From UHGV virus genome UHGV-0214148: a DNA stretch of 64,000 nucleotides; one strand, given 5' to 3'. A program made the translations under genes and the position numbers. Below, piece by piece: positions 1 through 64,000 of this stretch. The number at the start of each line of letters is the position of its first letter. Position 1 is the first letter of the stretch. The notes beneath the pieces are model-generated. The model did no database searches. It saw only the letters and a program-made list of their open reading frames with translations, and was not told the DNA's origin. The stretch comes from a virus.

Positions 1-1
1 G

Positions 2-499
2 AACGGTGAGAAAGCGGCGTGGTTATTTCAGTTTGATAATGCAAATGGCACGTGGCAGTGTGTTGACCACAAAGGGAATAAGTATTACATTAACTCGGTG
101 GAAGATGATCTCGGGTTTGAGAATGCGATGCTCTCAAAAGTGAACATCAACAAAGAAGATGCGTTCATTTATTCAAAGCGTTCTATTAACCTGGAAACGA
201 AAACAATTAATGAAAAATGCGAAGTTCGCAATACGGAAGCAGCGAAATCCGTTACGTTTAAAACGCAAACCTGGTTAACGGAAGCAGGGAGTTCGACAAC
301 ATTTAAAACGCCGAACTTTAAACAAGAAGGGAATGAAGCGATGTTCACCGGTAATCTGGAAATCGCTAAGAACTTCAAATACGGCGGTACGGGTGAAGGC
401 GTGGGTGTCTTTACGGTTAAAGATGCCGTTATTTCTGGTATTACCTTTAGCGTTCACATTCACCAAGGTAAACATGGCCCGACATCACCTCCGCAATAA
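2..499 (+). CDS. hypothetical protein, C-terminal part (5' end lies outside the window)
   Basis: The frame is open from the window edge to the stop at 497-499; track ORF 98..499 is the internal-GTG version. No recognisable motif. Confidence 0.45.
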   Translation, partial: NGEKAAWLFQFDNANGTWQCVDHKGNKYYINSVEDDLGFENAMLSKVNINKEDAFIYSKRSINLETKTINEKCEVRNTEAAKSVTFKTQTWLTEAGSSTTFKTPNFKQEGNEAMFTGNLEIAKNFKYGGTGEGVGVFTVKDAVISGITFSVHIHQGKHGPTSPPQ

Positions 500-616
500 T
501 TCCCCTTTTTCTTACGTTGTTTTTATATATTGTGACCTGACGTTGGTAAAACTTTTTATCAACACTTTTCTTAAACCCATCGTTTAGTTAAGCAGGCCAC
601 TTTTTCGCGCACTCTA

Positions 617-636
617 CTCCTCCCTACGGGGAGGAG
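617..636 (+). terminator. GC-rich stem-loop (CTCCTCCC-TACG-GGGAGGAG), possible terminator or RNA structure
   Basis: Perfect 8-bp inverted repeat with a 4-nt loop; no clear U-tract follows. Confidence 0.3.
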
Positions 637-704
637 CTATCTTATGCTTCGGTTGTAACACACGTCGGTCTTAGACCACTAACCTTTTGAAATGGAGAGC
701 TGTT

Positions 705-914
705 ATGTCTATTAAAGAGTTCTCTTCTGCTGAGCATATTCCAGAAGAGTTTAAGAAAATCGGTAACGTCAGCGCTTTCGGCGATACCGTTGATCATGTA
801 ACTGGTAAACTGGCTGCTGAAGCCGAAAAAATTGGCGGCGACGCATTCAAAGTTATCGGTATTTCCGGCAACAACAAACTGCACGGTAACGCGATTGTCT
901 ACAAAAAAGACTAA
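705..914 (+). CDS. BhsA/YcfR-like (DUF1471-type) small protein without signal peptide
   Basis: 69 aa from ATG 705 with GGAGAG 5 nt upstream. The C-terminus ISGNNKLHGNAIVYKK resembles the conserved TGPNTLHGTAVIYK end of enterobacterial BhsA-family proteins (recalled from memory). Track ORF 687..914 starts at an upstream ATG lacking an SD. Confidence 0.55.
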   Translation: MSIKEFSSAEHIPEEFKKIGNVSAFGDTVDHVTGKLAAEAEKIGGDAFKVIGISGNNKLHGNAIVYKKD

Positions 915-934
915 GCGAAAAAAAAAACGTGCTA

Positions 935-975
935 CTCCTACCCTCTAAGAGGGTAGGAGGTTACTTTATTTTTTT
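935..975. terminator. bidirectional intrinsic terminator between convergent genes
   Basis: 11-bp perfect stem CTCCTACCCTC/GAGGGTAGGAG (935-945/949-959), A9 run upstream and T-rich run downstream. Confidence 0.7.
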
Positions 976-2228
976 CGTGCTTTAAAGCGATGCATTTCTA
1001 AATACACTTTTTCCCAGGGACCGAATGGACCAACGATTGCTTGAGCATCGTTAATCTTCTTCTGATTATACCACCGGGCTTCACGAAAGACGTAGTTTTG
1101 ACTGTCGAATTCGGTAGTGTTAAATACCCACTCACCTTCCTCCCACGTAGGCCAATAACCTACCGTCTTACCAAATCGATTATTTAAGTACCCTAATGGT
1201 TTTTCAGAATCAGGATCGTTGGGGTCCTTGAGGTAACAGCGTCCCCAAACGGCGTTATGCGAAACACCCACGACTTCTTCTTCTAAATACGGATTATCTA
1301 CCGTAAAGATAAAAGAGGATTCGTGGAGTAAAAGTGCCTTTAATGTTTCGGGGTTGCGAATACGTTGGACATTAGTAGGTGTTGATAAATCCCCCACACC
1401 GATGGCGTCCCAGTCGTAATAGCGACGGGTTTCCAGAACGGTCCGTGCAAGATCAAAATTCGGTAAAGAAATCATGATCGCACGGTCGGAGAAATAACCC
1501 CCCGGAGGCAACCAACGTAACAGTCCACCGATGACGAAACCCACCGTTTTTCCCGTGATAGATTCGGGCAGCGAAATCATTAACGTGGAGTAATAGTCAC
1601 GTGTAGTGTCGAGCTTGTTTAGGGTAAGGTTGGCAATGGGGTAAGTTTTAACATTCCCTAACTGACCAAAAACCATACAGCCGATATCTGGCGTACAGGC
1701 TCTCCGTACGATTTTACCGGCCCCGGGTAATCGGACACCTACGGTATCTGTCTGGTGCGGTACCCATTGACCGTTAATGTTGTACAGTACACTATTACGG
1801 TATTTGTCCTTCCACTTGTCCTCACAAACGATGACAACGTCATCAGCATCATCTAAGCTGAAATCTTGACTGTGGTGGTACCCAGGCGGACACAGGTACG
1901 TTTCAACGGGTACGTCGGCATTAATCGATTGGTAATGTGCCCAACCGAATTCGAGTTTCGGCAATCCGGCTTTTAGAGTGGGGATGACGTTTCCGGCTTT
2001 TTCATTTAACCAATCTTGTAAAGTGTCTGTTCGGTTTTGTAGTTCGGCAAGATGATATTGGCTGACTAACGTATAGTCTTTACCAAGTGCACTTAAACCG
2101 ATCTCAAAGGTGTGGTAGTCTGAACACAACGTAGTTAAGGGTTGCGTGACATCGATGGCTCCCCAGGTACGGGACTCTCGAGAGAAGCCAAAAGCGCTGT
2201 CGGGCCGCACTTGATAAGCAGTAGTCAC
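966..2228 (-). CDS. hypothetical protein (420 aa)
   Basis: Long ORF; GAGGA SD-like sequence about 8 nt upstream of ATG 2228; no motif recognised. Confidence 0.6.
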   Translation of the reverse strand: MTTAYQVRPDSAFGFSRESRTWGAIDVTQPLTTLCSDYHTFEIGLSALGKDYTLVSQYHLAELQNRTDTLQDWLNEKAGNVIPTLKAGLPKLEFGWAHYQSINADVPVETYLCPPGYHHSQDFSLDDADDVVIVCEDKWKDKYRNSVLYNINGQWVPHQTDTVGVRLPGAGKIVRRACTPDIGCMVFGQLGNVKTYPIANLTLNKLDTTRDYYSTLMISLPESITGKTVGFVIGGLLRWLPPGGYFSDRAIMISLPNFDLARTVLETRRYYDWDAIGVGDLSTPTNVQRIRNPETLKALLLHESSFIFTVDNPYLEEEVVGVSHNAVWGRCYLKDPNDPDSEKPLGYLNNRFGKTVGYWPTWEEGEWVFNTTEFDSQNYVFREARWYNQKKINDAQAIVGPFGPWEKVYLEMHRFKARKK

Positions 2229-2296
2229 AGCTCTTTTCCTCTATAGATTCAAGTCATAGTATGAACTTCGACGCCCACGGATTATAGGAGTAGAGA

Positions 2297-5200
2297 ATGG
2301 CTGTCGTCTTAGACCCACACTTCAAAAAACCGGGGAATAAAATAACCGGTGAAGCGGTCGCCGTCATTGGTACGAAATACCGAATGTTGGTACCTGCCCA
2401 CGCCCCTTTTTTCACCACATCCCTGGTGGTCAAGAGCGGCGGCAAAACACTGACCTTAGGCGACGATTACATTATTACACACCCGTACGAGACCGGTATG
2501 TTGCGCACAGCCTATCTCATTCACGGGATGATTTGGATTGTTAATGACAAATACAAATCGAATTTTACGGTAGATTACCACGCCGTTGGTTGTGGTCAGG
2601 CTACCCAACAACAGATTACCGCAGAACGCGAACTCAATAAAGATAAATACCCGACTACGTGTCAGTGGGACACCGTCATCGGGGACGTTTACTTTCCGCC
2701 GGTCGATATCCAGTTCGATTGGGAGAATTGGAAAGGTGAACTGGAATTAATGCAGGCTATTGCTGGATTAGGCGATTCGTTAGGGGAAGTCGTGAGTCGA
2801 CTTAACCCCATCGCACGCAATACCCTGGATTTAGAATACCGTGCTAACAGCAAGGTTATCACTTCCGAGCAGTATGCCGCATACGACAATAAAGGTGGGT
2901 TCACCTACAACACTACCCGTCATCGTTATAGCTTGAGTTATAAAACTGCAACCTTTAACAACTACGCCCTGTCAGTGAAACATAGAATTCCTGCTATTCT
3001 GCCAGACATGACGAAATTGAATCCAAACGAACAGATCGATTGGATGCTCTGTTATGCTAACGGCGGGGCAAGTATTCTACGGCTGCAGCTAAAACAGCGC
3101 AAAATCTCACTGGTCTTAACGGTCGCTATTGGTAGCGGTTCAACAAACTACGATTATACGTTAATCAACGGTTTAACTGACGATGAGTTAAAAAACGATA
3201 TCGATTTTAGTGTAACCCGTCAACCCGGAAACGGTGTTTACGTCATCGTAGTAAAAACAAATAAACAGACCATGGATTATACATTCAATGTCGATACGCC
3301 ACCTGATGAGTTCTCGGCAGGGTATTCGAAAACGGATGTTGCTAAATGGTTGAAGTCTAAAACGAACATTAACCTGAACTGGTATGCTGGACAAAAAGAT
3401 TATGTTCAAATTCGTTCTTTACCCGGTGCACCAGAACCTGACGTCGATAACGATGTTTACCAGTTAATAGTTAAATACCATCAATTAGTTGAGCAGCTGT
3501 ATCGTAACGCGCCTGCACACGAACACGTTACACGTAAGGACAACCCGCACACCGATACGTGGGGCCCGATCCGTGCGTTACAGCTGAATGGTATTGCGTC
3601 GGATGCCGCGTTAGCTTACGGGAAAACGAAACAACAGTTAACGGATTATGTTAATGCTAAGTACCCAACACAAGCAACGTTAACCGCACAGAAAAAACTG
3701 CTTCGTGAATCGGCGAACAAGAACGTTAACGGCACGATTACCACACTTCCGGGTTTTACTTCGTTCACGACGGAAGTTGATCCGGTTTCGATGTCGAAAT
3801 ACGTGAGTCCTCGTTTTAGCGAAAGCTACGTTAGTAATGGTCACAGGTATCACGGTGCGCTTCGTTACACAGGAACGAAGAGTGGATTCGCCACTTCTTT
3901 TAATGCGGTACCTGCCAACCTGCAAGATATTGACTTTATTGTTACCGGACGTAAAACAGCGTCTGGTAATGAAGCTGTCGGTACGGTTAGCCTACGTTTC
4001 TATCAGAAACCTGGTACTAACTCTGGAAAATTTATCCAGCTTACAGGTGAAATTTCTGCGGGTAAAGTCGGCGTTAAGTTGGAACTGAACGGTTTTTCGA
4101 ATACCACACCGGAAGTTCAGTATCTTTCCCAAGCCCCTAATCCAGCAATACCGGATGGGGATTTTACTCTGCGTTTTCAACTGAAACGCACAGGGAACGT
4201 GTTTGATGTCGTTATTACCATAAACGGCAAGACATACAGTGCACGTGTTAACTTCACTAACATGGACGCTGCACTAGAAGCATTGGAGAATAGCCACCAC
4301 TTTAAATCATTGATCAGTAATGTTGCTGACAACGTCACTATTAGCTCGGGGAATAAAGGTAACACGGTTACCATTAAGAAAGCGCCCGACGTCGTTGACG
4401 GGACCCGTTTAGGTGCCCAGTTTGTCGTTGACCCGAAATCCATTAAGTTTATTGGACAAGGTTCAACCGAGGTTAATGCGGGGAATAACCCTGTAACGTT
4501 TCAAGCAGGTACTAACCAACTTATATTGTATCCTGATGATCGTGGGTTACAGTGGCGTGGTAAGAAACTCTTAGACCCCACTACCGTGGCTCCGTATCTG
4601 CCAGGCAATACCGCGGGCGGTACGGGATTATTCTACGGTACATCTACAACCACGGTAGAGCTTACCGGTAGCGGGATAAAAGCATCGCCGTTCGTAGCGA
4701 CTTTTATTCTCCCTACCGCGACCGATACAACAGCCCTGGCAGCTTGGCAGTTGACCGATGAGTTTGGTACCGCTGAAAACCTTGCAGCAACGCCAGCACT
4801 GATTGAAAAACTCGATGCGGAGTTCACCGGTAAATTAGTTGCGGTTAAATCGTACATTAACGACATGCAACTTACCAGCTCGGTCACTATCGACAAAATT
4901 ACCTTTGGTTTAGGTAACGTTGCGAATACACCCGATGTCAATTTACCGATTTCTACAGCACAACGTGCGGAGTTAGATAAATACTCGCCTAAAGTTCACC
5001 AACACCCGTTTACCGCTTTTGGTACTGGGAACGCAACCACAGCGAAACGTGGTCTGATTAAATTTGGTCTGGATGTGGATGATGCGACTTTAGCACTCGA
5101 TGGGAGTGTGGTAATGGCGCAGACTACCCAGATTGAAAAATTGGAAAGTGCTGTCGGGGGTGTTGACTCGGAGGCACGTCTCGACATTATACGTTTTGGT

Positions 5201-6619
5201 AAGTCTGGTAACGACTTAATTGATGTTACGGTCAAAGACAAAATACTGGTTACACTTCCAGCATCAACGTATTTTATCGGTGGCGAAACATACACCGTGC
5301 CGTTGACGACGATTAACGTCAGTGAACGTTTTCCGAAGTTGAATACAGAAATCTACGCGGGGATTTTTGTTGATATTGTTGACAACAAAGCGAAGTACAT
5401 TATTCACGACAGCTACAGTCAAGCTGAAACGGATACCATGACGCGTGTGGGATTAATCGGCGTCAATGACCTTTCTGAAGTGTTCGTTACAGAGATGCGT
5501 AACGTCACACGGCTGGACGATTTCCGTGAACTGAAAGATCACGCTGCTGACGATAACGCGCATATTCACCGCTCCACGACACGTGCAGTGCTTGGGTTAG
5601 CTAACTTAACGGTAGGTGCGCCCTGCTGGGCTTCGGGACTCCAGGCAGTAGTACGTGGTGAAGCAGATTGGCGTTATGTCGTCGGTGGACAGTATAGAGC
5701 CTTAGACGGGGTGAAATACGACCAGCTCGCATCAAAGTGGGTTTTCGATGCGAAAGGGGTAAGTGATAACCTTCATGGTTTTATTCACAACTTATTCCCG
5801 ACTTTCAAAAACGCAGGAATGCGGGTAAGTTGGGAAACAGAAAGCAACGCAAAAACCGGAACAGTGTTAGAAACTGTTTTAGGTTGTTGGAAGAACACCG
5901 ACGGCGAGTTTATGCGGTTGTCATTACTCATCACTCGCGGTTATCGTTTAACTGACAGTAACGGTGAATATTGTTACGCAGGGTTCGGTTTGAACTTCGG
6001 TAGCGGGAAATCGGTAGTGGTAGGTTTCACACCAACGAAGCGTGTTACAGCTGCACCGTGGAGTTCATTACAACCTGACGTAACGTTTACCCACACCCGT
6101 GGTGCAAACAACGCAATAACGTTTAATGCATCGCTGACTTTAGCTGGCACTGTGTATACTATCGTGGTGTTTTTATCCGCGACAGATAAATACGTAAGCT
6201 GTACGGCAGCAGGGGGAACTACGCAGAAAATCCCATTAGCCGACCGTTTAACCGGGTTCAATATCGAACCTATCGTTAACGATCCGTATACCCCTATTTA
6301 CTACGGTTTAGGGGGACTTTATGAGGATGAGGTTCGTGCCAACATCCGCTCTACAGCAGACAGCGCAACTGCGAACAAAGTCTACGGTACGTTGTTGGAC
6401 TATGTTAGCAACTATTCCTCATTAAATCGAGTACGCGTCATGGAATTGGCCGGTGTCAGCTCAGACCCCGAAACGCTTAATGCGTTAGTGGCAACTGAAT
6501 TTAATAACAGCCTGGCGGATTACGCTGCGTTACCGATACCTCCTTATCTTAACAAGGAGCGCGTAATGTCGTTTATCGACACCAACAATAAAGTGCAGGC
6601 GGTAATCATTCGCGATTAA
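2297..6619 (+). CDS. tail fibre protein (1440 aa)
   Basis: GGAG SD; N-terminal PFF...G.DY anchor motif shared with the next three genes; contains the T4/lambda-type fibre motif FGLGNVANTPD..LPISTAQ....KVHQH. Confidence 0.7.
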   Translation: MAVVLDPHFKKPGNKITGEAVAVIGTKYRMLVPAHAPFFTTSLVVKSGGKTLTLGDDYIITHPYETGMLRTAYLIHGMIWIVNDKYKSNFTVDYHAVGCGQATQQQITAERELNKDKYPTTCQWDTVIGDVYFPPVDIQFDWENWKGELELMQAIAGLGDSLGEVVSRLNPIARNTLDLEYRANSKVITSEQYAAYDNKGGFTYNTTRHRYSLSYKTATFNNYALSVKHRIPAILPDMTKLNPNEQIDWMLCYANGGASILRLQLKQRKISLVLTVAIGSGSTNYDYTLINGLTDDELKNDIDFSVTRQPGNGVYVIVVKTNKQTMDYTFNVDTPPDEFSAGYSKTDVAKWLKSKTNINLNWYAGQKDYVQIRSLPGAPEPDVDNDVYQLIVKYHQLVEQLYRNAPAHEHVTRKDNPHTDTWGPIRALQLNGIASDAALAYGKTKQQLTDYVNAKYPTQATLTAQKKLLRESANKNVNGTITTLPGFTSFTTEVDPVSMSKYVSPRFSESYVSNGHRYHGALRYTGTKSGFATSFNAVPANLQDIDFIVTGRKTASGNEAVGTVSLRFYQKPGTNSGKFIQLTGEISAGKVGVKLELNGFSNTTPEVQYLSQAPNPAIPDGDFTLRFQLKRTGNVFDVVITINGKTYSARVNFTNMDAALEALENSHHFKSLISNVADNVTISSGNKGNTVTIKKAPDVVDGTRLGAQFVVDPKSIKFIGQGSTEVNAGNNPVTFQAGTNQLILYPDDRGLQWRGKKLLDPTTVAPYLPGNTAGGTGLFYGTSTTTVELTGSGIKASPFVATFILPTATDTTALAAWQLTDEFGTAENLAATPALIEKLDAEFTGKLVAVKSYINDMQLTSSVTIDKITFGLGNVANTPDVNLPISTAQRAELDKYSPKVHQHPFTAFGTGNATTAKRGLIKFGLDVDDATLALDGSVVMAQTTQIEKLESAVGGVDSEARLDIIRFGKSGNDLIDVTVKDKILVTLPASTYFIGGETYTVPLTTINVSERFPKLNTEIYAGIFVDIVDNKAKYIIHDSYSQAETDTMTRVGLIGVNDLSEVFVTEMRNVTRLDDFRELKDHAADDNAHIHRSTTRAVLGLANLTVGAPCWASGLQAVVRGEADWRYVVGGQYRALDGVKYDQLASKWVFDAKGVSDNLHGFIHNLFPTFKNAGMRVSWETESNAKTGTVLETVLGCWKNTDGEFMRLSLLITRGYRLTDSNGEYCYAGFGLNFGSGKSVVVGFTPTKRVTAAPWSSLQPDVTFTHTRGANNAITFNASLTLAGTVYTIVVFLSATDKYVSCTAAGGTTQKIPLADRLTGFNIEPIVNDPYTPIYYGLGGLYEDEVRANIRSTADSATANKVYGTLLDYVSNYSSLNRVRVMELAGVSSDPETLNALVATEFNNSLADYAALPIPPYLNKERVMSFIDTNNKVQAVIIRD

Positions 6620-6632
6620 GGAGAATTTTTTG

Positions 6633-9600
6633 ATGAAAGCGTATCCTTACGATCCTCGGGGGACGAAAACCGAGAATCACTTCTTAGAGGAGCGTATCAT
6701 CGGGTCAGAAAACAACAACGATCGGGTGGTGATTCTAGACCATCGCCCGTTTTTTGAAGATTTAGTCGTCAGACAACCAGGTTCAACCACCCCACTGAGT
6801 CGTGGGGTGGACTACGAACTGCAATATCAGCTGACGGAACTGGATGACTCGGTAGCAGCCAACGTGTATTGTGGGGTACACCTTATCAACCCTTCCATCA
6901 AAGGCATCGTAACCTTTGAAGGACAAATGCTCGGCGGTACGTTCTACGACCCGTTTGTTGATATTCTCGATGAACTGGTGAAATATTTGAATAACCCAGT
7001 CAGTGCTGACTGGTTGTTATTAGAAGGCAGACCGTCGTTATACCCGGCTACGCCTGCGGCAACGTCCTGGGCGGATTTGCTGAACAAAAAATATTTAGCG
7101 TCGGCAGTTCACGATATTGAATTGAAAACCGACGACGCTAACCAGTTAATTAAAGACAAATTAGCTGAAGTTAAAGCGTTAGTCGCCGCGCTGGGTAAAG
7201 AAATCGAGGCATTTAACTACCCGGCACACATCGCGGAAACCAACCCGCACCAAACTACTTCTGCACAGATTAGCGCACATCCTGTTAACTTGAAAACACC
7301 CGACACCTTTATGGCGTACGGGTTAAAGTTGAAAGCACTGACGGATGAACTGAAAGCGTTTCGTTTACCACAGTCAGTTATTGACACGTATATCTCCCAC
7401 TGGATTTCTTCAGAAGTACGGGGTGTGTTTAACTGTACGGTGTCAGGAAACCGTGCACAATTCCGCTCAAAAAACGGTGAGTCAGAAATCATTTTTGCGA
7501 ATGATGGCTTTACGTTAAAATCCAACGGTTCTGTGGTGTTGGCGGTAGGGCATCTGGAGGGAACGGGTGCAGGACGTTACATTAACTGGCGTGCTGGTAA
7601 AAACACCTTACGTATCGAGTCAACAGGCGATGCTTTAGGGATGAACAAACTCACCCTAAACGGTAACCCGTTACTGACTACCACGGCGTTGATGGAATAC
7701 CAACAAGATCCTGATGCTGGCGGGAGCGGCGGCGGTGACCCTGATGACTCGAAGGTGTACATCGAAGGCCGTAATGGGATTAGCTTCACCGGTAAAGGCT
7801 CTCGGACCGATCCTATCGTGGGTACTATCGACCCGACGAAAGCGACAACCGCTGAAAAAGGTGTTGTTAAGCTTAAAACTGGTAAAGGTACAGAAACGGT
7901 TGGGGTTGCAGCAACGCCAGCGTCATTAACACCTTATTCGACCGACCTATCAGGGTATGTGGCTAAAACGACCATGATTAACGGTAAGCCAATGAATGAC
8001 GGCTCCAGGACAATCACGAAAGCTGACCTGGGGTTAGGGCAAGCGGATAACACCGCAGACCTTGACAAACCGTTGTCAACCGAGTTAACTAAGGCGGTTA
8101 GCGGTCTAGCAGATGTAGGCCATCATCACGATTGGTCGGAGTTAGGCATTTATAAAGCTTCTCAATCTGTTTACGGTATTGGACGTTATGCAACTAACCA
8201 GAACGGTTTGGTTGAAAACCGTGCAGTGGTACCGAACATCTTAAAAGAGCTTTCGGCACGTTTAAGTGTGGTCGCTGCGGCAATTGCAAATGCGAAAGAA
8301 GGAACAGTAACGGATTTCGCTGCTGTAAAAGGCGCAGACTGGCGATTTAATAGCCAGGGTACGGCAATCTCCGTTCAGGATTTGAAATATTTCTATTTGC
8401 TGGACGGCACGAAAGGTGACAGTACCGTTACCGGTGCGATTGACCTGCAAACCACCCCGATGTTTAACTGGTTCTCACCGAATAACCAACTTGAGCTGAC
8501 TTGGGCTACGGGTAAGGTGAGTAACGGTACGGGAATCAACTGGACGGGTATTGAAGAACCGCCATTGATGGGGTTCCAGTCTGTCCCGGTAGGTAAAACC
8601 GCTACGCAGATGGGTGACCAGTCAGTTGTTACTGTATTGGCAAAAACGCGTGTAAAAGCATACCAACCGAAGCTCTGGGTTTATGCTGCTGGGGGTGGTC
8701 CGGTTACGGTTTACATTAACGGTATCCAGGCCGCTTCAGGCGAGTCCCCACTCGTTGCGGTGTACGAAACGTCGTCAGACGTTGAAAATTACACAGTGGC
8801 GGTTAAAGCCGAGTGCAGCGACACGACTAAATCCGCAGCGGTACAGTTCGAAGTTTACGATGGTGACTACCCCGTTTATTTCAGTGGTCCTGAAACGCGC
8901 GTAGAGCTTCTCCAGGAGTTTGTTACAACGCACGTAGGGGTTCGTCACTATTTGTACGTTAACATGCTCACAGGCTCTTTGTATTCGCGTGCTGAACCGA
9001 TTCAGAGTATTGCCGTTGACCCAGAGCGCGGTTATATCGGATATGTTGATATCGTTCCTGGTCAGTCTTACGCGAATAAAACTGTGGGGTTTGAAACCAC
9101 GTTTGATTTCGGGAAAAGTGCGGAAGTTAGCGAGCACATCAGCACTCGTAAGGCACACGGACTCAGCGCTGTTGACTGGGCGTTAACGGATAACCCACGG
9201 CTGCCGTTATTAAACCGTGCTATTGCTGAACCAAGAGCGTGTATCTTTAGGAAACCGTTAGCAACCGCTACAGGGGATGTTTTCCATCTTGTCAGTCGCG
9301 GCCTTTATACCTACGCACACAACCAAAACGTGAAGTCGAGTCTTCAATACGTTGTGATACCTGAAGGTGCTACGCCGTATTGTTGGTTTACACCATTTAA
9401 CCCGAAAGAAAACAACGCACCGACATTCGAAGGCTCGTTTGCGTTCGATGTTGACGATGTTGGTGGAACGCAAGCCCTTGCTGCTGCGCCGGATTTGGTT
9501 CTATGCACGTCAACGCAAGGTAGCAGCGTTAAACGTCGCTATCTGCGCATTGACCTAACTACCAAAACCTGTAAGTTGGGGATTGGTTCCCGTTCAGATT

Positions 9601-10814
9601 CTGCTGTTACGGATATTCCGTTAGTGATGGAGGAGTCTGGGGAAACGGCAGTGGCCGCAACGTTTAAGGATGTGTTGTTCAACGGTGAGGAAACCAACCC
9701 CGCGACGCTCGACTTGATAGGTTGGGGTGCCAGCCGAGATAAAATTTCTGCAAACCATGCACCTCGTGGCATGATTCGGTATCGTTACAACGTAAACACA
9801 CGGGTATTACGTTTAGCACTGACGTTCTCACAGTTCGGAACGACAACAGTTAAACATCGACAGCTGGAGATTCAATTCCCGTTCGATTTAGTGGATTATT
9901 TCACTGGCGACGGTGTGGGATTGTCGTTTAAAGAACTGTCTGCGAAATGTCGTGTAACGATTAGTCACGCGCTGATTGATCCGGCTACGAGTAACGTCGA
10001 CATTGATAAGTACCATTACTTACGTTCGTTGTTCGAATCGTATCTGGATTCTTCCGTTGGGTATTTGGCTGATACCAAAGACGTTGATTTTAGTCAGTCT
10101 GTGATTGACCCTGCGACTTACGAGGTTAGTCAAAAATACCGCGTTACAGAAAGCATCGCGCTGCCAACCGGCCAGGGAAGTGTTGCTGTTTCCCATGACG
10201 GCCAGTTGCCTGCGCAGTTCTTTGACCGTAAGCTGTCTCGTGGTGCCTTGATGGCCAAGAAAGGTGAACTCAACGCTTCCTGGAATAATGAGTGGAGCAC
10301 GACTAAAGCTGCTGCGAGTCGTTATCGCCATAAACTCATTCTACGCTTTGCACAAGGTGCTGATAAACAGCAGTATCGCGTTGCAAAAGTGGCCGGGACG
10401 GTGAAGTCTAACTGGCCGGGTAAAGTGATTATTGGTGATGCCGGGAAGGACCCGTATGTATCGGCTATTGATAGCGTATCTTTTGCGCTTTCGACCGCCT
10501 CTGATACAGGTAAAGCGATTACTCTTACGCCAAAGGACTTACGTGTAGGTCAGGACATTTATATTGTCTTAGAACCACCCGGCAATAATCCAGAAGGTTA
10601 TGAACTTAACTTCACTTGTTCGTTAGATGTCACTGACGAGAAAAGTGTCCGTCAAGATCAACTCAATGCACAGAGTTTCGAACTCCGTAGCGGCGAAAGT
10701 CAGTTCTTAATGGAGAAACGCAACCCGTACCACATCACGAGTAAAGCGTGGAAGTGGATTTTGGCTGTACTGAAACGTGAACTTAACGGGAAGCAGTTAG
10801 GGGATCGTACTTAG
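6633..10814 (+). CDS. tail fibre protein (1393 aa)
   Basis: AAGGAG SD 9 nt upstream of ATG 6633 (track start 6630 is TTG); N-terminal PFF...GVDY motif; fibre motif ADLGLGQADNTADLDKPLSTELTKAV..GHHH; Gly-rich linker. Confidence 0.7.
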   Translation: MKAYPYDPRGTKTENHFLEERIIGSENNNDRVVILDHRPFFEDLVVRQPGSTTPLSRGVDYELQYQLTELDDSVAANVYCGVHLINPSIKGIVTFEGQMLGGTFYDPFVDILDELVKYLNNPVSADWLLLEGRPSLYPATPAATSWADLLNKKYLASAVHDIELKTDDANQLIKDKLAEVKALVAALGKEIEAFNYPAHIAETNPHQTTSAQISAHPVNLKTPDTFMAYGLKLKALTDELKAFRLPQSVIDTYISHWISSEVRGVFNCTVSGNRAQFRSKNGESEIIFANDGFTLKSNGSVVLAVGHLEGTGAGRYINWRAGKNTLRIESTGDALGMNKLTLNGNPLLTTTALMEYQQDPDAGGSGGGDPDDSKVYIEGRNGISFTGKGSRTDPIVGTIDPTKATTAEKGVVKLKTGKGTETVGVAATPASLTPYSTDLSGYVAKTTMINGKPMNDGSRTITKADLGLGQADNTADLDKPLSTELTKAVSGLADVGHHHDWSELGIYKASQSVYGIGRYATNQNGLVENRAVVPNILKELSARLSVVAAAIANAKEGTVTDFAAVKGADWRFNSQGTAISVQDLKYFYLLDGTKGDSTVTGAIDLQTTPMFNWFSPNNQLELTWATGKVSNGTGINWTGIEEPPLMGFQSVPVGKTATQMGDQSVVTVLAKTRVKAYQPKLWVYAAGGGPVTVYINGIQAASGESPLVAVYETSSDVENYTVAVKAECSDTTKSAAVQFEVYDGDYPVYFSGPETRVELLQEFVTTHVGVRHYLYVNMLTGSLYSRAEPIQSIAVDPERGYIGYVDIVPGQSYANKTVGFETTFDFGKSAEVSEHISTRKAHGLSAVDWALTDNPRLPLLNRAIAEPRACIFRKPLATATGDVFHLVSRGLYTYAHNQNVKSSLQYVVIPEGATPYCWFTPFNPKENNAPTFEGSFAFDVDDVGGTQALAAAPDLVLCTSTQGSSVKRRYLRIDLTTKTCKLGIGSRSDSAVTDIPLVMEESGETAVAATFKDVLFNGEETNPATLDLIGWGASRDKISANHAPRGMIRYRYNVNTRVLRLALTFSQFGTTTVKHRQLEIQFPFDLVDYFTGDGVGLSFKELSAKCRVTISHALIDPATSNVDIDKYHYLRSLFESYLDSSVGYLADTKDVDFSQSVIDPATYEVSQKYRVTESIALPTGQGSVAVSHDGQLPAQFFDRKLSRGALMAKKGELNASWNNEWSTTKAAASRYRHKLILRFAQGADKQQYRVAKVAGTVKSNWPGKVIIGDAGKDPYVSAIDSVSFALSTASDTGKAITLTPKDLRVGQDIYIVLEPPGNNPEGYELNFTCSLDVTDEKSVRQDQLNAQSFELRSGESQFLMEKRNPYHITSKAWKWILAVLKRELNGKQLGDRT

Positions 10815-10852
10815 GACAGACTGCCTGCGGGCAGTTGTGTGTCCGTAGGTAA

Positions 10853-10889
10853 CCCCTCCCTGTAATGGGGAGGGGTATCCATTTTATTT
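10853..10889 (+). terminator. intrinsic terminator
   Basis: Stem CCCCTCCC/GGGAGGGG (10853-10860/10868-10875) followed by a T-rich tract; a second short hairpin sits at 10820-10835. Confidence 0.6.
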
Positions 10890-10908
10890 AAAAGTAGGAG
10901 TCTTTACG

Positions 10909-13900
10909 ATGCCGAGAGAAGACGCGGCGCAGTTTAACGGTACGCTAAGCACAGCGACGTACCCTAACCGATTTAACGTGGTCATTCCGCCTGAAGGACC
11001 TTTTTATCGTATCGGATTAAAACTCACAGTAGCCGACGATACCGCGCCTAACGGACGTCGTACTCTGATTGAGGGGCTGGACTACTATTTAGGCTATTAC
11101 TTTAAAGAACTCGCCGAAGCTGAACAAGATCAGATTTATGGCGGGTTTATGTTGCTTACTGCAACAGAAATCGAATATGAGATTTTAGGGGTAGCACGGC
11201 AGTATCGTGTACCGCAATCTGAAATCGGGAAGTTCTTAGTTCGTACTGACCTGAAAGACCCACGTAACGTGGACTGGTCGGAGTTAATGGCGTACGCGCC
11301 GGTTATTCAACCAATCGACCCCCCTGCTAACTTAGAAGAAGCTATTCTGAGGGACGAGGTCGTTAAAGCGTTGAACGATATCCGCAAGAAAATCATTCAG
11401 CGTTCAACAGAGTTAGATGCGGCCTTCACCGAAGTCACTAACCTTATTTACGAGAACGGTAAAAAGATTTTCGATGAAGAACTATACCAACACCACCTTA
11501 ATCCTAACGCTCACCAGTATACGACCAATGACGTTGGGGCCCTTCCGGTTTTAGGACGTGCTGTTGACGCTACAAAAGCGTTTGGGTTGACAATTGACCA
11601 ACTGGCTACGCTGATGGGTTCGGCGGGCATTGAGCAATCAGACGTTGAACAGCTAATGGGTGAAGCCCTCGGTACCGTTTACGGTCGTTGGGGCACCACG
11701 AACGGTAACGAACTAACGTTTAAAACACCGGGTGGACACATCATCAGCATCCGTGGTGATAAGTGGTTAATTACCTCCCCGCAACCGTTAGTGATTAAAG
11801 CAGACCAAGACAACAACGAATCCGGTTTGGCGGTTGAGTTTAGTGCGGGACTGAATACGCTTTGGGTACACTCTGGGTCAGAACAGGATGTATTAGCACC
11901 GGTCTATAACTCTGTGTATCTCGTTACACCAGAAATGGTGAACATGTACCTGACGTCTGTAACGTTACTTGAAGCGAATGCCTATTTCAAACCGTCAGAC
12001 ACCGTAAAACCGTACGGTACAGCGAAGCAGTCTAACCCACTAACGTTGAACGCGAATATTCCCACAGCAACCGAGTCGGTTTATGGGGTGTTTTCGATTA
12101 CGAATATCGCAACCTCTGTAGCGCTAGGCACTGCTATTTCCCAAAAGGCTGTGACCGAGTTAAAAAACCGGTTGGACTTGTACGTTGACGACGACTACAC
12201 GGTTAACGGTAGAGGGTTTGTTAAGACAGGCGACAACATGGTGTTAACCTTAACGAAGGCCGATTTCGGTATCGATAAGATGAATAACACCACACCCATC
12301 GCTAAACCGGTAACAAAAGCATTAGCGAACGTGCTGAAAAATAAAAGTTTGAAGGTACACACGCACACTACCGCTGATTTGGATAATGTCCCGATTGGTA
12401 GCGCAACAGTGGACGGTATCTTACAGCTGTGGGATGCGATTGATACCACGAATGATAAAGCCGTCACATCACGCCAAGGGTGGCTGTTCGCAAAAGAGAT
12501 TAAGAAGGTCTCTGATAAACTGAATACCCTCTTGCCCGCATGGACAACGGCCGGGAGCAAATATACCAACAATTCGATATTGCCGATCTTGTCGATGGGT
12601 AATTACGAAGGTTATGGTAAAAACATGGATGCGCTCCAGATGGTTATAGGGGTACAACAAGGTAAGCTTTATGCTTTAATTAGCTCTAAATCCGCCCTTC
12701 CGGGAACCGAGGGTATTTATTACGCCGTTGCCGGGTTAAAAAACGACAAAAGTCTTGGTGAAATTTACAAAACAACGTTCCGTTATAAGCCGAAAGGGTT
12801 AGAGACGAATTATCCTGGGGTGGAACTAAAAGAAATTACCGTTACGGGTACCGAAGCATTTATAGCGAAAGGCAGCGACGATAATTACTATTTAGTTAAA
12901 CTGAACGGTTCAATGGATTACACCAAACATACCGATGTCAGGTTGGTAACTTTCTCAGAATTTGTTTCAGAAACAACATGGGAATTTGTGCCGAATATGT
13001 TCATGGATCGTGTGGTCATAGCCGATAACGGCGTCTATGTTTTGCGTACGATGCTAATGGCCGATCTGAAAAACAATAGTCTGGTGGACTACATTAAGGA
13101 TACTCCGCAACCTATGTTCCGTGTTGGGTTATTGCGACTTAATAAAACCGATCGGTTTGAACAGGTTGATTTAAGCTCTACACGAAAAATCGGTAAGTGT
13201 GCCGATTTGGTTGAACCTGGCGCGTTCGATGTAGATAATCCGAATACGAAGCGTCTTGCCTACTTCACTGCGGAAGGCAAAGCGTTGTGGACAGTGAATT
13301 TACAATTAACTAGAGGGGTGTCAAGATGGATAACGCCCGTTGTTAAGGACGGTAATCTGTTAACCGTCGGCGTGTCTGGCGTTTGTCTTGGTTTTTCTTC
13401 AACGAAAGGTACCACATTCGGGCCATGGAATGGTGCTTATCGTCTCGACCTATTAACCGGGGAGGTTGGGTTAGAGACAACTAACATCTTCCCAATCAAA
13501 ATCGATACTACAGGTTGCTACTTAAAAGACGGAACAAAAATAGAGCTGAAATGGAAATGGGCTACTCGAAGTTCTGGCTATATGGCCGACAATAGAATCT
13601 GTGTCGGTGATATGGTTTATTCTTGCTGCTGTTCGACAGAAAAACAACTTGCACCGTCTCTCCATTACCAGAAACTCCCAGAAGGAGTTAGTTATCTGGA
13701 CTATGTTAAGTTGAGTGCGGGGTATGAGGGGCAATCTACGTTTGAAAATCGGATAAACCCTGTGGTGGGTTCGGTGTGGAAACCGTCTATGACTCTACCA
13801 TTGTTCTTCCCAGGAACAAACAAAGTATGGCTTAAACATCAAAAAACGGCTTATTTCATTGAAGCCGAATATGATAAAGATACGACTTATGGTTATCCTG

Positions 13901-16095
13901 GATACGGCGGGTTTGGACCAACATCCCGCCGTGTTGAAAAAAAAGCGAACGAATACGGCGTATTGACAAATATACCGCTGGTTGTTACGCCAGACATACC
14001 GAAAGGTCTACTAGATGGGGCTTACTTTATCGGTGCTGAAAGTAAACCATGTAAAGTTGTTTACGGTACCACTACGGTGGCTAGTGATCGGTTGTCTATC
14101 GATGCGGCAGAATGGGCGAAGTTGACTAATATTGTTCAGTCCAGCCAGTTCTCTGGGGCTTCTAACGGCAACGCCTATGAGCGGATTAGCGTAGCTAAGA
14201 CCAAAAAGAACAACTACAGTTTGTCCTTTTGGGTGCTTGGTCAAACGATGTCTGGTGGTCCGCTTTGTATCGCGATAGTGAGTCTTATCTATAAAGACAC
14301 TGACGGGGTAAATAAGTTTGCTTTTTACTTCTTTCAGGTAAAACCGACTATAACCAACGGGGTCATAAGGTTCGTTAGTTCGGAAGCGAGAATGATGACG
14401 TTCAGGGAAAAAATGGCCAGTAACGCCATTAATCTCTCACCCACAGCTTTTAATGGTGAACTTAAACAACGCTCCGGTCAAGTTTTCCTTTATTCGCAAG
14501 ACGGACAAAAGTTCAGATTCTCAATACATAACCTGGTTGGCGGGAATCTTGTAGGATCAGAGATTTCTTTTGCTTTTGGGATAAACTTGACTAAAAAAGG
14601 AGAATGGTTTACCGGCGAAATTCATCGGGCGTGGGGCTATACGTATACGCTGAATAATACATCTGAAGTCTATATACCCGATCTCTCGGGCATCGCGCTA
14701 TTGACTTGTAACTCGGAAGATTTAAACGAGTTGTATCTCGGTGGCGAACAGTATAGAATCTCTGATTTGTTTAACAAAAAATATACTGTTATCGATAAGA
14801 TTATTATTGGCGGCGTACAAACACAGAGCGGTTGGAATTTCTATCTGACGGAGGAAACCGAGTTAAGTTTTGGAAATAAAAGATATACCGTTCCAAGATG
14901 GTCCGTTGATTTAAGCGATGAATTCCCGACTAATCACGCTAACCAGACATTCTACGTTTATGCTGAAGTGGTCGGTTCTACTGCCCAATACCGCATCGGT
15001 TTAGAGCAGTTAGCTGATACCTCGTCGAGACTGTTTGTTGGGACAGTAACCACTGATTCGAACCGTATTACGGATATCAGTATCGATAAAGTAAAACGGT
15101 TAGGTCGTGTAAAAGAGCTGGAAAATCATGCCTCGGTTGTTGATCAGCACGATGTGGCGCAGGCGTTCGACAGGAAAACTGGTCCACTATTAACAGTGGT
15201 TAATAAACCCGTTAAAGCCATTACAGCATCTGCGAGCAAGGGTGCTGGGTATGTCGATGGCCAGAAATGGAATACGTTGTCCGGGATTGCAACGCGGCCC
15301 AGGTTGCCGGTACAGGAAACCTATTCAGGTTATAAAAGTATCAGCAGGGTGGCGTATGAGAACTGCGCTGACCAGTTCTGGCAGAAAGCGGTTGCTGCGA
15401 ACGTTGCAGCGGCTACTGCTTCTGAGAACAAACAAGCAGCAACCGCGAACATGAAGTGGCTGGGCGCGTATACGAGACCGACTACCGGTGCGAGTGTGTG
15501 TCTGGTACTAAGTCTACGTGTTAAAGTACCTGGTAATCCCGGCACCGCTAATCGTAGACTGAAAATCAGGCTTGCGGCTCCGACAGGTATAACTGAAGTT
15601 CGTTACGGGTTAAATCAGTCTGGCGGTACGATGGCTGAACAGACAGTAACGTTGACTGCCAACAGTTATCTGGAAAAAGAGCACGCCGGATTTAAGCCAG
15701 CCGAAGAAGTTCGTGTTCATGCTACCTTTGTCATTCCAAAAAATGAATACGAGAGTTACCGTACGAAGTTCGGTGCGGTTCAGTTGATTGACGTTGAATC
15801 GAACACTGTCATTAAACAGACAGATATCGACACACCGTTTTTCGTGTACACCGCCACGGAGCAAGCGGCACAATCTGGTTTGGTGTATAAAGCGGTTAAG
15901 AGTCAGTTTCGTCAACTCCCGGCTCAACCTGTCGTCATTGTAACTGATGGACAGACAGGGACTACGCCACCGGTGAAAACCTCGTTTGCTGACGGGACAT
16001 TAACGGTCTACGTGGCAACCACGTACGACGCGGTTAACCCAGCACAAACACGCGATATCGACAAGCTCCAGTTCAATCTTATGTTTACATCTTAA
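10909..16095 (+). CDS. tail fibre protein (1728 aa)
   Basis: AGGAG SD; N-terminal PPEGPFY...GLDY motif; fibre motif GIDKMNNTTPIAKPVTKAL...KVHTH. Confidence 0.7.
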   Translation: MPREDAAQFNGTLSTATYPNRFNVVIPPEGPFYRIGLKLTVADDTAPNGRRTLIEGLDYYLGYYFKELAEAEQDQIYGGFMLLTATEIEYEILGVARQYRVPQSEIGKFLVRTDLKDPRNVDWSELMAYAPVIQPIDPPANLEEAILRDEVVKALNDIRKKIIQRSTELDAAFTEVTNLIYENGKKIFDEELYQHHLNPNAHQYTTNDVGALPVLGRAVDATKAFGLTIDQLATLMGSAGIEQSDVEQLMGEALGTVYGRWGTTNGNELTFKTPGGHIISIRGDKWLITSPQPLVIKADQDNNESGLAVEFSAGLNTLWVHSGSEQDVLAPVYNSVYLVTPEMVNMYLTSVTLLEANAYFKPSDTVKPYGTAKQSNPLTLNANIPTATESVYGVFSITNIATSVALGTAISQKAVTELKNRLDLYVDDDYTVNGRGFVKTGDNMVLTLTKADFGIDKMNNTTPIAKPVTKALANVLKNKSLKVHTHTTADLDNVPIGSATVDGILQLWDAIDTTNDKAVTSRQGWLFAKEIKKVSDKLNTLLPAWTTAGSKYTNNSILPILSMGNYEGYGKNMDALQMVIGVQQGKLYALISSKSALPGTEGIYYAVAGLKNDKSLGEIYKTTFRYKPKGLETNYPGVELKEITVTGTEAFIAKGSDDNYYLVKLNGSMDYTKHTDVRLVTFSEFVSETTWEFVPNMFMDRVVIADNGVYVLRTMLMADLKNNSLVDYIKDTPQPMFRVGLLRLNKTDRFEQVDLSSTRKIGKCADLVEPGAFDVDNPNTKRLAYFTAEGKALWTVNLQLTRGVSRWITPVVKDGNLLTVGVSGVCLGFSSTKGTTFGPWNGAYRLDLLTGEVGLETTNIFPIKIDTTGCYLKDGTKIELKWKWATRSSGYMADNRICVGDMVYSCCCSTEKQLAPSLHYQKLPEGVSYLDYVKLSAGYEGQSTFENRINPVVGSVWKPSMTLPLFFPGTNKVWLKHQKTAYFIEAEYDKDTTYGYPGYGGFGPTSRRVEKKANEYGVLTNIPLVVTPDIPKGLLDGAYFIGAESKPCKVVYGTTTVASDRLSIDAAEWAKLTNIVQSSQFSGASNGNAYERISVAKTKKNNYSLSFWVLGQTMSGGPLCIAIVSLIYKDTDGVNKFAFYFFQVKPTITNGVIRFVSSEARMMTFREKMASNAINLSPTAFNGELKQRSGQVFLYSQDGQKFRFSIHNLVGGNLVGSEISFAFGINLTKKGEWFTGEIHRAWGYTYTLNNTSEVYIPDLSGIALLTCNSEDLNELYLGGEQYRISDLFNKKYTVIDKIIIGGVQTQSGWNFYLTEETELSFGNKRYTVPRWSVDLSDEFPTNHANQTFYVYAEVVGSTAQYRIGLEQLADTSSRLFVGTVTTDSNRITDISIDKVKRLGRVKELENHASVVDQHDVAQAFDRKTGPLLTVVNKPVKAITASASKGAGYVDGQKWNTLSGIATRPRLPVQETYSGYKSISRVAYENCADQFWQKAVAANVAAATASENKQAATANMKWLGAYTRPTTGASVCLVLSLRVKVPGNPGTANRRLKIRLAAPTGITEVRYGLNQSGGTMAEQTVTLTANSYLEKEHAGFKPAEEVRVHATFVIPKNEYESYRTKFGAVQLIDVESNTVIKQTDIDTPFFVYTATEQAAQSGLVYKAVKSQFRQLPAQPVVIVTDGQTGTTPPVKTSFADGTLTVYVATTYDAVNPAQTRDIDKLQFNLMFTS

Positions 16096-16135
16096 CGCCA
16101 CGGGACAAGGACGTCTCGGATTAAGGAGAGTGGCC

Positions 16136-17335
16136 ATGGCCTCCATTGTATACCAATACCCTTTAGATTTAACGGGAAGCCTAACCTCTAACGCCGTGGA
16201 GCGTCAGGTTACGTTAGGTACAGGTAAAGTTAACCGTGCGTTTGCTTTTCCTGATGGACCGTTTTATGCTGATACGTTCCGCTTGCGGGTTGCTAACCGA
16301 CCCGATGCGACGTATGAGCGCGGAACGGACTATGAGTTGATTTTTGCACACCCGGCTTACGAGAAATTGACGAAGAACCGGGAAGTGGTAATGGCGGTTG
16401 TTGTAACGAACACCGCGATTCCGACCGATATCACGGTATCGGCGCAAGTAGTCGGGGGCCCGCAGTCGGCAAACGTGACTGCGATAGAACAGGCGATTGC
16501 TGAGTTGAATCTCGATAATCGAACTGTTGGCTTTAAAGACTTGCGAAATGTTCCTGATACATTTCCGTCGGCACCGACGTATAAAGACGTCGGCGATATT
16601 TACGGCTTCGAATATATCATTACAGTGCTCGCTGGCATTAAAGATGCGATAACGGCGGGCGATGCTGTACAGCTTGAGAACATCAAAGCGATTCTCGAAA
16701 GCCTGAAAAACGATTTCCTGGACGCACTGAACGCGCACATTAACGCCACGGGTAACGTCCACCATCTGGACATTCATCAGGTTAACGGGTTAACGGAAAC
16801 GGAGATCCGTGCACTGATTCGTGACGTACAGTCTGCCATCGATGCAACGATTGCCGATATCAATGCATTGAAGAAAGCGGACGAAGCGTTAGGAAAACGT
16901 ATTGATGCTGTTGTCAAATCTTTGGAAGCGTGGAACGACCAACTTAACGTCGTTGCACAAAACTACCAGAAAATGGCACTGGCAATGGCGAACCTAAACT
17001 CGTTAGTGTTACAGTTACAGAAAAATATCAACGATCTGAGCACCAAACTCAACCAAGCGATTCAACGTATTGCTGCGTTAGAACAGCGGGGTAATGAGTC
17101 CGATCAGAAAATTGATAAACTGCAACAAAACCTGGATGCGCTTAAACAGCAGGTTAATAATAACACGAACGCAATCAGTCAGGCGAACCAGAACCTGCAA
17201 AACCATATTGCGGCAGATAACCCACACACAGGCTATCTCCACAAGAAATACGGTGGTGTGGTTCAGGCTCCAGTACACGTTAACGCTAACTTGACGTCCC
17301 GTGATGACGTTCAGGCAGAAGCGGGTACGAAATAA
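16136..17335 (+). CDS. short coiled-coil tail-fibre-like protein (399 aa)
   Basis: AAGGAG 7 nt upstream of ATG 16136 (track GTG 16130 is too close to the SD); N-terminal FPDGPFY...GTDY motif; long heptad-like Q/L/N-rich segment. Confidence 0.6.
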   Translation: MASIVYQYPLDLTGSLTSNAVERQVTLGTGKVNRAFAFPDGPFYADTFRLRVANRPDATYERGTDYELIFAHPAYEKLTKNREVVMAVVVTNTAIPTDITVSAQVVGGPQSANVTAIEQAIAELNLDNRTVGFKDLRNVPDTFPSAPTYKDVGDIYGFEYIITVLAGIKDAITAGDAVQLENIKAILESLKNDFLDALNAHINATGNVHHLDIHQVNGLTETEIRALIRDVQSAIDATIADINALKKADEALGKRIDAVVKSLEAWNDQLNVVAQNYQKMALAMANLNSLVLQLQKNINDLSTKLNQAIQRIAALEQRGNESDQKIDKLQQNLDALKQQVNNNTNAISQANQNLQNHIAADNPHTGYLHKKYGGVVQAPVHVNANLTSRDDVQAEAGTK

Positions 17336-17345
17336 CTTTATTACA

Positions 17346-17390
17346 GGAGGAACTATGCTTATGGGCGTAGTCCTCCATTCTTTTTTATTT
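17346..17390 (+). terminator. weak hairpin plus T-tract, possible attenuator
   Basis: GGAGGA...TCCTCC inverted repeat with a large loop followed by CTTTTTTATTTT. Confidence 0.3.
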
Positions 17391-17402
17391 TAAGGATACG
17401 TG

Positions 17403-17798
17403 ATGGCGATCAGTGTTAAAAATGTACGTGACCGAATCACCAACGTAGAGAACCAAATGGCAACTGGCCCACGTGTTGATCCGCAAGTTGCGTCGAAAGC
17501 ACATAATGCCGCCGACACTTTTTCGGGTTGGACGCCAAGTCGGTTAGACTGCGGGGGAAGTTGCAGCTGGACGTGCTCAAACGGCTGTACGCACGGCTGT
17601 ACGAGTTGTTCGGGCACCTGTACGTCAGTATGTGTAGGTAGCTGCTCCTCTGCGTGCGGTAACCAGTGTACTGGATGTAGTTCAACATGTTCCGGCGGCT
17701 GTTCAGGTTGCAGTGGGACCTGTGGGGGTGCTTGCTCGGGCCGTTGTTCTACGGGTTGTTCTGGTGCTTGCTCTGGTGGCTGTTCTGGCCCAACCTAA
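17403..17798 (+). CDS. Cys/Gly/Ser-rich precursor-like protein 1 (131 aa; about 50-aa leader plus 21-Cys core)
   Basis: AGGA 6 nt upstream of ATG 17403; leader ISVKNVRDRI...; core starts DCGGSCSWTCS and continues with Cys every 3-4 residues. Confidence 0.6.
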   Translation: MAISVKNVRDRITNVENQMATGPRVDPQVASKAHNAADTFSGWTPSRLDCGGSCSWTCSNGCTHGCTSCSGTCTSVCVGSCSSACGNQCTGCSSTCSGGCSGCSGTCGGACSGRCSTGCSGACSGGCSGPT

Positions 17799-17808
17799 GA
17801 GGTGAAAA

Positions 17809-18207
17809 ATGGCAATTGGATTACCTGCGCTACAAGCGCGGCTAAATAACATTGACAACACTGCATTGAAGAATACGGGTGCAGTGCAAAACTATATTCG
17901 TGGGAAAGCGACGAACAACGCAGACTTATTCGGTGGACAAGCTCGCAACCATTACGACTGTGGTGGGAGCTGTAGCTGGACCTGTTCGAGCTGTTCTGGT
18001 GGTTGTACAGGGAACGCATCAGGCGGCTGTGGTTCTTCGTGTTCTGCAAACTGTGTATCAGGTTGCAGCGCAGGCTGTAGCGGATGTTCGAATACATGTT
18101 CTGGTGGCTGCTCAGGAAGCTGTACGGGGAGTTGTTCTAACTCGTGTGTGGGAAACTGTTCTTCAGGCTGTTCGGGCAGTTGTTCTGGTGGGTGTTCTGG
18201 GAGGTAA
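17809..18207 (+). CDS. Cys/Gly/Ser-rich precursor-like protein 2 (132 aa; 20-Cys core)
   Basis: GAGGTG SD; same core start HYDCGGSCSWTCS; paralogue of the previous gene. Confidence 0.6.
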   Translation: MAIGLPALQARLNNIDNTALKNTGAVQNYIRGKATNNADLFGGQARNHYDCGGSCSWTCSSCSGGCTGNASGGCGSSCSANCVSGCSAGCSGCSNTCSGGCSGSCTGSCSNSCVGNCSSGCSGSCSGGCSGR

Positions 18208-18209
18208 TT

Positions 18210-18416
18210 GTGATTAGCCTTAAGAACCTTCGTGATCGATTAGTAACAGCGGAAGGGTATATTACGACCGCTAACGCAAACAACTATATTGCAAACCAGG
18301 GCACCGTGTCTTCAACCAATAACCTTGCCGGTTTACCTTTAAGCCATTATAACTGTAACGGCGGATGTAGCTGGTCGTGTAGCGGTAGCTGTAGTAAAGG
18401 TGCGGGGGGAAGGTAA
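18210..18416 (+). CDS. Cys-rich precursor-like protein 3 (68 aa, short core with 5 Cys)
   Basis: GTG 18210 with GGGAGG 5 nt upstream, directly after the previous stop; leader ISLKNLRDRL resembles the leader of peptide 1; core HYNCNGGCSWSCSGSCS. Confidence 0.5.
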   Translation: MISLKNLRDRLVTAEGYITTANANNYIANQGTVSSTNNLAGLPLSHYNCNGGCSWSCSGSCSKGAGGR

Positions 18417-18565
18417 CTAAGCCCTCCAGTGGTAGTATGTCTATTACGCAATAACCGAGTTAATCGTACGGGTTTACTGCTGAGTTTCAAGTTACCGGTA
18501 GGCAATGGCGCGGTGGGTTCTATACCCTGAATGTCCGTTTGACCGTGAAATAATTGGAGCAATCA

Positions 18566-19453
18566 ATGAAGAATGATTTACATTTAGCGTACAAAACAAT
18601 TTTCAATCATCCACTTCACATTTCTTCCCCTGATTCCGTACGTGCACACTTAGCAGATGAAGTTCGTCTGCTGACTCAGTTGCCGGGCGAATGGCCTAAA
18701 GTGCGCGGACGTTTCTTTACCGATCGTAAAAACTATCGTGTAGAAAATACGTTTAAGATTCGTGATCTGACGGCAGAAAGTGTGGTGGTCTTTACCGGTG
18801 ACTCCGAGTTGCGTGGTAAACTGGTTGCGGGTAAATATTTCTTTAGTGACGGGATTTTGAATAACTCCGTAGATATGGAATTGTTCTTTACCCCATTTGA
18901 AGAAATGGGCGCAAAACCGGTTGCCCGTCGTTGGTGGTCACCGGATTACTTAGGCTCGTTCCCGTATTTCTTTACCCTGGTAACACCAGAAACGAAGAAC
19001 TATTTCGATACGGAATCGTATATCGAAATTGAAGGGTACGAAGCGTTAGGGATTAATTGCTTAGCGGATTTAATGGCGTATAGCTATAAGTTCGTGTGGG
19101 ATCGTGAACGTTCCGTGTGGGTTGCCCTGACAGATGAACACGAAATCACAAAACGCATCCGTAAGCCTTGGATGCAGCATTTGATTCAAACACGTGTTGG
19201 CGAGCATCCGTCAACAGAAGCGGATCTGGCAAAACTCGTTAGTTTCTTAATGACGAAAGTCACGTTAACTAACGAAGAGAAAGCAGCAGTGTCGGCGGTG
19301 TTGGACCGTAACGTAACGTTGGCGGATTTAGAACGTTTAAATGTCCGTTATAAAGACCTTAACCGTATTTTGGAAGCGTATAACTCTCCATTCTTGTTAA
19401 CCCCTGGTGCTAACGTAGACGACGATCCTTTGTTCGCCATTGATTATATTTAA
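18566..19453 (+). CDS. hypothetical protein (295 aa) in the radical-SAM cassette
   Basis: GGAG SD upstream of ATG 18566; no recognisable motif; sits between the precursor-like genes and the radical-SAM genes. Confidence 0.55.
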   Translation: MKNDLHLAYKTIFNHPLHISSPDSVRAHLADEVRLLTQLPGEWPKVRGRFFTDRKNYRVENTFKIRDLTAESVVVFTGDSELRGKLVAGKYFFSDGILNNSVDMELFFTPFEEMGAKPVARRWWSPDYLGSFPYFFTLVTPETKNYFDTESYIEIEGYEALGINCLADLMAYSYKFVWDRERSVWVALTDEHEITKRIRKPWMQHLIQTRVGEHPSTEADLAKLVSFLMTKVTLTNEEKAAVSAVLDRNVTLADLERLNVRYKDLNRILEAYNSPFLLTPGANVDDDPLFAIDYI

Positions 19454-19474
19454 AAACGACCGGAGTCACCTGCA

Positions 19475-20398
19475 ATGACAACCAATGCAGAACCAAGGTT
19501 ATCGAATCGTTTATACGATAAACCCACCGTATTGTCCGTAGTCGCTACGTCCAAGTGCAACCTGGATTGTAGCTTCTGCGGTGGAGCCTATTACATGAAT
19601 CGTGAAGATTCTCCGCGAGAGTTTCAACGTGAGCGAATTTTGGAAGCGCTGGAAGCTAATCCAACCATTACCGAAATTCAGTGGACGGGTGGTGAGCCAT
19701 TACTGGCAACCCGTAAAATTGAGGCGTTTGTTGACGAATTAAAAGTGATTCGTCCAGAACTCAAACACCAGTTGTATACCAATGGCTTAAAGATGCGTAA
19801 ATCGCATCTCCCGTTGCTAAAACAGTTTGACAATGTCTACGTTAGCATCGATGGGTTTAAGTCGTCTGAGCGCCCGTTTATGCGCTTTATTGACGAAGGC
19901 TGTTACGAAGCACTGGAAACGATCTACGAGCTGGATAATGTCCAGACTTGGGGTGTCCTGACACGGGACCGTTTAGGGGACAAACGCTGGCACGAAGATA
20001 TTATTCAGCTGCACAGCGCGATTTACCATTACGGTTTCCGTGCAATGACGTTACTCTTAGATGCGAAAATGCCAAAACCTTTATCGCCCGACCACGTCAT
20101 GAACTTTATTTACGGCTACTATCAGGTTCAGGATAACATTGAACGACTGAATGTAGTAAATAGTCGTGAATGCGGCTTTACGGTAAGTAAAGTGTTTGAA
20201 GAAGGGTGTAACGTTTGCAGCGAAAGTCTTTGGATTAATGCAGACGGTGGTGAGCACCAACTCCAGAATGCACCTAACGTTCTGGAATCGGGATGTAACC
20301 AACTGGCCTTCTCTATCGGTGTAGAGGCGTACGAATATATTCGTCGCGTAGTGATGGCAGGGCGTAATAGAGGGGCGGCAAATGAGTCAAGTAAATGA
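19475..20398 (+). CDS. radical SAM enzyme (307 aa)
   Basis: N-terminal CNLDCSFC (CxxxCxxC) cluster and TGGEPLL SAM-binding motif; extra C-terminal cysteines (CNVC...C). Confidence 0.8.
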   Translation: MTTNAEPRLSNRLYDKPTVLSVVATSKCNLDCSFCGGAYYMNREDSPREFQRERILEALEANPTITEIQWTGGEPLLATRKIEAFVDELKVIRPELKHQLYTNGLKMRKSHLPLLKQFDNVYVSIDGFKSSERPFMRFIDEGCYEALETIYELDNVQTWGVLTRDRLGDKRWHEDIIQLHSAIYHYGFRAMTLLLDAKMPKPLSPDHVMNFIYGYYQVQDNIERLNVVNSRECGFTVSKVFEEGCNVCSESLWINADGGEHQLQNAPNVLESGCNQLAFSIGVEAYEYIRRVVMAGRNRGAANESSK

Positions 20399-21704
20399 AT
20401 TCCCTAAGCAGTTAACGTATCAGATCGTAACCAACCTTTCGTGTAACCTGGACTGCGAATATTGTTACGAACGTAAGTACCCGCGTAACAACAAAGCGGC
20501 GGATATTGTTGATTTCTTACACGCCTGTTTTGAACGTGATAAAAACGAACCGAATGTTGAAGTTATTATCGACATTATCGGTGGTGAGCCGTTCATGCAG
20601 CCTAAACTGCTGCTGGCTGCGTTTGAAACCGCTGAGCAGTTGTGTAAAGAACACAACCGACCGTTTATGTTTAGTATCTCCACGAACGGAACGCTGTTAG
20701 ATCGTCCGTTGAACCGTGAGATTGTAGAACGTTGGAAAGACAAACTTTCGGTTGGGGTTTCGATTGACGGCTTACCTGAGTCCCATGACCGTTATCGTAT
20801 CTTCACAACAACACGCCAGGGTTCTTACGAAGCCGCAGTACGTGGCTATAACTACTTAAAAGAGGTTGGCATTGCAGAGCTCGGCGTAAAAGCAACCTTT
20901 ACGTTAGAAACGCTGCCGTTCTATGCTGCGGGGATGAAGTCATTAATTGACATTACTGGCGGTGGGACAATTTCTGGAAACGTAACTTTCGAAGACGTTA
21001 TGCCACGTAGCATGGCGACGTCAATCGCTTTACAGATGATGGATGTGATAGATTACTGGGTTGAGAAAGGATTACACACCAACCCACGTAATATCTTATC
21101 GCACATCATTCCAGAAGGGTTGGATTTCGATACGATTTGGGAACCGAACTGGCGTGACCAGTTACTGTATAATGACACCGTACGGTTGAACCCAGAACGT
21201 TTACGTCCGTTCTGTGGGACGTTAACGCACATGACGTGCTTAGGGTTTGACCGTAAGATCTTTGGCTGTAACCGCTTTATGTCAACGGTAACGTCGCGTT
21301 CTGCGGTGTTTGAGTTGGTAGGTCGGGAATTCGTCAGTCTGGACAACGGTAAATTGTTAGAAGAGATTCAAACGCAATATACCAACTACCCAGAGACCTG
21401 TTTAGGTTGTCCGATGAAACACGCTTGTGGTAGCTGCGCGGCTGCTTCTTACGAGAACGGGGAAGGAACGTTAGAAGACCGTAAAGCGTATCACGCTGAA
21501 CGACGTCAGTGCGGCTGGACGACAGCGAAACTGATGGTGGCGGAATACTGGAAACAGAAGATGGGTACGACGTCAGCAAAAGCGTTCCATGACACGAGCA
21601 TGTGTTATTGCCCACGCTGTGTTCGTGAACGTGCCCAAAAGGAAAAATTATTAAGAGAAGCCAAAGATGAAACCAATTCTGATCAACAATATTACGAAGC
21701 GTAG
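20382..21704 (+). CDS. radical SAM enzyme with SPASM-type C-terminal domain (440 aa)
   Basis: N-terminal CNLDCEYC and GGEPF motifs; C-terminal CLGCPMKHACGSC plus further Cys pairs; start overlaps the upstream gene by 17 nt. Confidence 0.8.
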   Translation: MSQVNEFPKQLTYQIVTNLSCNLDCEYCYERKYPRNNKAADIVDFLHACFERDKNEPNVEVIIDIIGGEPFMQPKLLLAAFETAEQLCKEHNRPFMFSISTNGTLLDRPLNREIVERWKDKLSVGVSIDGLPESHDRYRIFTTTRQGSYEAAVRGYNYLKEVGIAELGVKATFTLETLPFYAAGMKSLIDITGGGTISGNVTFEDVMPRSMATSIALQMMDVIDYWVEKGLHTNPRNILSHIIPEGLDFDTIWEPNWRDQLLYNDTVRLNPERLRPFCGTLTHMTCLGFDRKIFGCNRFMSTVTSRSAVFELVGREFVSLDNGKLLEEIQTQYTNYPETCLGCPMKHACGSCAAASYENGEGTLEDRKAYHAERRQCGWTTAKLMVAEYWKQKMGTTSAKAFHDTSMCYCPRCVRERAQKEKLLREAKDETNSDQQYYEA

Positions 21705-22239
21705 AATTCGACTTCTGGATAAGTTTCTGGAAAACAGTAAGCTATTCGGTTGTTATGTGGTGATTAACGGTGAAGATTTTACCGATGACGTAAAACGCTT
21801 ACTGATTCGTCACGGCGTGACTGTAATCATCCCAATGTACTGCACCGAACTTACTGACCTGTCGGTCGCGGAAATTGAAAAACGTAACCCAGGGTTTGAA
21901 GAACGGGTATTGGATTTCCCACGTCACAAAATTGCGTTTCTACGCCGCTCTTTAAGCGAACCCAGCGCAGAATCTATCACTGTGTTGGCATTGTCCTTCC
22001 CCGGCATTACTATCTTCGCAACACGTAACCCGAACTCACCGATTGATGGGTTTTACGATGAGCGGGAGAAATTTAATAGCGTGATTTTTCCTGAGCTAAC
22101 GCCAGAAGAATGCCAGGGTATCCGTATCGATTGGGAATCTGACTTCGACACAAGATTCCGTCATATCGATTTTGAACTGTTAATCGAATTAGGGTTGATT
22201 AAAGGAGACGATGAATGTCTGCTACTGGTGAAGGCTTAA
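21667..22239 (+). CDS. hypothetical protein (190 aa), translationally coupled to the radical-SAM genes
   Basis: ORF overlaps the upstream gene by 38 nt; no motif recognised. Confidence 0.5.
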   Translation: MKPILINNITKRRIRLLDKFLENSKLFGCYVVINGEDFTDDVKRLLIRHGVTVIIPMYCTELTDLSVAEIEKRNPGFEERVLDFPRHKIAFLRRSLSEPSAESITVLALSFPGITIFATRNPNSPIDGFYDEREKFNSVIFPELTPEECQGIRIDWESDFDTRFRHIDFELLIELGLIKGDDECLLLVKA

Positions 22240-22886
22240 CGAAAGAAGAAATCCGTCGCCGTTATTTTGCGCACGATTTACCGATCGACCGTCATGGTAA
22301 CTACATGGAGAAAATCGGTAGCGAAGATCACGGCCGTACAGGGTTTTGTGCGTTACTGCACTATAAGCTGATTGATGGGATGTCTGATCGCGAAGCATTG
22401 GAACAAATGCGTAACTACGACATGTCTGAAATCGAAGCACGGTTTACGCTACAGAAAGCGAAAGACTTTGTTAACGACACGTTGGGGATTGACCTGGAAG
22501 AAATTCGTGCAGGTTTACGTTCCACGGTGCGGTACATCTTTACCGATGTTCAGAAAATTCTAAGCGCTTTGGAATTCCGTTATCAGGATGCACGCTATGC
22601 TGAGATTCAGGTAGGTGATTTCACTTTCCAGGCAGATGAGAAGTCACAGGTAGCACTGAGTCGTTATATCCAGTCAGAAACTGCGCCAGCGTATTGGTTA
22701 ACGGCTAACAACACCCGTATCGAACCGTTTACGTTAGAACAGTGCAAGACGTTGCTGGCAGCAATCGTTGAGCGTGATCAAAGACTACACCACGCAATGT
22801 CTGAGCAGAAAAGAGAAGTCAGGGCTTGGGCTGAAGCACGTGATTACGATTCGATAAAAGCGTTTGCGTTAGAGCAAGGGCTGTAA
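22215..22886 (+). CDS. hypothetical protein (223 aa)
   Basis: AAAGGAG 7 nt upstream of ATG 22215; overlaps the previous gene by 25 nt; last gene before the bidirectional terminator. Confidence 0.55.
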   Translation: MSATGEGLTKEEIRRRYFAHDLPIDRHGNYMEKIGSEDHGRTGFCALLHYKLIDGMSDREALEQMRNYDMSEIEARFTLQKAKDFVNDTLGIDLEEIRAGLRSTVRYIFTDVQKILSALEFRYQDARYAEIQVGDFTFQADEKSQVALSRYIQSETAPAYWLTANNTRIEPFTLEQCKTLLAAIVERDQRLHHAMSEQKREVRAWAEARDYDSIKAFALEQGL

Positions 22887-22911
22887 TCGACAGCGAAAAA
22901 AAAAAACAGTA

Positions 22912-22951
22912 TACCTACCTCCCGTAATAGGAGGTAGGTATTTTTATTTTT
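22912..22951. terminator. bidirectional intrinsic terminator at the strand switch
   Basis: 11-bp stem TACCTACCTCC/GGAGGTAGGTA, A11 run upstream, T-rich run downstream. Confidence 0.7.
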
Positions 22952-22953
22952 TC

Positions 22954-23484
22954 TTAGGACGTAAAACCGTCCAGCTCACCGTTGGTGGTGGCCAGGTCAA
23001 TACGATTATCAACAACCTTCGGCGTAATTACGAAAGTTGCCATTACACCTGGCTTATAACGGAGGTTCTTTTCAGTAACGGTACACGTTACCGTACGCAG
23101 AGTGACGCTATCGTGTTCGTCTTTCTGGTCTTCGGTGGTGTACTCAACGTCACCAGGTGCGATAGAGTCGTCAGGTTTTACTTTATTGATGTAAAACTGT
23201 AATCGGTCGCGTAGTTCGTTTTCTCCAGTCCAGAGAGCCAAATCGTCCGTTACCTCAATGCGTCCGACAACGCCAGGTTCCAGACGATCGTAATGCAGTT
23301 CGATTGCGCCTTTAAAATTTTCAGACTCTGTACGTGCGGTCATGGTAACTTTGGTATTTTTATCGCCCTTTTCAAGAGCGACAGGTTGACCAAAAGTTAC
23401 CTCTTTATCAGTGACCTGATGCGGTAGCTCTGTGTTAGCAGCATTATAAAGCGCAACTAACATCATCTGGTTAGTAGCTGCCAT
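22954..23484 (-). CDS. hypothetical protein, paralogue family A (176 aa)
   Basis: Shares NFKG..E.HY.RL and TNGELDGFT blocks with 23552..24082. Confidence 0.6.
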   Translation of the reverse strand: MAATNQMMLVALYNAANTELPHQVTDKEVTFGQPVALEKGDKNTKVTMTARTESENFKGAIELHYDRLEPGVVGRIEVTDDLALWTGENELRDRLQFYINKVKPDDSIAPGDVEYTTEDQKDEHDSVTLRTVTCTVTEKNLRYKPGVMATFVITPKVVDNRIDLATTNGELDGFTS

Positions 23485-23535
23485 TATCTTAAATCCTTAA
23501 AATGAAAGTTAAAGAAATATCGGGGGAGGTTACCA

Positions 23536-23544
23536 CCCCCCCCC
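23536..23544. repeat. C9/G9 homopolymeric tract inside a GC hairpin
   Basis: Nine consecutive C on the plus strand in the intergenic region about 50 nt upstream of the 23484 start. Confidence 0.6.
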
Positions 23545-23551
23545 GAATCAA

Positions 23552-24082
23552 TTACTCTTTAGGCGCTGGTGCGGTGAAGCCATCCAGTTCACCTTCCAAA
23601 CCGTTCAGTGCTACTTTCTCAATAGCTGGAGGGGTAACTTTATACGTCGCAACAGTACCTGGCAGGAACTTCAAGTGGCCAGCCACAACCGTTACCACGT
23701 AAATGGTTTTGCCTTCTTCTTCACGAGAGATAGTTTGCAGGTCGTTTTCACCGAACTCGTCATCGGTGTACCCTTTCTCAGCCATGGCTGCGTTAACTTT
23801 CGCCAGGATTTTCGTCGGTGAATCGAAATCGGTAGTAGGTGCAGTTACTTCAACTTCACCAACGATGTCGCAGGAAAGACGAGTATAGTGGAATTCTTTC
23901 TCGCCTTTGAAGTTCTGGCTTTCTGCCTTGGCGGTCAGAGTAATTTTAGTGTTGCGGCCAGCTTCTCCGGTGAACTCAGCGACAGCACTAAAATTAACAT
24001 CATTTACAGTCAGCTTAGAAGCAGTTTGGTTGTTTTTAGCAATTACAATCTCGATAAGCTGCTGTTGAAAAGTTTTAGCCAT
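23552..24082 (-). CDS. hypothetical protein, paralogue family A (176 aa)
   Basis: Start moved to ATG 24082 (MAKTF...), which has a GAGGT SD and gives the same length as its paralogue; the track start is 24118. Confidence 0.55.
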   Translation of the reverse strand: MAKTFQQQLIEIVIAKNNQTASKLTVNDVNFSAVAEFTGEAGRNTKITLTAKAESQNFKGEKEFHYTRLSCDIVGEVEVTAPTTDFDSPTKILAKVNAAMAEKGYTDDEFGENDLQTISREEEGKTIYVVTVVAGHLKFLPGTVATYKVTPPAIEKVALNGLEGELDGFTAPAPKE

Positions 24083-24222
24083 TGTTTTTACCTCGTAAGT
24101 AGTATGGGTGGTTTGCATAGTATTGTTCGGATTATAGAAGTGTTGTTAATAGTTATGACAGACAGCAGTAAGGGTTGTCTGTAAAATTATTATTTTTTAA
24201 CTTTTTATAGAAGGGTGAAAAC

Positions 24223-24705
24223 ATGCTAAAACGTTTTCTATTTGTTGTAACTGCAGCACTTTCGTTGGCAAGCTGTGCCCTACAACCCACCGCTAACGGT
24301 CAATTCTCGACTGTACCCGTAGAGCCACACGACATGGTTATTTACACCTGTATGGGTGTAGAGCAAGATTTTGTAAATTATAAACCTGTCGTCAATTCGA
24401 CTAACCTAATGTTAGGCTCAGTAACTGTAATCGATACTGGTGCTAACTGGGTAGCCACCTGGCCAAATGGTAAGATTGAGTCACCCCAACTTTATAAAGA
24501 TCTATTAGGTAAAGTTAATGGAAATATCGATCCTATCACGGGACAACGTTACTACCGTGTAAATGGGTTACTTTCAAAAACACCAACATTTGCGTATTCT
24601 ACTTTAGAATATAAAACGGGTGATGGTAAAGGCATTACTTTCTTCCACTGTAAAGAAGGTGTAGCGTCTGACACTGGAACAATGCTCCATCCTGCGGAAC
24701 AATAA
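24223..24705 (+). CDS. lipoprotein (160 aa)
   Basis: Signal peptide ending in lipobox LASC; lone plus-strand gene with its own terminator among minus-strand genes. Confidence 0.65.
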   Translation: MLKRFLFVVTAALSLASCALQPTANGQFSTVPVEPHDMVIYTCMGVEQDFVNYKPVVNSTNLMLGSVTVIDTGANWVATWPNGKIESPQLYKDLLGKVNGNIDPITGQRYYRVNGLLSKTPTFAYSTLEYKTGDGKGITFFHCKEGVASDTGTMLHPAEQ

Positions 24706-24711
24706 AAACTA

Positions 24712-24735
24712 CCCTACTCCTTAACGGGAGTAGGG
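24712..24735 (+). terminator. intrinsic terminator
   Basis: 9-bp stem CCCTACTCC/GGAGTAGGG with a 6-nt loop. Confidence 0.6.
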
Positions 24736-24820
24736 TATAGTCATTTTAACCGCCAAATCGTGCGTAGAACGCATTCTAAGCGCCTTTATACAAAATAAGG
24801 TATAAACGCCTTAGAAATAA

Positions 24821-25336
24821 TTAAATCTCGACTAAGGCGCTCCAATCGATTGGTTTTTGCTTAACAACCTTCACAGTACCTCGATTTGGTGACCAGAAAG
24901 TAATGTTAGGCTGGTTACGAACGTCGATGTGTAACCAACTGATGTCACATTCAATAAAGTGAATGAACGGAAACTCGTCAGGGTTAGCAGCGATATAGTC
25001 GTGGACCTGTTTTACGGTGCTATCCAGCAACGTTGCATCAATGGCGTTACCGAATTTGTGTTGACTTCCTGAATCGGCGTAAAGCTGCAACGCACGTTGT
25101 TTATAACTACCGCCCTTAGGCTTTTCTTGATTAATAAAGAAGTCTAAGGTTCTTAGTCCGCGTTGTTGTGCAGCGGTTGAGTTAATGACCATTCTACCGA
25201 AACGATTACGAATCTGCTGTAGCGAAATCATTAACAACGGATTCATAAACCGAATTGCAGAATCGCCGTATTTGGCAATATAAGACTGTGGTACTAACTC
25301 TTTGAGTTTAAAGTTACTCGGATTTGGATGAAACAT
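24821..25336 (-). CDS. L-alanyl-D-glutamate peptidase-type endolysin (peptidase M15/LAS family)
   Basis: SQHKFGNAIDA (H-x6-D) and WLHID zinc-ligand motifs, as in T5-type endolysins. Confidence 0.6.
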   Translation of the reverse strand: MFHPNPSNFKLKELVPQSYIAKYGDSAIRFMNPLLMISLQQIRNRFGRMVINSTAAQQRGLRTLDFFINQEKPKGGSYKQRALQLYADSGSQHKFGNAIDATLLDSTVKQVHDYIAANPDEFPFIHFIECDISWLHIDVRNQPNITFWSPNRGTVKVVKQKPIDWSALVEI

Positions 25337-25988
25337 CTTCCCTCCCAGACAGAAAAGCCCGTTTGATGTTCAGGTATTTGACATTAACGGGACATTCTGT
25401 GGTGATATCAATACGTTCGTGGTCAGGGATTGCAGGTTCCTTAAACTCGCGAACGAATAAATAGTTTCGATTGTAATCTAACGTACGAAACGCGTTAGTG
25501 CTGTAGGATGGCTTTGCATTAGGATCTGCGTAGGCATCCCAGCCGAATTCAACAACGGCCTTATAAAATGTTTGGCAGATATAAGGCGAGATTTCCAACG
25601 ACTGCATAATACGCAGGAAAGTTAAGTCAGAGAACTCTTTATCGATGAAACGCGAAACGTTACCACCCGGTGTCATGGGATAGCTACGCTCCGTGTTGCA
25701 TTTTTGATAGAGTAAGTCGTGAATACAGGCCGCAGGTGCCCACGGTCCGTCAGGATGGAAAATTCCCTGGAGGTGTTCAGGAATTGACGCTAAATCAGTA
25801 ACGAACCCTTTCGGTGCTGTTAACCACAGTTGTGTGTCAGGCAATACACCCGTTAAATAAACCGCACGGTCTAAGTGTACGTGGTCGTGATATATCTCAC
25901 GTAACGTAAACGGATAATGGTAATCCTCCGTTAATACAAACCACTTATTGTCTAAACGTTTATATTGAAGCTTCTCCATTACCCACAC
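25314..25988 (-). CDS. DUF1353-like protein
   Basis: FVTDLASIP...HD..Y block resembles the DUF1353 signature (recalled from memory). Confidence 0.45.
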   Translation of the reverse strand: MWVMEKLQYKRLDNKWFVLTEDYHYPFTLREIYHDHVHLDRAVYLTGVLPDTQLWLTAPKGFVTDLASIPEHLQGIFHPDGPWAPAACIHDLLYQKCNTERSYPMTPGGNVSRFIDKEFSDLTFLRIMQSLEISPYICQTFYKAVVEFGWDAYADPNAKPSYSTNAFRTLDYNRNYLFVREFKEPAIPDHERIDITTECPVNVKYLNIKRAFLSGREDVSSKSE

Positions 25989-25994
25989 CTTCCC

Positions 25995-26099
25995 TTATAG
26001 AAACCAGAAAAATTCGTATCCACGCTTTTCGTCTTTACGTTTCCGCCCAGACGTTAACGCTTTCCACAATAGTGCTAAGAGTTTAGCAAACCAGTTCAT
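25995..26099 (-). CDS. possible 34-aa membrane peptide (MNWFAKLLALLWKALTSGRKRKDEKRGYEFFWFL)
   Basis: ATG overlaps the stop of the muramidase gene (ATGA); hydrophobic N-terminus then a basic tail; too short for the ORF track. Confidence 0.3.
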   Translation of the reverse strand: MNWFAKLLALLWKALTSGRKRKDEKRGYEFFWFL

Positions 26100-26686
26100 T
26101 TTACTAACCCCGCCTTCACTACATAATCCGGCATTTCCCTGAACACACGTGCATACCAACCGTAAGCGAATTTTTCATTCTTCTTACGCTTTTCGGAGAT
26201 TTCTGTGTAGTAAGTTACCTGGTGTGAGATTAACGCAAAGATTAAAATGCCTAATCCCTCGCCTTTACGGTAATTCAGATAAGCATTCAGAGCACCTAGC
26301 GTTTTAGGCCCCATACCGCCGTCGGTGTCAATATCTGCGTAAAGTTTCCCTTCGTTATTTAAAACGTTGAGAATACGTTGTAACGATTTCACACAATTAA
26401 CGCGGCCAGAGTTAATAGCAAAATCAAACATCCGGTCGGCGAGTATCGGCGAGATAGCGAAAATCTCATCGAGTTTAAGTTTCTTCCACCAACCACGATC
26501 GTAAATGTCAAACGCTTGCGCACGGGTCAGATCTTTCATTCTTCCTTTGTACCCGTATTCGCGTGCAGTTGTCAGTGTTACCCCGTGACAGGTTTCCCCA
26601 CCTTTATCGTCAGGGTCGTTCACGTACCCGCCTTCTAAATCTGTTTTCGAAGCAATAATACCTTCTTTAGTCCAACGTTCGGCCAT
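26096..26686 (-). CDS. GH108-family muramidase with C-terminal peptidoglycan-binding domain
   Basis: N-terminal EGGYVNDPDDKGGETCHGVT signature of GH108 lysozymes. Confidence 0.7.
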   Translation of the reverse strand: MAERWTKEGIIASKTDLEGGYVNDPDDKGGETCHGVTLTTAREYGYKGRMKDLTRAQAFDIYDRGWWKKLKLDEIFAISPILADRMFDFAINSGRVNCVKSLQRILNVLNNEGKLYADIDTDGGMGPKTLGALNAYLNYRKGEGLGILIFALISHQVTYYTEISEKRKKNEKFAYGWYARVFREMPDYVVKAGLVK

Positions 26687-26722
26687 TTTGTTTAACTCCT
26701 CTTTTACACAAAAAAAGAAAAG

Positions 26723-26743
26723 AGGGTGGGATTACCCCACCCT
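26723..26743 (-). terminator. intrinsic terminator
   Basis: Stem AGGGTGGG/CCCACCCT; U-run on the minus-strand transcript. Confidence 0.55.
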
Positions 26744-26757
26744 GTAGTTATTTCTTC

Positions 26758-27222
26758 TTAGCGAGATGGCTTGGCTGGCGCTGCGGCGACAGCCGGTTTA
26801 CGCGCAACGCGTACTGTAAAACCACCGACCCAGGTTAGGCACTCAGGACGGAAGAAAATACCGTGCTCGATTGCACTGCCGTCTAGCGGTAACGCACCAA
26901 CCTGCTCTACCCATACATCGTCTTCTGTAAGGGTTAAGCCATACTGCTCGTTAATTACAGGCAGCAAGTCCGCAGTCGTGGTTGCTGCCTCAACTAACAG
27001 TTTCGGCAATACGTTGAGGAAATACAAACCTGCATCAATGCGGTTATACTGGAACGTTTGCTTATTAACATAACCGAGATTCTTAACCGGCACAACCGTA
27101 ATTTCGGTGTTGTACGTACCGGTACTTACGACGGGCTCACCCAATGTGACTTTGGCGGTGTCGAGCTCGGCGTCTGGGTTAGCCTTTTTAATAAGGTCGA
27201 AGATAGTTTCTTGACTGGTCAT
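26758..27222 (-). CDS. hypothetical protein, distant A-type paralogue (154 aa)
   Basis: ORF length; N-terminal pattern resembles family A. Confidence 0.5.
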   Translation of the reverse strand: MTSQETIFDLIKKANPDAELDTAKVTLGEPVVSTGTYNTEITVVPVKNLGYVNKQTFQYNRIDAGLYFLNVLPKLLVEAATTTADLLPVINEQYGLTLTEDDVWVEQVGALPLDGSAIEHGIFFRPECLTWVGGFTVRVARKPAVAAAPAKPSR

Positions 27223-27235
27223 TACTGTAATCCTC

Positions 27236-28084
27236 TTAATCTAAGAATCCCGGTAAGACCGAATTAGTCTTGGCTAATTCAATCTTCGACTTCGGACGAT
27301 CGGTTCCGTTAAAGTGAATTAACAGTTTACCGGTCAGGTTAGAACACATACCGCTTAGGGCGAGTACCAGCACACGCGTGTACTTCGCATTTGCGCCTTC
27401 GAAACCTGCGGTAGGGCCATCGTAGATAACCTTAGCACCGAACAAGTTATTAGCAGCGTTCTTAGGTACGCTTACCCATTTCTCATCAACAACGTTAGTC
27501 AGTTTAGTAGCTAACTCTACTAAGTCTACGGTGCCGTTGATGGTAATTGGATCAAGGTAATCTTTTTCTGCGGTGAAGTCAATTGGGTAAGAATAAACCG
27601 CAGCGTTACCTTTCTTAGTGGACGGATACTCTACCAGGTTTTCTAATTGAGTAACAGGTAACAGTTTAGCCAGATCAATAGGGTCGCGTAGCGTGAGTGT
27701 CACCTCGCCACACCACTCGTAGGATTTCTCGTTAGCGGTAAGCTGATGGGTTTCACCTTCAACTTTCGCATCAACGATATCCGACGGTAGAATATTTAAA
27801 TCGTATTTTGCGTTGATTGCATTAAGCAAATCTGCAGCGGTTACAACACCGTCGTTACCGAATACCAACTCACCTGTTAGGTATTCGGGCAAATTACGAC
27901 GATGGTAAGTCACGGTTAAAGTAGTAGACTCATCGCCTTTGAGTTTAGAAGTCAGAACCACCTGGGTATCAACCCCAGTACCAGTAGGTTCGCCGATATC
28001 AACATCACTGAAAGTCAATGGCGGAACAATATTGTTTTCAGTGTTGATGAGTTTTAGCAGTTTCTGTTTTGACGTAAGAGACAT
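27236..28084 (-). CDS. hypothetical protein, distant A-type paralogue (282 aa)
   Basis: ORF length; N-terminal pattern resembles family A. Confidence 0.55.
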   Translation of the reverse strand: MSLTSKQKLLKLINTENNIVPPLTFSDVDIGEPTGTGVDTQVVLTSKLKGDESTTLTVTYHRRNLPEYLTGELVFGNDGVVTAADLLNAINAKYDLNILPSDIVDAKVEGETHQLTANEKSYEWCGEVTLTLRDPIDLAKLLPVTQLENLVEYPSTKKGNAAVYSYPIDFTAEKDYLDPITINGTVDLVELATKLTNVVDEKWVSVPKNAANNLFGAKVIYDGPTAGFEGANAKYTRVLVLALSGMCSNLTGKLLIHFNGTDRPKSKIELAKTNSVLPGFLD

Positions 28085-28216
28085 CGCGTTAACTCACAAT
28101 AAGTAAAAAGGTTTAAGAGGTCGTTTTACATCCCTCAGCCAGCATAGGAATAGTCGAGTAGAGGGTAAGCAAAGTAGTGTCAAAATAACAAAAAAAGAAA
28201 AGGGAAAGAAAATTAA

Positions 28217-28244
28217 TTCCGCTATAGACCGAAGCCTATAGCGG
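28217..28244 (-). terminator. intrinsic terminator
   Basis: 10-bp stem TCCGCTATAG/CTATAGCGGA with an A-rich flank (U-run on the minus transcript). Confidence 0.5.
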
Positions 28245-28251
28245 AGTGAGA

Positions 28252-28683
28252 TTAACGAACGTTGTGTGCTAAGTACATCAGGGTACGGGTGTCGATATCA
28301 CGAGAAGTTTGTGACATCTGACTCAGTAGAGCGCTGGCAGTAGGGTCATTGTAAACGCGACTTAACCACTCGTCAACCATTTCTGGTACAGTGTCGACCA
28401 GAAGCGGATAGTTAAGATTTTCCAGCGTGTATTCAACGAATTCGTGCATCAGATTCTGGTCACGATGCATAGTGTCACCTAACTCACCTACAGGGTACTC
28501 TTCGCGAGGACGTTTGCCCCAGCTACAGATGTGCATGTAGTTAGTATTCACAATTTCCTGATATTCTTCTAACTTAACTAAATCGAAATCAGTATTTGGA
28601 CGACAGAAACCTGCTAAAACGCCCAGAGCAATAGGGTTGTTACGAATGTAGTTACGGATATCATCTTTTAATACGAAAAACAT
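28252..28683 (-). CDS. hypothetical protein (143 aa), paralogue of 29550..29978
   Basis: Shared D.R.YIR..P N-terminus and overall pattern. Confidence 0.55.
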   Translation of the reverse strand: MFFVLKDDIRNYIRNNPIALGVLAGFCRPNTDFDLVKLEEYQEIVNTNYMHICSWGKRPREEYPVGELGDTMHRDQNLMHEFVEYTLENLNYPLLVDTVPEMVDEWLSRVYNDPTASALLSQMSQTSRDIDTRTLMYLAHNVR

Positions 28684-28715
28684 TTTAATACTCCTTTAGG
28701 TAAATACAATAATAG

Positions 28716-28735
28716 AGGGGTGGTTTACCACCCCT
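28716..28735 (-). terminator. intrinsic terminator
   Basis: Stem AGGGGTGG/CCACCCCT. Confidence 0.45.
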
Positions 28736-28759
28736 TAGATGAATCTAGAACGTCGTTAA

Positions 28760-29527
28760 TTAACGACGTTTTTGACAATTAGGACAATCGCAATCTTTGT
28801 TGTAAATATCAAAAATCTTTTCGAGAACCATGGCACGTGCTTTTTCGATATAAGAATCCGTTGAAACTATTCGCATAAAGTTCGTTAATGATTTGAAAAC
28901 CTCAACATCGTTGTCGATCAAAACGGTGAGCGTTTCACCTTTGTAAACGGATTGATGAATTTTCTCCTTGTGTTCGTGAACAGCCACACGCATGAGTTCA
29001 TCAGCGGTATCTTTTCCGATACCATGAATCGAAATAAGTCGAACAGCGTCGTTATCGATCAGCTTAACGATAGAACGAATATCTTCCATGAGGTTACGAT
29101 CGTCTTTCTTCAATCGAACGAGGAGCTTGCTGTTATCCCAGTAAATGCCTAAATCGTCGTGATAGAGGGTCTCTAACGCTTCTTTAATTTCCTTAATCTT
29201 CTTACCTTCGTACCAGAGGACGTGCGGTTCGTCTTTCTGCTGTTTTTCGGCCTCGGCTTTCGGTTGTTCAGTCTCGGTCGTTTCTACCCAGGCGTTCGTG
29301 GTACCTTCTGCTGGGTTGAGTAACTCACCGATTTCTTTCGCAATAGTGTCACAAAGATAATCGTTGCTGTGAGTCCAGTAGAACACGATGCTTTCATCAT
29401 TGAGTTGTTCTACACGGAAATGCACACCTTTATCCAGGAATATGCGATAAAGTTGATCGAGTAACTGTGCTTCAGGAACCGGACGGATTTCAGTTTTAAC
29501 GAGCGGGGTAATTTCGATACTAAACAT
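28760..29527 (-). CDS. hypothetical protein (255 aa)
   Basis: ORF length; first gene of the second copy of a duplicated two-gene module. Confidence 0.55.
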   Translation of the reverse strand: MFSIEITPLVKTEIRPVPEAQLLDQLYRIFLDKGVHFRVEQLNDESIVFYWTHSNDYLCDTIAKEIGELLNPAEGTTNAWVETTETEQPKAEAEKQQKDEPHVLWYEGKKIKEIKEALETLYHDDLGIYWDNSKLLVRLKKDDRNLMEDIRSIVKLIDNDAVRLISIHGIGKDTADELMRVAVHEHKEKIHQSVYKGETLTVLIDNDVEVFKSLTNFMRIVSTDSYIEKARAMVLEKIFDIYNKDCDCPNCQKRR

Positions 29528-29549
29528 GTCATTTTTTCCTTTTGGTAAA

Positions 29550-29978
29550 TTAACTGTAATTGTGCTTAAAGAACTCTAAAGCACGCTGGTCGTTTGTAAT
29601 CGCCGTTGTGGACATTCGTTTTAACGCCTGGCGACAGTAAGGGTCATTAAGAATACGTTGCTGCCAAGCATTGACTATTTCCGTCACTGTTTCCCCTTCT
29701 ACAGCAGTGTTAAGTTTATCGAGGCAGTGTCGGCCTAACAGAAACGCAACCGCATAATCTGTAAACATCTCTGTGCCGAAAGGACCATCAGGATAATCGC
29801 AACGTTTACGTACTGAGGTTGCGGTAATGGAGTTATATGCGGTTTTTATTATCTCGTGAAATTGTTCCACAGTTAAGACGTTAACGTCAGTACCTGAAAG
29901 CGTAAGTGATGCCAGTACAGGAATACTGGCTGGGTACTTACGGATATAATCACGCAAATCTGAATTGAGCGTCTTCAT
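29550..29978 (-). CDS. hypothetical protein (142 aa), paralogue of 28252..28683
   Basis: Paralogy; overlaps the upstream gene by 29 nt. Confidence 0.55.
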   Translation of the reverse strand: MKTLNSDLRDYIRKYPASIPVLASLTLSGTDVNVLTVEQFHEIIKTAYNSITATSVRKRCDYPDGPFGTEMFTDYAVAFLLGRHCLDKLNTAVEGETVTEIVNAWQQRILNDPYCRQALKRMSTTAITNDQRALEFFKHNYS

Positions 29979-30726
29979 TCTTGAACCCCTTTGTTTTTAT
30001 CCAATATAAGCAATTTGTACCAACCTGAACTGGTTCGATCCTATCGAGTTCTTCCATCAAAGCCAGATAAGTCTGCCAAACGATTTGACGTTCGAGGAAA
30101 AATGATGTTGTGCCATTAGACCTAACACAAGCACGTACCAGGTGCTCGGTTTGTGAAAACTGTATATTAACGTTGTTCAGGACACGTTGAATAGTATCAG
30201 AATCGTAATGCGCGAAACGATCTTTGTGTACCAGAACCAACTCTATAGGCGTGGAATCGTCATTGACTGAAAAAGGTTCGTCAATACGAATAAGGTTATT
30301 CCGGTGAGGTACCCCATCATAACCGAGCGTATAAACATCCATACCTTCCCCTGGGTTACAGTCGAAATACTCCAGAAGTTTATCAGCGTTTTTCTCCGCC
30401 GAACGTTTAAAGTAAACAATATAAACGCCATGACTAACCTTCTCAACTTCGTATACTTTTTCGGAGAGTGCCCTGAAGATTGCCATGACGTTTAATCTTC
30501 CTTTGTCTTTAGCAACGTAACTTGCAACTAAACACGTTGCTTCACCACGAAGAACATCGTCAATGAACTCTTTTGCTCGTTTTAATTCATCCTCGTTAAA
30601 ACCACCGATAGTGAGCTCATTCCCACAAATCTGATAAGCAAGATGTGGAGTAACGTTTTTCAGGAAACTCGTAATGATGTGCGTGTATGCCCAAAGACTA
30701 CTATTCTTAAACTCGATAGTTTTCAT
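29950..30726 (-). CDS. hypothetical protein (258 aa)
   Basis: ORF length. Confidence 0.55.
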   Translation of the reverse strand: MKTIEFKNSSLWAYTHIITSFLKNVTPHLAYQICGNELTIGGFNEDELKRAKEFIDDVLRGEATCLVASYVAKDKGRLNVMAIFRALSEKVYEVEKVSHGVYIVYFKRSAEKNADKLLEYFDCNPGEGMDVYTLGYDGVPHRNNLIRIDEPFSVNDDSTPIELVLVHKDRFAHYDSDTIQRVLNNVNIQFSQTEHLVRACVRSNGTTSFFLERQIVWQTYLALMEELDRIEPVQVGTNCLYWIKTKGFKNEDAQFRFA

Positions 30727-30759
30727 TTTATTTTCCTTTTGGTTTTACAAGTCGAAATA

Positions 30760-30786
30760 ATAGGGTAAGGGAATCCCTTACCCTAT
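30760..30786 (-). terminator. intrinsic terminator
   Basis: 12-bp stem ATAGGGTAAGGG/CCCTTACCCTAT. Confidence 0.6.
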
Positions 30787-30793
30787 AGCGTAA

Positions 30794-31300
30794 TTAAACG
30801 TTGAAGTTAAAACGTACGTCTAAGATATTGGATATAAGATTGAAAAGTTCAACTTTGGTAGCTAAACCGGCTCTTAAGTAAACGTCAAAGCTATCCTTAC
30901 GGAAACTAAATTTAACCGAACTACCTAGCTCCTTTCTGAATTCGTCATAAAGTTCGTACTTATCGACATCCGTTAAGTCTTTATCGAATTCTACCGTGAA
31001 GCGATATTTTTCTTTGGCTTCCATTCCTTTAGTGTAAACCGCACATTTAGCGGTGGTGGTACCGACGATTTCGCACACCATATTGAACATTTCCTCATCG
31101 GTACGTACTGCGGCGGTGTAACCAATATCGATGGAGTCTTTACGGAAACCCATAAAGAACAACGCACCGAAGTGTTTGCGGAAAGCTTTATACAGCGCAT
31201 CTTTTTCATCTTCGGTTAATACGTAGTCCAGTTCAACAGTAAACTTGTAATCTTCTTTAGAAACGAATTCTTTAGCATAATCAACTTTAGTGAAGTTCAT
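30794..31300 (-). CDS. hypothetical protein with internal tandem duplication (168 aa)
   Basis: Two roughly 80-aa halves share K..Y.FTVE.D..LT...K..LY..FRK..G.....FRKDS.D. Confidence 0.55.
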   Translation of the reverse strand: MNFTKVDYAKEFVSKEDYKFTVELDYVLTEDEKDALYKAFRKHFGALFFMGFRKDSIDIGYTAAVRTDEEMFNMVCEIVGTTTAKCAVYTKGMEAKEKYRFTVEFDKDLTDVDKYELYDEFRKELGSSVKFSFRKDSFDVYLRAGLATKVELFNLISNILDVRFNFNV

Positions 31301-31346
31301 GGTATATTCTCCTAAAATGGTTTTTCGTTAAGTGAGAGCTTTTGTA

Positions 31347-31372
31347 CCCTCACCTAAGTAATATATATCTGA
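31347..31372 (-). promoter_or_regulatory. conserved 26-bp promoter-like element, copy A
   Basis: CCTCACCTAAGTAATATATATCTGA, nearly identical to copies at 35726 and 55204, each 47-76 nt upstream of a minus-strand start codon. Confidence 0.45.
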
Positions 31373-31383
31373 AATTATTTTTA

Positions 31384-31686
31384 TTAAAACCCCGCAATAA
31401 AACTACCTAGCGAGACACGCTGTAGGTATTTTGGTTTGCGTGCCAGGTAACAGTTCTTAGGATTACCTATTGCCATCTGCGCAACTGCACGTTCTAAACG
31501 CGGTGCTTCTAAGATGGCGCGATAGTTCCCTTCGTAATGCATTAACCACGCACACTCTTCAACGAAACGTTTTGCTTCGCGATAATCTAACGTACGAATT
31601 AACTTCTTGCCCCGGTATTGTTTTACATCACCGTTTTGACAAAATACAATAGTTTCACGATTCATTGATAATCTCCCAGAATTCAC
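31384..31686 (-). CDS. hypothetical protein (100 aa)
   Basis: ORF length. Confidence 0.5.
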   Translation of the reverse strand: MNSGRLSMNRETIVFCQNGDVKQYRGKKLIRTLDYREAKRFVEECAWLMHYEGNYRAILEAPRLERAVAQMAIGNPKNCYLARKPKYLQRVSLGSFIAGF

Positions 31687-31792
31687 GTACTAAATTACTT
31701 TTATATCCTTCAACCTCGGCACGACAACCTTTTGAGATTTTCTCAAGCACTGTCAGCCCACCCTCTTTAGATAGCTTACCTTCGCAGATCAA

Positions 31793-31951
31793 TTAAGATA
31801 TTGCACAGAGCTTGTAATAAAGTTCCCATTGTTCGGTGATTGATTTCGACTGTACCTTGATCAGTTCATCTTGCGTAGCAATAAGTTTTTCGCTGATCTC
31901 ACAGACATCGCATTTCTTACGTTTAAAGAATTCGATTAGTTTAAAAACCAC
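31793..31951 (-). CDS. small CxxC protein (52 aa)
   Basis: GTG 31951 with AGAGGAGGT SD 5-6 nt upstream; overlaps the upstream stop by 11 nt; the track gives a longer ATG version 31793..31984. Confidence 0.4.
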   Translation of the reverse strand: MVFKLIEFFKRKKCDVCEISEKLIATQDELIKVQSKSITEQWELYYKLCAIS

Positions 31952-32252
31952 TGTTACCTCCTCTGGCAATCCAGGTCGCCACACGCATATGGGCGTCTTG
32001 AAAAGATGAGATCAGTAAGATCACACCGCCTAACGTACGAGGTACGCGTAAGGCTTCGAAACGTCGGCAGTAAGAGCGTACACAATACTCGGAACCTAAG
32101 ATAACGATTTCGCAGTATTCTGAACGAATCGGTAGTAATTGAGAAACGAGTTTATCGCACGTTTCTTTGTTGTCTTCTAATAACCCGCCACTGAGAATAT
32201 AATTGACAATGTTCTCAGGTGCCGATGTGTTCGCGATTTTATTTTCCATCAT
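31941..32252 (-). CDS. hypothetical protein (103 aa)
   Basis: ORF length. Confidence 0.5.
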   Translation of the reverse strand: MMENKIANTSAPENIVNYILSGGLLEDNKETCDKLVSQLLPIRSEYCEIVILGSEYCVRSYCRRFEALRVPRTLGGVILLISSFQDAHMRVATWIARGGNSGF

Positions 32253-32650
32253 TAAACTCCTATTGTGATCTCCGTAATGTGCATTCTTCGCATCTCACGG
32301 GTCATTCTCTCCATTGCTCGTTGACACTCGAATAAATTGTCGTAGTATTTCTGGGCGGTAACATTGAATAAAACTCGACCATCTTTCAATTGTTTAGCAG
32401 CGACTCTTATAGTTTCCGATTCAAACAACCGACCGCCTCCCCTGCCAACCTTAACCATAACGTCACGAATAGTAACGTTTATAAGTTCACCGTTAGGGGA
32501 AGTCACAACCTCCGTATACCAGTCACCTTCTTTAACGACATATTGTACTCTTTTACCACACAGCCAGTTTTTAACTTTCCCGTTAACAAACAGTTGGGCT
32601 TTTAATGACAAACGCCTTTTTAAGTAAAATAAACGCATCATGTAAATCAC
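32252..32650 (-). CDS. hypothetical protein (132 aa)
   Basis: ORF length. Confidence 0.5.
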   Translation of the reverse strand: MIYMMRLFYLKRRLSLKAQLFVNGKVKNWLCGKRVQYVVKEGDWYTEVVTSPNGELINVTIRDVMVKVGRGGGRLFESETIRVAAKQLKDGRVLFNVTAQKYYDNLFECQRAMERMTREMRRMHITEITIGV

Positions 32651-32654
32651 CTTA

Positions 32655-32679
32655 TCTCCCTCGGCGTTCCCGAGGGAGA
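32655..32679 (-). terminator. intrinsic terminator
   Basis: Stem TCTCCCTCGG/CCGAGGGAGA. Confidence 0.5.
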
Positions 32680-32684
32680 GCTAA

Positions 32685-32966
32685 TCACAGTTTCTCTTCT
32701 ATTGTATCTAATCGAACTAACGCATCGTGACTGACTTTACGTGCATGTCCAATCGTACTGCCTAAAGCTTTTGTTGTTGGGTCTAAGGTATTCAGACGGT
32801 GATACTGATAATCGATATCCCGTATACAACGCGCCTGTTGTTTTACCATCCGAATTAATTGTCGTTTGGTTTGACGATTGTTACTAAGTTCCTGCCGTAA
32901 CCGTGCGTTTTCTTTATAAAGCTCCTGTTGACGTGAGTTAATTAATCCCAACAACCAATCTAACAT
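32685..32966 (-). CDS. hypothetical coiled-coil protein (93 aa)
   Basis: ORF length; charged helical pattern. Confidence 0.5.
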   Translation of the reverse strand: MLDWLLGLINSRQQELYKENARLRQELSNNRQTKRQLIRMVKQQARCIRDIDYQYHRLNTLDPTTKALGSTIGHARKVSHDALVRLDTIEEKL

Positions 32967-32968
32967 TT

Positions 32969-33484
32969 TTACCCCCGGTGCAAGAAAATACGGTTAGTGT
33001 TTTCGAATTTCGGTTCCGTCCACTCTAGTTCCCAGTAAGCCTGGTTAATATCGCGAGACGTAAGTTTCAAATTCGAAACGCCGGGGATATCGATCTGTTG
33101 CAGTAAATTAATAATCGTCATCAGCTCTTTACGAGGACGGTTCCAGATAACTTCAAGATATTCCTTTAGGCGTTCTGGGTAAGCGACAGGACGAATATAA
33201 ACTAACCCAGAAGGATACTCAATTGCTGAGGGCGTTCTTGGCACTAACCAAACCCAGTCTTTTAATAGCGGTCCTGGGTGATAGTTGGAGAGTTGGGTAA
33301 GCGCGTTTGCGACCGAACAGCAACGGAAGTAGGTGATATCCCAATCGCGTTCATGACAATTTCGCGCAACGATAACTTTTAAACGGTCAATAGGTTTACC
33401 GTCGATGGTCGTAACACCAGGTTGATTCGCCAGAATCTGACGTTCACGTTTAGTGTAAAGATTCATGTTAATATTTACTGACAT
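32969..33484 (-). CDS. hypothetical protein (171 aa)
   Basis: ORF length; AAAGGAG SD. Confidence 0.5.
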   Translation of the reverse strand: MSVNINMNLYTKRERQILANQPGVTTIDGKPIDRLKVIVARNCHERDWDITYFRCCSVANALTQLSNYHPGPLLKDWVWLVPRTPSAIEYPSGLVYIRPVAYPERLKEYLEVIWNRPRKELMTIINLLQQIDIPGVSNLKLTSRDINQAYWELEWTEPKFENTNRIFLHRG

Positions 33485-33510
33485 TTAATGCTCCTTTAGG
33501 TAAATGGTGT

Positions 33511-33519
33511 GGGGGGGGG
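33511..33519. repeat. G9/C9 homopolymeric tract, intergenic
   Basis: Nine consecutive G on the plus strand between the stop at 33534 and the start at 33484. Confidence 0.6.
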
Positions 33520-33533
33520 TAGTTAATGCTTCG

Positions 33534-34376
33534 TTATTTAAGATTCTGAATTTCTCTCATCTCGTTACAAAACTTATCAAACAACTGGGCGTATTTGTCA
33601 ATGTGATTTTCGAACTCCCCAAAAAGGTGGCGTGAAAGGCGTTCGCTGACTTCCTTTTCGTATTTCTCGAGAAGTTGTTTAAAATATTCACTGTCTCTCT
33701 TAATTTTCTTCACATGGGATTCCAAAACTTTAAGAATCCATGATTCGTTTCTGATCAAGAGATTCAAATTACCTTCAAGATATTTGCTTTGATAAATCAT
33801 AAATTCGCGGCCTTCGAGTTCATCTTTCACGCGTCGGATAAACTCGCCAGCATTGGCTTCGCTAATATCTTCAACTGTAAATACCAGAACATTTTCTCCC
33901 TCTATGTCTTCCAATAGTTGATTTAAAAGAACACGATAGCTAGTATATTCATAGTTCACCCTAAGTACGTTGTTTTCAACCAGATAAGTGAATTTGTCGC
34001 TGTAAAAAAGGTATAATATCGATCCAATTTTACCTGCTTGTTTGGGGGTAAGCGGAATCTCGTCTGTGAAGTAAGCGACGTCTTTTGCGGTGGGCTTGTC
34101 TTTTAGCCTACAAGTCATTTGATCGGGTATTTCTTGCCCTTTAGGCATCTCAACAGGCCGTACCAAAATATCCATAACTGCACTAATGAGCTTGTTAGAG
34201 AAATCGACCTCGCCTTCTACCCAGAAAATATTAAATGTTTCCGATTTAACTTTATAGTAAAAGGTGTACGTTTTTTGTAACTCAGCGATTTCCTTAATTT
34301 GTTCTTCTGTGGGGATAGGGGAGATCTTAAACCTGCTGATGACTTTTTCTTCTTCGGTGAGTTCGAACTGTAACAT
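33534..34376 (-). CDS. hypothetical protein (280 aa)
   Basis: ORF length. Confidence 0.55.
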   Translation of the reverse strand: MLQFELTEEEKVISRFKISPIPTEEQIKEIAELQKTYTFYYKVKSETFNIFWVEGEVDFSNKLISAVMDILVRPVEMPKGQEIPDQMTCRLKDKPTAKDVAYFTDEIPLTPKQAGKIGSILYLFYSDKFTYLVENNVLRVNYEYTSYRVLLNQLLEDIEGENVLVFTVEDISEANAGEFIRRVKDELEGREFMIYQSKYLEGNLNLLIRNESWILKVLESHVKKIKRDSEYFKQLLEKYEKEVSERLSRHLFGEFENHIDKYAQLFDKFCNEMREIQNLK

Positions 34377-34387
34377 GTTATAGTTCC

Positions 34388-34831
34388 TTAAATCATACCT
34401 GGGAATTCGAAATCGATTTTATCTAAAAGTTTGTAGTCGTCTTTTAGTTGAAGCATTAGTGTATTCTTAAACAGTTCAAGTGAACCGATAAAGTAAGCCG
34501 TATAGCAGCTACCACGAACAGAAGAGGAAAGACCCAAGTCTCTTAAACACTGTTTCAAGATTTCATGTTCTTCAGCGGTACCGAAAAGTTGGAAATTGAT
34601 AACGGTAATCTGTTTATTAATGATTGCCGATAACCATTCTTTAATTCTTCTCGTGGTTATACGTTCTTTGAAATCACTAGCTTCTGGCAACCAGGTAATG
34701 TGAACGAACGGTGCATCGTAATCCACGAGAACTTTTTGCTGCCAACGTACTTGCATCAAACCACGAATACGGTTTGCTAACGTTTCAGAATCACAAAGTA
34801 ACATAATGCCGTTAGTAGTATTTGGTTTCAT
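34388..34831 (-). CDS. hypothetical protein (147 aa)
   Basis: ORF length. Confidence 0.5.
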   Translation of the reverse strand: MKPNTTNGIMLLCDSETLANRIRGLMQVRWQQKVLVDYDAPFVHITWLPEASDFKERITTRRIKEWLSAIINKQITVINFQLFGTAEEHEILKQCLRDLGLSSSVRGSCYTAYFIGSLELFKNTLMLQLKDDYKLLDKIDFEFPGMI

Positions 34832-35679
34832 AATTGCCCTTCCTTCTTAATGTAATCTTCAACCAACTTATCAAACACGATTTTTATTTTCTCGCGTTCA
34901 TCTTCATTCAATTCACCAGAACAGGTTAGCCCATTTATCTTTCCGTACCGTAATTCCAACACATATTTCAACCGATGACGTAAGGCTTGTTCAAAATGCG
35001 TCGGGATATAGATCGGTTCGAAGTTGTGTAATAAAGTAAAATTGTCTTCGGTGTGTTTAGGGGGTTCGAATTTTACTTTATCTAAGATAGTAAGCCAACG
35101 GTGTCTGTCGACTAACCGATCGTCCCAATAAACCGGTTTTGTCTTAGAGGGAGTAAGTGTGTTGTAGTTACTGGAATCAGAGACACGGAAATTTGCCGTG
35201 ACATAAGTCTTCGAGAGTAACGAGAGAAGACAAATCGTACCTTCTTCAGAGAAACTTAAACCCTCGTCGAGTACGTCTTTAGCTTTCTTGAAGTAGTCCT
35301 CAATATAGTCTTCAGCAATTGGTTGAATTTCTACCTCCATACAGCTAATTTGGGGCCCGTCTATCCGTAAAGGAATTTTTAGTTCAGCAATATATTGCCT
35401 ATCCGATGTATAAGCTCGCGTAATAATAGGGTACGTAACAGGCTTAGCTAAATGACGATATTCGCCATCGCTAATGACTGAGAGACGTCCAAAGCCATCT
35501 TTATTCGATTTTGAAAAACTGTAAAGGTCTTTTAGATACTCCAGATACTGGTCATCCGTCATTTCATCGGTATCAAATTCACGAATGTAAAGTTGATTAA
35601 AAGATCCCTTTGTTTGTTCGTAGTAATAACCAGGGTCCCTATTTGCTAGAATGTGCGGGAGATAATACGGGTGATACAT
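34828..35679 (-). CDS. hypothetical protein (283 aa)
   Basis: ORF length; sits downstream of promoter-like element B. Confidence 0.55.
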   Translation of the reverse strand: MYHPYYLPHILANRDPGYYYEQTKGSFNQLYIREFDTDEMTDDQYLEYLKDLYSFSKSNKDGFGRLSVISDGEYRHLAKPVTYPIITRAYTSDRQYIAELKIPLRIDGPQISCMEVEIQPIAEDYIEDYFKKAKDVLDEGLSFSEEGTICLLSLLSKTYVTANFRVSDSSNYNTLTPSKTKPVYWDDRLVDRHRWLTILDKVKFEPPKHTEDNFTLLHNFEPIYIPTHFEQALRHRLKYVLELRYGKINGLTCSGELNEDEREKIKIVFDKLVEDYIKKEGQL

Positions 35680-35725
35680 CTAATCCTCCTTTAGGCTATA
35701 ACTAATGGAGTGAACGTAAATTTCA

Positions 35726-35752
35726 CTCTCTCCTAGGTAATATATATCTGAG
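35726..35752 (-). promoter_or_regulatory. conserved 26-bp promoter-like element, copy B
   Basis: CTCTCTCCTAGGTAATATATATCTGAG, 47-73 nt upstream of the 35679 start and just downstream of terminator 35766-35796. Confidence 0.45.
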
Positions 35753-35765
35753 AAAAAATATAAAA

Positions 35766-35796
35766 ACCGTAGGATGGACTAAGTCCATCCTACGGT
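35766..35796 (-). terminator. intrinsic terminator
   Basis: 14-bp perfect stem ACCGTAGGATGGAC/GTCCATCCTACGGT with a 3-nt loop. Confidence 0.65.
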
Positions 35797-35801
35797 TTAA
35801 A

Positions 35802-37922
35802 TTAAATAACTACCCAGCTTTTGCCATCGGAACCAATCTGCATTAGCGTAATACTTTCATTGGTCTCAATGGGTTTGGCAAGACCTTCCGTCCCACTCTT
35901 TGGAGTGATGAGAACGTTTGAGTTTTCCGGTTTAACGATGATCTTACCAGCCTTATTTGCCACGATCTGTATATTTCTACCCACACTATATTCTAGATCA
36001 GGAATAGTAAGTTGGCCGCCACGGTTGGTGGCTGGGAAATACACATAAGACGACACATCTTCCTCAGATAACACTATACCACCAGAATCACGATTGACCG
36101 AGATCTCAAACTTAGAAATATCGATATCGTAGGCAGTAACTTTCGTAATATCTGTCAGAACCAATTCGTTCAAATCGGTATTAGCTGGACTGTTCGCCAG
36201 ATCAAACGGAGTGCCATTCTTGCCGTCAAGCACAGGTGTGACTTTGATTTTATTGTCACCCGGATAAATGATTTCAAGCGTATGCCAGTTATTATCGTAT
36301 GCACCAAAAGTTCCTAATTGCGCATTCTGCTTTTTATGATGCATCAGATAAAGATTCGTAGCGTCGGTCTGTAAGAAAAAAGACATTAGGTACGGGTTCG
36401 TCTTAGCCACACCAGCGTCAGCAAGTGTAGTACCAGAAGGTAGGTCGGACGCGGAAATACGCCAATAAAGTCCTAATCCGAAACGATCTGCTGCTAAATC
36501 ACCTTTTAGTCTAAAAGTAACGGTCAGACGTCCACCGTAACGTATCATGTCCGCAGCAGTCGCCATTGACTTAGTTACATTCCAAGGTTTCATCGTTACA
36601 GCCTTTCTTAATTCGACGAAATGCCCGTTTCCATCCTCAGTTTTTTGCACGGTTACGTTACAATCAACGATATTGTTCCAACCTTGCCCTTTCAGGGAAC
36701 CATCTCCACGACGACCGTTATAACCAACAGACTCTACTAATGGGGTATAGCTTCTTACCACATTCATATTGTCTTTGGAGCTCTTAGTGTCGTTCTTCGT
36801 CAGGAACATTGCACCAATCGCTGTTCTTGATAATATCTCGGCAGCTATTCTCTCTGAGATAATACCGCGTCGTGCCCAAGAACTGAAATGACTATTCCTT
36901 TCTGCAGACGTCCAGTTATCAGAACTACGGGAGGCAGCACCGTAATAGGCAGCACCAGTGATATTAGGATCGTCAGTGGGATCATTAGTCGGAACATGTT
37001 GGCCATTATCGTCGTACATGAATGGAACAAAAAAGATATTTTTTTGTTCGTTGTTACGATAATTACCGTATATGGTTTCATATTGAGCAGGATATTTTTC
37101 CTTCCAATAATAGGTAGTGTCCCCACAGATCCATGGTACTTCGGCGGTGGCGTACTCGGGCATCTGAGAGAGATGGTCAGAGAGATCAGTTCGGAAACGC
37201 TCTACCATTGCGTTAAATAACGCTGGTTGTTGTGCGTATTGTACTTTAGTCAGATCATACTCTCCCTGCATCCACACTACAGCCAAGAGTTTATTTTTAG
37301 GATTAACTTCCAGGGCTTTTTTGGTCCGGCTAACTAAATCTTTATAAAGCGGTTTGTCCACCCCCCATACCGATGACGCCGCAGAGGCTCCTGTGGCTTC
37401 ATCGAAGGTACCTTCTGCACCACCCGTGAAAGCAGAACCGCCGCGTGCGCAGGGTACTAGTAAGATACCGGCGTTCTTAGGAATATACGGGAGAAGACGC
37501 TTCGCGATATGAAGACCTTGACCCACACATCCGTATTCACCTTTGTCTAAATTGGCATTGGGATGCGAGTATTTGGACATATCTTGCACGTCGTGCAGAC
37601 AGTGATCCGCTGGAATGACGTCGTTATATTTACAATCAGCCCCATTAGGCGTTACCTTCGCACGGCGCGCCATCTGTTTAATTCGCGGATCGGGAGCGTC
37701 CAACGTCGCCGGTAGAGGCAACCCTTCACCATAACTCATCGCATTAGATTGCCCGGCTATAGGAATCACGAAGTAATACTCCGGCTCCGTCGTGCCCTGA
37801 AGTTTTGCAATATCAATTTTATATTCTTTTTCTTCCTTAGAAAGAAGAACTAACGCACCTTTGAGATCGCCAGAGAAATTGTCGAGTTCATGGATACGTT
37901 TCTTTCCAATTGGCTGACTCAT
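35802..37922 (-). CDS. tailspike-like protein with sialate-O-acetylesterase (SASA/SGNH) domain (706 aa)
   Basis: GQSNAMSYG and WMQGEYD blocks typical of the SASA esterase family; N-terminal roughly 35 aa resemble the N-terminus of the 1479-aa fibre. Confidence 0.7.
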   Translation of the reverse strand: MSQPIGKKRIHELDNFSGDLKGALVLLSKEEKEYKIDIAKLQGTTEPEYYFVIPIAGQSNAMSYGEGLPLPATLDAPDPRIKQMARRAKVTPNGADCKYNDVIPADHCLHDVQDMSKYSHPNANLDKGEYGCVGQGLHIAKRLLPYIPKNAGILLVPCARGGSAFTGGAEGTFDEATGASAASSVWGVDKPLYKDLVSRTKKALEVNPKNKLLAVVWMQGEYDLTKVQYAQQPALFNAMVERFRTDLSDHLSQMPEYATAEVPWICGDTTYYWKEKYPAQYETIYGNYRNNEQKNIFFVPFMYDDNGQHVPTNDPTDDPNITGAAYYGAASRSSDNWTSAERNSHFSSWARRGIISERIAAEILSRTAIGAMFLTKNDTKSSKDNMNVVRSYTPLVESVGYNGRRGDGSLKGQGWNNIVDCNVTVQKTEDGNGHFVELRKAVTMKPWNVTKSMATAADMIRYGGRLTVTFRLKGDLAADRFGLGLYWRISASDLPSGTTLADAGVAKTNPYLMSFFLQTDATNLYLMHHKKQNAQLGTFGAYDNNWHTLEIIYPGDNKIKVTPVLDGKNGTPFDLANSPANTDLNELVLTDITKVTAYDIDISKFEISVNRDSGGIVLSEEDVSSYVYFPATNRGGQLTIPDLEYSVGRNIQIVANKAGKIIVKPENSNVLITPKSGTEGLAKPIETNESITLMQIGSDGKSWVVI

Positions 37923-37925
37923 CTA

Positions 37926-38438
37926 CTACTCTCCAAAAGTTAAGATTTTATTGTCAAACGTCAACACGACAGAATCATCACCGATGCCACACGGTGTTTC
38001 ATCTGGGCCGAAAACCACCACGGAGAACTGTCCTTTATAAGCGATGGAATTTGGAGCGATGCTAAGCGTTACCGCGTCTTTACCTACCGTGAACGACTGG
38101 TCGGTTAAATCGTCGGTTTGTAAGTTAGCACCACAAACGGCATTGACGGATTCGATAAGATCGTGTGCATTAAACCCTTCACCTATTACTTTTACCAGAA
38201 TAGGTTGTTGGTTTAACCACCGCTCTGCGGTTAAACGGTTGTAGTAGATTTGCAACGTTCTGTTTCCAGGACGTTTAATCTTTACAATGGCAGTGGAGTC
38301 ACGATCCATTTCATCACTGGTTTTTACGTCACTGACTTCAACCTCGTTCTCTTGCAAGTCAAGTTGGAGGTCATGGTTAACCAGTGAAATAACCATGTTA
38401 AGTGAAGTTAGTGATAAATCTGGTGTGAATTTTTCCAC
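37926..38438 (-). CDS. hypothetical protein, paralogue family B (170 aa)
   Basis: GTG start with TAGGAGGT SD; shares PDLSL...NHD...YY.RL...CG.NLQ..DL and C-terminal CGIGDD.VLTF blocks with 44527..45087. Confidence 0.55.
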   Translation of the reverse strand: MEKFTPDLSLTSLNMVISLVNHDLQLDLQENEVEVSDVKTSDEMDRDSTAIVKIKRPGNRTLQIYYNRLTAERWLNQQPILVKVIGEGFNAHDLIESVNAVCGANLQTDDLTDQSFTVGKDAVTLSIAPNSIAYKGQFSVVVFGPDETPCGIGDDSVVLTFDNKILTFGE

Positions 38439-38492
38439 GTATGTTTACCTCCTAAGGTTGGGGGTCATAAAATATTGACTAAAAAACATTCA

Positions 38493-38501
38493 CCCCCCCC
38501 C
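38493..38501. repeat. C9/G9 homopolymeric tract, intergenic
   Basis: Nine consecutive C on the plus strand about 55 nt upstream of the family-B gene start at 38438. Confidence 0.6.
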
Positions 38502-38535
38502 ACGATTATTTTCAACCGCTTTCAGTTGAAAATAA

Positions 38536-38979
38536 TTAGCTAATTCTCAAATCACGCAGTGCGCCTGTCGATTTCATCGCGTTTTGGAACGCGCCACTGA
38601 TGTTATTAGTCCAGTAATAATGCTGTCCGTTAATAACCTGCTGATAGGTCAGTGCGCAGGTGTTACCACCTAAATTTACGGTAATGTTAGAGGCTCTGCC
38701 TCCTTGTAAGTAAACCGCTAAAGTAGGCTTTGCGTTGGCAACTATCGTCGTTAACTGTAACTCAATACCTACTAAAGTTCCCACCCCGCAGTTACCCGCG
38801 TTTTGAATGGTTCCCTGATTTTTCTGGTTTAACGGCCAGCTTGGTCCTACCGCGCCCCATTTCTTACCTAAAGAATCGCTATATGCAGCGGTTGCAATTT
38901 TACAGCCCATAGATCTTCCCACCATTTGACTCATCATAAAAGGTCTACCCAATCCTAATTTACTACCAGCAGCGCTCAT
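38536..38979 (-). CDS. adhesin-like Gly-rich protein, paralogue family C (147 aa as an intact ORF)
   Basis: Paralogue of 39298..39843; the conserved N-terminal extension and its SD/ATG lie upstream in another frame (see 38980..39044). Confidence 0.55.
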   Translation of the reverse strand: MSAAGSKLGLGRPFMMSQMVGRSMGCKIATAAYSDSLGKKWGAVGPSWPLNQKNQGTIQNAGNCGVGTLVGIELQLTTIVANAKPTLAVYLQGGRASNITVNLGGNTCALTYQQVINGQHYYWTNNISGAFQNAMKSTGALRDLRIS

Positions 38980-39044
38980 CCATTGTTCGCCCGTTTCGTT
39001 CTTAGCCGAAGAACCGACCCACGAACCGGTTACCCCCCCCCCAT
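38980..39044 (-). other. out-of-frame N-terminal extension of the family-C gene with its own SD and ATG, interrupted at a G-tract
   Basis: AGGAG 7 nt upstream of ATG 39044..39042. As sequenced the frame reads M-G-G-G-stop; one extra G, or two fewer, gives MGGGVTGSWVGSSAKNETGEQWMSAAG, which matches the paralogue's MGVASGWVGSSAKAVTGQEWMSVAG. Confidence 0.55.
39033..39042. repeat. C10/G10 homopolymeric tract at the start codon of the family-C gene
   Basis: Ten consecutive C on the plus strand; the last C is part of the minus-strand ATG. Confidence 0.7.
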
Positions 39045-39056
39045 CGCGATCTCCTG

Positions 39057-39287
39057 TTAAGATTTTCTACATGTTATTGAATCGAAAGCACCACGCCCAA
39101 CCCAACGCCAATTATAATGATGATCAGCTTTATAAAGTGTGTATCTGCCCTGCTTTTTTACGTCGAAAATATTGATCGTAGTCTCTTCATTACCCAGCTT
39201 AGCTGTGCCGTAACATACAGGTTCGGGTAGTTGTTGACATCCACTTACTGTAAGCAATGCGAAACCCAGTAAAACTTTTCTTAACAT
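39057..39287 (-). CDS. small lipoprotein (76 aa)
   Basis: Signal peptide with lipobox TVSGC; mature part about 58 aa; lies between the two family-C genes. Confidence 0.6.
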   Translation of the reverse strand: MLRKVLLGFALLTVSGCQQLPEPVCYGTAKLGNEETTINIFDVKKQGRYTLYKADHHYNWRWVGRGAFDSITCRKS

Positions 39288-39297
39288 CTTTCTGTCC

Positions 39298-39843
39298 TTA
39301 GACTACACTTATTGAAATTGTTGCACCGTTCTGATTAAATAACCAGTTGGTTGCCGTCTTAGCCTCATAGCGCCGGACGCCGTTACTGTAAGAGTACGGT
39401 AGAAAAGTAATCTTCGTTCCGTTAAACGAAAGCGTAATATTCTGATTTGGTCCATTAGTTAGGGCCATGTAGATAATACCAGTATTTTGTACTTGGCTAA
39501 GATGTGTGACGCTACAACCCAAGATCGAACCTGACACCGAACCGGCCGCATTTTGTGTTTGCACACGATTCGATACTGTAGAACCAGCACCCGTTGTTGT
39601 AGAGTTGTTCGAATACCCCCCATACGTATTTGTAATAGGAACCCACTGCGTGTTCGTAGCCTGCACCAAAACAACATAGGTTGATCGGCCTACAACGAGT
39701 TTAAGATCCTCTACGCTACGCCCGACCATCTGCGACATGTTAAATGGTGTGCTCAGTTTAAGCTTATTACCTGCCACACTCATCCACTCCTGACCGGTTA
39801 CTGCCTTTGCTGAGCTTCCAACCCAGCCGGATGCTACCCCCAT
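39298..39843 (-). CDS. adhesin-like Gly/Ser/Thr-rich protein, paralogue family C (181 aa)
   Basis: ORF length; paralogy with 38536..38979 including the N-terminal extension. Confidence 0.6.
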   Translation of the reverse strand: MGVASGWVGSSAKAVTGQEWMSVAGNKLKLSTPFNMSQMVGRSVEDLKLVVGRSTYVVLVQATNTQWVPITNTYGGYSNNSTTTGAGSTVSNRVQTQNAAGSVSGSILGCSVTHLSQVQNTGIIYMALTNGPNQNITLSFNGTKITFLPYSYSNGVRRYEAKTATNWLFNQNGATISISVV

Positions 39844-39861
39844 AAATCCTCCAAACTAAAA

Positions 39862-39881
39862 TAGGGGGATTACTCCCCCTA
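39862..39881 (-). terminator. intrinsic terminator
   Basis: Stem TAGGGGGA/TCCCCCTA. Confidence 0.5.
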
Positions 39882-39884
39882 TCT

Positions 39885-42800
39885 TTAATTCCCCTTGAGT
39901 TCTTTAAGCTCTTGGCGAAGAGTTTTCATGCCTTCTACTAACAACGCAATAACACCATTGTAATTTAGACGTAAACGTTTTTCGCCTGAAATGGCATCAT
40001 CATCCTCAGACACAAGCTCAGGTAACGCTTCTAGAGCGTCCTGAGCAATTAGACCTACAGAAGTCTGCCAGCCGTCGTCAGGATGCTGAATTTCGTACAA
40101 ATAACCGGTTAGTAACTCTAACCGATCCAAAGCCTTATCCAGCTTCACCAGATTACGTTTGTTACGACGGTCAGAACGAATCTGTACGTCGTTAAACGAA
40201 CCGTTACCGTTGCCAGTAACGTTATGTCCAAAGTTTACTTGGCCGTTAGAATTATTAAAAGACAACGGGCGTAATCCGTTCCAGGAACCCGCTGCGGCTT
40301 GTCCGGCGTCGGTTACTAAGAAATAGGTATTGGCACCGTCGTTACGTAAAATAAAACCGTAGGTACCGTAAGCGATTCGAAAATCAGGGTATTTAGTGGC
40401 CAATTTACCATTAACGGTTAAATCACCGCCTACAGTACCGCCCCCTGACGGTAACGCGCCCACTTCCGCAGCAGTTGGCTTGTTTCTCGTATTGTAAGCA
40501 CGACGCCAGCCTGGTGAGTATCCATCGCCGTTAAATACGTAGATAAACTCCGCATTAGTGAGTGCTCCGCCGACGCTCGTCGTTGTGGCGGTCGTTATAC
40601 GGATCGTGTAGTTGTTTGTGCTGTTGCCGTTACTAATGACTTCTATAACGGCCCCAGCTAACGGAATGACACCACAACCCGTCTCGCTGTGAGGTATGGA
40701 CGCACTGGCGGCATAAGCCCACGCACAGCGAGCAACCCACGATCTTGTGGTAAATGCGCCGTTATTTTTCAATAACGTCACTAGCTGTGCTGTAGTTATT
40801 GCACCGCCATTAGCGCCAGTTTCTAACCAACCACTAGGTGATGCCGGACAACCTATTTCGGCTGGCCCTAACGATATATTTCTAGTGCCATCAAACGCAA
40901 TACCATTGATGGTTCTTGCGGTTTGCAACTTTGTTGCCGTGGCTGCGTTTCCGGTGGTCGACTGATTCCCTGTTTGGTTTACTCCAGGTAAGTTGATGTC
41001 TTTAGTACCATCAAAAGCTACGCCACCTATATTTCGCGCAGTCTGGAGCTTAGTCGCAGTCGCAGCATTCCCCGTCGTCGATTGGTTACCGGTTTGGTTC
41101 ACACCGGGCAGACTAATGTCTTGCGAACCATCAAAGTTAATACCACCGATCTTACGTGGCGTTTGTAACTTAGTAGCGGTCGCTGCATTACCTGTCGTAT
41201 TCTGGTTACCTTGCTGGTTAACCCCCGGTAAATTGATATCCCCAGTACCGTCAAAGGTAACGCCCCCGATTCTGCGAGCAGTTTTCAGTTTCGTCGCGGT
41301 AGCAGCGTTACCAGTAGTATCTTGATTACCGGTGGTATTTACACCAGGAATACTATCACGGGCAGTATAAACTTGTGCCCAATCTGACCACGGCGCATCC
41401 GCTGTATCGCGTCGACTACGAATATAAACGGGTGCGTGCGCACCACTCGTGCCCGACCAACCGATTAACAGTTCACCTTCACCTAGCGCAGTAGAACCGC
41501 CCAAATGCAGCAAGTTACCATAAGCGGTCGGATAACCGTTATTGTAAACTTCGTACATCTGAATACCGGGTGTACCTTTGTTTGAACCGGTTAGTGCAGT
41601 AACCCGACCACGACCTACCAGGGTGTTGATATTGATGTCAGCAGAACCATCGAATCTCACACCGTTAATATTTCTGGCAGTTTGAAGTTTAGTGGCTGTC
41701 CCGGCATTACCCGTGGTGTTTTGATTACCCTGTTGGTTAACACCTGGGAGGTTAATATCAGCACTACCGTCGAAAGCGACTCCACCAATTCTACGTGCCG
41801 TCTTTAATTTCGTTGCGGTTGAAGCATTGCCTGTTAACTCGCCTGCTAACCCTTTTGCAAAGGTCTGTTTTTCTGCCCAGGTGTGTGCTGCATTCAATAC
41901 AGGCATCTGTCGTGGTGTAATCGTACGACTACCTTTCTCACCAGCGATACGTACTGCAAAGAATCGATAGTTGGCAGTAGACACCGTACTACGCCAAACC
42001 AACATACTCCGGCCTGATGTAGCGCCATCTGATGGACCAACCAGAATGCTAACTAAGTTACCGTCAATAACACCCCAATCCATTCCCGTAGGAATGTTTT
42101 TCATGGTGTTAAGCGGCGTACAGATTAACTCACCCGGTTTAAAGTCATAGGTTTGCCAGTCTAAAGGATCAACATTCGCACGTTCACCGCCGATACCTAA
42201 TACCAGCGGAAGCGAATACGATGTGAAAACCTCACGCCAATCGCTCCAAGCGTTACCCGTACGGATACGTTGGAATTTACGACCTTTAGTTTCTGTACCC
42301 GTACCGTATGTAGTATAATTCTGTTCGACCCCTGTACCGTCTAAGCGTAAGGTAACTTCACAAACGCCTAATATGGTTTCACCAGAAGAACCGGTAAGTG
42401 GACCGTTAGTTGCTTCACCAGTGACACTGAAACGTCCCGGTTTAACGAGATCGTTAAAATTGGCTTTAAAGAAAGCACCGTCAGTCTGATAACCAACCTG
42501 AATCCAATCTTCCCATTGCGGGTTTGATGAATCCCACGTTGCGGTCAAACCACGAACATACATCGTACCACGACGTGTGGTGTATCGCTGCAACCGTCCG
42601 AAAAGACCACCTTCCATTACTTCTAGTACGCCTTGCGCACCGCCACCTTCTTCAGGGTAATGTCTGCTAAAAACAGCCAGCGAACTGCTTGAGTTTCGCC
42701 AGTTACCCATATGCTCAGCGCCACCCAAACTGTTCAAGTCTATAGCGGTAGATAATGGACGTACACCAGTAGTTACCATTCTCCACGGCGACCAGGGTCC

Positions 42801-44324
42801 ATTGGCACCATTCCACTCGCCACTCAGCATACGGTTGTACACGTTACCATTACGACAGGTAAAACGCTGTGCACCACTGTAATTACCGGCTTTATACACT
42901 TCCAGATAACCGACTGCACCGTCTTCTGGGAAATGTTTTGCCATCGACGCATTGGTTGACGTCGACTTAGCCCACGTTCCTGTGTAATTGGCATCAGGAG
43001 CAAATGTGTTAATATCAGCATCTACAGGCATTTCGCCACGGAAACGTAGATAGGTGTCAGGAGACAGACCGATATTGCGAGCAAACGTTTCTTTATCTGG
43101 GATATCAGCGCCGTTAGAGTTTTTCTGTAACGCGCCATTCGCTTTATCTACAGTGGCTTTTAATCCCAAGAAATTGATGATATCCGCAGTTGACCCTTTC
43201 GCTAACAAGGATCTGGCCGTTTCTGTAAAATCCGTTAATCCGACTTTATTACTGCCAGTGAAATACATGAGTTTATTTGCCGCTGTGGTGACTGCGGCAA
43301 TGGCGGTGAGCAACGGACTGAGAGGTTGTTTCTGCGCAAGTTCCCCAGTAATCGTTGTTGCGAAGTTAGGGTCATTACCTAACGCCTCAGCTAATTCCGC
43401 TAAGGTATTTAACGTCTCGGGTGAAGAACCAACCAGTTCCGCAATCGCGTCACGCACCCAGGCCGTTGTGGAGATGCTCGTGTCGTTCGAGTCCTTCGGG
43501 GGTGTTGGGGATGACGGTTTACCCGTAAAATTCGGCGAATGTTTATTGGCTTTTAACTGTAATTCGTCATTCAGCTGTTTAACCGTGGACGGTGTGGCGG
43601 CCTCAGTCACGGATTCGCTAGTCAGTGTATCGTTAAGTTTAACGATACCTTTACCGGTCGTACTAGCGTCGATTAAGCCCTGCGCAGCGATTTTCTCCGC
43701 ACGTAAGGCAGCTGACTCCGAGCGTGTTGCTGCGCCTTCTGAACTTTCTTTATCTTTCGCGACCTGTGCAGCAATCTTCTCCACTGCGCCCTTACTGGCC
43801 TCAACTGAAGCCGCAGTATTCTCGACACCGGTAGCCGTCTGTTGGACTTGTCCGGCCTGTTGCGTAACCGTTTCTGCTTTCTTAGTTACATCAGCCGCTG
43901 CAGCCGTCACCGATTGTTCGCTTGTAGCGACAGCTTGAGCTTTCTCATTTACCGACTGTAATACAGTATCTACGGCAGTTTTCGCGGCTAAAACTTCAGC
44001 GTGTTTTTTGTTAACCTCAGCAGTTTTAGTGGCAACGGTTCCCGCTTGCTCGCTAACGGTGGAAGCTAACGTGTCAGTTTGTTGCTTCGCGGTTTCTGCT
44101 AAGTCTTTTGCTTGTGTGGCTTCTGTTGCAGACTGTTGTGATTTGGCCGCAGCCGTTTGTGCGTCAGCAACCGCGTTTCTGACGGTGTCAATATCCGCAA
44201 CAATCTCGCGGACAGGTAACTGATAATCCCTTTCGTCTTTCGAAAAAAGTAAAACGCCTTCACCGATATCCCCGGTGTATGGACGTAAATCGTGTAAACG
44301 AATTTTCTTTACCGCTTTAGCCAT
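39885..44324 (-). CDS. long tail fibre with coiled-coil shaft, tandem fibre repeats and C-terminal intramolecular chaperone domain (1479 aa)
   Basis: Ala/Gln/Thr-rich coiled coil; about six copies of a roughly 40-aa repeat (NTTGNAATATKLQTAR.IGGV.FDG..DINLPGVNQ.GNQ); C-terminal SDRRNKRNL...LTGYLYE resembles peptidase-S74 chaperone domains. Confidence 0.85.
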   Translation of the reverse strand: MAKAVKKIRLHDLRPYTGDIGEGVLLFSKDERDYQLPVREIVADIDTVRNAVADAQTAAAKSQQSATEATQAKDLAETAKQQTDTLASTVSEQAGTVATKTAEVNKKHAEVLAAKTAVDTVLQSVNEKAQAVATSEQSVTAAAADVTKKAETVTQQAGQVQQTATGVENTAASVEASKGAVEKIAAQVAKDKESSEGAATRSESAALRAEKIAAQGLIDASTTGKGIVKLNDTLTSESVTEAATPSTVKQLNDELQLKANKHSPNFTGKPSSPTPPKDSNDTSISTTAWVRDAIAELVGSSPETLNTLAELAEALGNDPNFATTITGELAQKQPLSPLLTAIAAVTTAANKLMYFTGSNKVGLTDFTETARSLLAKGSTADIINFLGLKATVDKANGALQKNSNGADIPDKETFARNIGLSPDTYLRFRGEMPVDADINTFAPDANYTGTWAKSTSTNASMAKHFPEDGAVGYLEVYKAGNYSGAQRFTCRNGNVYNRMLSGEWNGANGPWSPWRMVTTGVRPLSTAIDLNSLGGAEHMGNWRNSSSSLAVFSRHYPEEGGGAQGVLEVMEGGLFGRLQRYTTRRGTMYVRGLTATWDSSNPQWEDWIQVGYQTDGAFFKANFNDLVKPGRFSVTGEATNGPLTGSSGETILGVCEVTLRLDGTGVEQNYTTYGTGTETKGRKFQRIRTGNAWSDWREVFTSYSLPLVLGIGGERANVDPLDWQTYDFKPGELICTPLNTMKNIPTGMDWGVIDGNLVSILVGPSDGATSGRSMLVWRSTVSTANYRFFAVRIAGEKGSRTITPRQMPVLNAAHTWAEKQTFAKGLAGELTGNASTATKLKTARRIGGVAFDGSADINLPGVNQQGNQNTTGNAGTATKLQTARNINGVRFDGSADININTLVGRGRVTALTGSNKGTPGIQMYEVYNNGYPTAYGNLLHLGGSTALGEGELLIGWSGTSGAHAPVYIRSRRDTADAPWSDWAQVYTARDSIPGVNTTGNQDTTGNAATATKLKTARRIGGVTFDGTGDINLPGVNQQGNQNTTGNAATATKLQTPRKIGGINFDGSQDISLPGVNQTGNQSTTGNAATATKLQTARNIGGVAFDGTKDINLPGVNQTGNQSTTGNAATATKLQTARTINGIAFDGTRNISLGPAEIGCPASPSGWLETGANGGAITTAQLVTLLKNNGAFTTRSWVARCAWAYAASASIPHSETGCGVIPLAGAVIEVISNGNSTNNYTIRITTATTTSVGGALTNAEFIYVFNGDGYSPGWRRAYNTRNKPTAAEVGALPSGGGTVGGDLTVNGKLATKYPDFRIAYGTYGFILRNDGANTYFLVTDAGQAAAGSWNGLRPLSFNNSNGQVNFGHNVTGNGNGSFNDVQIRSDRRNKRNLVKLDKALDRLELLTGYLYEIQHPDDGWQTSVGLIAQDALEALPELVSEDDDAISGEKRLRLNYNGVIALLVEGMKTLRQELKELKGN
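40850..41340 (-). repeat. tandem roughly 120-nt coding repeats (fibre repeat units)
   Basis: Near-identical DNA units seen directly; further copies lie around 41640-41830. Confidence 0.6.
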
Positions 44325-44526
44325 GATATTTAATTCTCTATCGGGAGCTAAAAGATCTGAGGAAGTGTTTTACCCCTCAACATTTTTATAAGCGGATTAT
44401 TATACTGGTTTTAATCCATCATCTTCTAACGTGAAAGTGATGCCCAACTCCGCGCTTCATGATTTGGGATTGTTAAGTTTTGATAAAAGTTTGCTTTGAC
44501 CTCCATTACCGGTAAAACGGTCAAGT

Positions 44527-45087
44527 TCATGTAGCCGGGTTTTCTTCAGCTGTGTCGTCATCTGGAACCTCAAAGGTAAGAACGGCATCATCACCAATAC
44601 AGAAGATCGCATCATCTTCGTTTGCTAATGCTCGTTCGGTTGTATCGAATAACGTTACCATAAACGCATTCATCCACGCAGGAGAATCGTCAGCAACGTT
44701 AACAGCAATGGGTTCGTTACCTAAGGTGATATCTGCAGCACGTAAATCTTCGGGTTGTAAGTTCGTTCCGCAGAATTCATTTACAACACCTAAAATGTCA
44801 CGAAGGTTGTCTTCAGTACCGTCTAACGAAATCAAAATAGGTTCAGACGCTAACACTTCGTCCGCATCCAAACGGTCGTAATAAACAACCACAGAAGCAC
44901 CATCAGGTTTCCTGATTTTTGTAATCTCTGTCAGTGTGTTACGACGCGAAGTGGTCGGGGACGGGTTTGCCATAGTGTTGCTAATACGGATTTCGTTTAG
45001 AGACAACCGTGAACCGTTATCGTGGTTGATTAAAGCGACCACTAATTCGGCTGAGGCCAGACTTAAATCAGGTACGTAAGTAGTCAC
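44527..45087 (-). CDS. hypothetical protein, paralogue family B (186 aa)
   Basis: Start reassigned to GTG 45087 (GGGAGG 5 nt upstream); the track ATG 45153 lies upstream of terminator 45121-45144, and homology to 37926..38438 begins right after the GTG. Confidence 0.55.
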   Translation of the reverse strand: MTTYVPDLSLASAELVVALINHDNGSRLSLNEIRISNTMANPSPTTSRRNTLTEITKIRKPDGASVVVYYDRLDADEVLASEPILISLDGTEDNLRDILGVVNEFCGTNLQPEDLRAADITLGNEPIAVNVADDSPAWMNAFMVTLFDTTERALANEDDAIFCIGDDAVLTFEVPDDDTAEENPAT

Positions 45088-45120
45088 TAAAACCTCCCAG
45101 ATCAAAAAAATAAAAACACC

Positions 45121-45144
45121 TACCGCCCATAGAATCGGGCGGTA
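45121..45144 (-). terminator. intrinsic terminator
   Basis: Stem TACCGCCC/GGGCGGTA followed on the minus transcript by a U-rich run. Confidence 0.55.
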
Positions 45145-45173
45145 GACAGTCATTTTACAGCTAAAAAATCAAA

Positions 45174-45548
45174 TCAGTCCGTTAATTCTCCACACAACTC
45201 GACGTCAATACCGAACATCAATCCCACCTCTTGAAGCTTGTTCGCCAATAAGTGGCGATGACAAAACTTACCTGGCGGACAATAACACATCAAAACCAAA
45301 TCTTCGTGTCTAAGTAATGACACTAAAGTTTCGGCGTCGGTATCTAACAGTCGTTCGAGTTTGTACAAATACTTTATCGTGTACTCGCGTTCAGCAGCTG
45401 CATCCTTTGCAGAGTTTTTATACGCCATTAAGAAATCCCAGTCGGGGGCGAGTTCCTTTCGCCCCGACTTCACAGTGATATCCACTACGTGAAACCCTTT
45501 CTGCTTAGCTAACCGCCACTTAGCGAGTTGTAACGTCCAGATACGCAT
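45174..45548 (-). CDS. DUF488-like protein (124 aa)
   Basis: LMCYCPPGKFCHRHLLANKL resembles the DUF488 C.C...CHR signature (recalled from memory). Confidence 0.45.
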   Translation of the reverse strand: MRIWTLQLAKWRLAKQKGFHVVDITVKSGRKELAPDWDFLMAYKNSAKDAAAEREYTIKYLYKLERLLDTDAETLVSLLRHEDLVLMCYCPPGKFCHRHLLANKLQEVGLMFGIDVELCGELTD

Positions 45549-45745
45549 TAGGAACGAGTCTGCGATTCAGCCATCAACGCACAACTTTTCACAGCCTGTG
45601 CATGAAGCTCTGTACCAGGTGTGTAATCCTTTATACAATCCTGATACAATTCGCTTTTCTTTTCTAAAACACGATTGTCGCACTCGGCACTTGCTAGTGC
45701 CCCAGCGATAAGGATAAAAGCTACAATCGGTAACCAAATCTTCAT
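45548..45745 (-). CDS. small secreted protein (65 aa)
   Basis: Cleavable signal peptide (ALASA/E); two conserved Cys shared with the next gene. Confidence 0.45.
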   Translation of the reverse strand: MKIWLPIVAFILIAGALASAECDNRVLEKKSELYQDCIKDYTPGTELHAQAVKSCALMAESQTRS

Positions 45746-45969
45746 CGGCCATCTCCCATTAGTTTAGCATGTTCTGTGCACGCCTTTACCAATTCGCTGT
45801 AACGCGGATCGTCTACGGTCTTTCCTGACATACACTCACGATAAAGGCTTTCTTTGCGCGAGTCATCTGACACACGGACATAAAACATCAGCATCGTCAC
45901 AACCAGCACGGTTGAAACAATCGCTGAGATGATGTATCCATTAGCTCTTTTCATCGTATAAAACACCAT
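45742..45969 (-). CDS. small single-pass membrane protein (75 aa)
   Basis: N-terminal hydrophobic helix; the C-terminal ELY.EC...VKAC pattern is paralogous to 45548..45745. Confidence 0.45.
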   Translation of the reverse strand: MVFYTMKRANGYIISAIVSTVLVVTMLMFYVRVSDDSRKESLYRECMSGKTVDDPRYSELVKACTEHAKLMGDGR

Positions 45970-46472
45970 GGTTCTGGATAAAACCCTGTAAGTAAATCAA
46001 CGTAAAAACTATGTAAATTTGTTAGTGTTATAACGCACCCTAACAAATCATGCTCAGTATGGTGATAAATCACTACAGATGTTTCTGATACTCGTTTAAC
46101 ATGTATATGGCCCACGTCTTTAATGCTCTGATACAATCGTCCGAAATCGACCGTACCGACAGCATCAGATGAATCCGTAACCGAGTACCGTATACGTGGA
46201 GTCTCATTATTTACTAACGAAAGAAATTTCTCCACACTTTCAGCATGGATTTGTTCCATAAAGGATAAGTGTGGGAACACTTCTTTACGTAACGCGCTGC
46301 TTGAAATCTTAGCAAAAACCTGACGTTCCGTTAAGCGCATTAACTCGCCTAATCTTTTCAAGTCTTTGTTATAGTTCAGAAAAGCAACCACCTTTTCATC
46401 GTGCGTAATAGGCGGCCATTCGACCGCCTTTGCCCGACGTTGCTTAAACCAACTCGCGAGTCGCGCTATCAC
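45951..46472 (-). CDS. hypothetical protein (173 aa)
   Basis: ORF length. Confidence 0.5.
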   Translation of the reverse strand: MIARLASWFKQRRAKAVEWPPITHDEKVVAFLNYNKDLKRLGELMRLTERQVFAKISSSALRKEVFPHLSFMEQIHAESVEKFLSLVNNETPRIRYSVTDSSDAVGTVDFGRLYQSIKDVGHIHVKRVSETSVVIYHHTEHDLLGCVITLTNLHSFYVDLLTGFYPEPWCFIR

Positions 46473-46474
46473 GC

Positions 46475-47167
46475 TTAGTAATCCTCTTCCTGATTCACTA
46501 CCGATTGGATACGGGATGCGACTTCGTTAGTGTCCAGGTCAGTTTCGTCTACCTTATCCACAAGTTTCTGTACTTTACGTACATGTGATTCGGTAATATC
46601 AAAACGACCACGATCGGCTAACAACAACGTTACCATGTCCTTACGTGTAACCATCAGTTCTTCTTCAGGTAAGTGTAAGGATTTGTCTAACAGACCCGAA
46701 TGCATGAAGTTTTCCAGTAAGCGTTCTTCCCCCTGGTCGAAATCATAACGTTCGTTAGGTGCAGCAACGAAAGCATAACCGAAGTAGTTTTCTTCCGTCT
46801 CACGTAGCGACTTGATGATTTTGTCACCGTGTTGACAGAAATCACTTAACGTGTAGTCGTCAAGCGTTGCCACGACGGTTTCTGCTTGCACACCATTATC
46901 TGTTTCGTACAGATGCGCAACCCACAGTTTCCAGTTACGTGGCTCGTCAAACAAACCACCGATTAACATATCGGTAGCCGCCATGCGCATACGCGGTGAC
47001 GTTGTAAACTGGAAACCACGACCTGCGTACGGACCGATAGGACGAATAGAGCTACCGACGAAAGTAATGCGGTTTAGCGCATTTTCAGCAATGGTGTGCG
47101 CAGTACGGTTAGCAGCGGCTTTCGGATTATACTTTTTGTTACGCGGTTTCTTTTGTTTGGTAGCCAT
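46475..47167 (-). CDS. hypothetical protein with basic N-terminus (230 aa)
   Basis: ORF length. Confidence 0.55.
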   Translation of the reverse strand: MATKQKKPRNKKYNPKAAANRTAHTIAENALNRITFVGSSIRPIGPYAGRGFQFTTSPRMRMAATDMLIGGLFDEPRNWKLWVAHLYETDNGVQAETVVATLDDYTLSDFCQHGDKIIKSLRETEENYFGYAFVAAPNERYDFDQGEERLLENFMHSGLLDKSLHLPEEELMVTRKDMVTLLLADRGRFDITESHVRKVQKLVDKVDETDLDTNEVASRIQSVVNQEEDY

Positions 47168-47649
47168 TATTTATTCTCAACTAATACTGTGTGAAATGCT
47201 TTGTAAAGAGCTTGACGTGTCTCAATTAACGCGGGACGATTAATCAAGCACATGTATCCAATTTTCCAAGACCAGTAAGAAGTGTCGTCGGTATTTAACC
47301 CGTAATCAGGTTCAAGATATACCAAATCCGTGTATGCATCTGGTATATAAAGACGACACAAACTAAGATTCCAGAAATTCGGTAAATCCGATTTTGCAAG
47401 TTCAGTCATAACCTGCATTGGAATCTGACTTCCAATAGCGTCTGTTGCAAAAACGATATGCAGATTTCCAGGTGACTTAGAATACATACCGTGACCTTCA
47501 CAACTCCACATTGTCGCCAAGTGTGGATGGTCGTTGATTAGCTTGCAGGTGTCACGAACACCTTTTTCAATATAGCCGTTTTTAACTGCAAACTGACTAC
47601 GCTCTTTAAATGATGCTAGTCTTTCTGCATCAACAGAAAATTGATTCAT
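47167..47649 (-). CDS. hypothetical protein (160 aa)
   Basis: ORF length. Confidence 0.5.
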   Translation of the reverse strand: MNQFSVDAERLASFKERSQFAVKNGYIEKGVRDTCKLINDHPHLATMWSCEGHGMYSKSPGNLHIVFATDAIGSQIPMQVMTELAKSDLPNFWNLSLCRLYIPDAYTDLVYLEPDYGLNTDDTSYWSWKIGYMCLINRPALIETRQALYKAFHTVLVENK

Positions 47650-48152
47650 GTTGGGTTCTTCCCTAAAATTATCTCACGCATTTCCAGGTAGGTGTCAAAC
47701 GGCACCACGGTGTCTTTATAACGTAGCGTTACGTAGGTTACAAAATGTTGGGGTGCCAGGAAAGGACGTTTTGGTGACCCGTCGTGATTGTAATACTGCT
47801 TCGGACGATATTTGTTGAAAATGTCTTCCCGTGGGAATAATGATTTCTGAATAACCACTTCCCAACGGTGCGGCGTTTCCAAGAGCCCAATACGGATCAG
47901 CATACCATCTACCCACCGGCTCATGTTTTCGGTTAATACGAAACTGACGTGGTGATGTTGTACCTCTGCTAACGCGACTTCGGGTTCTTTATCCAGTCGC
48001 ATTAATACCGCAAACAGTGGGCGATAATCAGAATCGTACAAGTCACGGAAAGCAGTTTTCTCACGCTGTTTAAACAACTCAACAATTTCTTTAGATTCGA
48101 AGTAATTCATTTTGAAATCCCCAATTCGTAAGTAACTAAATCGAACAAACAC
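47646..48152 (-). CDS. hypothetical protein (168 aa)
   Basis: ORF length. Confidence 0.5.
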   Translation of the reverse strand: MFVRFSYLRIGDFKMNYFESKEIVELFKQREKTAFRDLYDSDYRPLFAVLMRLDKEPEVALAEVQHHHVSFVLTENMSRWVDGMLIRIGLLETPHRWEVVIQKSLFPREDIFNKYRPKQYYNHDGSPKRPFLAPQHFVTYVTLRYKDTVVPFDTYLEMREIILGKNPT

Positions 48153-48502
48153 ATTTCCAGCATCGCTTGATACAATGTGTGTTCCCCATTACCCACAAAA
48201 CCATTGTTCAACATTTTATACGTATCTACCCCAAACATCGTCTTTACGTCTATAGGACGTTTTTCGAGAATACGTAATAGCGATATTTCCATTACAATCC
48301 AATAAGCAGGCTCAACCTTAATTCTGAATAACGGATTGATTTTACTTATTGTTTTATCCCAAATATTAAACCAGCGAACCCATTCTGTGCTATTCTGGGG
48401 TTTACGCAATCTAAGACGCGTATACGGTGAGTTGTTATATTGGTCGATAAATGTCTTAATGACATCAGCTTTTCTTGACATTATACCTATTATTGCGGTC
48501 AT
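48107..48502 (-). CDS. hypothetical protein (131 aa)
   Basis: ORF length; overlaps the downstream gene. Confidence 0.45.
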   Translation of the reverse strand: MTAIIGIMSRKADVIKTFIDQYNNSPYTRLRLRKPQNSTEWVRWFNIWDKTISKINPLFRIKVEPAYWIVMEISLLRILEKRPIDVKTMFGVDTYKMLNNGFVGNGEHTLYQAMLEMCLFDLVTYELGISK

Positions 48503-48548
48503 CTCTATATTCTCCTAATCATTAAAATAGCCGCAGTTGTAAAAAAGA

Positions 48549-49070
48549 CTACGGGTTAAAAGGTAGCGGCTTGCAATCCCGCTTTTTCATCTCCTCTACT
48601 AACTCAGGTAATGTACACCAGCGTTTAAATTGGTTGTTAGCTTTAAAGTGGCTGAGAATCTCCTCAATGCGCTCAATAGACCACTTCCCTTTCCCTACGT
48701 TGTCTAGATCCTTACGTACCGATAGCGTCTCAATGGTAAACGCTAACTCTGAACTATCCGAGTGGTCGTACAACAATCTTACTGGTGTTGGTTGGTGTAG
48801 CGTAACACGCCACCCTGCCTCTTTAGCCCAATAGACGTCTTTAATTCGACCGCTGACGTCAATTACGGAACTGATATAAGTCCAATCGCTATCCAATTTG
48901 TTCTTTTCGGCGGTTAATGCATCTTCTAATCGTAAGGAGTTAGGGGACGGAATCCACCAACCGTACTTACCGTAATAATCGTCTATTACAGTAATACCTT
49001 CGTAATACAAATATTGTGTTTTTGTATTAACGAATATTTCATCGCCAATTAAAACCACGTTTATCTTCAT
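48549..49070 (-). CDS. hypothetical protein (173 aa)
   Basis: ORF length. Confidence 0.5.
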   Translation of the reverse strand: MKINVVLIGDEIFVNTKTQYLYYEGITVIDDYYGKYGWWIPSPNSLRLEDALTAEKNKLDSDWTYISSVIDVSGRIKDVYWAKEAGWRVTLHQPTPVRLLYDHSDSSELAFTIETLSVRKDLDNVGKGKWSIERIEEILSHFKANNQFKRWCTLPELVEEMKKRDCKPLPFNP

Positions 49071-49558
49071 CGTAAGTGCTTCCTGTAAAACAAGTCATAG
49101 GTGGTCGAGCTAGATGGATCAATAGAACCTACCAATGGCATAATTTTCTTTTCTGATATTCCAGTTGCCCAAGCAGCTCGCGCAAAACCTCCGCCAGAAC
49201 CCGTTGTCCAAACCGCATTTTTATTTATTACAAACGTTTTAAACTTATCTGCTACTAATGTCAGCCAATGTGTTTCTTTAGCCGTAAAAATGACGATTTG
49301 ATCGTATATTCGCTCTTTTTCGATAAGATCCGCAAGCAAGGGCTCAACCTTCTTACGTTTATCCTCGTCTAAATATTCTTCTATAGCAGCGGTAATCGAC
49401 ATTTTCCAAAACTCGGTGTCCAGTACACGTTCGCCCGTGTAGAAAACAAACTTGTTTTTGTGTTTATGCAGTTTGGGCAATTCTTTAACCGTACCAGCAT
49501 AATCCACAAGTCGGTCAGCTAAAATGTAATCCTTTGTTACCAATACCGTTGTCATCAC
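49067..49558 (-). CDS. hypothetical protein (163 aa)
   Basis: ORF length. Confidence 0.5.
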   Translation of the reverse strand: MMTTVLVTKDYILADRLVDYAGTVKELPKLHKHKNKFVFYTGERVLDTEFWKMSITAAIEEYLDEDKRKKVEPLLADLIEKERIYDQIVIFTAKETHWLTLVADKFKTFVINKNAVWTTGSGGGFARAAWATGISEKKIMPLVGSIDPSSSTTYDLFYRKHLR

Positions 49559-49582
49559 ACACCTCGAAGAAAAATAAAAGTA

Positions 49583-49606
49583 CCCTCTCTCCTAACGGAG
49601 AGAGGG
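49583..49606 (-). terminator. intrinsic terminator
   Basis: 10-bp stem CCCTCTCTCC/GGAGAGAGGG with loop TAAC. Confidence 0.6.
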
Positions 49607-49613
49607 GCACTGC

Positions 49614-49883
49614 TTAAATCTTACGGCTGCTACCGTAGCAGCCACGACCGGCTGTCGTTTTCGCAGCACTGACAGGCGCTAACGCAACCATCGTACCATC
49701 GTCCTTAACAATCTGTAAGTTACCTGCGCGAACCAGACCTTTAAAGGTAATCTTCACGCCCTTACGTAAACTCTTCACATTGAAACCGTCGAGTTTGAGT
49801 GTTTTGATTTTCTCAGGTTTACCTTCTTCGTAATAAGAAAGTACATTACCTGCACGTTTTTCAACAATATAGATCTTAGCCAT
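49614..49883 (-). CDS. hypothetical protein (89 aa)
   Basis: ORF length. Confidence 0.5.
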   Translation of the reverse strand: MAKIYIVEKRAGNVLSYYEEGKPEKIKTLKLDGFNVKSLRKGVKITFKGLVRAGNLQIVKDDGTMVALAPVSAAKTTAGRGCYGSSRKI

Positions 49884-49956
49884 TTTAGATTACTCCATTT
49901 AGTTAAGTGAGAATTCTCACATAGATGAAATATATCTTAAATTTTTTAGACAGCCA

Positions 49957-50265
49957 TTAACATAGCGCAATATTAACCGACTTACCAGGCAGCGGGAAAT
50001 GCTGAAGTTCTATCGATAGAAGTTTCCTGTCAATAGTCAGTATTTCATCAACGTTGGGTGTAAGGCGGAACACAGTGCGCGGTAACGTGAAAGGCACGTT
50101 CGTTGAACAGTTTTTTAACAGTAACTGATCCTGAGGATAGTCAATTTCTACCACCCTCCCAATTACCCAACGTTCGTGAACCTCACCACCTAGCGGTGCA
50201 GTTAGTGCCCGTTGCAAGCGCTGTAAATTCGTTTCGTCGGTATTAGTGTGGTTTTGGTTCGACAT
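49957..50265 (-). CDS. hypothetical protein (about 102 aa)
   Basis: Start moved to ATG 50265 (GGGGAA SD), cutting the 134-nt overlap with the upstream gene to 23 nt; the track start is 50376. Confidence 0.4.
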   Translation of the reverse strand: MSNQNHTNTDETNLQRLQRALTAPLGGEVHERWVIGRVVEIDYPQDQLLLKNCSTNVPFTLPRTVFRLTPNVDEILTIDRKLLSIELQHFPLPGKSVNIALC

Positions 50266-50560
50266 AGATTTCCCCAAACACGTATGCGGTTCCGGCTTCA
50301 TTTGTCGGTTTAGCAACGCACCACTTCCATTCTTTAGTTTCAGGGTTTTGCCAGGACAACAAAAGAGAACCCTCACAGATTTCAGAGGTATCGACCTCAG
50401 GGTGGAACAGCATGAATTCGTTTTCGTTGTCGTCCACTACGACGAATTGACCTTCTTCTACCCTTTCGAACTTAGCAACACCTACTACAGTTGCTGGCTC
50501 GCCAACAGTAAATACCATTTCTTGTTTTGGTAAATCACGGTGAATCGCACTTAACCACAT
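50243..50560 (-). CDS. hypothetical protein (105 aa)
   Basis: ORF length. Confidence 0.5.
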   Translation of the reverse strand: MWLSAIHRDLPKQEMVFTVGEPATVVGVAKFERVEEGQFVVVDDNENEFMLFHPEVDTSEICEGSLLLSWQNPETKEWKWCVAKPTNEAGTAYVFGEIYVEPKPH

Positions 50561-50628
50561 TTAGCTGTTCCTCAATTAATTTTGTTTACGTGTGCATAAT
50601 TAGACACGAAACCGTAAAAATAAATACT

Positions 50629-50652
50629 CCCTCTCTCCAAACGGAGAGAGGG
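50629..50652 (-). terminator. intrinsic terminator
   Basis: 10-bp stem CCCTCTCTCC/GGAGAGAGGG with loop AAAC; same stem sequence as terminator 49583. Confidence 0.6.
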
Positions 50653-50657
50653 TAAGT

Positions 50658-51164
50658 TTACAGTACGTTTTCTTCGCGATCGTCTACTAAAATCGAAGTA
50701 ATCACATAACGCGCTAAGCGACTGCGTGCTTCTTCCGTTTCTTCTTCAGAAGGTAACTGTTCGCCCGCAGGTGCACACAACGTTAGCCCAGATTCACGAA
50801 GCTGCTCGGTATAGTCTTCCACAGCGCTGTCGAACGTACCACGAATACCTGCTACCGCATCCATAATTTCGTCGTTCGGAATAATGGATTCTTTTAGCAC
50901 GGCGTGAGCATCCGTAGGCTCCACCATTTGCAGGTTCTGTTCTACCAGCAACGCCTGTTTCGCTAAGCTGTCGGTGATAAAGCAAGATAGAATCTTTTCG
51001 AAATCGTCTAACGAGAATTCGGAGTCTTCAGATGCCCCGGTAATCAATTGCCCGTAGCGATTAAAGAATTCTTTACAACGCGTTTCGTAGTCAGCTTCTA
51101 AGTCGCGAACACCGAGATCAAAATCGTGCTGCTCAAGCTGATTAAAATCCAGAGTCTCTTTCAT
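50658..51164 (-). CDS. hypothetical acidic protein (168 aa)
   Basis: ORF length. Confidence 0.5.
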   Translation of the reverse strand: MKETLDFNQLEQHDFDLGVRDLEADYETRCKEFFNRYGQLITGASEDSEFSLDDFEKILSCFITDSLAKQALLVEQNLQMVEPTDAHAVLKESIIPNDEIMDAVAGIRGTFDSAVEDYTEQLRESGLTLCAPAGEQLPSEEETEEARSRLARYVITSILVDDREENVL

Positions 51165-51202
51165 CTCTAAGTCTCCAGTTAAGAGGTCATATTACCTGCT
51201 GG

Positions 51203-51430
51203 TTAGAGTGCCAACGTTAACCCGGTATGGGTTTCTACTGAACCAACACCGTCACGCGCTTTTGCTTTGGCGATGAGTTTGTCAATTACACGTTGATGAC
51301 TGCGAGTAATATCTTTACCTGGATAACCGATAATCAGCACGTTCTCAGCATTAATAACCGCCGAGAACTCGTTATCACCTGCAACATAAGCAATCTTTTT
51401 GTCTTTGGTTACAATACGTTTGATTTCCAT
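51203..51430 (-). CDS. hypothetical protein (75 aa)
   Basis: ORF length. Confidence 0.45.
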   Translation of the reverse strand: MEIKRIVTKDKKIAYVAGDNEFSAVINAENVLIIGYPGKDITRSHQRVIDKLIAKAKARDGVGSVETHTGLTLAL

Positions 51431-51439
51431 TCAATGTCC

Positions 51440-52213
51440 TTAAAAGATAAAATGACCAGTTAATGCTTCTGCTTCAACACCAGGCATCGATGGAGGTGCT
51501 GAATATGGAAAAGTAAGACGCACGGTTGCGCCCTTTAAATACGCAATACGGTAGTACGTGGTCAAGAGCGCATTCCCGTAAGTACAATCGTTATAGAAGA
51601 AACCTTCGGTGGCAAACGTCTTTTCGTTGATTTTCGAATAGACTAAGATACCTTCAACTTTACCATCTTTACGGCAGCACAAACCTTCTGCTGCACCAAT
51701 CGCTAACAATTCCAGGCAGCGCGTATCCAAATTGACATTAACCACCTTAGTGATCGTAATCGTTTCTTCTAACGTTAGAGATTCAATATCATCTACATCA
51801 GGCAAATCGGTGCGAACTTCAGGTTTTTCAGTAAACGTCAGCTCATAATCGATGAACGACGGCTGCATACGCAAGAACGCCATTAACTGATCGCGACGTT
51901 TTAGGTCATTGGCAGGGTATGTGACATCAAACACCTCTACATTTAACAAACGTTTGAGTTGTGCGAAATTAATTTTCTTCTTCGCAAACACAACGATTGC
52001 CGACATGTAGAAAATCTTACCATCGGCGCGACCGGAGAAGACACATTGCAGCTGATTCGTGTTCGAAAGAATGATAAAGGTCGGATCTTCAGATTCGCGA
52101 ATGATGTCTTTTTCTATCAACCCTTTTCGTAGACGGGTTAGCGAAACTATTCTACCGCCCACACCAATTGCTAAATGGTCATTACGATAATCGTCAATAT
52201 CCACTATACGCAT
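51440..52213 (-). CDS. hypothetical protein (257 aa)
   Basis: ORF length. Confidence 0.55.
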   Translation of the reverse strand: MRIVDIDDYRNDHLAIGVGGRIVSLTRLRKGLIEKDIIRESEDPTFIILSNTNQLQCVFSGRADGKIFYMSAIVVFAKKKINFAQLKRLLNVEVFDVTYPANDLKRRDQLMAFLRMQPSFIDYELTFTEKPEVRTDLPDVDDIESLTLEETITITKVVNVNLDTRCLELLAIGAAEGLCCRKDGKVEGILVYSKINEKTFATEGFFYNDCTYGNALLTTYYRIAYLKGATVRLTFPYSAPPSMPGVEAEALTGHFIF

Positions 52214-53028
52214 TAGAGCACTCCCAGTAATTCAGTCACTGTTTTCCGAGCGGCACCAGACGCACCCATATAGCGACCGACCTCAATACTGCGCCACTCA
52301 AAACCGTAATAAATTTCTCGGGTGAGTAGGGTGTCTGCATTTGACAGCACGACGCTGTTGCCACGTCCCACCTGCTGCTGTAGTAACTTGGCTAATTCAC
52401 GATGATCCGTTTGTGAGAATTCTTTACGGTGGTATTGCGCGTGTTTCGCGGTATCCGATAACGGAATATAAGGAGGATCAGCATAAATCACGGCATCTTC
52501 AGGTGTCCGTGCTAATACAGAACGAAAGTCCTCACAAACAATTTCTAGATACTCAACTTCTGCGCAACGTTTAGCCCAATCCCGAATTTCTTCTAATGGA
52601 TAATAAACGCCATTCGGGTAACGTCCAAACGGAACATTGAACCCACCACTACTGTTATAGCGACACATCCCGTTATAACCGTGACGCATTAAGTATAAAA
52701 ACATTGCAGCACGTTCAACTTCGGTCATCGTTTTACCGCTATTAAACAGTTCACGACGTTCCATATACTTTACAGTGGTATTGCCGTCTAAGAACAACGG
52801 TTGCGATGCAGCGATCAGTTCTTCAGGCTGTTCACGCGCAACACAAAGTAAGCGTATCAAATCGGGGTTAGAATCCGATAGAATATACCGGCTGTAATTC
52901 GTATTTAGGAAAACAGACCCTGCGCCCACAAACGGTTCTACAAAGGTTGAACGTTTAGGTAAGACCTTTTGTAATTCACCCAAAACGCGTGTTTTCCCAC
53001 CCATCCATTTAATTATCGGTTTCCGCAT
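52213..53028 (-). CDS. dam: DNA adenine (GATC-type) methyltransferase, Dam family
   Basis: VEPFVGAGSVFLNTNYSRYILSD, LYLMRHGYNGMCRYN..GGFNVPFGRY and DPPY motifs closely parallel E. coli Dam (recalled from memory). Confidence 0.9.
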   Translation of the reverse strand: MRKPIIKWMGGKTRVLGELQKVLPKRSTFVEPFVGAGSVFLNTNYSRYILSDSNPDLIRLLCVAREQPEELIAASQPLFLDGNTTVKYMERRELFNSGKTMTEVERAAMFLYLMRHGYNGMCRYNSSGGFNVPFGRYPNGVYYPLEEIRDWAKRCAEVEYLEIVCEDFRSVLARTPEDAVIYADPPYIPLSDTAKHAQYHRKEFSQTDHRELAKLLQQQVGRGNSVVLSNADTLLTREIYYGFEWRSIEVGRYMGASGAARKTVTELLGVL

Positions 53029-54007
53029 TATATCCGCCTTGTAACGATGACACTTCGTCGACTAACACCAATTTGACATGATTTTTCTGACGCTCCCAAC
53101 TGACGACGTTTTCGTCACGCACTAAAACAAATTCGTATTCGTAGGGGCGAAATTTAAATAATTCGACGGCCAGGTGCCTGAATGCAGGGTTGTTATTGAA
53201 ACACCCTATTTCTAATGGTGCCGCTGTTGTCGATGCAATTTGTAGAGCACGATACAATAAAGTCCGTCCGATACCACGACCCCGATGTGTCTCACTTACC
53301 GCAATGGCTTTTAATTCACACTCGTTAAGATTACGCAATTTAACTTGCACCGCGCCCACAATATCGTTGCCGTCCATCCAAACGTAGGTGTGGTGGTTGA
53401 CGTGGCGTACTAACTCCACCAACGTTTCGACTTGTGGCATGATTTGACGTGAGCGACTCACAGGGTCAGCGTTGATGTTTTCAACGACACTCGTACCCAA
53501 AAGCAACATAAGCTGTTCACGTTGTGCGGCAGTTAACTCTTTATAAAAATCGCCGGAAATGTTCTTCACGTTTGTTGGTAGAGCGATATCCAACAACGAG
53601 CGTGTACCTAAGCGATACGTAGTGTGGGTGTGTCTAAATCCTAAGTCATTAAGCTCAGCGATTTCTTCTACACCACTGGCGATTCGATTAAGGTACGTAA
53701 AACCGGTATAGTCGAGTACCAGTAGCAGGTTCAGTTTGTTCAAACAACCCGGTACAATTTCATGCATATACAAGCAGTGTAACGTTGGGTCGCCGTAAAT
53801 GTGTTTTGTGATGATAAACCCTTGGATTGTTTTTCCTTTTTGTAAAGAGAACGTATTCAGTTCACTATTGCACAACGCCTCACGAATCACAGCACCGTTA
53901 GGGCCCGATAAACATGCCTGAAGTTGAGGGTTGCGAATATCTCTACGTGCTAACCGACCTACTGTTAAATCCGTGGCGGTATGTTTTATAATCTTCATAA
54001 AAGCCAT
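53009..54007 (-). CDS. protein with C-terminal GNAT acetyltransferase domain (332 aa)
   Basis: ETHRGRGIGRTLL acetyl-CoA-binding motif in the C-terminal part. Confidence 0.55.
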   Translation of the reverse strand: MAFMKIIKHTATDLTVGRLARRDIRNPQLQACLSGPNGAVIREALCNSELNTFSLQKGKTIQGFIITKHIYGDPTLHCLYMHEIVPGCLNKLNLLLVLDYTGFTYLNRIASGVEEIAELNDLGFRHTHTTYRLGTRSLLDIALPTNVKNISGDFYKELTAAQREQLMLLLGTSVVENINADPVSRSRQIMPQVETLVELVRHVNHHTYVWMDGNDIVGAVQVKLRNLNECELKAIAVSETHRGRGIGRTLLYRALQIASTTAAPLEIGCFNNNPAFRHLAVELFKFRPYEYEFVLVRDENVVSWERQKNHVKLVLVDEVSSLQGGYNAETDN

Positions 54008-54071
54008 GTTAATTACTCCTTAAAAGGTCGTCTCAAAACAATACGCTAAAGTTGTAAAAACAAAAAAGAAA

Positions 54072-54089
54072 GGGGAACCGAAGTTCCCC
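54072..54089 (-). terminator. intrinsic terminator
   Basis: Stem GGGGAAC/GTTCCCC with loop CGAA; A-rich flank. Confidence 0.5.
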
Positions 54090-54101
54090 AATTATTAAAC
54101 A

Positions 54102-54773
54102 TCATGCAGAAGGGGCAGAGTTTGTAAAAGCAAGATTGGGTGTCAAGCCAGCTTTCCCTAATTTTTCATACAGGTAATTGAAAAATCTGAGATGGGCGTC
54201 GTAGTGGCCAGCCGCTACTCGCTGGCCGTAAACTTCTACCAAGTCAGGCGAAAACTTAATATGGCAGTTTTGTCTAGAGAACAAAGGTTGTTGCACCCCA
54301 CCCTTAATTAAGATGCGATACTTTTTACCGTCGTCTGTTACGGCGTGAAGAATATTTGTACTGAAATGGAAATAGATAGAAGGGTTAAAACACAACCAGG
54401 TGGCGGCATTGATTAGTAAGTCAGCTAACTTAACAGCGATTTTGTCAAGTTCAGGCCCTTCAAACTTATGCATTAACCGCAGAAGAATTTCAGTAATAAC
54501 CGTGCCTGTAAGTAATTTGTCTCTATTAAGACCAGGTGCAACCGCCAAAACATCACCATTATAAGTGCAGACAAGTGTGAATAAGTTGAAAGGCTGGTCT
54601 TGATAAAGTTCGAAAACCAGGTCAGTATACGGGCTAAAAGTTAAGAATTTCACCCCGAGTATTTCATTAACGCAGGGTAAAAGCTCAACTTTCACAGGCG
54701 GTTGAGCTTCGTTAACTTTAGTCTCGTTCTTTACAGCTTCTTCAATTACGGTTTTACCAATTTTCGGTGGCAT
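54102..54773 (-). CDS. hypothetical protein (223 aa)
   Basis: ORF length. Confidence 0.5.
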   Translation of the reverse strand: MPPKIGKTVIEEAVKNETKVNEAQPPVKVELLPCVNEILGVKFLTFSPYTDLVFELYQDQPFNLFTLVCTYNGDVLAVAPGLNRDKLLTGTVITEILLRLMHKFEGPELDKIAVKLADLLINAATWLCFNPSIYFHFSTNILHAVTDDGKKYRILIKGGVQQPLFSRQNCHIKFSPDLVEVYGQRVAAGHYDAHLRFFNYLYEKLGKAGLTPNLAFTNSAPSA

Positions 54774-54794
54774 GATAATACTCCTTCAGGTTGA

Positions 54795-55154
54795 TTAGTG
54801 TGTTGCGGCGTTAGTGATAAAACGCACATTCTTCGTGGTGCGTTTAATGGACGTGTTTGCAACGTAGTCCAACGCGGACTCTACGTGAACGGTTACTGAG
54901 CAACGACCCTTAACGGAATTAAAACTAATCTGGTATTTCAGACGAATCGCATCAGCAACTTTCATCATAATCGGCAAACTTAAACGTTCTGAGTGATCGT
55001 TCTTAATAGACGAGATAACGGGTTGTGAAACTTTCGCAAGCTGGGCAAGTTCACGCTGAGTAATGTCTTTTGTGGTCAAATGACGAATTACGTAAGACAA
55101 GTGAAGACCGAATTTACGCTTTGCCAGAATGATGGAATTGTGATTGTAAGCCAT
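54795..55154 (-). CDS. helix-turn-helix transcriptional regulator (XRE-like)
   Basis: ITQRELAQLAKVSQPVISSIKN helix-turn-helix signature; sits downstream of promoter-like element C. Confidence 0.6.
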   Translation of the reverse strand: MAYNHNSIILAKRKFGLHLSYVIRHLTTKDITQRELAQLAKVSQPVISSIKNDHSERLSLPIMMKVADAIRLKYQISFNSVKGRCSVTVHVESALDYVANTSIKRTTKNVRFITNAATH

Positions 55155-55203
55155 TGTAAATACTCCTTTAGGTTAACAAGTCGGTGTAAAGAGTTAATCA
55201 TAA

Positions 55204-55230
55204 CTCTCACCTAGGTAATATATATCTGAG
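55204..55230 (-). promoter_or_regulatory. conserved 26-bp promoter-like element, copy C
   Basis: CTCTCACCTAGGTAATATATATCTGAG, 50-76 nt upstream of the 55154 start; terminator 55246-55267 lies immediately upstream. Confidence 0.45.
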
Positions 55231-55245
55231 AAAAAATAAAATATA

Positions 55246-55267
55246 GGTACCACCGTTGGGTGGTACC
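55246..55267 (-). terminator. intrinsic terminator
   Basis: 9-bp stem GGTACCACC/GGTGGTACC with loop GTTG. Confidence 0.6.
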
Positions 55268-55274
55268 TAAGCGG

Positions 55275-55898
55275 TTAGTTTGCTAAAATGTGCGTAACAA
55301 TCTCAGCGGCTTTCAAACGGTAATCGTCATTCTGCGTTACTGGTAATAATGCGTGAAGACAACCACCTTCTGTTAAGATGTGATGCGCGAAACGATAATG
55401 GTCGCGTAAGCCATCCCAAGATTGGTTGTCCTTTAGGTACTTAACCGTAAGTACCTCATCGTCCCAATTCTTACCTTGTTCTTCTACACGTTTCTTAAAT
55501 CGCGCTAACGCTGTTGGGTAATCAACATCTGTCCAAATATAAAGGTCTGGCGTGTGGAAATGACGAGTTAGCTTACGTTGGAAAACTACGTCCTTGCCAT
55601 CTGTCCCCTGATAAACAATCGTTGAAGGGCAAAAACGATCGAAAATAACGACATCGTACTCGTCAACAACATGGTCTAACGTGTGAAGGAAGTCATCACA
55701 CATTGCTTCAGCAATTTTTGTTTTCGAAGCAGACTGTACAACCAAGCTACGTGCACGAATACCCGCCTCGGTTTCAGACGTCGGATGGTTCCGAATACAC
55801 ACTTTTAATCCTGCGGACTCCAACATCGCTTTTACCATTTTACACAATGTTGATTTCCCAGAAAAATCAGGACCATCAATAGACACTGTCTTAAGCAT
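55275..55898 (-). CDS. thymidylate-kinase-like (d)NMP kinase
   Basis: P-loop IDGPDFSGKST and DRF.PS.IVYQG block resembling the TMPK DR..S..YQG motif. Confidence 0.7.
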   Translation of the reverse strand: MLKTVSIDGPDFSGKSTLCKMVKAMLESAGLKVCIRNHPTSETEAGIRARSLVVQSASKTKIAEAMCDDFLHTLDHVVDEYDVVIFDRFCPSTIVYQGTDGKDVVFQRKLTRHFHTPDLYIWTDVDYPTALARFKKRVEEQGKNWDDEVLTVKYLKDNQSWDGLRDHYRFAHHILTEGGCLHALLPVTQNDDYRLKAAEIVTHILAN

Positions 55899-55986
55899 TA
55901 TTGTTTTACCTTTTTACGCACGTTAAGTGAAACCTCTCACAATGAGAGTAACAGTTGTAATAATTTACAATAAAAAAAGAAACCCG

Positions 55987-56006
55987 CCCCTACCGTTAAG
56001 TAGGGG
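55987..56006 (-). terminator. intrinsic terminator
   Basis: Stem CCCCTAC/GTAGGGG; A-rich flank. Confidence 0.5.
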
Positions 56007-56013
56007 TAAGGTT

Positions 56014-56619
56014 TTATTGGTGATCAACAATCGGATCACTCCACACTTCTGACGTTTGTGGTGCGGTGAGGTTAGCAGCCTGTGCAGATGTTACGCACAG
56101 CAAGACTAACCCTTGTTTAGCAAGATAATGTTGCATTCTTGCAGCCTGCACAGCGGTGTCCACAATAACGAGCTCAGCGCCACGTAGAAGCGTTAGAGCC
56201 GCTTGACCCTCTTGCGGTGTGGTTAAGGCATCACTGTCGTCCAGAATGCGTTTAAGGCGGTTATACGCCAGCCCAGTTACATTACTTCGACCTGCACGAA
56301 GATCGACAACCATATCGTTGTATTCCCCCACCACTTGTTGCGTCGAATTGGGATAAAATCGAAACGCGGCACGGCGGCGTTTACGACGCACCTCAGAAAT
56401 CGCGCGTTGTAAAACCAGTAAAACGTATTTCGGTGCCGCTTCGCTATTCGGACGACGCATCTTAGCTAAACGTGCAGCTAAATCCAAAATTTTCGTTAAG
56501 GGATAGCGGTGTTTAAACCCGTCACGTTCGATAGTAACGCCACGCTTAGGCAACTTGCCCGTTTTGTTGATATACGATACTGTAATCAATAGTAATGAAT
56601 CGAGAATCATCTCTGACAT
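56014..56619 (-). CDS. hypothetical protein (201 aa)
   Basis: ORF length. Confidence 0.5.
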   Translation of the reverse strand: MSEMILDSLLLITVSYINKTGKLPKRGVTIERDGFKHRYPLTKILDLAARLAKMRRPNSEAAPKYVLLVLQRAISEVRRKRRRAAFRFYPNSTQQVVGEYNDMVVDLRAGRSNVTGLAYNRLKRILDDSDALTTPQEGQAALTLLRGAELVIVDTAVQAARMQHYLAKQGLVLLCVTSAQAANLTAPQTSEVWSDPIVDHQ

Positions 56620-56633
56620 TACAAGGCCCTCTC

Positions 56634-57005
56634 TTAGAACCCCTCAAGAACAGCTTTCACAAATTCATAAACCGTGCGTCGGTGTTCTTCAAGCGGATAA
56701 ACAAACTTAGAATAATCGTTGTTCCAGACAACCGGATAGAGGTCGCCGTCACAACTTAAATAGCTCTTACGAACCATGTAATAATCTAAACCTACACGGA
56801 AGTTTAACGACAGGCTCCCGTGTTTACTACAAACGTGTAGCTGGAGCGATTTCACACCGTCATGGGTCGGCGATTCAATCGTTTCCGCATACAATACATC
56901 CGAACACTGTTCTATAGTGCTAACGACATCTCTGAGGTTGTTGTCCGCATCGATGGTCGCTTTTCGGAGAGCGTCGGTGTATTGCTGAAGTTCTCGATAG
57001 AACAT
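56634..57005 (-). CDS. hypothetical protein (123 aa)
   Basis: ORF length; overlaps the 3' end of the upstream ORF by 94 nt. Confidence 0.45.
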   Translation of the reverse strand: MFYRELQQYTDALRKATIDADNNLRDVVSTIEQCSDVLYAETIESPTHDGVKSLQLHVCSKHGSLSLNFRVGLDYYMVRKSYLSCDGDLYPVVWNNDYSKFVYPLEEHRRTVYEFVKAVLEGF

Positions 57006-57544
57006 CCTGCTAATCTCCTGTCTCTACCGTATGGCAGAGGAAATGCTTTGTGTTCAAATTCTGCAACGACATACGCAGGATAGAACAAAAGGTATTTATA
57101 GAACGTAGCTAACGTAACGTCTTTCGGGGTGGCTAAGAAGTAATTAAGATCGGGGTTGTCTGGAAAAGCAAAATGCAACCCTGTGTATACCTGACCTTTG
57201 TACTCCCCATTAAAGGGCGTCACTGCACATCGTGGACGTGTTGGTTCGACGTGTAACCAACGACTCCCTACGTGATAAACACCACGTACCGCCGCGTTTC
57301 GTGTTTTACCCAAATAACGGCAACGGATATTCTTTTCCCACGCAGCACGTTGGGTGGGTGAACCCAGAGAAACAAACCGCGTTAAAGCTTCAGGTGTAAA
57401 GTAATCAAAAATGCCCGTCGGTAAATACCAGCACGCCTTATCGATTCGTACCACTCTCCAACCAGGACGAAAACCCACAGCGTAACGCTCTACACCAAAA
57501 GTATATCTAGACCCGTCGTGAAACGGTACGAATCTTGCAGCCAT
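56912..57544 (-). CDS. hypothetical protein (210 aa)
   Basis: ORF length; low-complexity C-terminal tail within the overlap. Confidence 0.45.
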   Translation of the reverse strand: MAARFVPFHDGSRYTFGVERYAVGFRPGWRVVRIDKACWYLPTGIFDYFTPEALTRFVSLGSPTQRAAWEKNIRCRYLGKTRNAAVRGVYHVGSRWLHVEPTRPRCAVTPFNGEYKGQVYTGLHFAFPDNPDLNYFLATPKDVTLATFYKYLLFYPAYVVAEFEHKAFPLPYGRDRRLAGCSIENFSNTPTLSEKRPSMRTTTSEMSLAL

Positions 57545-57545
57545 T

Positions 57546-58013
57546 TTAGATTTCCTTTATCATTTCCCTGCATTCAGTACGGAATCCCATTTTCTCATAC
57601 AAGGAGATAGCTTTAACGTTGTTGTCTAACACATCCAAACTCATCCAACCACAACCTTTGGACTTTCCATATTCACGGACTTTGTCCATAAGTGCACGAC
57701 CCACCCCTTGAGAACGCGCTTCGGGAATCACGTAGTAGTTCCCAATATAAACAAATGTGTCCTTCGAGCAAGAACCCATTGAAAAGGTCATAATTCCCAG
57801 AAGTTGTTCGTTGTCATCCACGGCACACGCACAGAGATAATCTTGGGGCCAGATCTCTTCTAAGTGTTCAATTGGGTTGAACGTGTCGCGTCCGGTTAAC
57901 TGACTAATACGCACTTTCTCTTCTGCGAACAACATGTTGTGCAGTTTGAGTACCTGGTCGCCGTATAACTTTCCGTATTTACTGTCGGGTTTGAGAATAA
58001 TAGTGATACGCAT
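57546..58013 (-). CDS. GNAT-family N-acetyltransferase (155 aa)
   Basis: ARSQGVGRALM acetyl-CoA-binding motif. Confidence 0.7.
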   Translation of the reverse strand: MRITIILKPDSKYGKLYGDQVLKLHNMLFAEEKVRISQLTGRDTFNPIEHLEEIWPQDYLCACAVDDNEQLLGIMTFSMGSCSKDTFVYIGNYYVIPEARSQGVGRALMDKVREYGKSKGCGWMSLDVLDNNVKAISLYEKMGFRTECREMIKEI

Positions 58014-59146
58014 TATTTAACCTCAATCAGTGACAACCTGCACCACTCCAGTAACCCTTCCGCAACGCGCACTAACGAGGTAGTAAACGCATCTTCTAAA
58101 CGCAGTGCGTTTTTATAACGTACGGTAGCGTCGCGTAACTCCCGCCCTTCAAGCGACTTAAGTTCCTTACGCATACGCTGAATCTCATCATAAATTCCTG
58201 TATACCCAACACTACGTCGTTTCGCACCACGCTGACGTAACGCTCGGATAATGTTTCTAACGGCGTCGAGTGCTGAACCGATTTCGTGCAAGTTTAGAGA
58301 TTTGATTGTGTGGCCAAAATCACCATCGCGAGCAATCGCCCATTCAATCTTACCGCTGTCGTGTTCAACGACCACCACGTTACCTGGCCACGGATATGCC
58401 TTCACCGTTTTAAACGGATCGATAATACCGAACAGCCCTGCGCTTCGTTTAATCGCCCAGTTCGTTGACCGGCCCACTTTCTCCAAACCGCTCTCGGTAA
58501 CTTTCTTGCTCTTACCGATTAACGTACGTGTTTTAACGGTATACTCGTTGACCATCGCATCCATTGCACTCAGGTTCTTACTGAACTCAATACATGCTTT
58601 TACGTTAGGCTTGTCTTCTAAACAAACTTTGGTTGTCCAACTTCCCGTGTCACAGTCAACCGGTTCTAAAGTGTCCTTGATACCGAGTAAACTTAAACGT
58701 GCTTCTAACTTCTGTAGCTTGCGCTCTAACGACGATGCTTTGGACGTCGCTTCTTTCAGTTCATTAATAACTTCTTTACCGGCGGCTTCCGCGAAGTCGA
58801 TGAAACGTAAGGCCAGCTGCTTAGAATGTTTACCTGCGAATTTTCCAGACGCTTTGGCTCCTGCCACTGCTGCTTTTCCAGCAACGCGTCCAACTCCCTT
58901 AACCGCTCTGCCGGTCGCACGCGCGACCGCTTTACCTACCCCTGCGTAAGGCTCGGTGTCCGCAACAAATTGCGCGCGTTCCATCATCGCTGCGGACTCC
59001 AACGCAACGTGGACATCATCTAAAGCCCACCGTTTTCGGATAGCGACAACCGCTGGATAATTGTCTTTAACATTAAGCGATTCTAACGCGACCAATCGAT
59101 CGTAGTCATCGCAAAGGACTTCTAAATCGGAATCTAATGTTGACAT
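58013..59146 (-). CDS. hypothetical protein (377 aa)
   Basis: ORF length. Confidence 0.55.
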   Translation of the reverse strand: MSTLDSDLEVLCDDYDRLVALESLNVKDNYPAVVAIRKRWALDDVHVALESAAMMERAQFVADTEPYAGVGKAVARATGRAVKGVGRVAGKAAVAGAKASGKFAGKHSKQLALRFIDFAEAAGKEVINELKEATSKASSLERKLQKLEARLSLLGIKDTLEPVDCDTGSWTTKVCLEDKPNVKACIEFSKNLSAMDAMVNEYTVKTRTLIGKSKKVTESGLEKVGRSTNWAIKRSAGLFGIIDPFKTVKAYPWPGNVVVVEHDSGKIEWAIARDGDFGHTIKSLNLHEIGSALDAVRNIIRALRQRGAKRRSVGYTGIYDEIQRMRKELKSLEGRELRDATVRYKNALRLEDAFTTSLVRVAEGLLEWCRLSLIEVK

Positions 59147-59196
59147 CCTTTACCCCATTTTAAGCTAAAGCGGGGAGAAGCCCGCCCTGACTAACT

Positions 59197-59745
59197 TCAT
59201 AATAAGCGTAGGTCTTCTAACCACTTAGATGCATCCGTAACATGATAATAACAAGGGATGTTCAGTGACTGTGCGTAGCGAACACCCATCGCCGTACCCC
59301 CTTTTGGATTTCCCTTTTTATCATGCTCGGCGTAATAATAGACGGCGTCTACATGATCGTCCAAAGAATCACCGGATACAATATTTAAGTTTCGTCCATG
59401 CAACGCCCAAGCTATTTCCGATAGCTTATCAGGATTAGGGTGAAGCGATGCCACAATCCCACGATAACGGACGTCTTGTGGAATAACGCGAAAATCCACA
59501 TTCGGATGTAACTTACGTAACCACAACTTACGTTCGTCAGGCAAATAACAAATATGTGGACCTGGTTCAGTACGTGCTAACATAAACTGTAATTGGTCTG
59601 GTCCTTTGTAACAACCGCCTGACCGCGTTTCGATACTGTGCTGTTTATTACGAAGAATTTTGAACCCACGTTGCAACACATCCAACATTTCTTGCATCGT
59701 GTCTTCGGGCGTTTCTCGAGAACCAATAATAGCAATTTTATACAT
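59197..59745 (-). CDS. SLOG-type (DprA/Smf-like) Rossmann-fold protein
   Basis: N-terminal IAIIGSR, then SGG and a C-terminal GGTAMG block, as in DprA/LOG-like families (recalled from memory). Confidence 0.4.
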   Translation of the reverse strand: MYKIAIIGSRETPEDTMQEMLDVLQRGFKILRNKQHSIETRSGGCYKGPDQLQFMLARTEPGPHICYLPDERKLWLRKLHPNVDFRVIPQDVRYRGIVASLHPNPDKLSEIAWALHGRNLNIVSGDSLDDHVDAVYYYAEHDKKGNPKGGTAMGVRYAQSLNIPCYYHVTDASKWLEDLRLL

Positions 59746-59790
59746 TTGTCACCTCCATACTGAAGTTGTGAAGTGAAAAAAAAAGAAAGC

Positions 59791-59819
59791 AGGAGAGAAC
59801 CCTGAAAAGGTTCTCTCCT
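59791..59819 (-). terminator. intrinsic terminator
   Basis: 11-bp stem AGGAGAGAACC/GGTTCTCTCCT; A-run flank. Confidence 0.6.
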
Positions 59820-59832
59820 ATCGGTGATGTTA

Positions 59833-60495
59833 TCACGCTTCTAAACCACTTAAAACGACGGTCTCGAGTAACGCTTTGCCCATCCAGACGTCCAACTCAC
59901 CATCTAAGCCCCCTAAAGGACGTTTATTCAGTTCGTTGTTGTAATTAAGTCCGTCAAGGGTTTTATTCGTAATAATTTGCCCAATATGAAGCGGTAGAAT
60001 AAATCGATTTCGTGCGCTATAAATAAACGAATCACATTCGTAAATTACCACATAGCGTTCGAGATCCTCATCATACTCAACGTGACACTGCGAGCCCGTG
60101 TCCCATGCACGTGACAAAACCATACCACGGTCTTGACACATCTTCTCCACCGACACTTTCGCGGACTCTGCCCATTTATCGTAATTTTTAGGTTGGCCGT
60201 TTTCGAAATCGAACCAATCCAGATACTTACCGGGAATATCAAGAAAGTCGTTCAATTGAAGTTTCGTGTAAGATATCATCACCGCGTCGTTAATATCATT
60301 GCGGTTAGTTAACTTTACTCGATACCGACCTTCCGGTGTGGGTGCGCCTATTAAAGAAACATCCACTTTCTCAGCCGAAAGCTTTTTACGTACACTGCCG
60401 CTATTACAGTAACTAACGAGGTTGAGTAAGTTCTGTCTATGACCAACTTCAAAATCAATTACAAAAGACATACAAACTCCGCGGGGGTTAATCAC
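59833..60495 (-). CDS. hypothetical protein (220 aa)
   Basis: ORF length. Confidence 0.5.
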   Translation of the reverse strand: MINPRGVCMSFVIDFEVGHRQNLLNLVSYCNSGSVRKKLSAEKVDVSLIGAPTPEGRYRVKLTNRNDINDAVMISYTKLQLNDFLDIPGKYLDWFDFENGQPKNYDKWAESAKVSVEKMCQDRGMVLSRAWDTGSQCHVEYDEDLERYVVIYECDSFIYSARNRFILPLHIGQIITNKTLDGLNYNNELNKRPLGGLDGELDVWMGKALLETVVLSGLEA

Positions 60496-60887
60496 TAATA
60501 CCCGTATAATGGGTACCGTGCGGTGATCTCATCACCAACATAGAAAGTTAAACGTTGAACATTAATACTTTTATTTGCGTAGGGTACAGTTTCTAACGTT
60601 ACCTTTACACTGGCAGAACAACTACCCGGATCAACAAACTGATATGTACGCCGTTTGATGTTTACCAAATAGTAGCCGCCTGCCGGGCACAATTCGGTTT
60701 TACCGTAATTTACCGTGGCGAACTCATCGTTTTGAACTGCAACAACTGGCTGGTCGGTAGATTTAAAAACGACGGGTTTATCGCCCGGCACTGTAGGTTC
60801 AAAACGACTAATATCGTGCGGTTTAAATTCCGCGAACGCGGAAAATGAAAGTAACGTTAGAAATAGGGTAATGACAGTTCGTTTCAT
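60495..60887 (-). CDS. secreted or periplasmic protein (130 aa)
   Basis: Typical signal peptide with an AFA/EF cleavage site. Confidence 0.55.
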   Translation of the reverse strand: MKRTVITLFLTLLSFSAFAEFKPHDISRFEPTVPGDKPVVFKSTDQPVVAVQNDEFATVNYGKTELCPAGGYYLVNIKRRTYQFVDPGSCSASVKVTLETVPYANKSINVQRLTFYVGDEITARYPLYGY

Positions 60888-61363
60888 CGGTCTACCTCAT
60901 CAAGATGATCGCGTAGCCATGGCATCGACTCTAAGCGCGGAATCATATTCCGTGTGTTCGGCGAAAACCATAGCGCTTCACGATATTTCTTTTTGAAACG
61001 TTCCCAGTGATACGAGAAAGGTTTGGGTGTAAAACCGCGCTCTTTTAGCACCTCCTCCCAAACCAAGTCTTTAATAAAATCGTCCACTAAAATTAATACC
61101 AACACTTTCCATTTACTGCGTCGGTAGTGCCGTGTAAAAGATTTGCGGAGATCAGAAAAGTCCTCTCGACGACGAGAACGTACTGCTGGAGTTGCCTTCT
61201 CTTTAAATTGCGAACAAGGATTATGTTGTAGTATCGTTACAGGAACTCCCCGAACACGGCCTGTACGTAAATCAACCTCGTGTGCGGGGATAACTTCAAC
61301 GCAACGTAACACTTTTGCTTTATTGCCTTCCAAGCACCGCGTCTCATATTCGACACGAATCAT
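60884..61363 (-). CDS. hypothetical protein (159 aa)
   Basis: ORF length. Confidence 0.5.
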   Translation of the reverse strand: MIRVEYETRCLEGNKAKVLRCVEVIPAHEVDLRTGRVRGVPVTILQHNPCSQFKEKATPAVRSRRREDFSDLRKSFTRHYRRSKWKVLVLILVDDFIKDLVWEEVLKERGFTPKPFSYHWERFKKKYREALWFSPNTRNMIPRLESMPWLRDHLDEVDR

Positions 61364-61382
61364 TTTGGGCTCTCAACTGTTT

Positions 61383-61859
61383 CTAATAAATCTTATCCGC
61401 AACAGAGAGAAAGATGGGGGTGTTTTCAATAAAATCCACCAAATATCCTTCTTCCGGCGGGGCGTATGACGAATCAACGTTACTGTTCGTCATACGAAAA
61501 TACCGACGGGAGTCACTGGCAATAAACCATCGGTCTATTTGGAAGCCTTTTTTGGAAAAGAAACACAACCCGTCTATGTTTGAGGGATGGACACGACACA
61601 TCACCATTTGACGATCTGAATTAAGTTGAACGTATTTCAGTAAAAAGGAACCTACGCCGCTACGACGAGAACCTTCGGCCACTACCAGATAGATAAGATT
61701 CCCCGGTTCCCAGATTGCAACCCCATGTGTAATATCGTCTTCAACAGCCAACGTGATTCTAACTGGCGTTTCCCGAATCGAATTTAAGTCGTTGACGTAT
61801 TCACGTAATTCAGGAAATTTAGCGGAAATTTTGTCTTCGGTAATATCTAACTGCTGCAT
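61383..61859 (-). CDS. GNAT-family N-acetyltransferase (158 aa)
   Basis: EGSRRSGVGSFLL acetyl-CoA-binding motif. Confidence 0.6.
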   Translation of the reverse strand: MQQLDITEDKISAKFPELREYVNDLNSIRETPVRITLAVEDDITHGVAIWEPGNLIYLVVAEGSRRSGVGSFLLKYVQLNSDRQMVMCRVHPSNIDGLCFFSKKGFQIDRWFIASDSRRYFRMTNSNVDSSYAPPEEGYLVDFIENTPIFLSVADKIY

Positions 61860-62539
61860 TATTGTTCCCCTATCGATAAAACGTTTTTAACAAATTCATC
61901 CCACGTGGTGTTCCCACCAGAAGTAAATAAACTGCTAAGTGGAACGTTTCGATGCTGTGGAATAATCGCATCGAGTTTCGTTACTGGAACTTCGGCCCAT
62001 AAAGCCCAACCGTACAACCCCTCCACTGTTTTTCTCTCACCACGTAGGGATGGCACCCACCAGGTAAACTGTATGAATCTTTTACCGCGACAGATTTTAA
62101 GGCTGGTAGTAAAACCGTGGTCTAACATCCGAACGTCGTCAAACTTACAATTAATCGAGAAAAGACCATAACGGGCAAGTAATCTCCTTATCTGTAACAT
62201 TAGGTCGTTTTGGTATTTGTTCAGTGTGGCAATGTCTACAAAAACCTGTCCCTTCCCAACCCCAAACCCTTTCTTTTCTAAATGCTCCGCTATTAACGCA
62301 GACGTACTCCCCTCTACACCCGGACAATCTAGACTGCCGGATAAAGGTACTGCACGATAATAGCGATGGAGCGTCTCTTGAAAAGCCGCCGTAAGAATTT
62401 TTTCCTCTTTAACGAAATCAACAATTTCCCCATTAGAGGTGACCAGCGGTCCAACCTTCAGGTCCTGAATAGGTATCAGTAACGTTCTGGTCATTAAGCG
62501 TAATGGTTCCACAATAGCACTCCTTCTTTTAAGTCTCAC
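61859..62539 (-). CDS. hypothetical protein (226 aa)
   Basis: ORF length. Confidence 0.5.
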   Translation of the reverse strand: MRLKRRSAIVEPLRLMTRTLLIPIQDLKVGPLVTSNGEIVDFVKEEKILTAAFQETLHRYYRAVPLSGSLDCPGVEGSTSALIAEHLEKKGFGVGKGQVFVDIATLNKYQNDLMLQIRRLLARYGLFSINCKFDDVRMLDHGFTTSLKICRGKRFIQFTWWVPSLRGERKTVEGLYGWALWAEVPVTKLDAIIPQHRNVPLSSLFTSGGNTTWDEFVKNVLSIGEQ

Positions 62540-62573
62540 AGTATGTTTAAAAATTGTAAAAATAAAAAGAAGT

Positions 62574-62597
62574 AACCTCTACCCGAAGGTAGAGGTT
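62574..62597 (-). terminator. intrinsic terminator
   Basis: 10-bp stem AACCTCTACC/GGTAGAGGTT with loop CGAA. Confidence 0.6.
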
Positions 62598-62601
62598 AAT
62601 G

Positions 62602-63180
62602 TTATTTCGTTGTTGGGCTTTCCGTCTTCGACTTAAGCTGGCCTGATTTCTCAAGCTTCTTCTCAACAACTTTTGTGGCTATCTCAAGAGACTTATAAGC
62701 CAACGTTTTAATCGGCCAAGTCGCAAAAACAACCAACGCAAAGAACGGTACCAACGTCACAATCAGAACATCTAAACTGTCTTCTGGAAAATGTTGATGC
62801 GTGTCATAACCCAGGAAACCGGTTACAACAACCGTCGCTAACGTCAGGAGGGCAATAATGAACTTCTGGGGAGCGGATAATTTCGGCCATAAGGTTAGCA
62901 TGGTTTCTTTGCTAATCTCATCCCCTAGAGATTCCACAGCGTCAGTTGCCTGCTGATGGAATTGTTCTGACAGTTTGCCTAAGTTATCGATTAGCGTCGG
63001 GCGTAAGTCGGAAAGAATCTTTGTTCCAGAACGGGTGACGTCAACGTCGACGTCATCCCCATACGCCGCTTTCAAGAGTTTCGTTAACTGTTCAGACTGT
63101 TCTTTACTTAACTTTCTGTTTCCAGCTTGGATCAATAAGTCAAGTATTTCAGTGGGTAGTGCTTGTGTGCTCGGTTCCAT
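62602..63180 (-). CDS. membrane protein with two predicted transmembrane helices (192 aa)
   Basis: Two hydrophobic stretches (IIALLTLATVVVTGFLGY and VLIVTLVPFFALVVFATWPI). Confidence 0.5.
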   Translation of the reverse strand: MEPSTQALPTEILDLLIQAGNRKLSKEQSEQLTKLLKAAYGDDVDVDVTRSGTKILSDLRPTLIDNLGKLSEQFHQQATDAVESLGDEISKETMLTLWPKLSAPQKFIIALLTLATVVVTGFLGYDTHQHFPEDSLDVLIVTLVPFFALVVFATWPIKTLAYKSLEIATKVVEKKLEKSGQLKSKTESPTTK

Positions 63181-63824
63181 TATCGTTTTCTCCGACGCCT
63201 TCTCCGCCTGGAGGTCTTAGTCGACTTTTGTTTAGGCGGTAGCAGGCTGTTTAAGTTTAACAGATTTACCCTGACGAAAATATTTCCCACCGCCACAGCA
63301 TCAATACTGTGCTCATCTAACGTTGTAATATCAAACAAAGCATGTTCGCGGTAGAGCTTGGTCACGGCCCGAAACATATCGGTTTTATCCGTCCCCTTCG
63401 CTTCCACCCCAACGAATGATTTTACAATGATAGGATTGAAGCCGTGTAAAATTTTCTCCGGGTAAACGTCCCACAAAGTACGTCGCAACATTAATTGTAG
63501 TTCGACACCAGATTCATAAGCGGAGAGTTTTGCTCTCCGCATAAACGGTGTCTCTGTTGCAACGAAAGTTGGGCAGGCAATCCGAAGAAATTCACGGTAA
63601 CAAGCTTCGAGCTTAACTAAACGATCGTCACGCTTACCGACACACTCTGCAAACGCATTTGGATGCGTTGGGTCTAATACATGCATGGTATCAGCCCAAA
63701 CCACTTCGGCTTGATCGCTGCCGTATTCCCAATCCAATACTGCCATACCAAGATGGCTCGTACCGGGGTCTATTGCCGCGATTCTTACCATCTTATCTGG
63801 AAGTCTCGGCTCGGGTATCAACAT
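63180..63824 (-). CDS. RuvC-like Holliday junction resolvase with basic C-terminal tail
   Basis: IAAIDPGTSHLGMAV start block, ATETPFM and DEHSIDAVAVG acidic motifs as in RuvC-family nucleases; the true start may be the internal ATG at 63791. Confidence 0.6.
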   Translation of the reverse strand: MLIPEPRLPDKMVRIAAIDPGTSHLGMAVLDWEYGSDQAEVVWADTMHVLDPTHPNAFAECVGKRDDRLVKLEACYREFLRIACPTFVATETPFMRRAKLSAYESGVELQLMLRRTLWDVYPEKILHGFNPIIVKSFVGVEAKGTDKTDMFRAVTKLYREHALFDITTLDEHSIDAVAVGNIFVRVNLLNLNSLLPPKQKSTKTSRRRRRRRKR

Positions 63825-64000
63825 CAGTTAGCTGTCCCCAGGAAGAACGGTGCAGGTTGTCCGATACGAATGGTCAAAGACAATTTGTCATTCGTCTGTG
63901 CCAGGTTGGTAAACATCGAAATATAGTACAGCGCTTGAACACCGATCGCCTCGTTATAGCTGAATTTAGACCCAGTTGCAGAGTCCCCGGACGCGACCTG

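What the first reader, a model, noticed from the sequence alone, without database searches (positions are those of the whole stretch)
38493..38501. Intergenic C9/G9 tract upstream of the family-B gene that precedes the esterase tailspike
G9 on the coding strand about 55 nt upstream of the GTG start at 38438, between a short hairpin and the SD. It is placed where a change in length could affect a promoter spacer or the 5' UTR of the operon encoding the family-B protein and the tailspike.
Basis: seen in the sequence. Interest (0 to 1): 0.5.

Follow-up and report, generated by a model that had tools for sequence, protein, structure and literature searches.

The report
Length-variable poly-G before phage tailspike genes
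A run of nine G's in front of a tailspike gene pair of an uncultured giant (about 225 kb) enterobacterial phage is real, forms one arm of a conserved RNA hairpin, and differs in length (7 to 13) between otherwise near-identical phage genomes; this makes it a slippage-prone tract of the kind used for phase variation, but an effect on gene expression is unproven.

Summary
The G9 tract (window 38493-38501, G on the coding minus strand) is confirmed. It is one of only four G/C runs of 7 or more in the window, all 9-10 long, against about 0.1 runs of 9 or more expected. The phage belongs to an uncultured, roughly 225-kb SPN3US-like jumbo clade. The tract lies in a 97-nt gap between a gp38-like adhesin gene and a DUF7941 gene that precedes a SASA-esterase tailspike.

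In about 60 related contigs the tract sits at the same place. Its length is 7, 8, 9, 10, 11, at least 12, or 13. It varies among contigs whose flanks are about 99.7% identical, while interrupted versions (GGGGTGGGGG) are constant. Assemblies often break at it.

The tract is the 5' arm of a conserved sense-strand hairpin closed by a C4-6 run just upstream of the SD. No sigma-70 promoter uses it as a spacer, and folding models show no clear effect of length on SD access.

Best reading: this is a slippage-prone homopolymer that grew out of a G-rich hairpin arm, with a small or neutral effect. Neighbouring coding tracts (adhesin start 39033-39042; the esterase gene in sister clades) behave as ON/OFF frameshift switches.

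This is a new member of a known kind.

The parts
38493..38501 (-). G9 homopolymer (the finding); 5' arm of hairpin 2
   Evidence: The homologous tract in relatives is G7-G13.
38460..38501 (-). Hairpin 2: G run, an A/U-rich inner stem (AAUGUU/AAUAUU), then the C5 run 38460-38464; it ends 6 nt before the SD
   Evidence: With the named structure, 93% of cells pair, against 47-66% in slid controls. The sense RNA is more stable than the antisense in 11 of 12 lineages.
38505..38536 (-). Hairpin 1 (AUUAUUUUCAAC...GUUGAAAAUAAU), directly after the stop codon of the adhesin gene
   Evidence: One pair shows changes on both sides (GC/AU/CG).
38448..38453 (-). Shine-Dalgarno AGGAGG, 9 nt before the GTG start at 38438
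   Evidence: It is conserved in the alignment.
37926..38438 (-). DUF7941 ('family B') gene, 170 aa; homologous to the N-terminal part of longer virion/tail proteins
   Evidence: The SPN3US homologue is a virion structural protein that precedes tail fibre genes.
35802..37922 (-). SASA-esterase tailspike-like protein, 706 aa (SASA + DUF6645)
   Evidence: It has no G tract here (KLQGTTEPEYYF). Sister clades have ELQ-GGG-VTEPDYYF encoded by G7-G11.
35764..35798 (-). Strong intrinsic terminator that closes the transcription unit (16-bp stem plus T run)
   Evidence: It is followed by the promoter-like motif at 35738-35748.
39033..39042 (-). G10 tract that begins with the G of ATG 39044-39042 of the second gp38-like adhesin. 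At this length the reading is MGGG-stop. G11 or G8 would restore a full-length adhesin.
38536..38979 (-). Second gp38-like adhesin ORF, which lacks its first ~22 codons because of the frameshift at the G10 tract
   Evidence: profile positions 21-40 of Gp38_N only.
23536..23544 (-). G9 tract, the 5' arm of a terminator-like hairpin between two DUF7941 paralogues
33511..33519 (-). C9 (coding strand), 26 nt upstream of ATG 33484; only C4 in relatives

Best explanation
The tract is a slippage-prone (hypermutable) poly-G homopolymer. It forms the 5' arm of a conserved sense-strand RNA hairpin in the intercistronic leader of the DUF7941 + esterase tailspike genes of an uncultured SPN3US-like jumbo phage.

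Shown here:
- The tract is non-random.
- It is conserved in position.
- It is the pairing partner of a C4-6 run just upstream of the SD.
- It changes length (7-13, mode 9-10) between genomes whose flanks are almost identical.

Inferred:
- The changes arise by strand slippage during phage DNA replication.
- The tract arose when a G-rich hairpin arm (GGGGG / GGGGGAGGG type) crossed the slippage threshold and expanded to the ~9-11 equilibrium seen at all such tracts in this clade.
- Only about 5-7 G can pair, so extra G's are structurally redundant. Length changes are therefore tolerated and tune expression only weakly, if at all.

The tract is one of a set of G/C tracts concentrated in the receptor-binding module. 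The members inside coding sequence (the adhesin start at 39033-39042, and the esterase gene in sister clades) act as frameshift ON/OFF switches.
For: Non-randomness: 4 G/C runs of 9-10 and none of 7-8, against about 0.1 runs of 9 or more expected.

Positional conservation and length spectrum:
- G7: L008
- G8: L028
- G9: window and 8 contigs
- G10: 15 contigs
- G11: L059, L060
- at least 12: L033
- G13: L009

Hypermutability relative to the flanks:
- P0016 group: 14 of 21 pairs differ in tract length at 0.28% flank mismatch.
- P0007 group: the interrupted GGGGTGGGGG is identical in 6 of 6 contigs at 0.29% flank mismatch.
- P0028 group: the intergenic tract is 9/11/11/10/10 while the coding G10 in the same five contigs is constant.
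- Window clade: 9, 10, 10, 9.
- Contigs begin in or within 17 nt of the tract in 5 of the 9 contig starts seen within 2.5 kb upstream (L019, L020, L033, L034, L037).

Hairpin:
- RNAalifold and RNAfold place the G run opposite the C run in every lineage.
- 93% of cells pair, against 47-66% in slid controls.
- Sense RNA is more stable than antisense in 11 of 12 lineages, because of G.U pairs.
- L011/L012 carry a minimal G5 version with a perfect stem.

Origin from hairpin arms:
- Tract 1 is GGGGGAGG-GTAA-CCTCCCCC in L040/L045 and G10 in L041-L047.
- Tract 2 is C4 in relatives and C9 here.

Weak functional leverage: modelled SD accessibility is 0.27-0.42 for n = 0-15, with no trend.

Coding neighbours switch frame:
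- Adhesin start: G5 or G8 ON, G9 or G10 OFF.
- Esterase gene: G7 or G10 gives 707/708 aa; G9 or G11 gives split genes.
Against: - No read-level data. Length differences between assemblies could be inflated by homopolymer sequencing error. Contig breaks at poly-G can also come from Illumina chemistry rather than from real heterogeneity.
- The hairpin is supported by conserved pairing and one-sided changes only. No pair shows a compensatory change on both sides.
- The long tract is kept in at least five diverged lineages, whereas tract 2 is lineage-specific. That pattern could mean selection for the long, mutable state, that is, a real regulatory role that the thermodynamic model cannot see.
- Transcription start sites and processing sites are unknown.
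Confidence: 0.55

Rival explanations
1. True regulatory contingency locus (rheostat). Tract length sets the amount of DUF7941 + esterase tailspike made, as in the uspA1-type upstream G(n) tract. It would act through mRNA stability or processing at the hairpin, read-through, or translation initiation. A phage population would then hedge its bets on tailspike dosage.
For: - The tract is kept long in many diverged lineages and is polymorphic at near-zero flank divergence.
- It lies in the receptor-binding module next to coding tracts that clearly switch genes ON and OFF.
- In the window fold, extra G's extend the helix onto the CCUU just 5' of the SD.
- There is precedent: the uspA1 G(n) tract 29 bp upstream of the ORF gives low versus high mRNA at G9 versus G10 (PMC7302503).
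Against: - Modelled SD accessibility is almost flat across n = 0-15.
- Lineages with G5 or with interrupted tracts keep the same downstream genes.
- The same 9-11 length distribution is seen at unrelated tracts, which suggests a mutational equilibrium rather than a length chosen by function.
- There are no expression data.
Confidence: 0.25
2. One reading: the tract sets the spacing between the -35 and -10 elements of a host sigma-70 promoter for the operon.
For: - A TTGAAA hexamer lies in the 3' arm of hairpin 1, upstream of the tract.
- A -10-like hexamer (AATAAT / CATAAT / TATAAT / TAGAAT) directly precedes the tract in most lineages. This would put a start site inside the tract rather than put the tract in a spacer.
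Against: - The scan found no promoter with the tract in its spacer, and promoter-like sites are not enriched (23 found against 28 in shuffles).
- The sequence downstream of the tract has no acceptable -10.
- SPN3US-like phages use their own RNA polymerases, with TATG-type or AT-rich promoters (PMC7598289).
Confidence: 0.03
3. The tract is real, but its length variation is technical: homopolymer sequencing or assembly error. The true length would be fixed.
For: - Illumina reads degrade in and after poly-G.
- Several contigs break at the tract.
- Most differences are of plus or minus 1.
Against: - Interrupted tracts of the same total length are constant in 6 of 6 contigs.
- The coding G10 is constant in the same five contigs in which the intergenic tract is 9/10/11.
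- Lengths of 7 and 13 also occur.
- Coding tracts are mostly found at in-frame lengths.
Confidence: 0.1
4. Recombination junction: the G tract and its conserved hairpin act as a linker at which receptor-binding cassettes are exchanged. This is not exclusive of the other readings.
For: - L004 is L003-like up to about -60 (88-96% identity) and L001-like from about -50 (98%). This places a breakpoint at the tract.
- Homology between the window and L014 ends at about -600, which is the G10 tract at the adhesin start. There the window carries an extra adhesin + cor cassette.
Against: - Only two cases were found.
- Gene boundaries are the usual mosaic joints in phages whether or not a homopolymer is present.
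- No mechanism could be tested.
Confidence: 0.1
5. The G run is a Shine-Dalgarno mimic for a 14-codon upstream ORF (ATG 3-4 nt after the run, TAA inside AGGAGGTAA). Translation of this ORF would open the hairpin and couple to the GTG start.
For: The uORF is open in the window, L001 and L005-7 lineages and always ends at the same TAA (read from the sequences).
Against: The uORF is reduced to Met-Phe-stop in the P0004, P0007, P0016 and P0028 lineages. It is absent in L003, L011 and L012.
Confidence: 0.04

Closest known systems
Moraxella catarrhalis uspA1 upstream G(n) tract (graded phase variation)
   Same: Both are poly-G tracts of 8-12 on the coding strand, a few tens of nt upstream of the ORF of a surface-recognition protein. 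Both are length-polymorphic between strains (PMC7302503: 29 bp upstream; G9 low and G10 high in some strains).
   Different: In uspA1 the dependence of mRNA level on length is measured and the gene is bacterial. Here the tract is in a phage, probably inside a polycistronic transcript, as one arm of a hairpin, and no expression effect is known.
Fletchervirus (Campylobacter phage) hypermutable polyG tracts in receptor-binding protein genes (Sorensen et al. 2021, cited in PMC12633550 and PMC10877375)
   Same: Both are phage-borne G7-11 tracts concentrated in the receptor-binding module that generate subpopulations. The coding tracts found here (adhesin start; esterase in sister clades) are the same in kind.
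   Different: The tract of this finding is intergenic and cannot frameshift anything. The host range (Enterobacteria), the phage type (SPN3US-like jumbo phage) and the GC content (45% against 26%) also differ.
Phage contingency loci in T2/T4 and other phages (Gomez, Barrick, Waters 2025 preprint, PMC12633550)
   Same: Both are homopolymer repeats in phage genomes that mutate by slippage. That work notes a few intergenic cases.
   Different: Those repeats are mostly 6 or more nt in ORFs and were reported as under-represented in tail fibre genes. Here the tracts are long (9-13), of G/C, few in number, and clustered in the receptor-binding region.
Promoter-spacer homopolymers (Neisseria porA/opc, Bordetella fim, Haemophilus hif); from general knowledge
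   Same: Both involve an intergenic homopolymer whose length changes by slippage.
   Different: Those tracts lie between defined -35 and -10 elements or activator sites of host RNA polymerase promoters. No such elements bracket this tract.
Ordinary intercistronic hairpins / intrinsic terminators of this phage and of SPN3US
   Same: All are G...C-clamped stem-loops in gene gaps. Window examples on the minus strand are 39864-39879, 28717-28734 and 54072-54089. SPN3US has a terminator hairpin at the homologous position.
   Different: Hairpin 2 has no U tract after it, it abuts the SD, and its G arm is expanded far beyond its partner.

Membership tests
Contingency locus (hypermutable simple-sequence repeat) | Homopolymer long enough to slip (about 8 or more G/C) and not expected by chance | tested here: met
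   G9 here. About 0.1 G/C runs of 9 or more are expected per window; 4 are observed.
Contingency locus (hypermutable simple-sequence repeat) | Tract length varies among closely related genomes much faster than the flanks change | tested here: met
   Lengths 8/9/10 (P0016 group), 9/10/11 (P0028 group) and 9/10 (window clade), with flanks about 99.7% identical in the P0016 group and about 98-99% identical in the window clade. Interrupted alleles are constant.
Contingency locus (hypermutable simple-sequence repeat) | High-frequency, reversible switching within a clonal population | not testable with these tools
   This needs reads or plaque lineages. The only indirect hint is that contigs break at the tract.
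Contingency locus (hypermutable simple-sequence repeat) | A change in length alters expression of the associated gene | tested here: inconclusive
   Modelling only: SD accessibility is 0.27-0.42 with no trend for n = 0-15. No expression data.
Promoter-spacer phase variation (porA / fim type) | Tract lies between the -35 and -10 hexamers (16-18 nt spacing) of a sigma-70 promoter | tested here: not met
   No such pair was found in the scan, and promoter-like sites are not enriched.
Promoter-spacer phase variation (porA / fim type) | The gene is transcribed by host sigma-70 RNA polymerase | not testable with these tools
   The phage is SPN3US-like. That group uses its own RNA polymerases (PMC7598289). 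This is an inference only.
uspA1-type upstream G(n) rheostat | G(n) tract within tens of nt upstream of the ORF, on the coding strand | tested here: met
   54 nt separate the tract from the GTG start, and 39 nt separate it from the SD.
uspA1-type upstream G(n) rheostat | mRNA or protein level depends on n | not testable with these tools
   No transcript or reporter data are available.
Fletchervirus-type polyG switch in RBP genes | Tract lies inside the ORF, so that length changes shift the reading frame (ON/OFF) | tested here: not met
   The finding's tract lies in the 97-nt gap between ORFs. The feature is met by the neighbouring tract at 39033-39042 and by the esterase tract in sister clades.
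Intrinsic (rho-independent) terminator | G+C-clamped stem-loop | tested here: met
Intrinsic (rho-independent) terminator | Run of U immediately 3' of the stem | tested here: not met
   The stem is followed by AACCUUAGGAGG, and the terminator scan does not list it.
Known RNA families (Rfam 15) | Match to a curated covariance model | tested here: not met
   No hit at the gathering threshold in the whole window. No hit at E of 1 or less in 38380-38600.

The most novel reading that the evidence does not exclude
The receptor-binding module of this uncultured enterobacterial jumbo-phage clade is a multi-locus contingency system. Coding poly-G tracts switch an alternative gp38-like adhesin and the esterase tailspike ON or OFF. 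The intergenic tract of this finding acts as a rheostat that sets the dose of the DUF7941 adaptor and tailspike through its mRNA hairpin. Every burst would then contain particles with different receptor-binding outfits.
Probability: 0.2. Interest if true: 0.7.

Novelty: new member of a known kind. Interest (0 to 1): 0.5.

Why it matters
Hypermutable homopolymers as a bet-hedging device are well established in bacteria. In phages they are known only for Campylobacter Fletchervirus and, very recently, T-even phages.

This work shows the same signature in an uncultured clade of roughly 225-kb SPN3US-like phages found in Shigella and Salmonella assemblies and in metagenomes:
- the tracts are few, long, and of G/C;
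- they are clustered in the receptor-binding region;
- they are length-polymorphic at near-zero flank divergence.

Two practical consequences follow. First, gene calls around these tracts are unreliable: split esterase genes, a truncated adhesin, and contigs that break at the tract. Second, host range in this clade may vary within a lysate.

The intergenic tract offers a clean test of whether a phage uses a non-coding homopolymer to tune tailspike dosage.

Tried and rejected
1. Sigma-70 promoter with the tract as spacer: no such site was found.
2. Known RNA family: no Rfam hit.
3. Length-dependent occlusion of the SD: the partition-function model for n = 0-15 shows no trend.
4. Compensatory covariation for hairpin 2: pairing is conserved, but no pair changes on both sides. 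The structure therefore rests on conservation, on one-sided G.U/A-U changes and on the sense-over-antisense stability.
5. Upstream ORF with the G run as its SD: not conserved across clades.
6. Other copies of the hairpin core in the window: none at 3 mismatches or fewer.
7. Exact-flank search in IMG/VR: none. A core-motif search returned only three contigs already in hand.
8. A scan of GTDB genomes with the DUF7941 alignment confirmed no locus.
9. An exact-protein look-up for the gene after tract 2 found nothing. Relatives were obtained from IMG/VR instead.
10. hhalign of the shallow DUF7941 alignment against the other small genes was uninformative. The paralogy of 22954-23484 and 23552-24118 rests on Pfam/PHROG hits.
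11. No visible association, across the nine P0016 contigs, between intergenic tract length and the ON/OFF state of the esterase coding tract.

Full report
**1. The observation**

On the minus (coding) strand the window reads ...gaaaataatcgtGGGGGGGGGtgaatgttttttagtcaatattttatgacccccaaccttaggaggtaaacatacGTG. The G9 occupies 38501-38493, the SD AGGAGG occupies 38453-38448, and the GTG start is at 38438. The tract lies in a 97-nt gap after the TAA (38538-38536) of the preceding ORF.

The window contains only four G or C runs of 7 or more:
- C9 at 23536-23544
- G9 at 33511-33519
- C9 at 38493-38501
- C10 at 39033-39042

There are no runs of length 7 or 8. From the window's own G|G and C|C transition frequencies, about 0.10 runs of 9 or more are expected. 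In 200 first-order Markov simulations the mean was 0.12 and the maximum was 1.

**2. Genomic setting**

Reading along the minus strand, the gene order is:
- a 1479-aa long tail fibre (39885-44324);
- a full-length gp38-like adhesin (39298-39843);
- a Cor-like exclusion protein (39057-39287);
- a second gp38-like adhesin ORF that lacks its N-terminus (38536-38979);
- the gap with the tract;
- a 170-aa DUF7941 'virion structural protein' (37926-38438);
- three nt later, a 706-aa protein with SASA esterase and DUF6645 domains (35802-37922);
- a strong intrinsic terminator (35798-35764).

At the DNA level the window matches almost nothing in the phage collection. The DUF7941 protein is 29-36% identical to virion proteins of SPN3US, SEGD1, Asesino and related jumbo phages. 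In SPN3US the homologue precedes the tail fibre genes and has an ordinary terminator hairpin with a T run upstream, with no G run.

Close homologues come from contigs of 220-228 kb and from Shigella flexneri and Salmonella enterica assemblies. The element therefore belongs to an uncultured SPN3US-like jumbo-phage clade of Enterobacteria.

**3. Comparative evidence on the tract**

Protein-anchored searches yielded about 60 loci. A G tract sits at the same place, directly after a conserved AATC and before TGAA(A)TG. The lengths are:

| Length | Loci |
|---|---|
| G7 | L008 |
| G8 | L028 |
| G9 | window, L002, L005, L016, L029, L031, L032, L036, L058 |
| G10 | L001, L004, L006, L007, L014, L015, L017, L018, L023, L030, L035, L037, L057, L061, L062 |
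| G11 | L059, L060 |
| at least 12 | L033 (contig starts inside the tract) |
| G13 | L009 |

Interrupted or short forms also occur:
- GGGGTGGGGG: L021, L022, L024-L027
- GGGGGAGGGG: L013
- GGAGGGGG: L003
- GAGGGGAGGGGG(G): L052-L056
- G5: L011, L012

The element is absent from L010. All of this is read.

The variation occurs at almost no flank divergence:
- Among seven contigs that encode the identical DUF7941 protein P0016, 14 of 21 pairs differ in tract length, while 1.4 kb of flanks differ at 0.28% of sites.
- The seven P0007 contigs have the same flank divergence (0.29%) and show no length differences. Six carry the interrupted tract and one carries G10.
- In the P0028 group the intergenic tract is 9, 11, 11, 10, 10, while a G10 tract inside the esterase gene of the same five contigs is constant.
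- In the window's own clade, whose flanks differ at about 1-3% of sites over 3 kb, the lengths are 9, 10, 10, 9.

These two internal controls (interrupted alleles, and a coding tract in the same contigs) argue against pure sequencing error.

Of the nine contigs that begin within 2.5 kb upstream of the gene in the P0004, P0007 and P0016 sets, five begin in or within 17 nt of the tract (L019, L020, L033, L034, L037). This fits read-level heterogeneity. It could also reflect Illumina's weakness at poly-G.

**4. What the tract is part of**

RNAalifold and single-sequence folds place the G run opposite a C4-6 run that ends 6-9 nt before the SD. Between them is an A/U-rich inner stem (GAAAUG.../...CAUUUU). 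A second hairpin lies directly after the stop codon of the adhesin gene.

With the structure written out on eleven distinct lineage sequences, 93% of cells pair, against 47-66% when the 3' partners are slid by 1-3 columns. No pair shows a change on both sides, so covariation proper is lacking.

L011 and L012 carry a minimal perfect version, GGGGGAUAAAAU...(G/A)UUUUAUCCCCC. The sense RNA is more stable than the antisense in 11 of 12 lineages because many pairs are G.U. That points to a structure in the mRNA rather than a DNA cruciform.

G...C-clamped hairpins are common in the gene gaps of this phage (39864-39879, 28717-28734, 54072-54089, 23522-23544). Most are followed by U runs, like terminators. 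This one is not.

**5. Transcription signals**

No sigma-70-type promoter has the tract in its spacer, and promoter-like matches in 30-46 kb are not enriched (23 against 28.3 in shuffles). A -10-like hexamer (AATAAT, CATAAT, TATAAT, CGTAAT, TAGAAT) directly precedes the tract in most lineages. If used, it would place a start inside the G run rather than make the run a spacer.

Jumbo phages of this group transcribe with their own polymerases. Where known, their late promoters are a TATG at the start site, with no spacer architecture (PMC7598289).

The window has a recurring motif, TCAGATATATATTACCTAGG, at four gaps. Three of the four copies follow a terminator hairpin with a T run, and all are followed by a small hairpin (35738-35748, 31359-31369, 55216-55226, 49926-49936). 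It is absent from the finding's gap. The DUF7941 and tailspike genes are therefore probably co-transcribed with the fibre and adhesin genes, and the two hairpins are intercistronic. This step is an inference.

**6. Does length matter?**

Only 5-7 G can pair with the pyrimidine arm. In a partition-function model of the window's leader with n = 0-15 G, the mean unpaired probability of the SD stays between 0.27 and 0.42, without a trend. Lineages with G5 or interrupted tracts keep the same downstream genes.

All long G/C tracts of the clade, coding or not, centre on 9-11. This looks like a mutational equilibrium rather than a length set by function.

The origin of such tracts can be seen directly:
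- Tract 1 is GGGGGAGG-GTAA-CCTCCCCC, a perfect 8-bp hairpin, in L040 and L045. It is G10 in L041-L047 and G9 in the window, with contigs again breaking at it.
- Tract 2 is C4 in four relatives and C9 only here.

I therefore rank 'hairpin arm that crossed the slippage threshold; length changes tolerated, effect weak or nil' first (0.55). A true uspA1-like rheostat comes second (0.25). The persistence of the long tract in at least five diverged lineages is the main argument for the rheostat.

**7. Neighbouring tracts that do switch genes**

The G10 at 39033-39042 starts with the G of an ATG that has a good SD (AGGAGA, 5 nt upstream). As it stands the reading is ATG GGG GGG GGG TAA. One more G, or two fewer, would give MGGGVTGSWVGSSAKNETGEQWM... 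in frame with the 147-aa ORF. That would restore the first half of the Gp38_N domain, which the ORF lacks.

In relatives the same start reads:
- ATGGGGGTA (G5, ON) in most;
- G8 (ON) in L002;
- G9 (OFF) in L008.

In the P0016, P0028 and L013 clades the esterase gene carries ELQ-GGG-VTEPDYYF encoded by a G tract:
- G10 or G7 gives 708/707-aa proteins;
- G9 or G11 splits the gene into 45 or 61 aa plus 663 aa.

The window's esterase has CAGGGCACGACG (QGTT) there, with no tract. These are the same in kind as the Fletchervirus polyG switches in receptor-binding genes (cited in PMC12633550).

**8. Mosaic joints**

L004 is 88-96% identical to L003 up to about -60 and 98% identical to L001 from about -50. 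The breakpoint therefore falls at the tract. The window and L014 are near-identical from about -550 onward. They diverge at about -600, which is the G10 tract at the adhesin start, where the window carries an extra adhesin + cor cassette. Two cases do not establish a causal role.

**9. Comparison and verdict**

The tract works like, and passes the testable criteria for, a hypermutable simple-sequence repeat: length, non-randomness, and polymorphism far above the flank divergence. Switching within a population and an effect on expression could not be tested.

It is not a promoter-spacer tract, not a coding frameshift switch, not a canonical terminator, and not a known Rfam family. The closest analogues are the uspA1 upstream G(n) tract (PMC7302503) and phage polyG/contingency tracts (PMC12633550).

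It is a new member of a known kind, in a phage group where this has not been described in the papers I could search. Interest is moderate at 0.5. The tract itself may be nearly neutral, but it flags a receptor-binding module full of mutable tracts in an uncultured enterobacterial jumbo phage.

Noticed in passing
window 39033-39042 (with ATG 39042-39044 and ORF 38536-38979), minus strand: A G10 tract starts at the G of the start codon of a second gp38-like adhesin. At this length the reading is MGGG-stop. G11 or G8 would give a full-length adhesin. Relatives have G5 or G8 (in frame) or G9 (out of frame). This looks like a frameshift ON/OFF switch that is OFF here, or a decaying gene made redundant by the adhesin + cor cassette inserted upstream.
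   Followed up: yes
L013 4967-4976; L028-L037 at +961 from the DUF7941 start; L058-L062 at +962: Sister clades carry a G7-G11 tract inside the esterase tailspike gene (ELQ-GGG-VTEPDYYF). G7 or G10 gives an intact 707/708-aa protein. G9 or G11 splits the gene. The window's esterase has no tract at this site.
   Followed up: yes
window 23536-23544 (hairpin 23522-23544), minus strand: A G9 tract forms the 5' arm of a terminator-like hairpin between two DUF7941 paralogues. Relatives have either the perfect hairpin GGGGGAGG-GTAA-CCTCCCCC or G10, and two contigs break at the tract. L039 has the loop inverted (TTAC instead of GTAA).
   Followed up: yes
window 33511-33519: A C9 tract on the coding strand lies 26 nt upstream of ATG 33484 (171-aa gene, phrog_8180). 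Three of four IMG/VR relatives have only C4 or CCAC at the corresponding site (the fourth has an unrelated upstream sequence), so this is a lineage-specific expansion.
   Followed up: partly
window 35738-35748, 31359-31369, 55216-55226, 49926-49936 (minus strand): A recurring motif, (TC)AGATATAT(A/T)T(T/C)A(CCTAGG), appears in four gene gaps. Three of the four copies follow a terminator hairpin with a T run, and all are followed by a small GTGAGAG...CTCTCAC-type hairpin. It is probably a phage-specific promoter and resembles the AT-rich early-promoter motifs of phiKZ-like phages.
   Followed up: partly
window 39057-39843 compared with L014/L015 2396-2402: The window carries an extra gp38-like adhesin plus a Cor-like superinfection-exclusion gene between the long tail fibre and the second adhesin. 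The nearest relatives lack this cassette. The first 135 nt after the G10 tract are 96% identical to the unrelated 109-kb Escherichia phage CMS-2020a.
   Followed up: partly
window 22896-22906 (A11 on the + strand); L039-L048 at +578: An A/T homopolymer between convergent genes is T10 in most relatives, T9 in L048, and below 9 in L040 and L045. It is also length-polymorphic.
   Followed up: no
window 24128-24136, 2278-2286, 47123-47131 (minus strand): TATAATCCG occurs three times. Two of the copies are in gene gaps: one 10 nt before ATG 24118 with no SD, and one in the divergent gap 2229-2296. It resembles the (T/C)ATAATCG that precedes the G tract of the finding and may be a second promoter-like motif.
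   Followed up: no
L021-L027 about 610-640 nt upstream of the DUF7941 start; L012 3375-3383; L006 3383-3392: Upstream of the second adhesin, some relatives have a hairpin GGGG-aggtca-C9-11 whose C arm varies (9, 10, 11). A G6-7 or G10 run lies 2 nt before the ATG, where it acts as the SD. Gene callers give 167-aa or 175-aa products depending on these lengths.
   Followed up: partly

What the first reader, a model, noticed from the sequence alone, without database searches (positions are those of the whole stretch)
38977..39066. Homopolymeric G-tract breaks the reading frame of an adhesin-like gene at its conserved N-terminus
On the minus strand a good AGGAG SD and an ATG (39044-39042) are followed by nine more G and then a stop (M-G-G-G-stop). 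Shifting the frame by one extra G, or two fewer, yields MGGGVTGSWVGSSAKNETGEQWMSAAG, which runs into the intact ORF and matches the paralogue's N-terminus MGVASGWVGSSAKAVTGQEWMSVAG. The ATG in the intact ORF at 38979 lacks an SD. This is either a phase-variable on/off switch by slipped-strand mispairing, a programmed frameshift site, or a homopolymer sequencing error in a gene likely involved in host recognition.
Basis: seen in the sequence. Interest (0 to 1): 0.8.

Follow-up and report, generated by a model that had tools for sequence, protein, structure and literature searches.

The report
Hypervariable poly-G switch in phage adhesin
A run of ten G's right after the start codon of a jumbo phage's second tail-fibre adhesin gene puts it out of frame, and the run measures 7 to 11 G's in otherwise identical copies of this phage from other samples, so it most likely acts as a slippage on/off switch for a host-recognition protein.

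Summary
On the minus strand, AGGAG is followed by ATG (39044-39042) and a 10-G run (39042-33), reading M-G-G-G-stop. One more G or two fewer gives a 168-169 aa protein with a full Gp38_N docking domain (Pfam E 7e-19; profile hit to phage S16 gp38, PDB 6F45).

The window is a ~225 kb enterobacterial jumbo phage found in many public assemblies. In 18 genomes with identical flanks the run is 7, 8, 9, 10 or 11 G. Genomes with 0-1 SNPs over 8.1 kb differ by 2 G across the frame boundary (8 vs 10; 11 vs 9). Relatives carry the ancestral in-frame G5.

About 64 contigs are OFF and 18 ON. The ORF behind the run is intact in 18/18, with 9 synonymous and 3 non-synonymous polymorphisms. No other gene in the window is broken at a homopolymer.

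Best reading: a slipped-strand contingency locus that toggles the second of two tandem adhesins. Programmed frameshifting and simple sequencing error are disfavoured. Neutral drift of a redundant gene is not excluded. The nearest precedents are poly-G tracts in Campylobacter phage receptor-binding proteins and T2/T4 contingency loci, so this is a new member of a known kind. Read-level heterogeneity and phenotype are untested.

The parts
39051..39055 (-). Shine-Dalgarno AGGAG of the adhesin gene, 6 nt before the ATG and 1 nt after the cor stop codon
   Evidence: read directly
39042..39044 (-). Start codon ATG of the tract-controlled adhesin (gp38B)
   Evidence: The same ATG is the called start of the 168-aa and 169-aa products in sister genomes.
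39033..39042 (-). Poly-G tract, 10 G here (out of frame). Lengths 7-11 occur in sister genomes; in-frame lengths are 5, 8 and 11.
39030..39032 (-). TAA stop that ends the 4-codon mini-ORF (MGGG*) in the G10 state
38536..39032 (-). Body of the adhesin ORF, open in the frame reached with G11 or G8. The restored protein is 169 or 168 aa, with Gp38_N at residues 4-42.
   Evidence: Intact in 18/18 genomes, 9 synonymous and 3 non-synonymous polymorphisms.
38977..38979 (-). Internal ATG (Met23 of the restored protein). A product starting here would lack 10 of the 19 invariant N-domain residues.
39057..39287 (-). Cor-like superinfection-exclusion lipoprotein (76 aa, signal peptide ending ..VSGC) between the two adhesin genes
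   Evidence: (phrog_1119, E 1.3e-25)
39298..39843 (-). Paralogous adhesin gp38A (181 aa, Gp38_N). Its start is ATGGGGGTA, an unexpanded G5.
39885..44324 (-). Long tail fibre (1479 aa) with a C-terminal Peptidase_S74 chaperone domain. It is the presumed docking partner of the adhesins.
   Evidence: The docking itself is inferred.
38493..38501 (-). Second hypervariable G tract (G9 here; 9-13 in sister genomes). It is intergenic and forms the 5' arm of a conserved hairpin just upstream of the SD of the next gene.
37926..38438 (-). DUF7941 virion protein (170 aa), first gene of the second fibre module downstream of tract 2
35802..37922 (-). Second fibre/spike (706 aa) with a SASA carbohydrate-esterase domain and DUF6645

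Best explanation
The tract is a hypermutable homopolymer, a contingency locus, placed directly after the start codon of the second of two tandem Gp38-type tail-fibre adhesin genes in a ~225 kb enterobacterial jumbo phage. Polymerase slippage during phage DNA replication adds or removes G's. Lengths of 5, 8 or 11 give the full adhesin (MG(1-3)V...) with an intact N-terminal fibre-docking domain. Lengths of 7, 9 or 10 end translation after 3-13 codons, so at most an undocked N-terminally truncated fragment can be made. The upstream adhesin gp38A has a stable G5 start and the same docking domain. Toggling gp38B would therefore change the adhesin mix on the fibre tips, and so the receptors the virions can use, in a heritable, reversible and stochastic way.

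Shown here: the anatomy, the gene family, tract-length polymorphism across the frame boundary in otherwise identical genomes, and conservation of the ORF.

Inferred: slippage as the cause, reversibility within a lineage, docking to the 1479-aa fibre, any host-range effect, and any adaptive value.
For: Anatomy.

Adhesin identity:
- Gp38_N E 6.8e-19 at residues 4-42; PHROG 1121 E 2e-44.
- A family profile hits S16 gp38 (6F45_D) at E 1.2e-17, aligned from residue 1.
- The gp38 N-terminus is the part that binds gp37 in T2 (PMC12892980).

Ancestral state:
- The start is ATGGGGGTA (G5) in gp38A, in SSU5-like phage-plasmids, in L005 and L007, and in the E. coli 98232 relative.

Polymorphism:
- 18 genomes with identical flanks have G7 (1), G8 (1), G9 (7), G10 (8) and G11 (1).
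- Zero-SNP pairs over 8.1 kb: L038 G8 (ON) vs L066 G10 (OFF); L041 G10 vs L065 and L073 G9.
- One-SNP pairs: L043 G11 (ON) vs L044 and L046 G9.
- Gene calls follow the tract: 168 aa and 169 aa products with Gp38_N, or 124 aa without it.
- Contig counts for exact products: OFF 54+7+3; ON 12 (G8) + 6 (G11).

The same expansion occurred in the lineage without cor: G8 in L006 and L086, G9 in a Salmonella Enteritidis assembly, L087.

The ORF is kept: intact in 18/18, with 9 synonymous and 3 non-synonymous changes. My own hand binomial calculation, assuming about 74% non-synonymous sites, gives roughly p=5e-4. The SD is preserved.

One Logan contig ends exactly at ...GGAGATCGCGAT, the base before the tract.

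No other gene in the window is broken at a homopolymer.

Precedent: 7-11 G tracts in Fletchervirus receptor-binding proteins (Sorensen 2021, as described in 10.1101/2025.10.21.683753, and PMC10579305).
Against: - No reads were available, so within-population heterogeneity and true reversibility were not observed. All lengths are assembly consensus values from short-read data, where long poly-G is error-prone. Differences of +/-1 could be partly technical.
- The modal lengths (9 and 10) are both OFF. The ON share is 22-33%, close to the one-third expected if frame were unselected. That fits neutral drift of a dispensable gene as well as it fits bet-hedging.
- Other long homopolymers in the same genomes also vary: the intergenic G tract 9-13, a C tract 8-10, and a T run 9-10. 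Mutability is therefore a general property here, not evidence of design.
- Recombination with ON lineages could have imported the synonymous-biased polymorphisms. The C-terminal part of the window's gene resembles the G5 lineage allele P0031.
- No phenotype, receptor or virion proteomics is known.
Confidence: 0.7

Rival explanations
1. A redundant adhesin gene is drifting. After gp38A+cor was inserted between the fibre and gp38B, gp38B became dispensable. A mutation-prone G run expanded at its start and now wanders in length without any selected function. This would be an early pseudogene rather than a switch.
For: - The OFF state dominates (about 64 vs 18 contigs). The ON share is close to one-third. 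The modal lengths 9-10 are both OFF.
- All 18 cor-lineage genomes have an expanded tract, while most genomes without gp38A+cor keep G5.
- Comparable expansions from short seeds occur at neutral-looking intergenic sites: G5 to G9-13 and C4 to C8-10.
Against: - The ORF is intact in 18/18 with a 9:3 synonymous to non-synonymous ratio, and the SD is preserved.
- ON alleles recur in at least two identical backgrounds.
- Expansion also occurs where the upstream adhesin is a different type (L006, L086, L087).
- Divergence among these genomes is low, however, so the absence of secondary lesions is weak evidence.
Confidence: 0.22
2. Homopolymer sequencing or assembly error. The true tract in this phage is in frame (for example G11) and the window's G10 is an artefact.
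For: - Short-read consensus at runs of 10 G or more is unreliable.
- A T9/T10 run also differs between near-identical contigs.
- One contig breaks at the tract.
Against: - Lengths span 7-11 here and 9-13 at the neighbouring tract, in identical backgrounds, from at least three assembly sources (ENA VATA22-2 scaffolds, two megahit-style k141 assemblies, Logan). They also occur in isolate WGS.
- Differences of 2-4 nt are not typical consensus errors.
- No other ORF in 64 kb is interrupted at a homopolymer.
- Even an in-frame G11 would still be a hypermutable tract.
Confidence: 0.08
3. Recoding. The OFF alleles are expressed anyway, by ribosomal slippage on the G run (a -1 shift at GGG-UAA for G10/G7, a +1 shift for G9) or by RNA-polymerase slippage. 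In that case the tract is a dimmer, not an off switch.
For: - A run of G codons read by one tRNA-Gly allows perfect re-pairing in either direction.
- The stop codon directly after GGG in the G10 allele could favour a P-site shift. This rests on my recollection of the classic 'slippery runs, shifty stops' work and was not checked here.
- Homopolymers of 9 or more are known transcriptional slippage sites. This is general knowledge, not tested here.
Against: - The out-of-frame state is not conserved. G5, G8 and G11 alleles encode the same protein directly.
- Both out-of-frame classes occur, which would need opposite shifts.
- No stable downstream structure: the 76-nt fold has z = +0.33 against shuffles.
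- Low-level leakiness cannot be excluded and is compatible with the main explanation.
Confidence: 0.08

Closest known systems
Hypermutable poly-G tracts in receptor-binding protein genes of Campylobacter Fletchervirus phages (Sorensen et al. 2021, Cell Rep 35:109214; known here only through citing papers)
   Same: A poly-G run of the same length range (7-11) lies inside a receptor-binding protein gene of a virulent myovirus. Frame-dependent production of the protein gives mixed progeny.
   Different: - The host group differs (Enterobacteriaceae, not Campylobacter) and so does the phage type (a ~225 kb jumbo phage).
- The protein family differs (Gp38_N adhesin).
- The tract abuts the start codon instead of lying inside the gene.
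- The controlled gene is the second of two tandem adhesins sharing one docking domain.
- The evidence here is comparative metagenomics only, with no phenotype.
Phage contingency loci in T2/T4 (Gomez, Barrick & Waters, bioRxiv 10.1101/2025.10.21.683753)
   Same: Simple-sequence repeats in coliphage genes undergo reversible +/-1 frameshifts by polymerase slippage at rates far above point mutation. The authors propose this as bet-hedging.
   Different: - Those loci are mostly poly-A runs of 6-9 in agt, rIIA and similar genes.
- That study found repeats under-represented in tail-fibre genes (0.77x).
- The present tract is G10 in an adhesin and shows much larger length excursions in nature.
Gp38 adhesins of T2/T6/S16-type phages (PDB 6F45; Pfam PF21721 and PF05268)
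   Same: A homologous N-terminal domain (profile E 1.2e-17 to 6F45_D) and a position downstream of the long tail fibre gene. The role is a separately encoded tip adhesin that sets receptor specificity.
   Different: - gp38B is a short form (167-169 aa) without the polyglycine-rich GP38 receptor-binding domain. There is no PF05268 hit.
- In the S16/T2 type the adhesin is single and constitutively in frame.
Bacterial phase-variable surface genes with poly-G/C tracts near the 5' end (Neisseria, Haemophilus, Campylobacter contingency genes; general knowledge)
   Same: A homopolymer within the first codons toggles translation of a surface-interaction protein. Tract lengths differ between otherwise clonal isolates.
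   Different: The locus sits in a virus genome replicated by its own family-B polymerase (annotated in the relative). The consequence would be virion tropism rather than antigenic variation.
Other tail-fibre switching systems: Mu Gin / P1 Cin invertible segments, and Bordetella phage diversity-generating retroelements (cited in PMC10579305)
   Same: They serve the same purpose: heritable, stochastic alternation of receptor-binding specificity within one phage lineage.
   Different: The mechanisms are entirely different (site-specific inversion; reverse-transcriptase mutagenesis). No invertase or reverse transcriptase was seen next to this locus.

Membership tests
Phage poly-G contingency locus in a receptor-binding protein (Fletchervirus type) | Homopolymeric G tract of about 7 or more inside the coding sequence of a receptor-binding protein gene | tested here: met
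   G10 at 39042-39033, starting in the ATG. The gene is a Gp38_N adhesin.
Phage poly-G contingency locus in a receptor-binding protein (Fletchervirus type) | Tract length changes far faster than point substitution | tested here: met
   Pairs with 0-1 SNPs over 8.1 kb differ by 1-2 G at this tract and by up to 4 G at the neighbouring tract. These are assembly consensus values from different samples, not read-level data.
Phage poly-G contingency locus in a receptor-binding protein (Fletchervirus type) | Length changes toggle between a full-length and a truncated product | tested here: met
   G8 gives 168 aa and G11 gives 169 aa, both with Gp38_N. G7, G9 and G10 give only a 124-aa downstream call without the domain.
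Phage poly-G contingency locus in a receptor-binding protein (Fletchervirus type) | Mixed tract lengths within one phage population, and reversibility | not testable with these tools
   No reads were available. Indirect hints: ON alleles on both sides of the OFF mode in identical backgrounds, and one contig ending at the tract.
Phage poly-G contingency locus in a receptor-binding protein (Fletchervirus type) | ON and OFF variants differ in adsorption or host range | not testable with these tools
   This needs experiments. The phage is uncultured as far as the phage collection shows.
Gp38-type tail-fibre adhesin | N-terminal Gp38_N domain (PF21721), homologous to S16 gp38 | tested here: met
   E 6.8e-19, profile positions 2-40 of 40. 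Profile hit to 6F45_D at E 1.2e-17.
Gp38-type tail-fibre adhesin | Gene lies directly downstream of the long tail fibre gene | tested here: inconclusive
   This holds for the ortholog in L004. In L005, L006, L007, L077, L086 and L087 a GP38-type adhesin lies between the two genes. In the window, gp38A+cor lie between them.
Gp38-type tail-fibre adhesin | C-terminal polyglycine-rich receptor-binding domain (PF05268 GP38) | tested here: not met
   No PF05268 hit for gp38B or gp38A. The upstream 212-260 aa adhesins of relatives do have it. gp38B is therefore a short-form adhesin (PHROG 1121), not a T2/S16-type gp38 in the full sense.
Programmed ribosomal frameshift site | Out-of-frame arrangement conserved among relatives | tested here: not met
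   Relatives and sister genomes are in frame with G5, G8 or G11.
Programmed ribosomal frameshift site | Stimulatory RNA structure a few nucleotides after the slippery site | tested here: not met
   The fold of 39075-39000 has z = +0.33 against shuffles. Only a weak hairpin lies 13 nt downstream, inside conserved coding sequence.
Homopolymer sequencing artefact | Other genes in the same sequence are interrupted at homopolymers, and the deviation is +/-1 from one true length | tested here: not met
   All other runs of 9 or more are intergenic, and the A8 inside the 1728-aa ORF is in frame. Lengths span 7-11 across sources.

The most novel reading that the evidence does not exclude
A widespread, uncultured E. 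coli/Shigella/Salmonella jumbo phage of the human gut runs a two-adhesin bet-hedging system. A constitutive adhesin, gp38A, is paired with a Cor exclusion lipoprotein, which may point to FhuA as its receptor. A second adhesin, gp38B, is switched by a start-codon poly-G tract. A second hypervariable G tract, in a conserved hairpin just downstream, may tune the neighbouring esterase-fibre module. Public metagenomes would then already hold a natural record of phage receptor-binding phase variation in human guts.
Probability: 0.35. Interest if true: 0.75.

Novelty: new member of a known kind. Interest (0 to 1): 0.6.

Why it matters
Phase-variable receptor-binding proteins in phages have been shown experimentally only for Campylobacter phages, and phage contingency loci were proposed for coliphages only recently. 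This locus carries the idea into a common enterobacterial jumbo phage and into the modular Gp38-type adhesin family.

It comes with an unusually rich natural data set: more than 80 assemblies, with ON and OFF alleles in identical backgrounds. That makes questions about switching rate, direction and selection testable from existing reads.

There are two practical points. Gene callers annotate the OFF alleles as a 124-aa or 147-aa hypothetical protein, which hides a host-range determinant. A therapeutic or diagnostic phage with such a tract would not have a fixed host range.

Tried and rejected
- An exact-flank DNA scan of IMG/VR with a variable gap found nothing. This cor-linked lineage is absent there.
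- The single metagenome (JGI) scan with the 19-mer CAGGAGATCGCGATGGGGG returned 18 loci. All were chance matches in unrelated contigs, so that scan was wasted.
- A second IMG/VR scan for the no-cor flank recovered only loci already held.
- A single-sequence search of the PDB found nothing. A 9-sequence profile was needed.
- A sigma-70 promoter-spacer reading of the second G tract (TTGAAA, 17-18 nt, TGAAAT) was considered. The promoter scan does not list it, and promoter-like sites are no more frequent than in shuffles (17 vs 22).
- A covariation test of the tract-2 hairpin gave only invariant G-C pairs. The one supportive observation is a differently sequenced inner stem in L088.
- The idea that long tracts occur only when a second adhesin is present was dropped as a strict rule. 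L006, L086 and L087 have G8-9 with a different upstream adhesin.
- A partial-protein contig (L088) was checked for breakage at the tract, but it starts inside the gene.
- The Sorensen 2021 paper itself is not held.
- No structure prediction, representative-protein search or genome-contig scan was run. They would not have changed the verdict.

Full report
**1. The observation**

Read on the minus strand, the sequence runs as follows:
- the cor gene stops at 39059-39057 (TAA);
- AGGAG lies at 39055-39051;
- six bases later comes ATG at 39044-39042;
- the G of that ATG opens a run of ten G (39042-39033);
- TAA follows at 39032-39030.

Frame 0 therefore reads M-G-G-G-stop. The frame reached with one more G or two fewer reads GGGVTGSWVGSSAKNETGEQWMSAAG... 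and stays open to 38536. The first start codon in that frame is ATG 38979, with no AGGAG-like motif before it. The paralogue at 39843-39298 begins MGVASGWVGSSAKAVTGQEWMSVAG.

A G/C run of at least 10 is expected about 0.02 times in this window. G/C run lengths are bimodal: nothing of 7-8, four runs of 9-10. This is the only homopolymer of 9 or more in the window that lies in coding sequence.

**2. What the gene is**

- The restored 169-aa protein has a complete Pfam Gp38_N domain (residues 4-42, E 6.8e-19) and matches PHROG 1121 'tail fiber adhesin'.
- A nine-sequence family profile hits the Salmonella phage S16 adhesin gp38 (6F45 chain D) at E 1.2e-17, aligned from residue 1.
- In T2 the gp38 N-terminus is the part that binds the fibre protein gp37 (PMC12892980).
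- Ten of the 19 invariant residues of the N-domain lie before Met23. A product started at 38979 would therefore lack much of the docking domain.
- gp38B has no PF05268 polyglycine domain. It is a short-form adhesin, not a full T2/S16-type gp38.

**3. Surroundings**

The minus-strand order is:
- a DUF7941 protein (45153-44527);
- a 1479-aa long fibre with a Peptidase_S74 chaperone domain (44324-39885);
- adhesin gp38A (39843-39298);
- a Cor-like exclusion lipoprotein (39287-39057; phrog_1119, E 1e-25);
- the tract-controlled gp38B (39044-38536);
- a second DUF7941 protein (38438-37926);
- a 706-aa fibre with a SASA esterase domain (37922-35802).

The rest of the window carries large virion proteins and radical-SAM genes of a jumbo myovirus. 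The closest records are:
- circular 'plasmids' of E. coli 98232 (221,873 bp) and Enterobacter ludwigii (222,441 bp);
- 225-kb IMG/VR genomes;
- more than 100 metagenome contigs of about 225 kb.

Proteins of the family are also deposited under Shigella flexneri and Salmonella enterica assemblies.

**4. Comparative evidence on the tract**

The family-typical start is ATGGGGGTA (G5, Met-Gly-Val). It occurs in gp38A of this window, in SSU5-like phage-plasmids, in L005 and L007 and in the E. coli 98232 relative. L004 and L013 start ATGGCGG. L006 and L086 have G8, which is in frame (MGGV...). A Salmonella Enteritidis assembly has G9, out of frame.

In the lineage that shares the window's cor-gp38B junction, 18 genomes with identical flanks carry these lengths:

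| Tract length | Genomes | Frame |
|---|---|---|
| G7 | 1 | OFF |
| G8 | 1 | ON |
| G9 | 7 | OFF |
| G10 | 8, including the window | OFF |
| G11 | 1 | ON |

Gene calls follow the tract: 168-aa and 169-aa products with Gp38_N, or a 124-aa remnant without it. Counts of exact products across the collection give OFF on 54+7+3 contigs and ON on 12+6.

The comparison of near-identical genomes is the most telling result:
- L038 (G8, ON) and L066 (G10, OFF) have no SNP over 8.1 kb.
- L041 (G10) has no SNP against L065 or L073 (both G9).
- L043 (G11, ON) differs by one SNP from L044 and from L046 (both G9).

The tract therefore changes, and crosses the frame boundary, on a time scale at which 8 kb of flanking sequence accumulates no substitution. 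One Logan contig ends at the base before the tract.

**5. Is the gene decaying?**

Behind the tract the 165-codon ORF is intact in all 18 genomes. It carries 12 polymorphisms, 9 synonymous and 3 non-synonymous. I estimate roughly p=5e-4 against a neutral 3:1 expectation. That figure is my own hand binomial calculation, assuming about 74% non-synonymous sites; it was not run with a tool. The SD and ATG are unchanged. This argues for continued selection on the protein.

Two cautions apply. The genomes are young relative to one another. Part of the variation looks imported by recombination from G5 alleles.

**6. Against a purely adaptive reading**

- The most common lengths (9 and 10) are both OFF.
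- The ON share is 22-33%, close to the one-third expected without selection on frame.
- Other long homopolymers in the same genomes also vary. The intergenic G tract 540 bp downstream (38493-38501) ranges 9-13. A C tract (33511-33519) ranges 8-10 and is absent from some strains. A T run ranges 9-10.
- These tracts, like the adhesin tract, are expansions of short seeds: G5 in L088 and C4 in L013.
- Only two to four such runs exist per genome.

High mutability is therefore a property of long runs in this phage. Whether the adhesin tract is kept because switching is useful remains an inference.

**7. Rivals**

- Programmed frameshifting. In-frame alleles encode the same protein. Both out-of-frame classes exist and would need opposite shifts. 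No structured element follows (z = +0.33). Low-level ribosomal or transcriptional slippage on OFF alleles remains possible and would make the switch leaky.
- Sequencing error. It could account for +/-1 in any one assembly, including this window. It cannot account for a 7-11 spread across several sources, and no other gene in the window is broken at a homopolymer.
- Neutral drift of a redundant second adhesin. This is the serious rival, as set out in section 6.

**8. Relation to known systems**

- The nearest precedent is the set of 7-11 G tracts in receptor-binding protein genes of Campylobacter Fletchervirus phages (Sorensen 2021). I know that work here only through citing papers.
- A 2025 preprint defines phage contingency loci in T2 and T4. 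It notes that repeats are under-represented in tail-fibre genes of coliphages.

The present case uses the same mechanism in a different phage group, host group and protein family. Three particular features stand out: the tract abuts the start codon, the controlled gene is the second of two tandem adhesins with one docking domain, and natural ON and OFF alleles are documented in identical backgrounds.

I rate it a new member of a known kind. My confidence is about 0.9 that the tract is truly hypermutable in nature, about 0.7 that it works as an on/off switch of adhesin production, and lower that the switching is adaptive.

Noticed in passing
window 38493-38501 (minus strand G9), element about 38445-38505: A second hypervariable G tract lies 35 nt after the gp38B stop. 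It ranges 9-13 G in sister genomes and is conserved as G9-10 in distant relatives, including E. coli 98232. It forms the 5' arm of a hairpin (G-run/AAATGTT...AACATTT/CTCCCC) just before the SD of the DUF7941 gene. In one relative (L088) the run is only G5 and the inner stem has a different, still complementary sequence. It may tune the downstream fibre module. Its function is unknown.
   Followed up: partly
window 23536-23544 (C9 on +, G9 on minus): A G9-loop-C5 hairpin sits 8 nt after the stop of the 188-aa gene (23552-24118, minus). It is conserved as C9 in the complete E. coli 98232 relative, where it is one of only two G/C runs of 7 or more in 222 kb. It is possibly a terminator or RNA element.
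   Followed up: partly
window 33511-33519 (G9 on +, C9 on the coding minus strand): An intergenic C tract lies between the 280-aa and 171-aa genes. It is C8-10 in some sister genomes. Others carry AATCACACCACC with no tract, and L013 has C4. This is another seed-to-tract expansion.
   Followed up: partly
window 39057-39287 (minus): A Cor-type superinfection-exclusion lipoprotein sits between two adhesin genes of a jumbo phage. In siphophages Cor blocks FhuA (my recollection, not checked here), which hints that gp38A may target FhuA. In relatives, gp38A+cor is absent or replaced: the adhesin ortholog directly follows the fibre (L004) or follows a GP38-type adhesin.
   Followed up: partly
L077-L082 (NZ_CP173450.1) and L001 (NZ_CP134650.1): Relatives of this jumbo phage are deposited in RefSeq as circular 222-kb 'plasmids' of an E. 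coli urine isolate and of an Enterobacter ludwigii gull isolate. Contigs also occur in Shigella and Salmonella isolate assemblies. This suggests a carrier state, pseudolysogeny or culture contamination. They are annotated almost entirely as hypothetical proteins.
   Followed up: partly
window 39863-39879: A G5/C5 stem-loop (GGGGGAGTAATCCCCC; -19 kcal/mol, z -2.9) lies between the fibre stop and the gp38A start. Similar G5...C5 hairpins occupy the same position in the phage-plasmid p09EL50 and in L013.
   Followed up: no
window 35802-37922 and 39885-44324; 37926-38438 and 44527-45153: There are two fibre modules, each preceded by a DUF7941 paralogue, and the two fibres share an N-terminal motif (..KKIRLHDL../..KKRIHELD..). 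In several relatives (L004, L006, L086, L087) a 206-aa protein occupies the place of the 706-aa esterase fibre.
   Followed up: no
long fibre gene, L038/L066 versus others (window about 41900-42020): A 120-nt in-frame indel removes one 40-aa repeat unit of the fibre (1439 vs 1479 aa). L046 has a single-base deletion at a non-homopolymer site that splits the fibre gene into 902 + 557 aa.
   Followed up: partly
window 918-927, 22896-22906, 59776-59784: A10, A11 and A9 runs each adjoin a GC-rich hairpin in intergenic regions. Read on the minus strand they are hairpin plus T-run, ordinary intrinsic-terminator-like sites. The E. coli 98232 relative has 11 runs of A9-A10, most in similar contexts.
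   Followed up: partly
L065-L074 about 3795 (window equivalent upstream of 45153): A T9/T10 run upstream of the first DUF7941 gene differs between contigs identical over the 8.1 kb compared around the tract. It is T7 in the window. It serves as a rough control showing that long non-G runs vary by +/-1.
   Followed up: no

Follow-up and report, generated by a model that had tools for sequence, protein, structure and literature searches.

Organisation of the locus

Within a window of 64,000 nucleotides (the whole stretch of DNA that was analysed), a small lipoprotein gene, cor, is located on the minus strand between two genes for gp38-type adhesins, downstream of the gene for a long tail fibre. 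The features of this region are given below in the order in which the minus strand is read.

39885..44324, minus strand: long tail fibre, 1479 aa
39858..39885, minus strand: stable hairpin with a U-rich stretch behind it, separating adhesin A from the fibre gene; -19 kcal/mol, z -3.2; terminator-like
39298..39843, minus strand: adhesin A, 181 aa, a gp38-type fibre-tip protein that has the Gp38_N attachment domain at its N-terminus and a C-terminal domain of its own
39295..39299, minus strand: Shine-Dalgarno sequence AAGGA of cor, 7 nt before its ATG and overlapping the TAA stop codon of adhesin A
39057..39287, minus strand: cor, a 76-aa prolipoprotein of the Cor family, with an ATG start
39240..39287, minus strand: signal peptide of cor (aa 1-16)
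39237..39239, minus strand: codon of the lipobox Cys17 of cor, the predicted lipidated residue
39045..39056, minus strand: junction of cor and adhesin B, 12 nt, CAGGAGATCGCG and then ATG; holds the Shine-Dalgarno sequence AGGAG of adhesin B
38536..39044, minus strand: adhesin B, gp38-type, 168-169 aa when in frame; ATG at 39044..39042; frameshifted in the window
39033..39042, minus strand: poly-G tract at codons 1-4 of adhesin B; 10 G, the first being that of the ATG
38505..38536, minus strand: 14-bp hairpin that begins at the adhesin B stop codon; region -33.1 kcal/mol, z -3.5

The sequence-only reading had described a 76-aa lipoprotein at 39057..39287 with a VSGC lipobox, three cysteines and a mature part of about 58 aa, and an ORF with exactly these limits was recovered on the minus strand. 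Its product reads MLRKVLLGFALLTVSG followed by CQQLPEPVCYGTAKLGNEETTINIFDVKKQGRYTLYKADHHYNWRWVGRGAFDSITCRKS, with cleavage before Cys17. The signal peptide consists of a basic n-region (R3, K4), a hydrophobic core and the lipobox V-S-G-C, in which VSG before C17 was matched by the regular expression [LVI][ASTVI][GAS]C. Cysteines were found at positions 17, 25 and 73 of the precursor, Cys17 aligning with an invariant column of the family. The length of the mature part had to be corrected, to 60 aa (predicted pI 8.9). Judging by the lipobox and by residue +2 of the mature protein, which is Gln and not Asp, Cor would be acylated and located in the outer membrane. The cor ORF was judged not to be a chance ORF, because its product matched two curated Cor models (see below), the identical protein was recorded on 96 contigs, and the gene was identical at 231/231 nt in 10 of 11 related contigs. 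A six-frame scan of the window for lipobox signal peptides returned only cor and one other ORF (24223..24705, plus strand); the 160-aa product of the latter carries the lipoprotein signal peptide MLKRFLFVVTAALSLAS followed by C and matches PHROG 9559, a family of unknown function.

Both neighbours of cor carry Gp38_N. In adhesin A the domain was recognised by Pfam with an E value of 2.4e-20, and the protein matched PHROG 1121 "tail fiber adhesin" with an E value of 6.9e-53; it shares 69% identity with the phi296 adhesin and 72% with that of a contig designated L100, and in both of these cor directly follows the adhesin gene. Adhesin B also matched PHROG 1121 (E 9e-32), its Gp38_N match covering positions 21-40 only. 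The two adhesins are 67% identical in their first 45 aa and 22% identical in the rest, and with a shared N-terminus and different C-terminal domains they would therefore be alternative tips for one fibre and not simple duplicates. The placing of cor between two paralogues of one family (family C of the sequence-only reading), downstream of a giant fibre, was thus borne out by the Gp38_N domain of both neighbours and by the position of all three genes downstream of the 1479-aa fibre. As regards the downstream paralogue, a second family member is indeed present, but the ORF listed for it, 38536..38979, is only its 3' part, since adhesin B is out of frame behind the 10-G tract and its open part in the window is this 147-aa ORF alone. 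Full-length adhesin B genes, of 168 and 169 aa, were called in two related contigs (L007 and L016).

The long fibre contains Pfam domains Phage_fiber_2 and Gp34_trimer and a C-terminal Peptidase_S74 intramolecular chaperone, matches many tail-fibre PHROGs, and is presumed to be the carrier of the gp38-type tips. A fibre accompanied by a Gp38_N adhesin is also the layout of phi296, SSU5, CMS-2020a and two further contigs, L102 and L105. The fibre is 1479 aa long in the window and in most contigs, and 1439 aa in three (L005, L007 and L016); the change, seen as 120 gap columns at locus positions 8001-8500 (about 40800-41300 in the window), looks like a copy-number difference in a region of repeats of about 40 aa.

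The cor gene lies 10 nt downstream of adhesin A and 12 nt upstream of the ATG of adhesin B. With these spacings, adhesin A, cor and adhesin B form a packed unit whose boundaries are marked by the predicted hairpins at 39858..39885 and 38505..38536. No stable RNA structure was found at the junction of adhesin A and cor (-2.5 kcal/mol, z -0.3), nor was any structure found at that of cor and adhesin B (-2.7 kcal/mol, z +0.6). A sigma-70 promoter scan gave 9 sites against 9.4 expected, the sigma-70 consensus not being applicable to this phage group, and the G+C content of the cassette is not set apart from that of its flanks.

Outside the unit, two DUF7941 paralogues that are 34% identical (E 2e-32) are located at 44527..45153 and 37926..38438 on the minus strand. 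Each precedes one gene with a fibre-type N-terminus, giving two tandem "DUF7941 + fibre" modules. The gene at 35802..37922 (minus strand) encodes a 706-aa protein that shares about 50% identity with NanS-p/YjhS, a 9-O-acetyl-sialate esterase encoded by Stx prophages (Pfam SASA and DUF6645). As residues 1-36 of this protein are similar to the start of the long fibre (E 1e-9), it may be a sialate O-acetylesterase that is attached to the virion and was taken over from lambdoid phages. The use of this protein as a tblastn query for a syntenic locus in related jumbo phages led to the NanS-p genes of Stx phages.

Cor family membership and recurrence of the arrangement

The cor product matched PHROG 1119 "Cor superinfection exclusion protein" with an E value of 1.3e-25 (residues 6-75) and scored 69 bits over the same residues with the curated NCBIfam equivalog NF047972 "phage exclusion lipoprotein Cor", which has a cut-off of 31; Pfam has no model for the Cor family. 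When relatives were sought by tblastn in 50,697 phage records, identity was 61% to the Cor proteins of Stx2 phage 86, phi296 and POCJ13, 54% to that of SSU5, 44% to that of N15, and 40% to those of HK022, phi80 and many lambdoid phages. Overall, identity to the N15 and phi80 proteins was about 38-45%, and the whole range to annotated or experimentally studied Cor proteins was 40-62%; T1 Cor is about 23-25% identical. The sole invariant residues in an alignment of 90 family members were C17, C25 and C73. The earlier proposal of a superinfection-exclusion lipoprotein of the Cor/Llp type beside receptor-binding genes is therefore supported by both curated models, by the identities of 40-62% and by the Gp38_N neighbours. 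On this basis the product of 39057..39287 is probably a functional Cor-type receptor blocker, and by analogy we infer an exclusion phenotype for it.

The family is a narrow one, 50 clusters (at 50% identity) reaching an E value of 1e-3 among 1.84 billion representatives. A single-sequence search of a 5.8-billion protein set returned only the protein's own cluster, and a profile built from seven Cor sequences was needed to reach the wider family in that set. In IMG/VR, a profile-derived pattern retrieved lambdoid-type Cor only, on contigs of at most 60 kb. A single-protein scan of the same collection with the window Cor gave no match, and the phage is therefore absent from it.

An AlphaFold2 model of Cor, made from the 90-sequence alignment, had a mean pLDDT of 85 (about 94 across the mature domain) and consisted of a small four-stranded beta structure. 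The mature domain is thus predicted to adopt a small beta-rich fold, the same as that of T5 Llp (PDB 8A60, 7QJF). When the Cor profile was compared with PDB sequences, Llp (8a60_B) ranked first with a weak E value of 0.044, in an alignment that spans the signal peptide and mature residues 1-30.

The phage itself is of about 225 kb, and its distant relatives (73-75% nucleotide identity in short stretches) are Erwinia phage Asesino (Erskinevirus), phiEaH2 and Salmonella SPN3US-like jumbo phages. Many of the 96 contigs with the exact Cor protein, which come from ENA and Logan metagenome assemblies, are 225-227 kb in length. Members of the adhesin B cluster (P0125, P0127 and P0128) were also encountered in NCBI isolate assemblies under the names Shigella flexneri and Salmonella enterica, where their contigs measure about 195-225 kb. 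An enterobacterial host is therefore indicated, and these isolate occurrences are a hint of the host range and perhaps of a carrier state. The longest phage record with a Cor homologue among the matches listed (the top 41 plus a spread of 60 of 126) was 113 kb, and the presence of Cor in a jumbo phage therefore appears undescribed.

Nucleotide diversity across 12 genomes (the window compared with L005-L016, contigs retrieved by exact Cor identity) was 0.001-0.008 in the region of about 37900..40900, which includes the fibre C-terminus, adhesin A, cor, adhesin B and a DUF7941 gene, and 0.02-0.05, with peaks of about 0.1, in its flanks. This trough was rejected as evidence of a selective sweep, because the contigs had been chosen by exact Cor identity and ascertainment is possible.

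A search for homologues beside receptor-binding genes in other phages had been put forward as a check on the Cor assignment. An A-type adhesin was found upstream of a Cor of the same clade in 5/5 other contexts examined (phi296, SSU5, L100, L102 and L105), and over these five contexts the identities to the window proteins fall together, being 70/66/53/54/47% for the C-terminal part of the adhesin and 67/62/60/60/57% for mature Cor. In phi296, a Stx podophage, cor follows the adhesin after a gap of 12 nt, and a cor gene directly behind an A-type adhesin with a gap of 10-12 nt was seen in three backbones, namely the phi296/Stx 86 type, L100 and the window. L100 is a 2.3-kb contig from a Salmonella Enteritidis assembly, with a mature Cor 67% identical to that of the window; as in the window, a DUF7941 gene comes after cor, which identifies L100 as a related jumbo-type backbone. 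L102 and L105 are SSU5-like contigs. In L102, a 274-aa gp38 adhesin follows cor, so the sandwiched arrangement also recurs.

In SSU5-like phage-plasmids, a fibre, a short Gp38_N adhesin, genes of the families phrog_557 and phrog_425, cor and sometimes a second, T2-type gp38 adhesin of 274 aa occur in a row (the last at 5529..6353 in L102 and 5112..5974 in another contig, L001). SSU5_024 was considered as a third gp38-type adhesin and rejected, being a phrog_425 protein homologous to N15 gp23. The closest match of the adhesin B gene was the adhesin gene of the E. coli SSU5-like phage-plasmid CMS-2020a (96% nucleotide identity over 135 nt), in which a B-type adhesin is present without a cor gene after it. 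This 135-nt stretch was also the sole match when the 1.5-kb cassette was compared by megablast with the 50,697 phage records, and no close DNA relative of the cassette has therefore been deposited. These comparisons suggest that adhesin A and cor have travelled together, as one cassette, among Stx podophages, SSU5-like phage-plasmids and the jumbo phage of about 225 kb, the SSU5-like phage-plasmids being its likely donor pool.

The poly-G tract of adhesin B

With the 10 G present in the window, the frame of adhesin B is lost after four codons. The length of the tract was counted in 12 near-identical genomes, the window among them, with the following result.

8 G, 1 genome: ON, 168 aa
9 G, 5 genomes: OFF
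10 G, 5 genomes, window included: OFF
11 G, 1 genome: ON, 169 aa

The ON forms of 167, 168 and 169 aa and the OFF forms of 124 and 147 aa share one 90% cluster, and ON and OFF products were each found on several contigs of about 225 kb. Forms of 167 aa that start with MGVASGW occur in other lineages. The number of G/C runs of at least 10 nt expected by chance in the window is 0.03, and no runs of 7 or 8 were found in it. Phage contingency loci have recently been described (PMC12633550), and according to the account given there of Sorensen et al. 2021, poly-G tracts of 7-11 G in a receptor-binding gene of Campylobacter Fletchervirus phages generate ON and OFF subpopulations.

Three further G/C homopolymers, each of 9 nt, are located at 23536..23544, 33511..33519 and 38493..38501, all of them intergenic and 25-55 nt upstream of minus-strand starts. 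In related contigs the tract at 38493 measures 9-10 nt and that at 33511 measures 8-10 nt. These tracts may be regulatory contingency tracts, or merely unstable or poorly assembled homopolymers. As the intergenic tracts also vary by 1-2 nt, homopolymers would be either generally unstable in this phage or imperfectly assembled, and assembly noise is therefore possible for adhesin B as well. The adhesin B tract shows two features of a homopolymer contingency locus, a long homopolymer within the gene that determines its frame and a length that differs among near-identical genomes, and it is therefore a putative switch.

Candidate receptor, alternative explanations and comparison with known systems

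Cor and Llp proteins are the textbook case of receptor inactivation by a phage: small siphophages and lambdoid prophages use them to put their own receptor out of action, and Cor lipoproteins keep other phages as well as the progeny of the producing phage from attaching. Llp, a periplasmic protein, binds the FhuA plug in a non-native state and bends the loops EL7 and EL8 inward, which prevents the binding of pb5, and Cor was expected to act as Llp does by the authors of the FhuA-Llp structure (PMC9586334). On the basis of models, a 2026 preprint assigns Cor and Llp to a single family (bioRxiv 10.64898/2026.03.26.714494). With the FhuA-Llp crystal structure and the genetics of the phi80, N15, HK022 and T1 Cor proteins taken as models, the window Cor would be a lipoprotein of the inner leaflet of the outer membrane (Gln at +2), and it would obstruct a receptor from the periplasmic side. 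The receptor bound would most likely be a TonB-dependent transporter, with FhuA the most parsimonious candidate, and would be locked in a state unusable by phage receptor-binding proteins. Given the packing of 10 nt and 12 nt in a hairpin-bounded unit after the fibre gene, Cor should be made together with late fibre components; we infer this late co-expression from gene packing only. Such timing would suit the shielding of progeny from wasteful adsorption to the debris and vesicles of lysed cells, together with the exclusion of competitors.

The choice of FhuA follows from the placing of the window Cor among characterised proteins. In a neighbour-joining tree, the clade of the window, phi296 and SSU5 was sister to N15/phi80, with T1 outside, and the Cor proteins of N15, phi80 and T1 have been reported as FhuA blockers (PMC9586334; bioRxiv 10.64898/2026.03.26.714494; PMC13164509). 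FhuA, bracketed in this way, is therefore the most parsimonious guess for the target. Genes of phrog_557 and phrog_425 together with cor form an "extended cor cassette" that is associated with the use of FhuA in T1, HK022, N15, ES18, phi80 and BASEL siphophages (PMC13164509; PMC8594841), and Cor-like genes without the extended cassette are found in T5-like phages that use BtuB (PMC13164509). [quoted passage not shown] In SSU5, L102 and L105, the two genes between adhesin and cor are members of phrog_557 and phrog_425, which also include N15 gp22 and gp23 and T1 orf32/orf31, and in phi296 such genes lie about 3 kb downstream. Cor in these four contexts may therefore match that module and not the gp38-type adhesin. 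No phrog_557/425 homologue was detectable by tblastn in the 64 kb of the window, out of a genome of about 225 kb, with 12 proteins from SSU5, N15, phi80, T1, L102 and phi296 as queries (best E 0.066). The target of the window Cor may have switched away from FhuA, and the protein would be either matched to adhesin A or an orphan still blocking its ancestral target. That the blocked receptor is the one bound by adhesin A is a serious candidate, to which we give somewhat less than even weight.

It is possible, though rather unlikely, that Cor acts as an orphan directed only against competitors. Here it would keep its ancestral target, FhuA or another TonB-dependent transporter, which the jumbo phage itself does not use, and would exclude only unrelated phages (T1-, T5- and phi80-like), its position being a by-product of cassette transfer. 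Consistent with this, the FhuA-associated unit in T1, N15, phi80, HK022 and ES18 comprises phrog_557, phrog_425 and cor (PMC13164509), SSU5-like elements keep the first two between a gp38-type adhesin and cor, and the window has cor without a detectable homologue of either, in a clade bracketed by FhuA blockers. The close coupling of cor to the A-type adhesin argues otherwise, as it directly follows that adhesin with a 10-12 nt gap in three backbones and the two proteins diverge in step; moreover, the search for phrog_557/425 spanned 64 kb of about 225 kb, and the receptor of the A-type adhesin could itself be FhuA. The missing partner genes would also agree with cor being a hitch-hiking remnant, brought in by the adhesin cassette and without a function under selection in the jumbo phage, and adhesin B, being often out of frame, indicates that parts of the cassette are dispensable. 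This is very unlikely in view of the state of cor, an intact ORF with a ribosome-binding site, a lipobox and all family-invariant residues, whose protein is identical on 96 contigs and whose nucleotide sequence is identical in 10 of 11, and of which a diverged copy (67% in the mature part) is kept at the same position in the second jumbo-like contig, L100.

An assignment to some other class of small lipoprotein, either an o-spanin or lysis component or a periplasmic helper of fibre or adhesin assembly, is more improbable still. A small lipoprotein predicted for the outer membrane with periplasmic cysteines would resemble o-spanins, and the gene does sit among fibre genes. There is, however, no overlapping or adjacent gene for an i-spanin, holin or endolysin; the full-length matches are to Cor models only, and the predicted fold matches that of Llp. 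Fibre assembly, furthermore, is cytoplasmic, whereas Cor carries a signal peptide for export.

Within the preferred reading of the gene as a functional Cor-type blocker, a more elaborate and speculative role can be outlined for the three genes together, which we consider unlikely. The unit would be a host-recognition switch in which adhesin A binds the TonB-dependent transporter that is shut by Cor, and the poly-G-switched adhesin B gives a minority of the progeny a second, unblocked specificity, so that the phage hedges between receptors. Cor might in addition protect carrier-state cells, since contigs of the phage occur in Shigella and Salmonella isolate assemblies. If this were true, adhesin A would provide the first case of a gp38-type adhesin with a matching blocker of the Cor/Llp type, and the hedging would be between a self-disabled receptor, also disabled by cor-carrying competitors, and an alternative receptor.

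The receptors known for gp38 adhesins of T-even phages are porins and Tsx/FadL-type proteins and not TonB-dependent transporters, a point that counts against the preferred reading. The unit in the window offers a route to asking whether short gp38-type adhesins target TonB-dependent transporters. An intact and highly conserved Cor of a jumbo phage beside gp38-type tips would mean that an exclusion gene travels with receptor-binding cassettes across a podophage, a siphophage-plasmid and a jumbo phage. A therapeutic or environmental jumbo phage carrying cor could render infected or carrier cells refractory to unrelated FhuA-dependent phages of a cocktail. The poly-G-switched adhesin B would provide a tractable contingency locus in a host-range gene of an enterobacterial phage.

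Compared with known systems, cor is of a familiar kind, the Cor family; by its sequence context, what is new is the jumbo-phage setting, the gp38-type partners on both sides, the lack of phrog_557/425 in the window and a putatively phase-variable second adhesin. The Cor proteins of phi80, N15, HK022, mEp167 and T1 have in common with the window Cor the curated family, a length of 75-80 aa, the position of the lipobox and the invariant cysteine pair, and they are likewise encoded in the tail-fibre or host-recognition region. Those phages are siphophages of 40-60 kb, however, whereas the window cor belongs to a jumbo phage of about 225 kb and, unlike theirs, is flanked by gp38-type adhesins and not preceded by the phrog_557/phrog_425 pair. 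The closest relatives of the window Cor (57-62% identical in the mature part) are found in Stx2-converting phage 86, phi296 and POCJ13 (Traversvirus) and in SSU5-like phage-plasmids, whose layout of an S74-chaperone fibre, a Gp38_N adhesin of 181-185 aa and then cor matches that of the window. In contrast to the window, these temperate elements also carry phrog_557/425, placed between adhesin and cor in the SSU5-like members.

T5 Llp is about 20% identical to the window Cor, and the profile E value of 0.044 is not significant alone. The cysteines of mature Cor (C1, C9 and C57) parallel those of Llp (C1, C11 and C58), of which Cys11 and Cys58 form a disulphide that the authors of its structure remarked to be shared with Cor (PMC9586334). 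Both proteins would thus combine a lipid-anchor cysteine with a disulphide stapling the termini, the latter being predicted in Cor from the cysteine positions. T5 is a virulent phage that blocks its receptor from the periplasmic side, and the same logic is proposed here for the window Cor. The Llp gene adjoins that of the pb5 receptor-binding protein, and its product is made shortly after infection (bioRxiv 10.64898/2026.03.26.714494). The window cor, unlike the Llp gene, is embedded in what its gene packing suggests to be a late fibre unit, and no pb5-type gene is next to it, both neighbours being Gp38_N adhesins.

The tract of adhesin B (8-11 G) is comparable to those of Campylobacter Fletchervirus phages (7-11 G) and, like them, lies in a gene of receptor-binding type, whereas the CMS-2020a adhesin has a run of 5 G only and no poly-G switch was seen in it. 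The present case differs from the Campylobacter phages in its enterobacterial host, its jumbo phage background and the position of the tract at codons 1-4. Here, too, the switchable gene would encode an alternative tip next to an exclusion gene, and its variation is known from tract lengths that differ between genomes.
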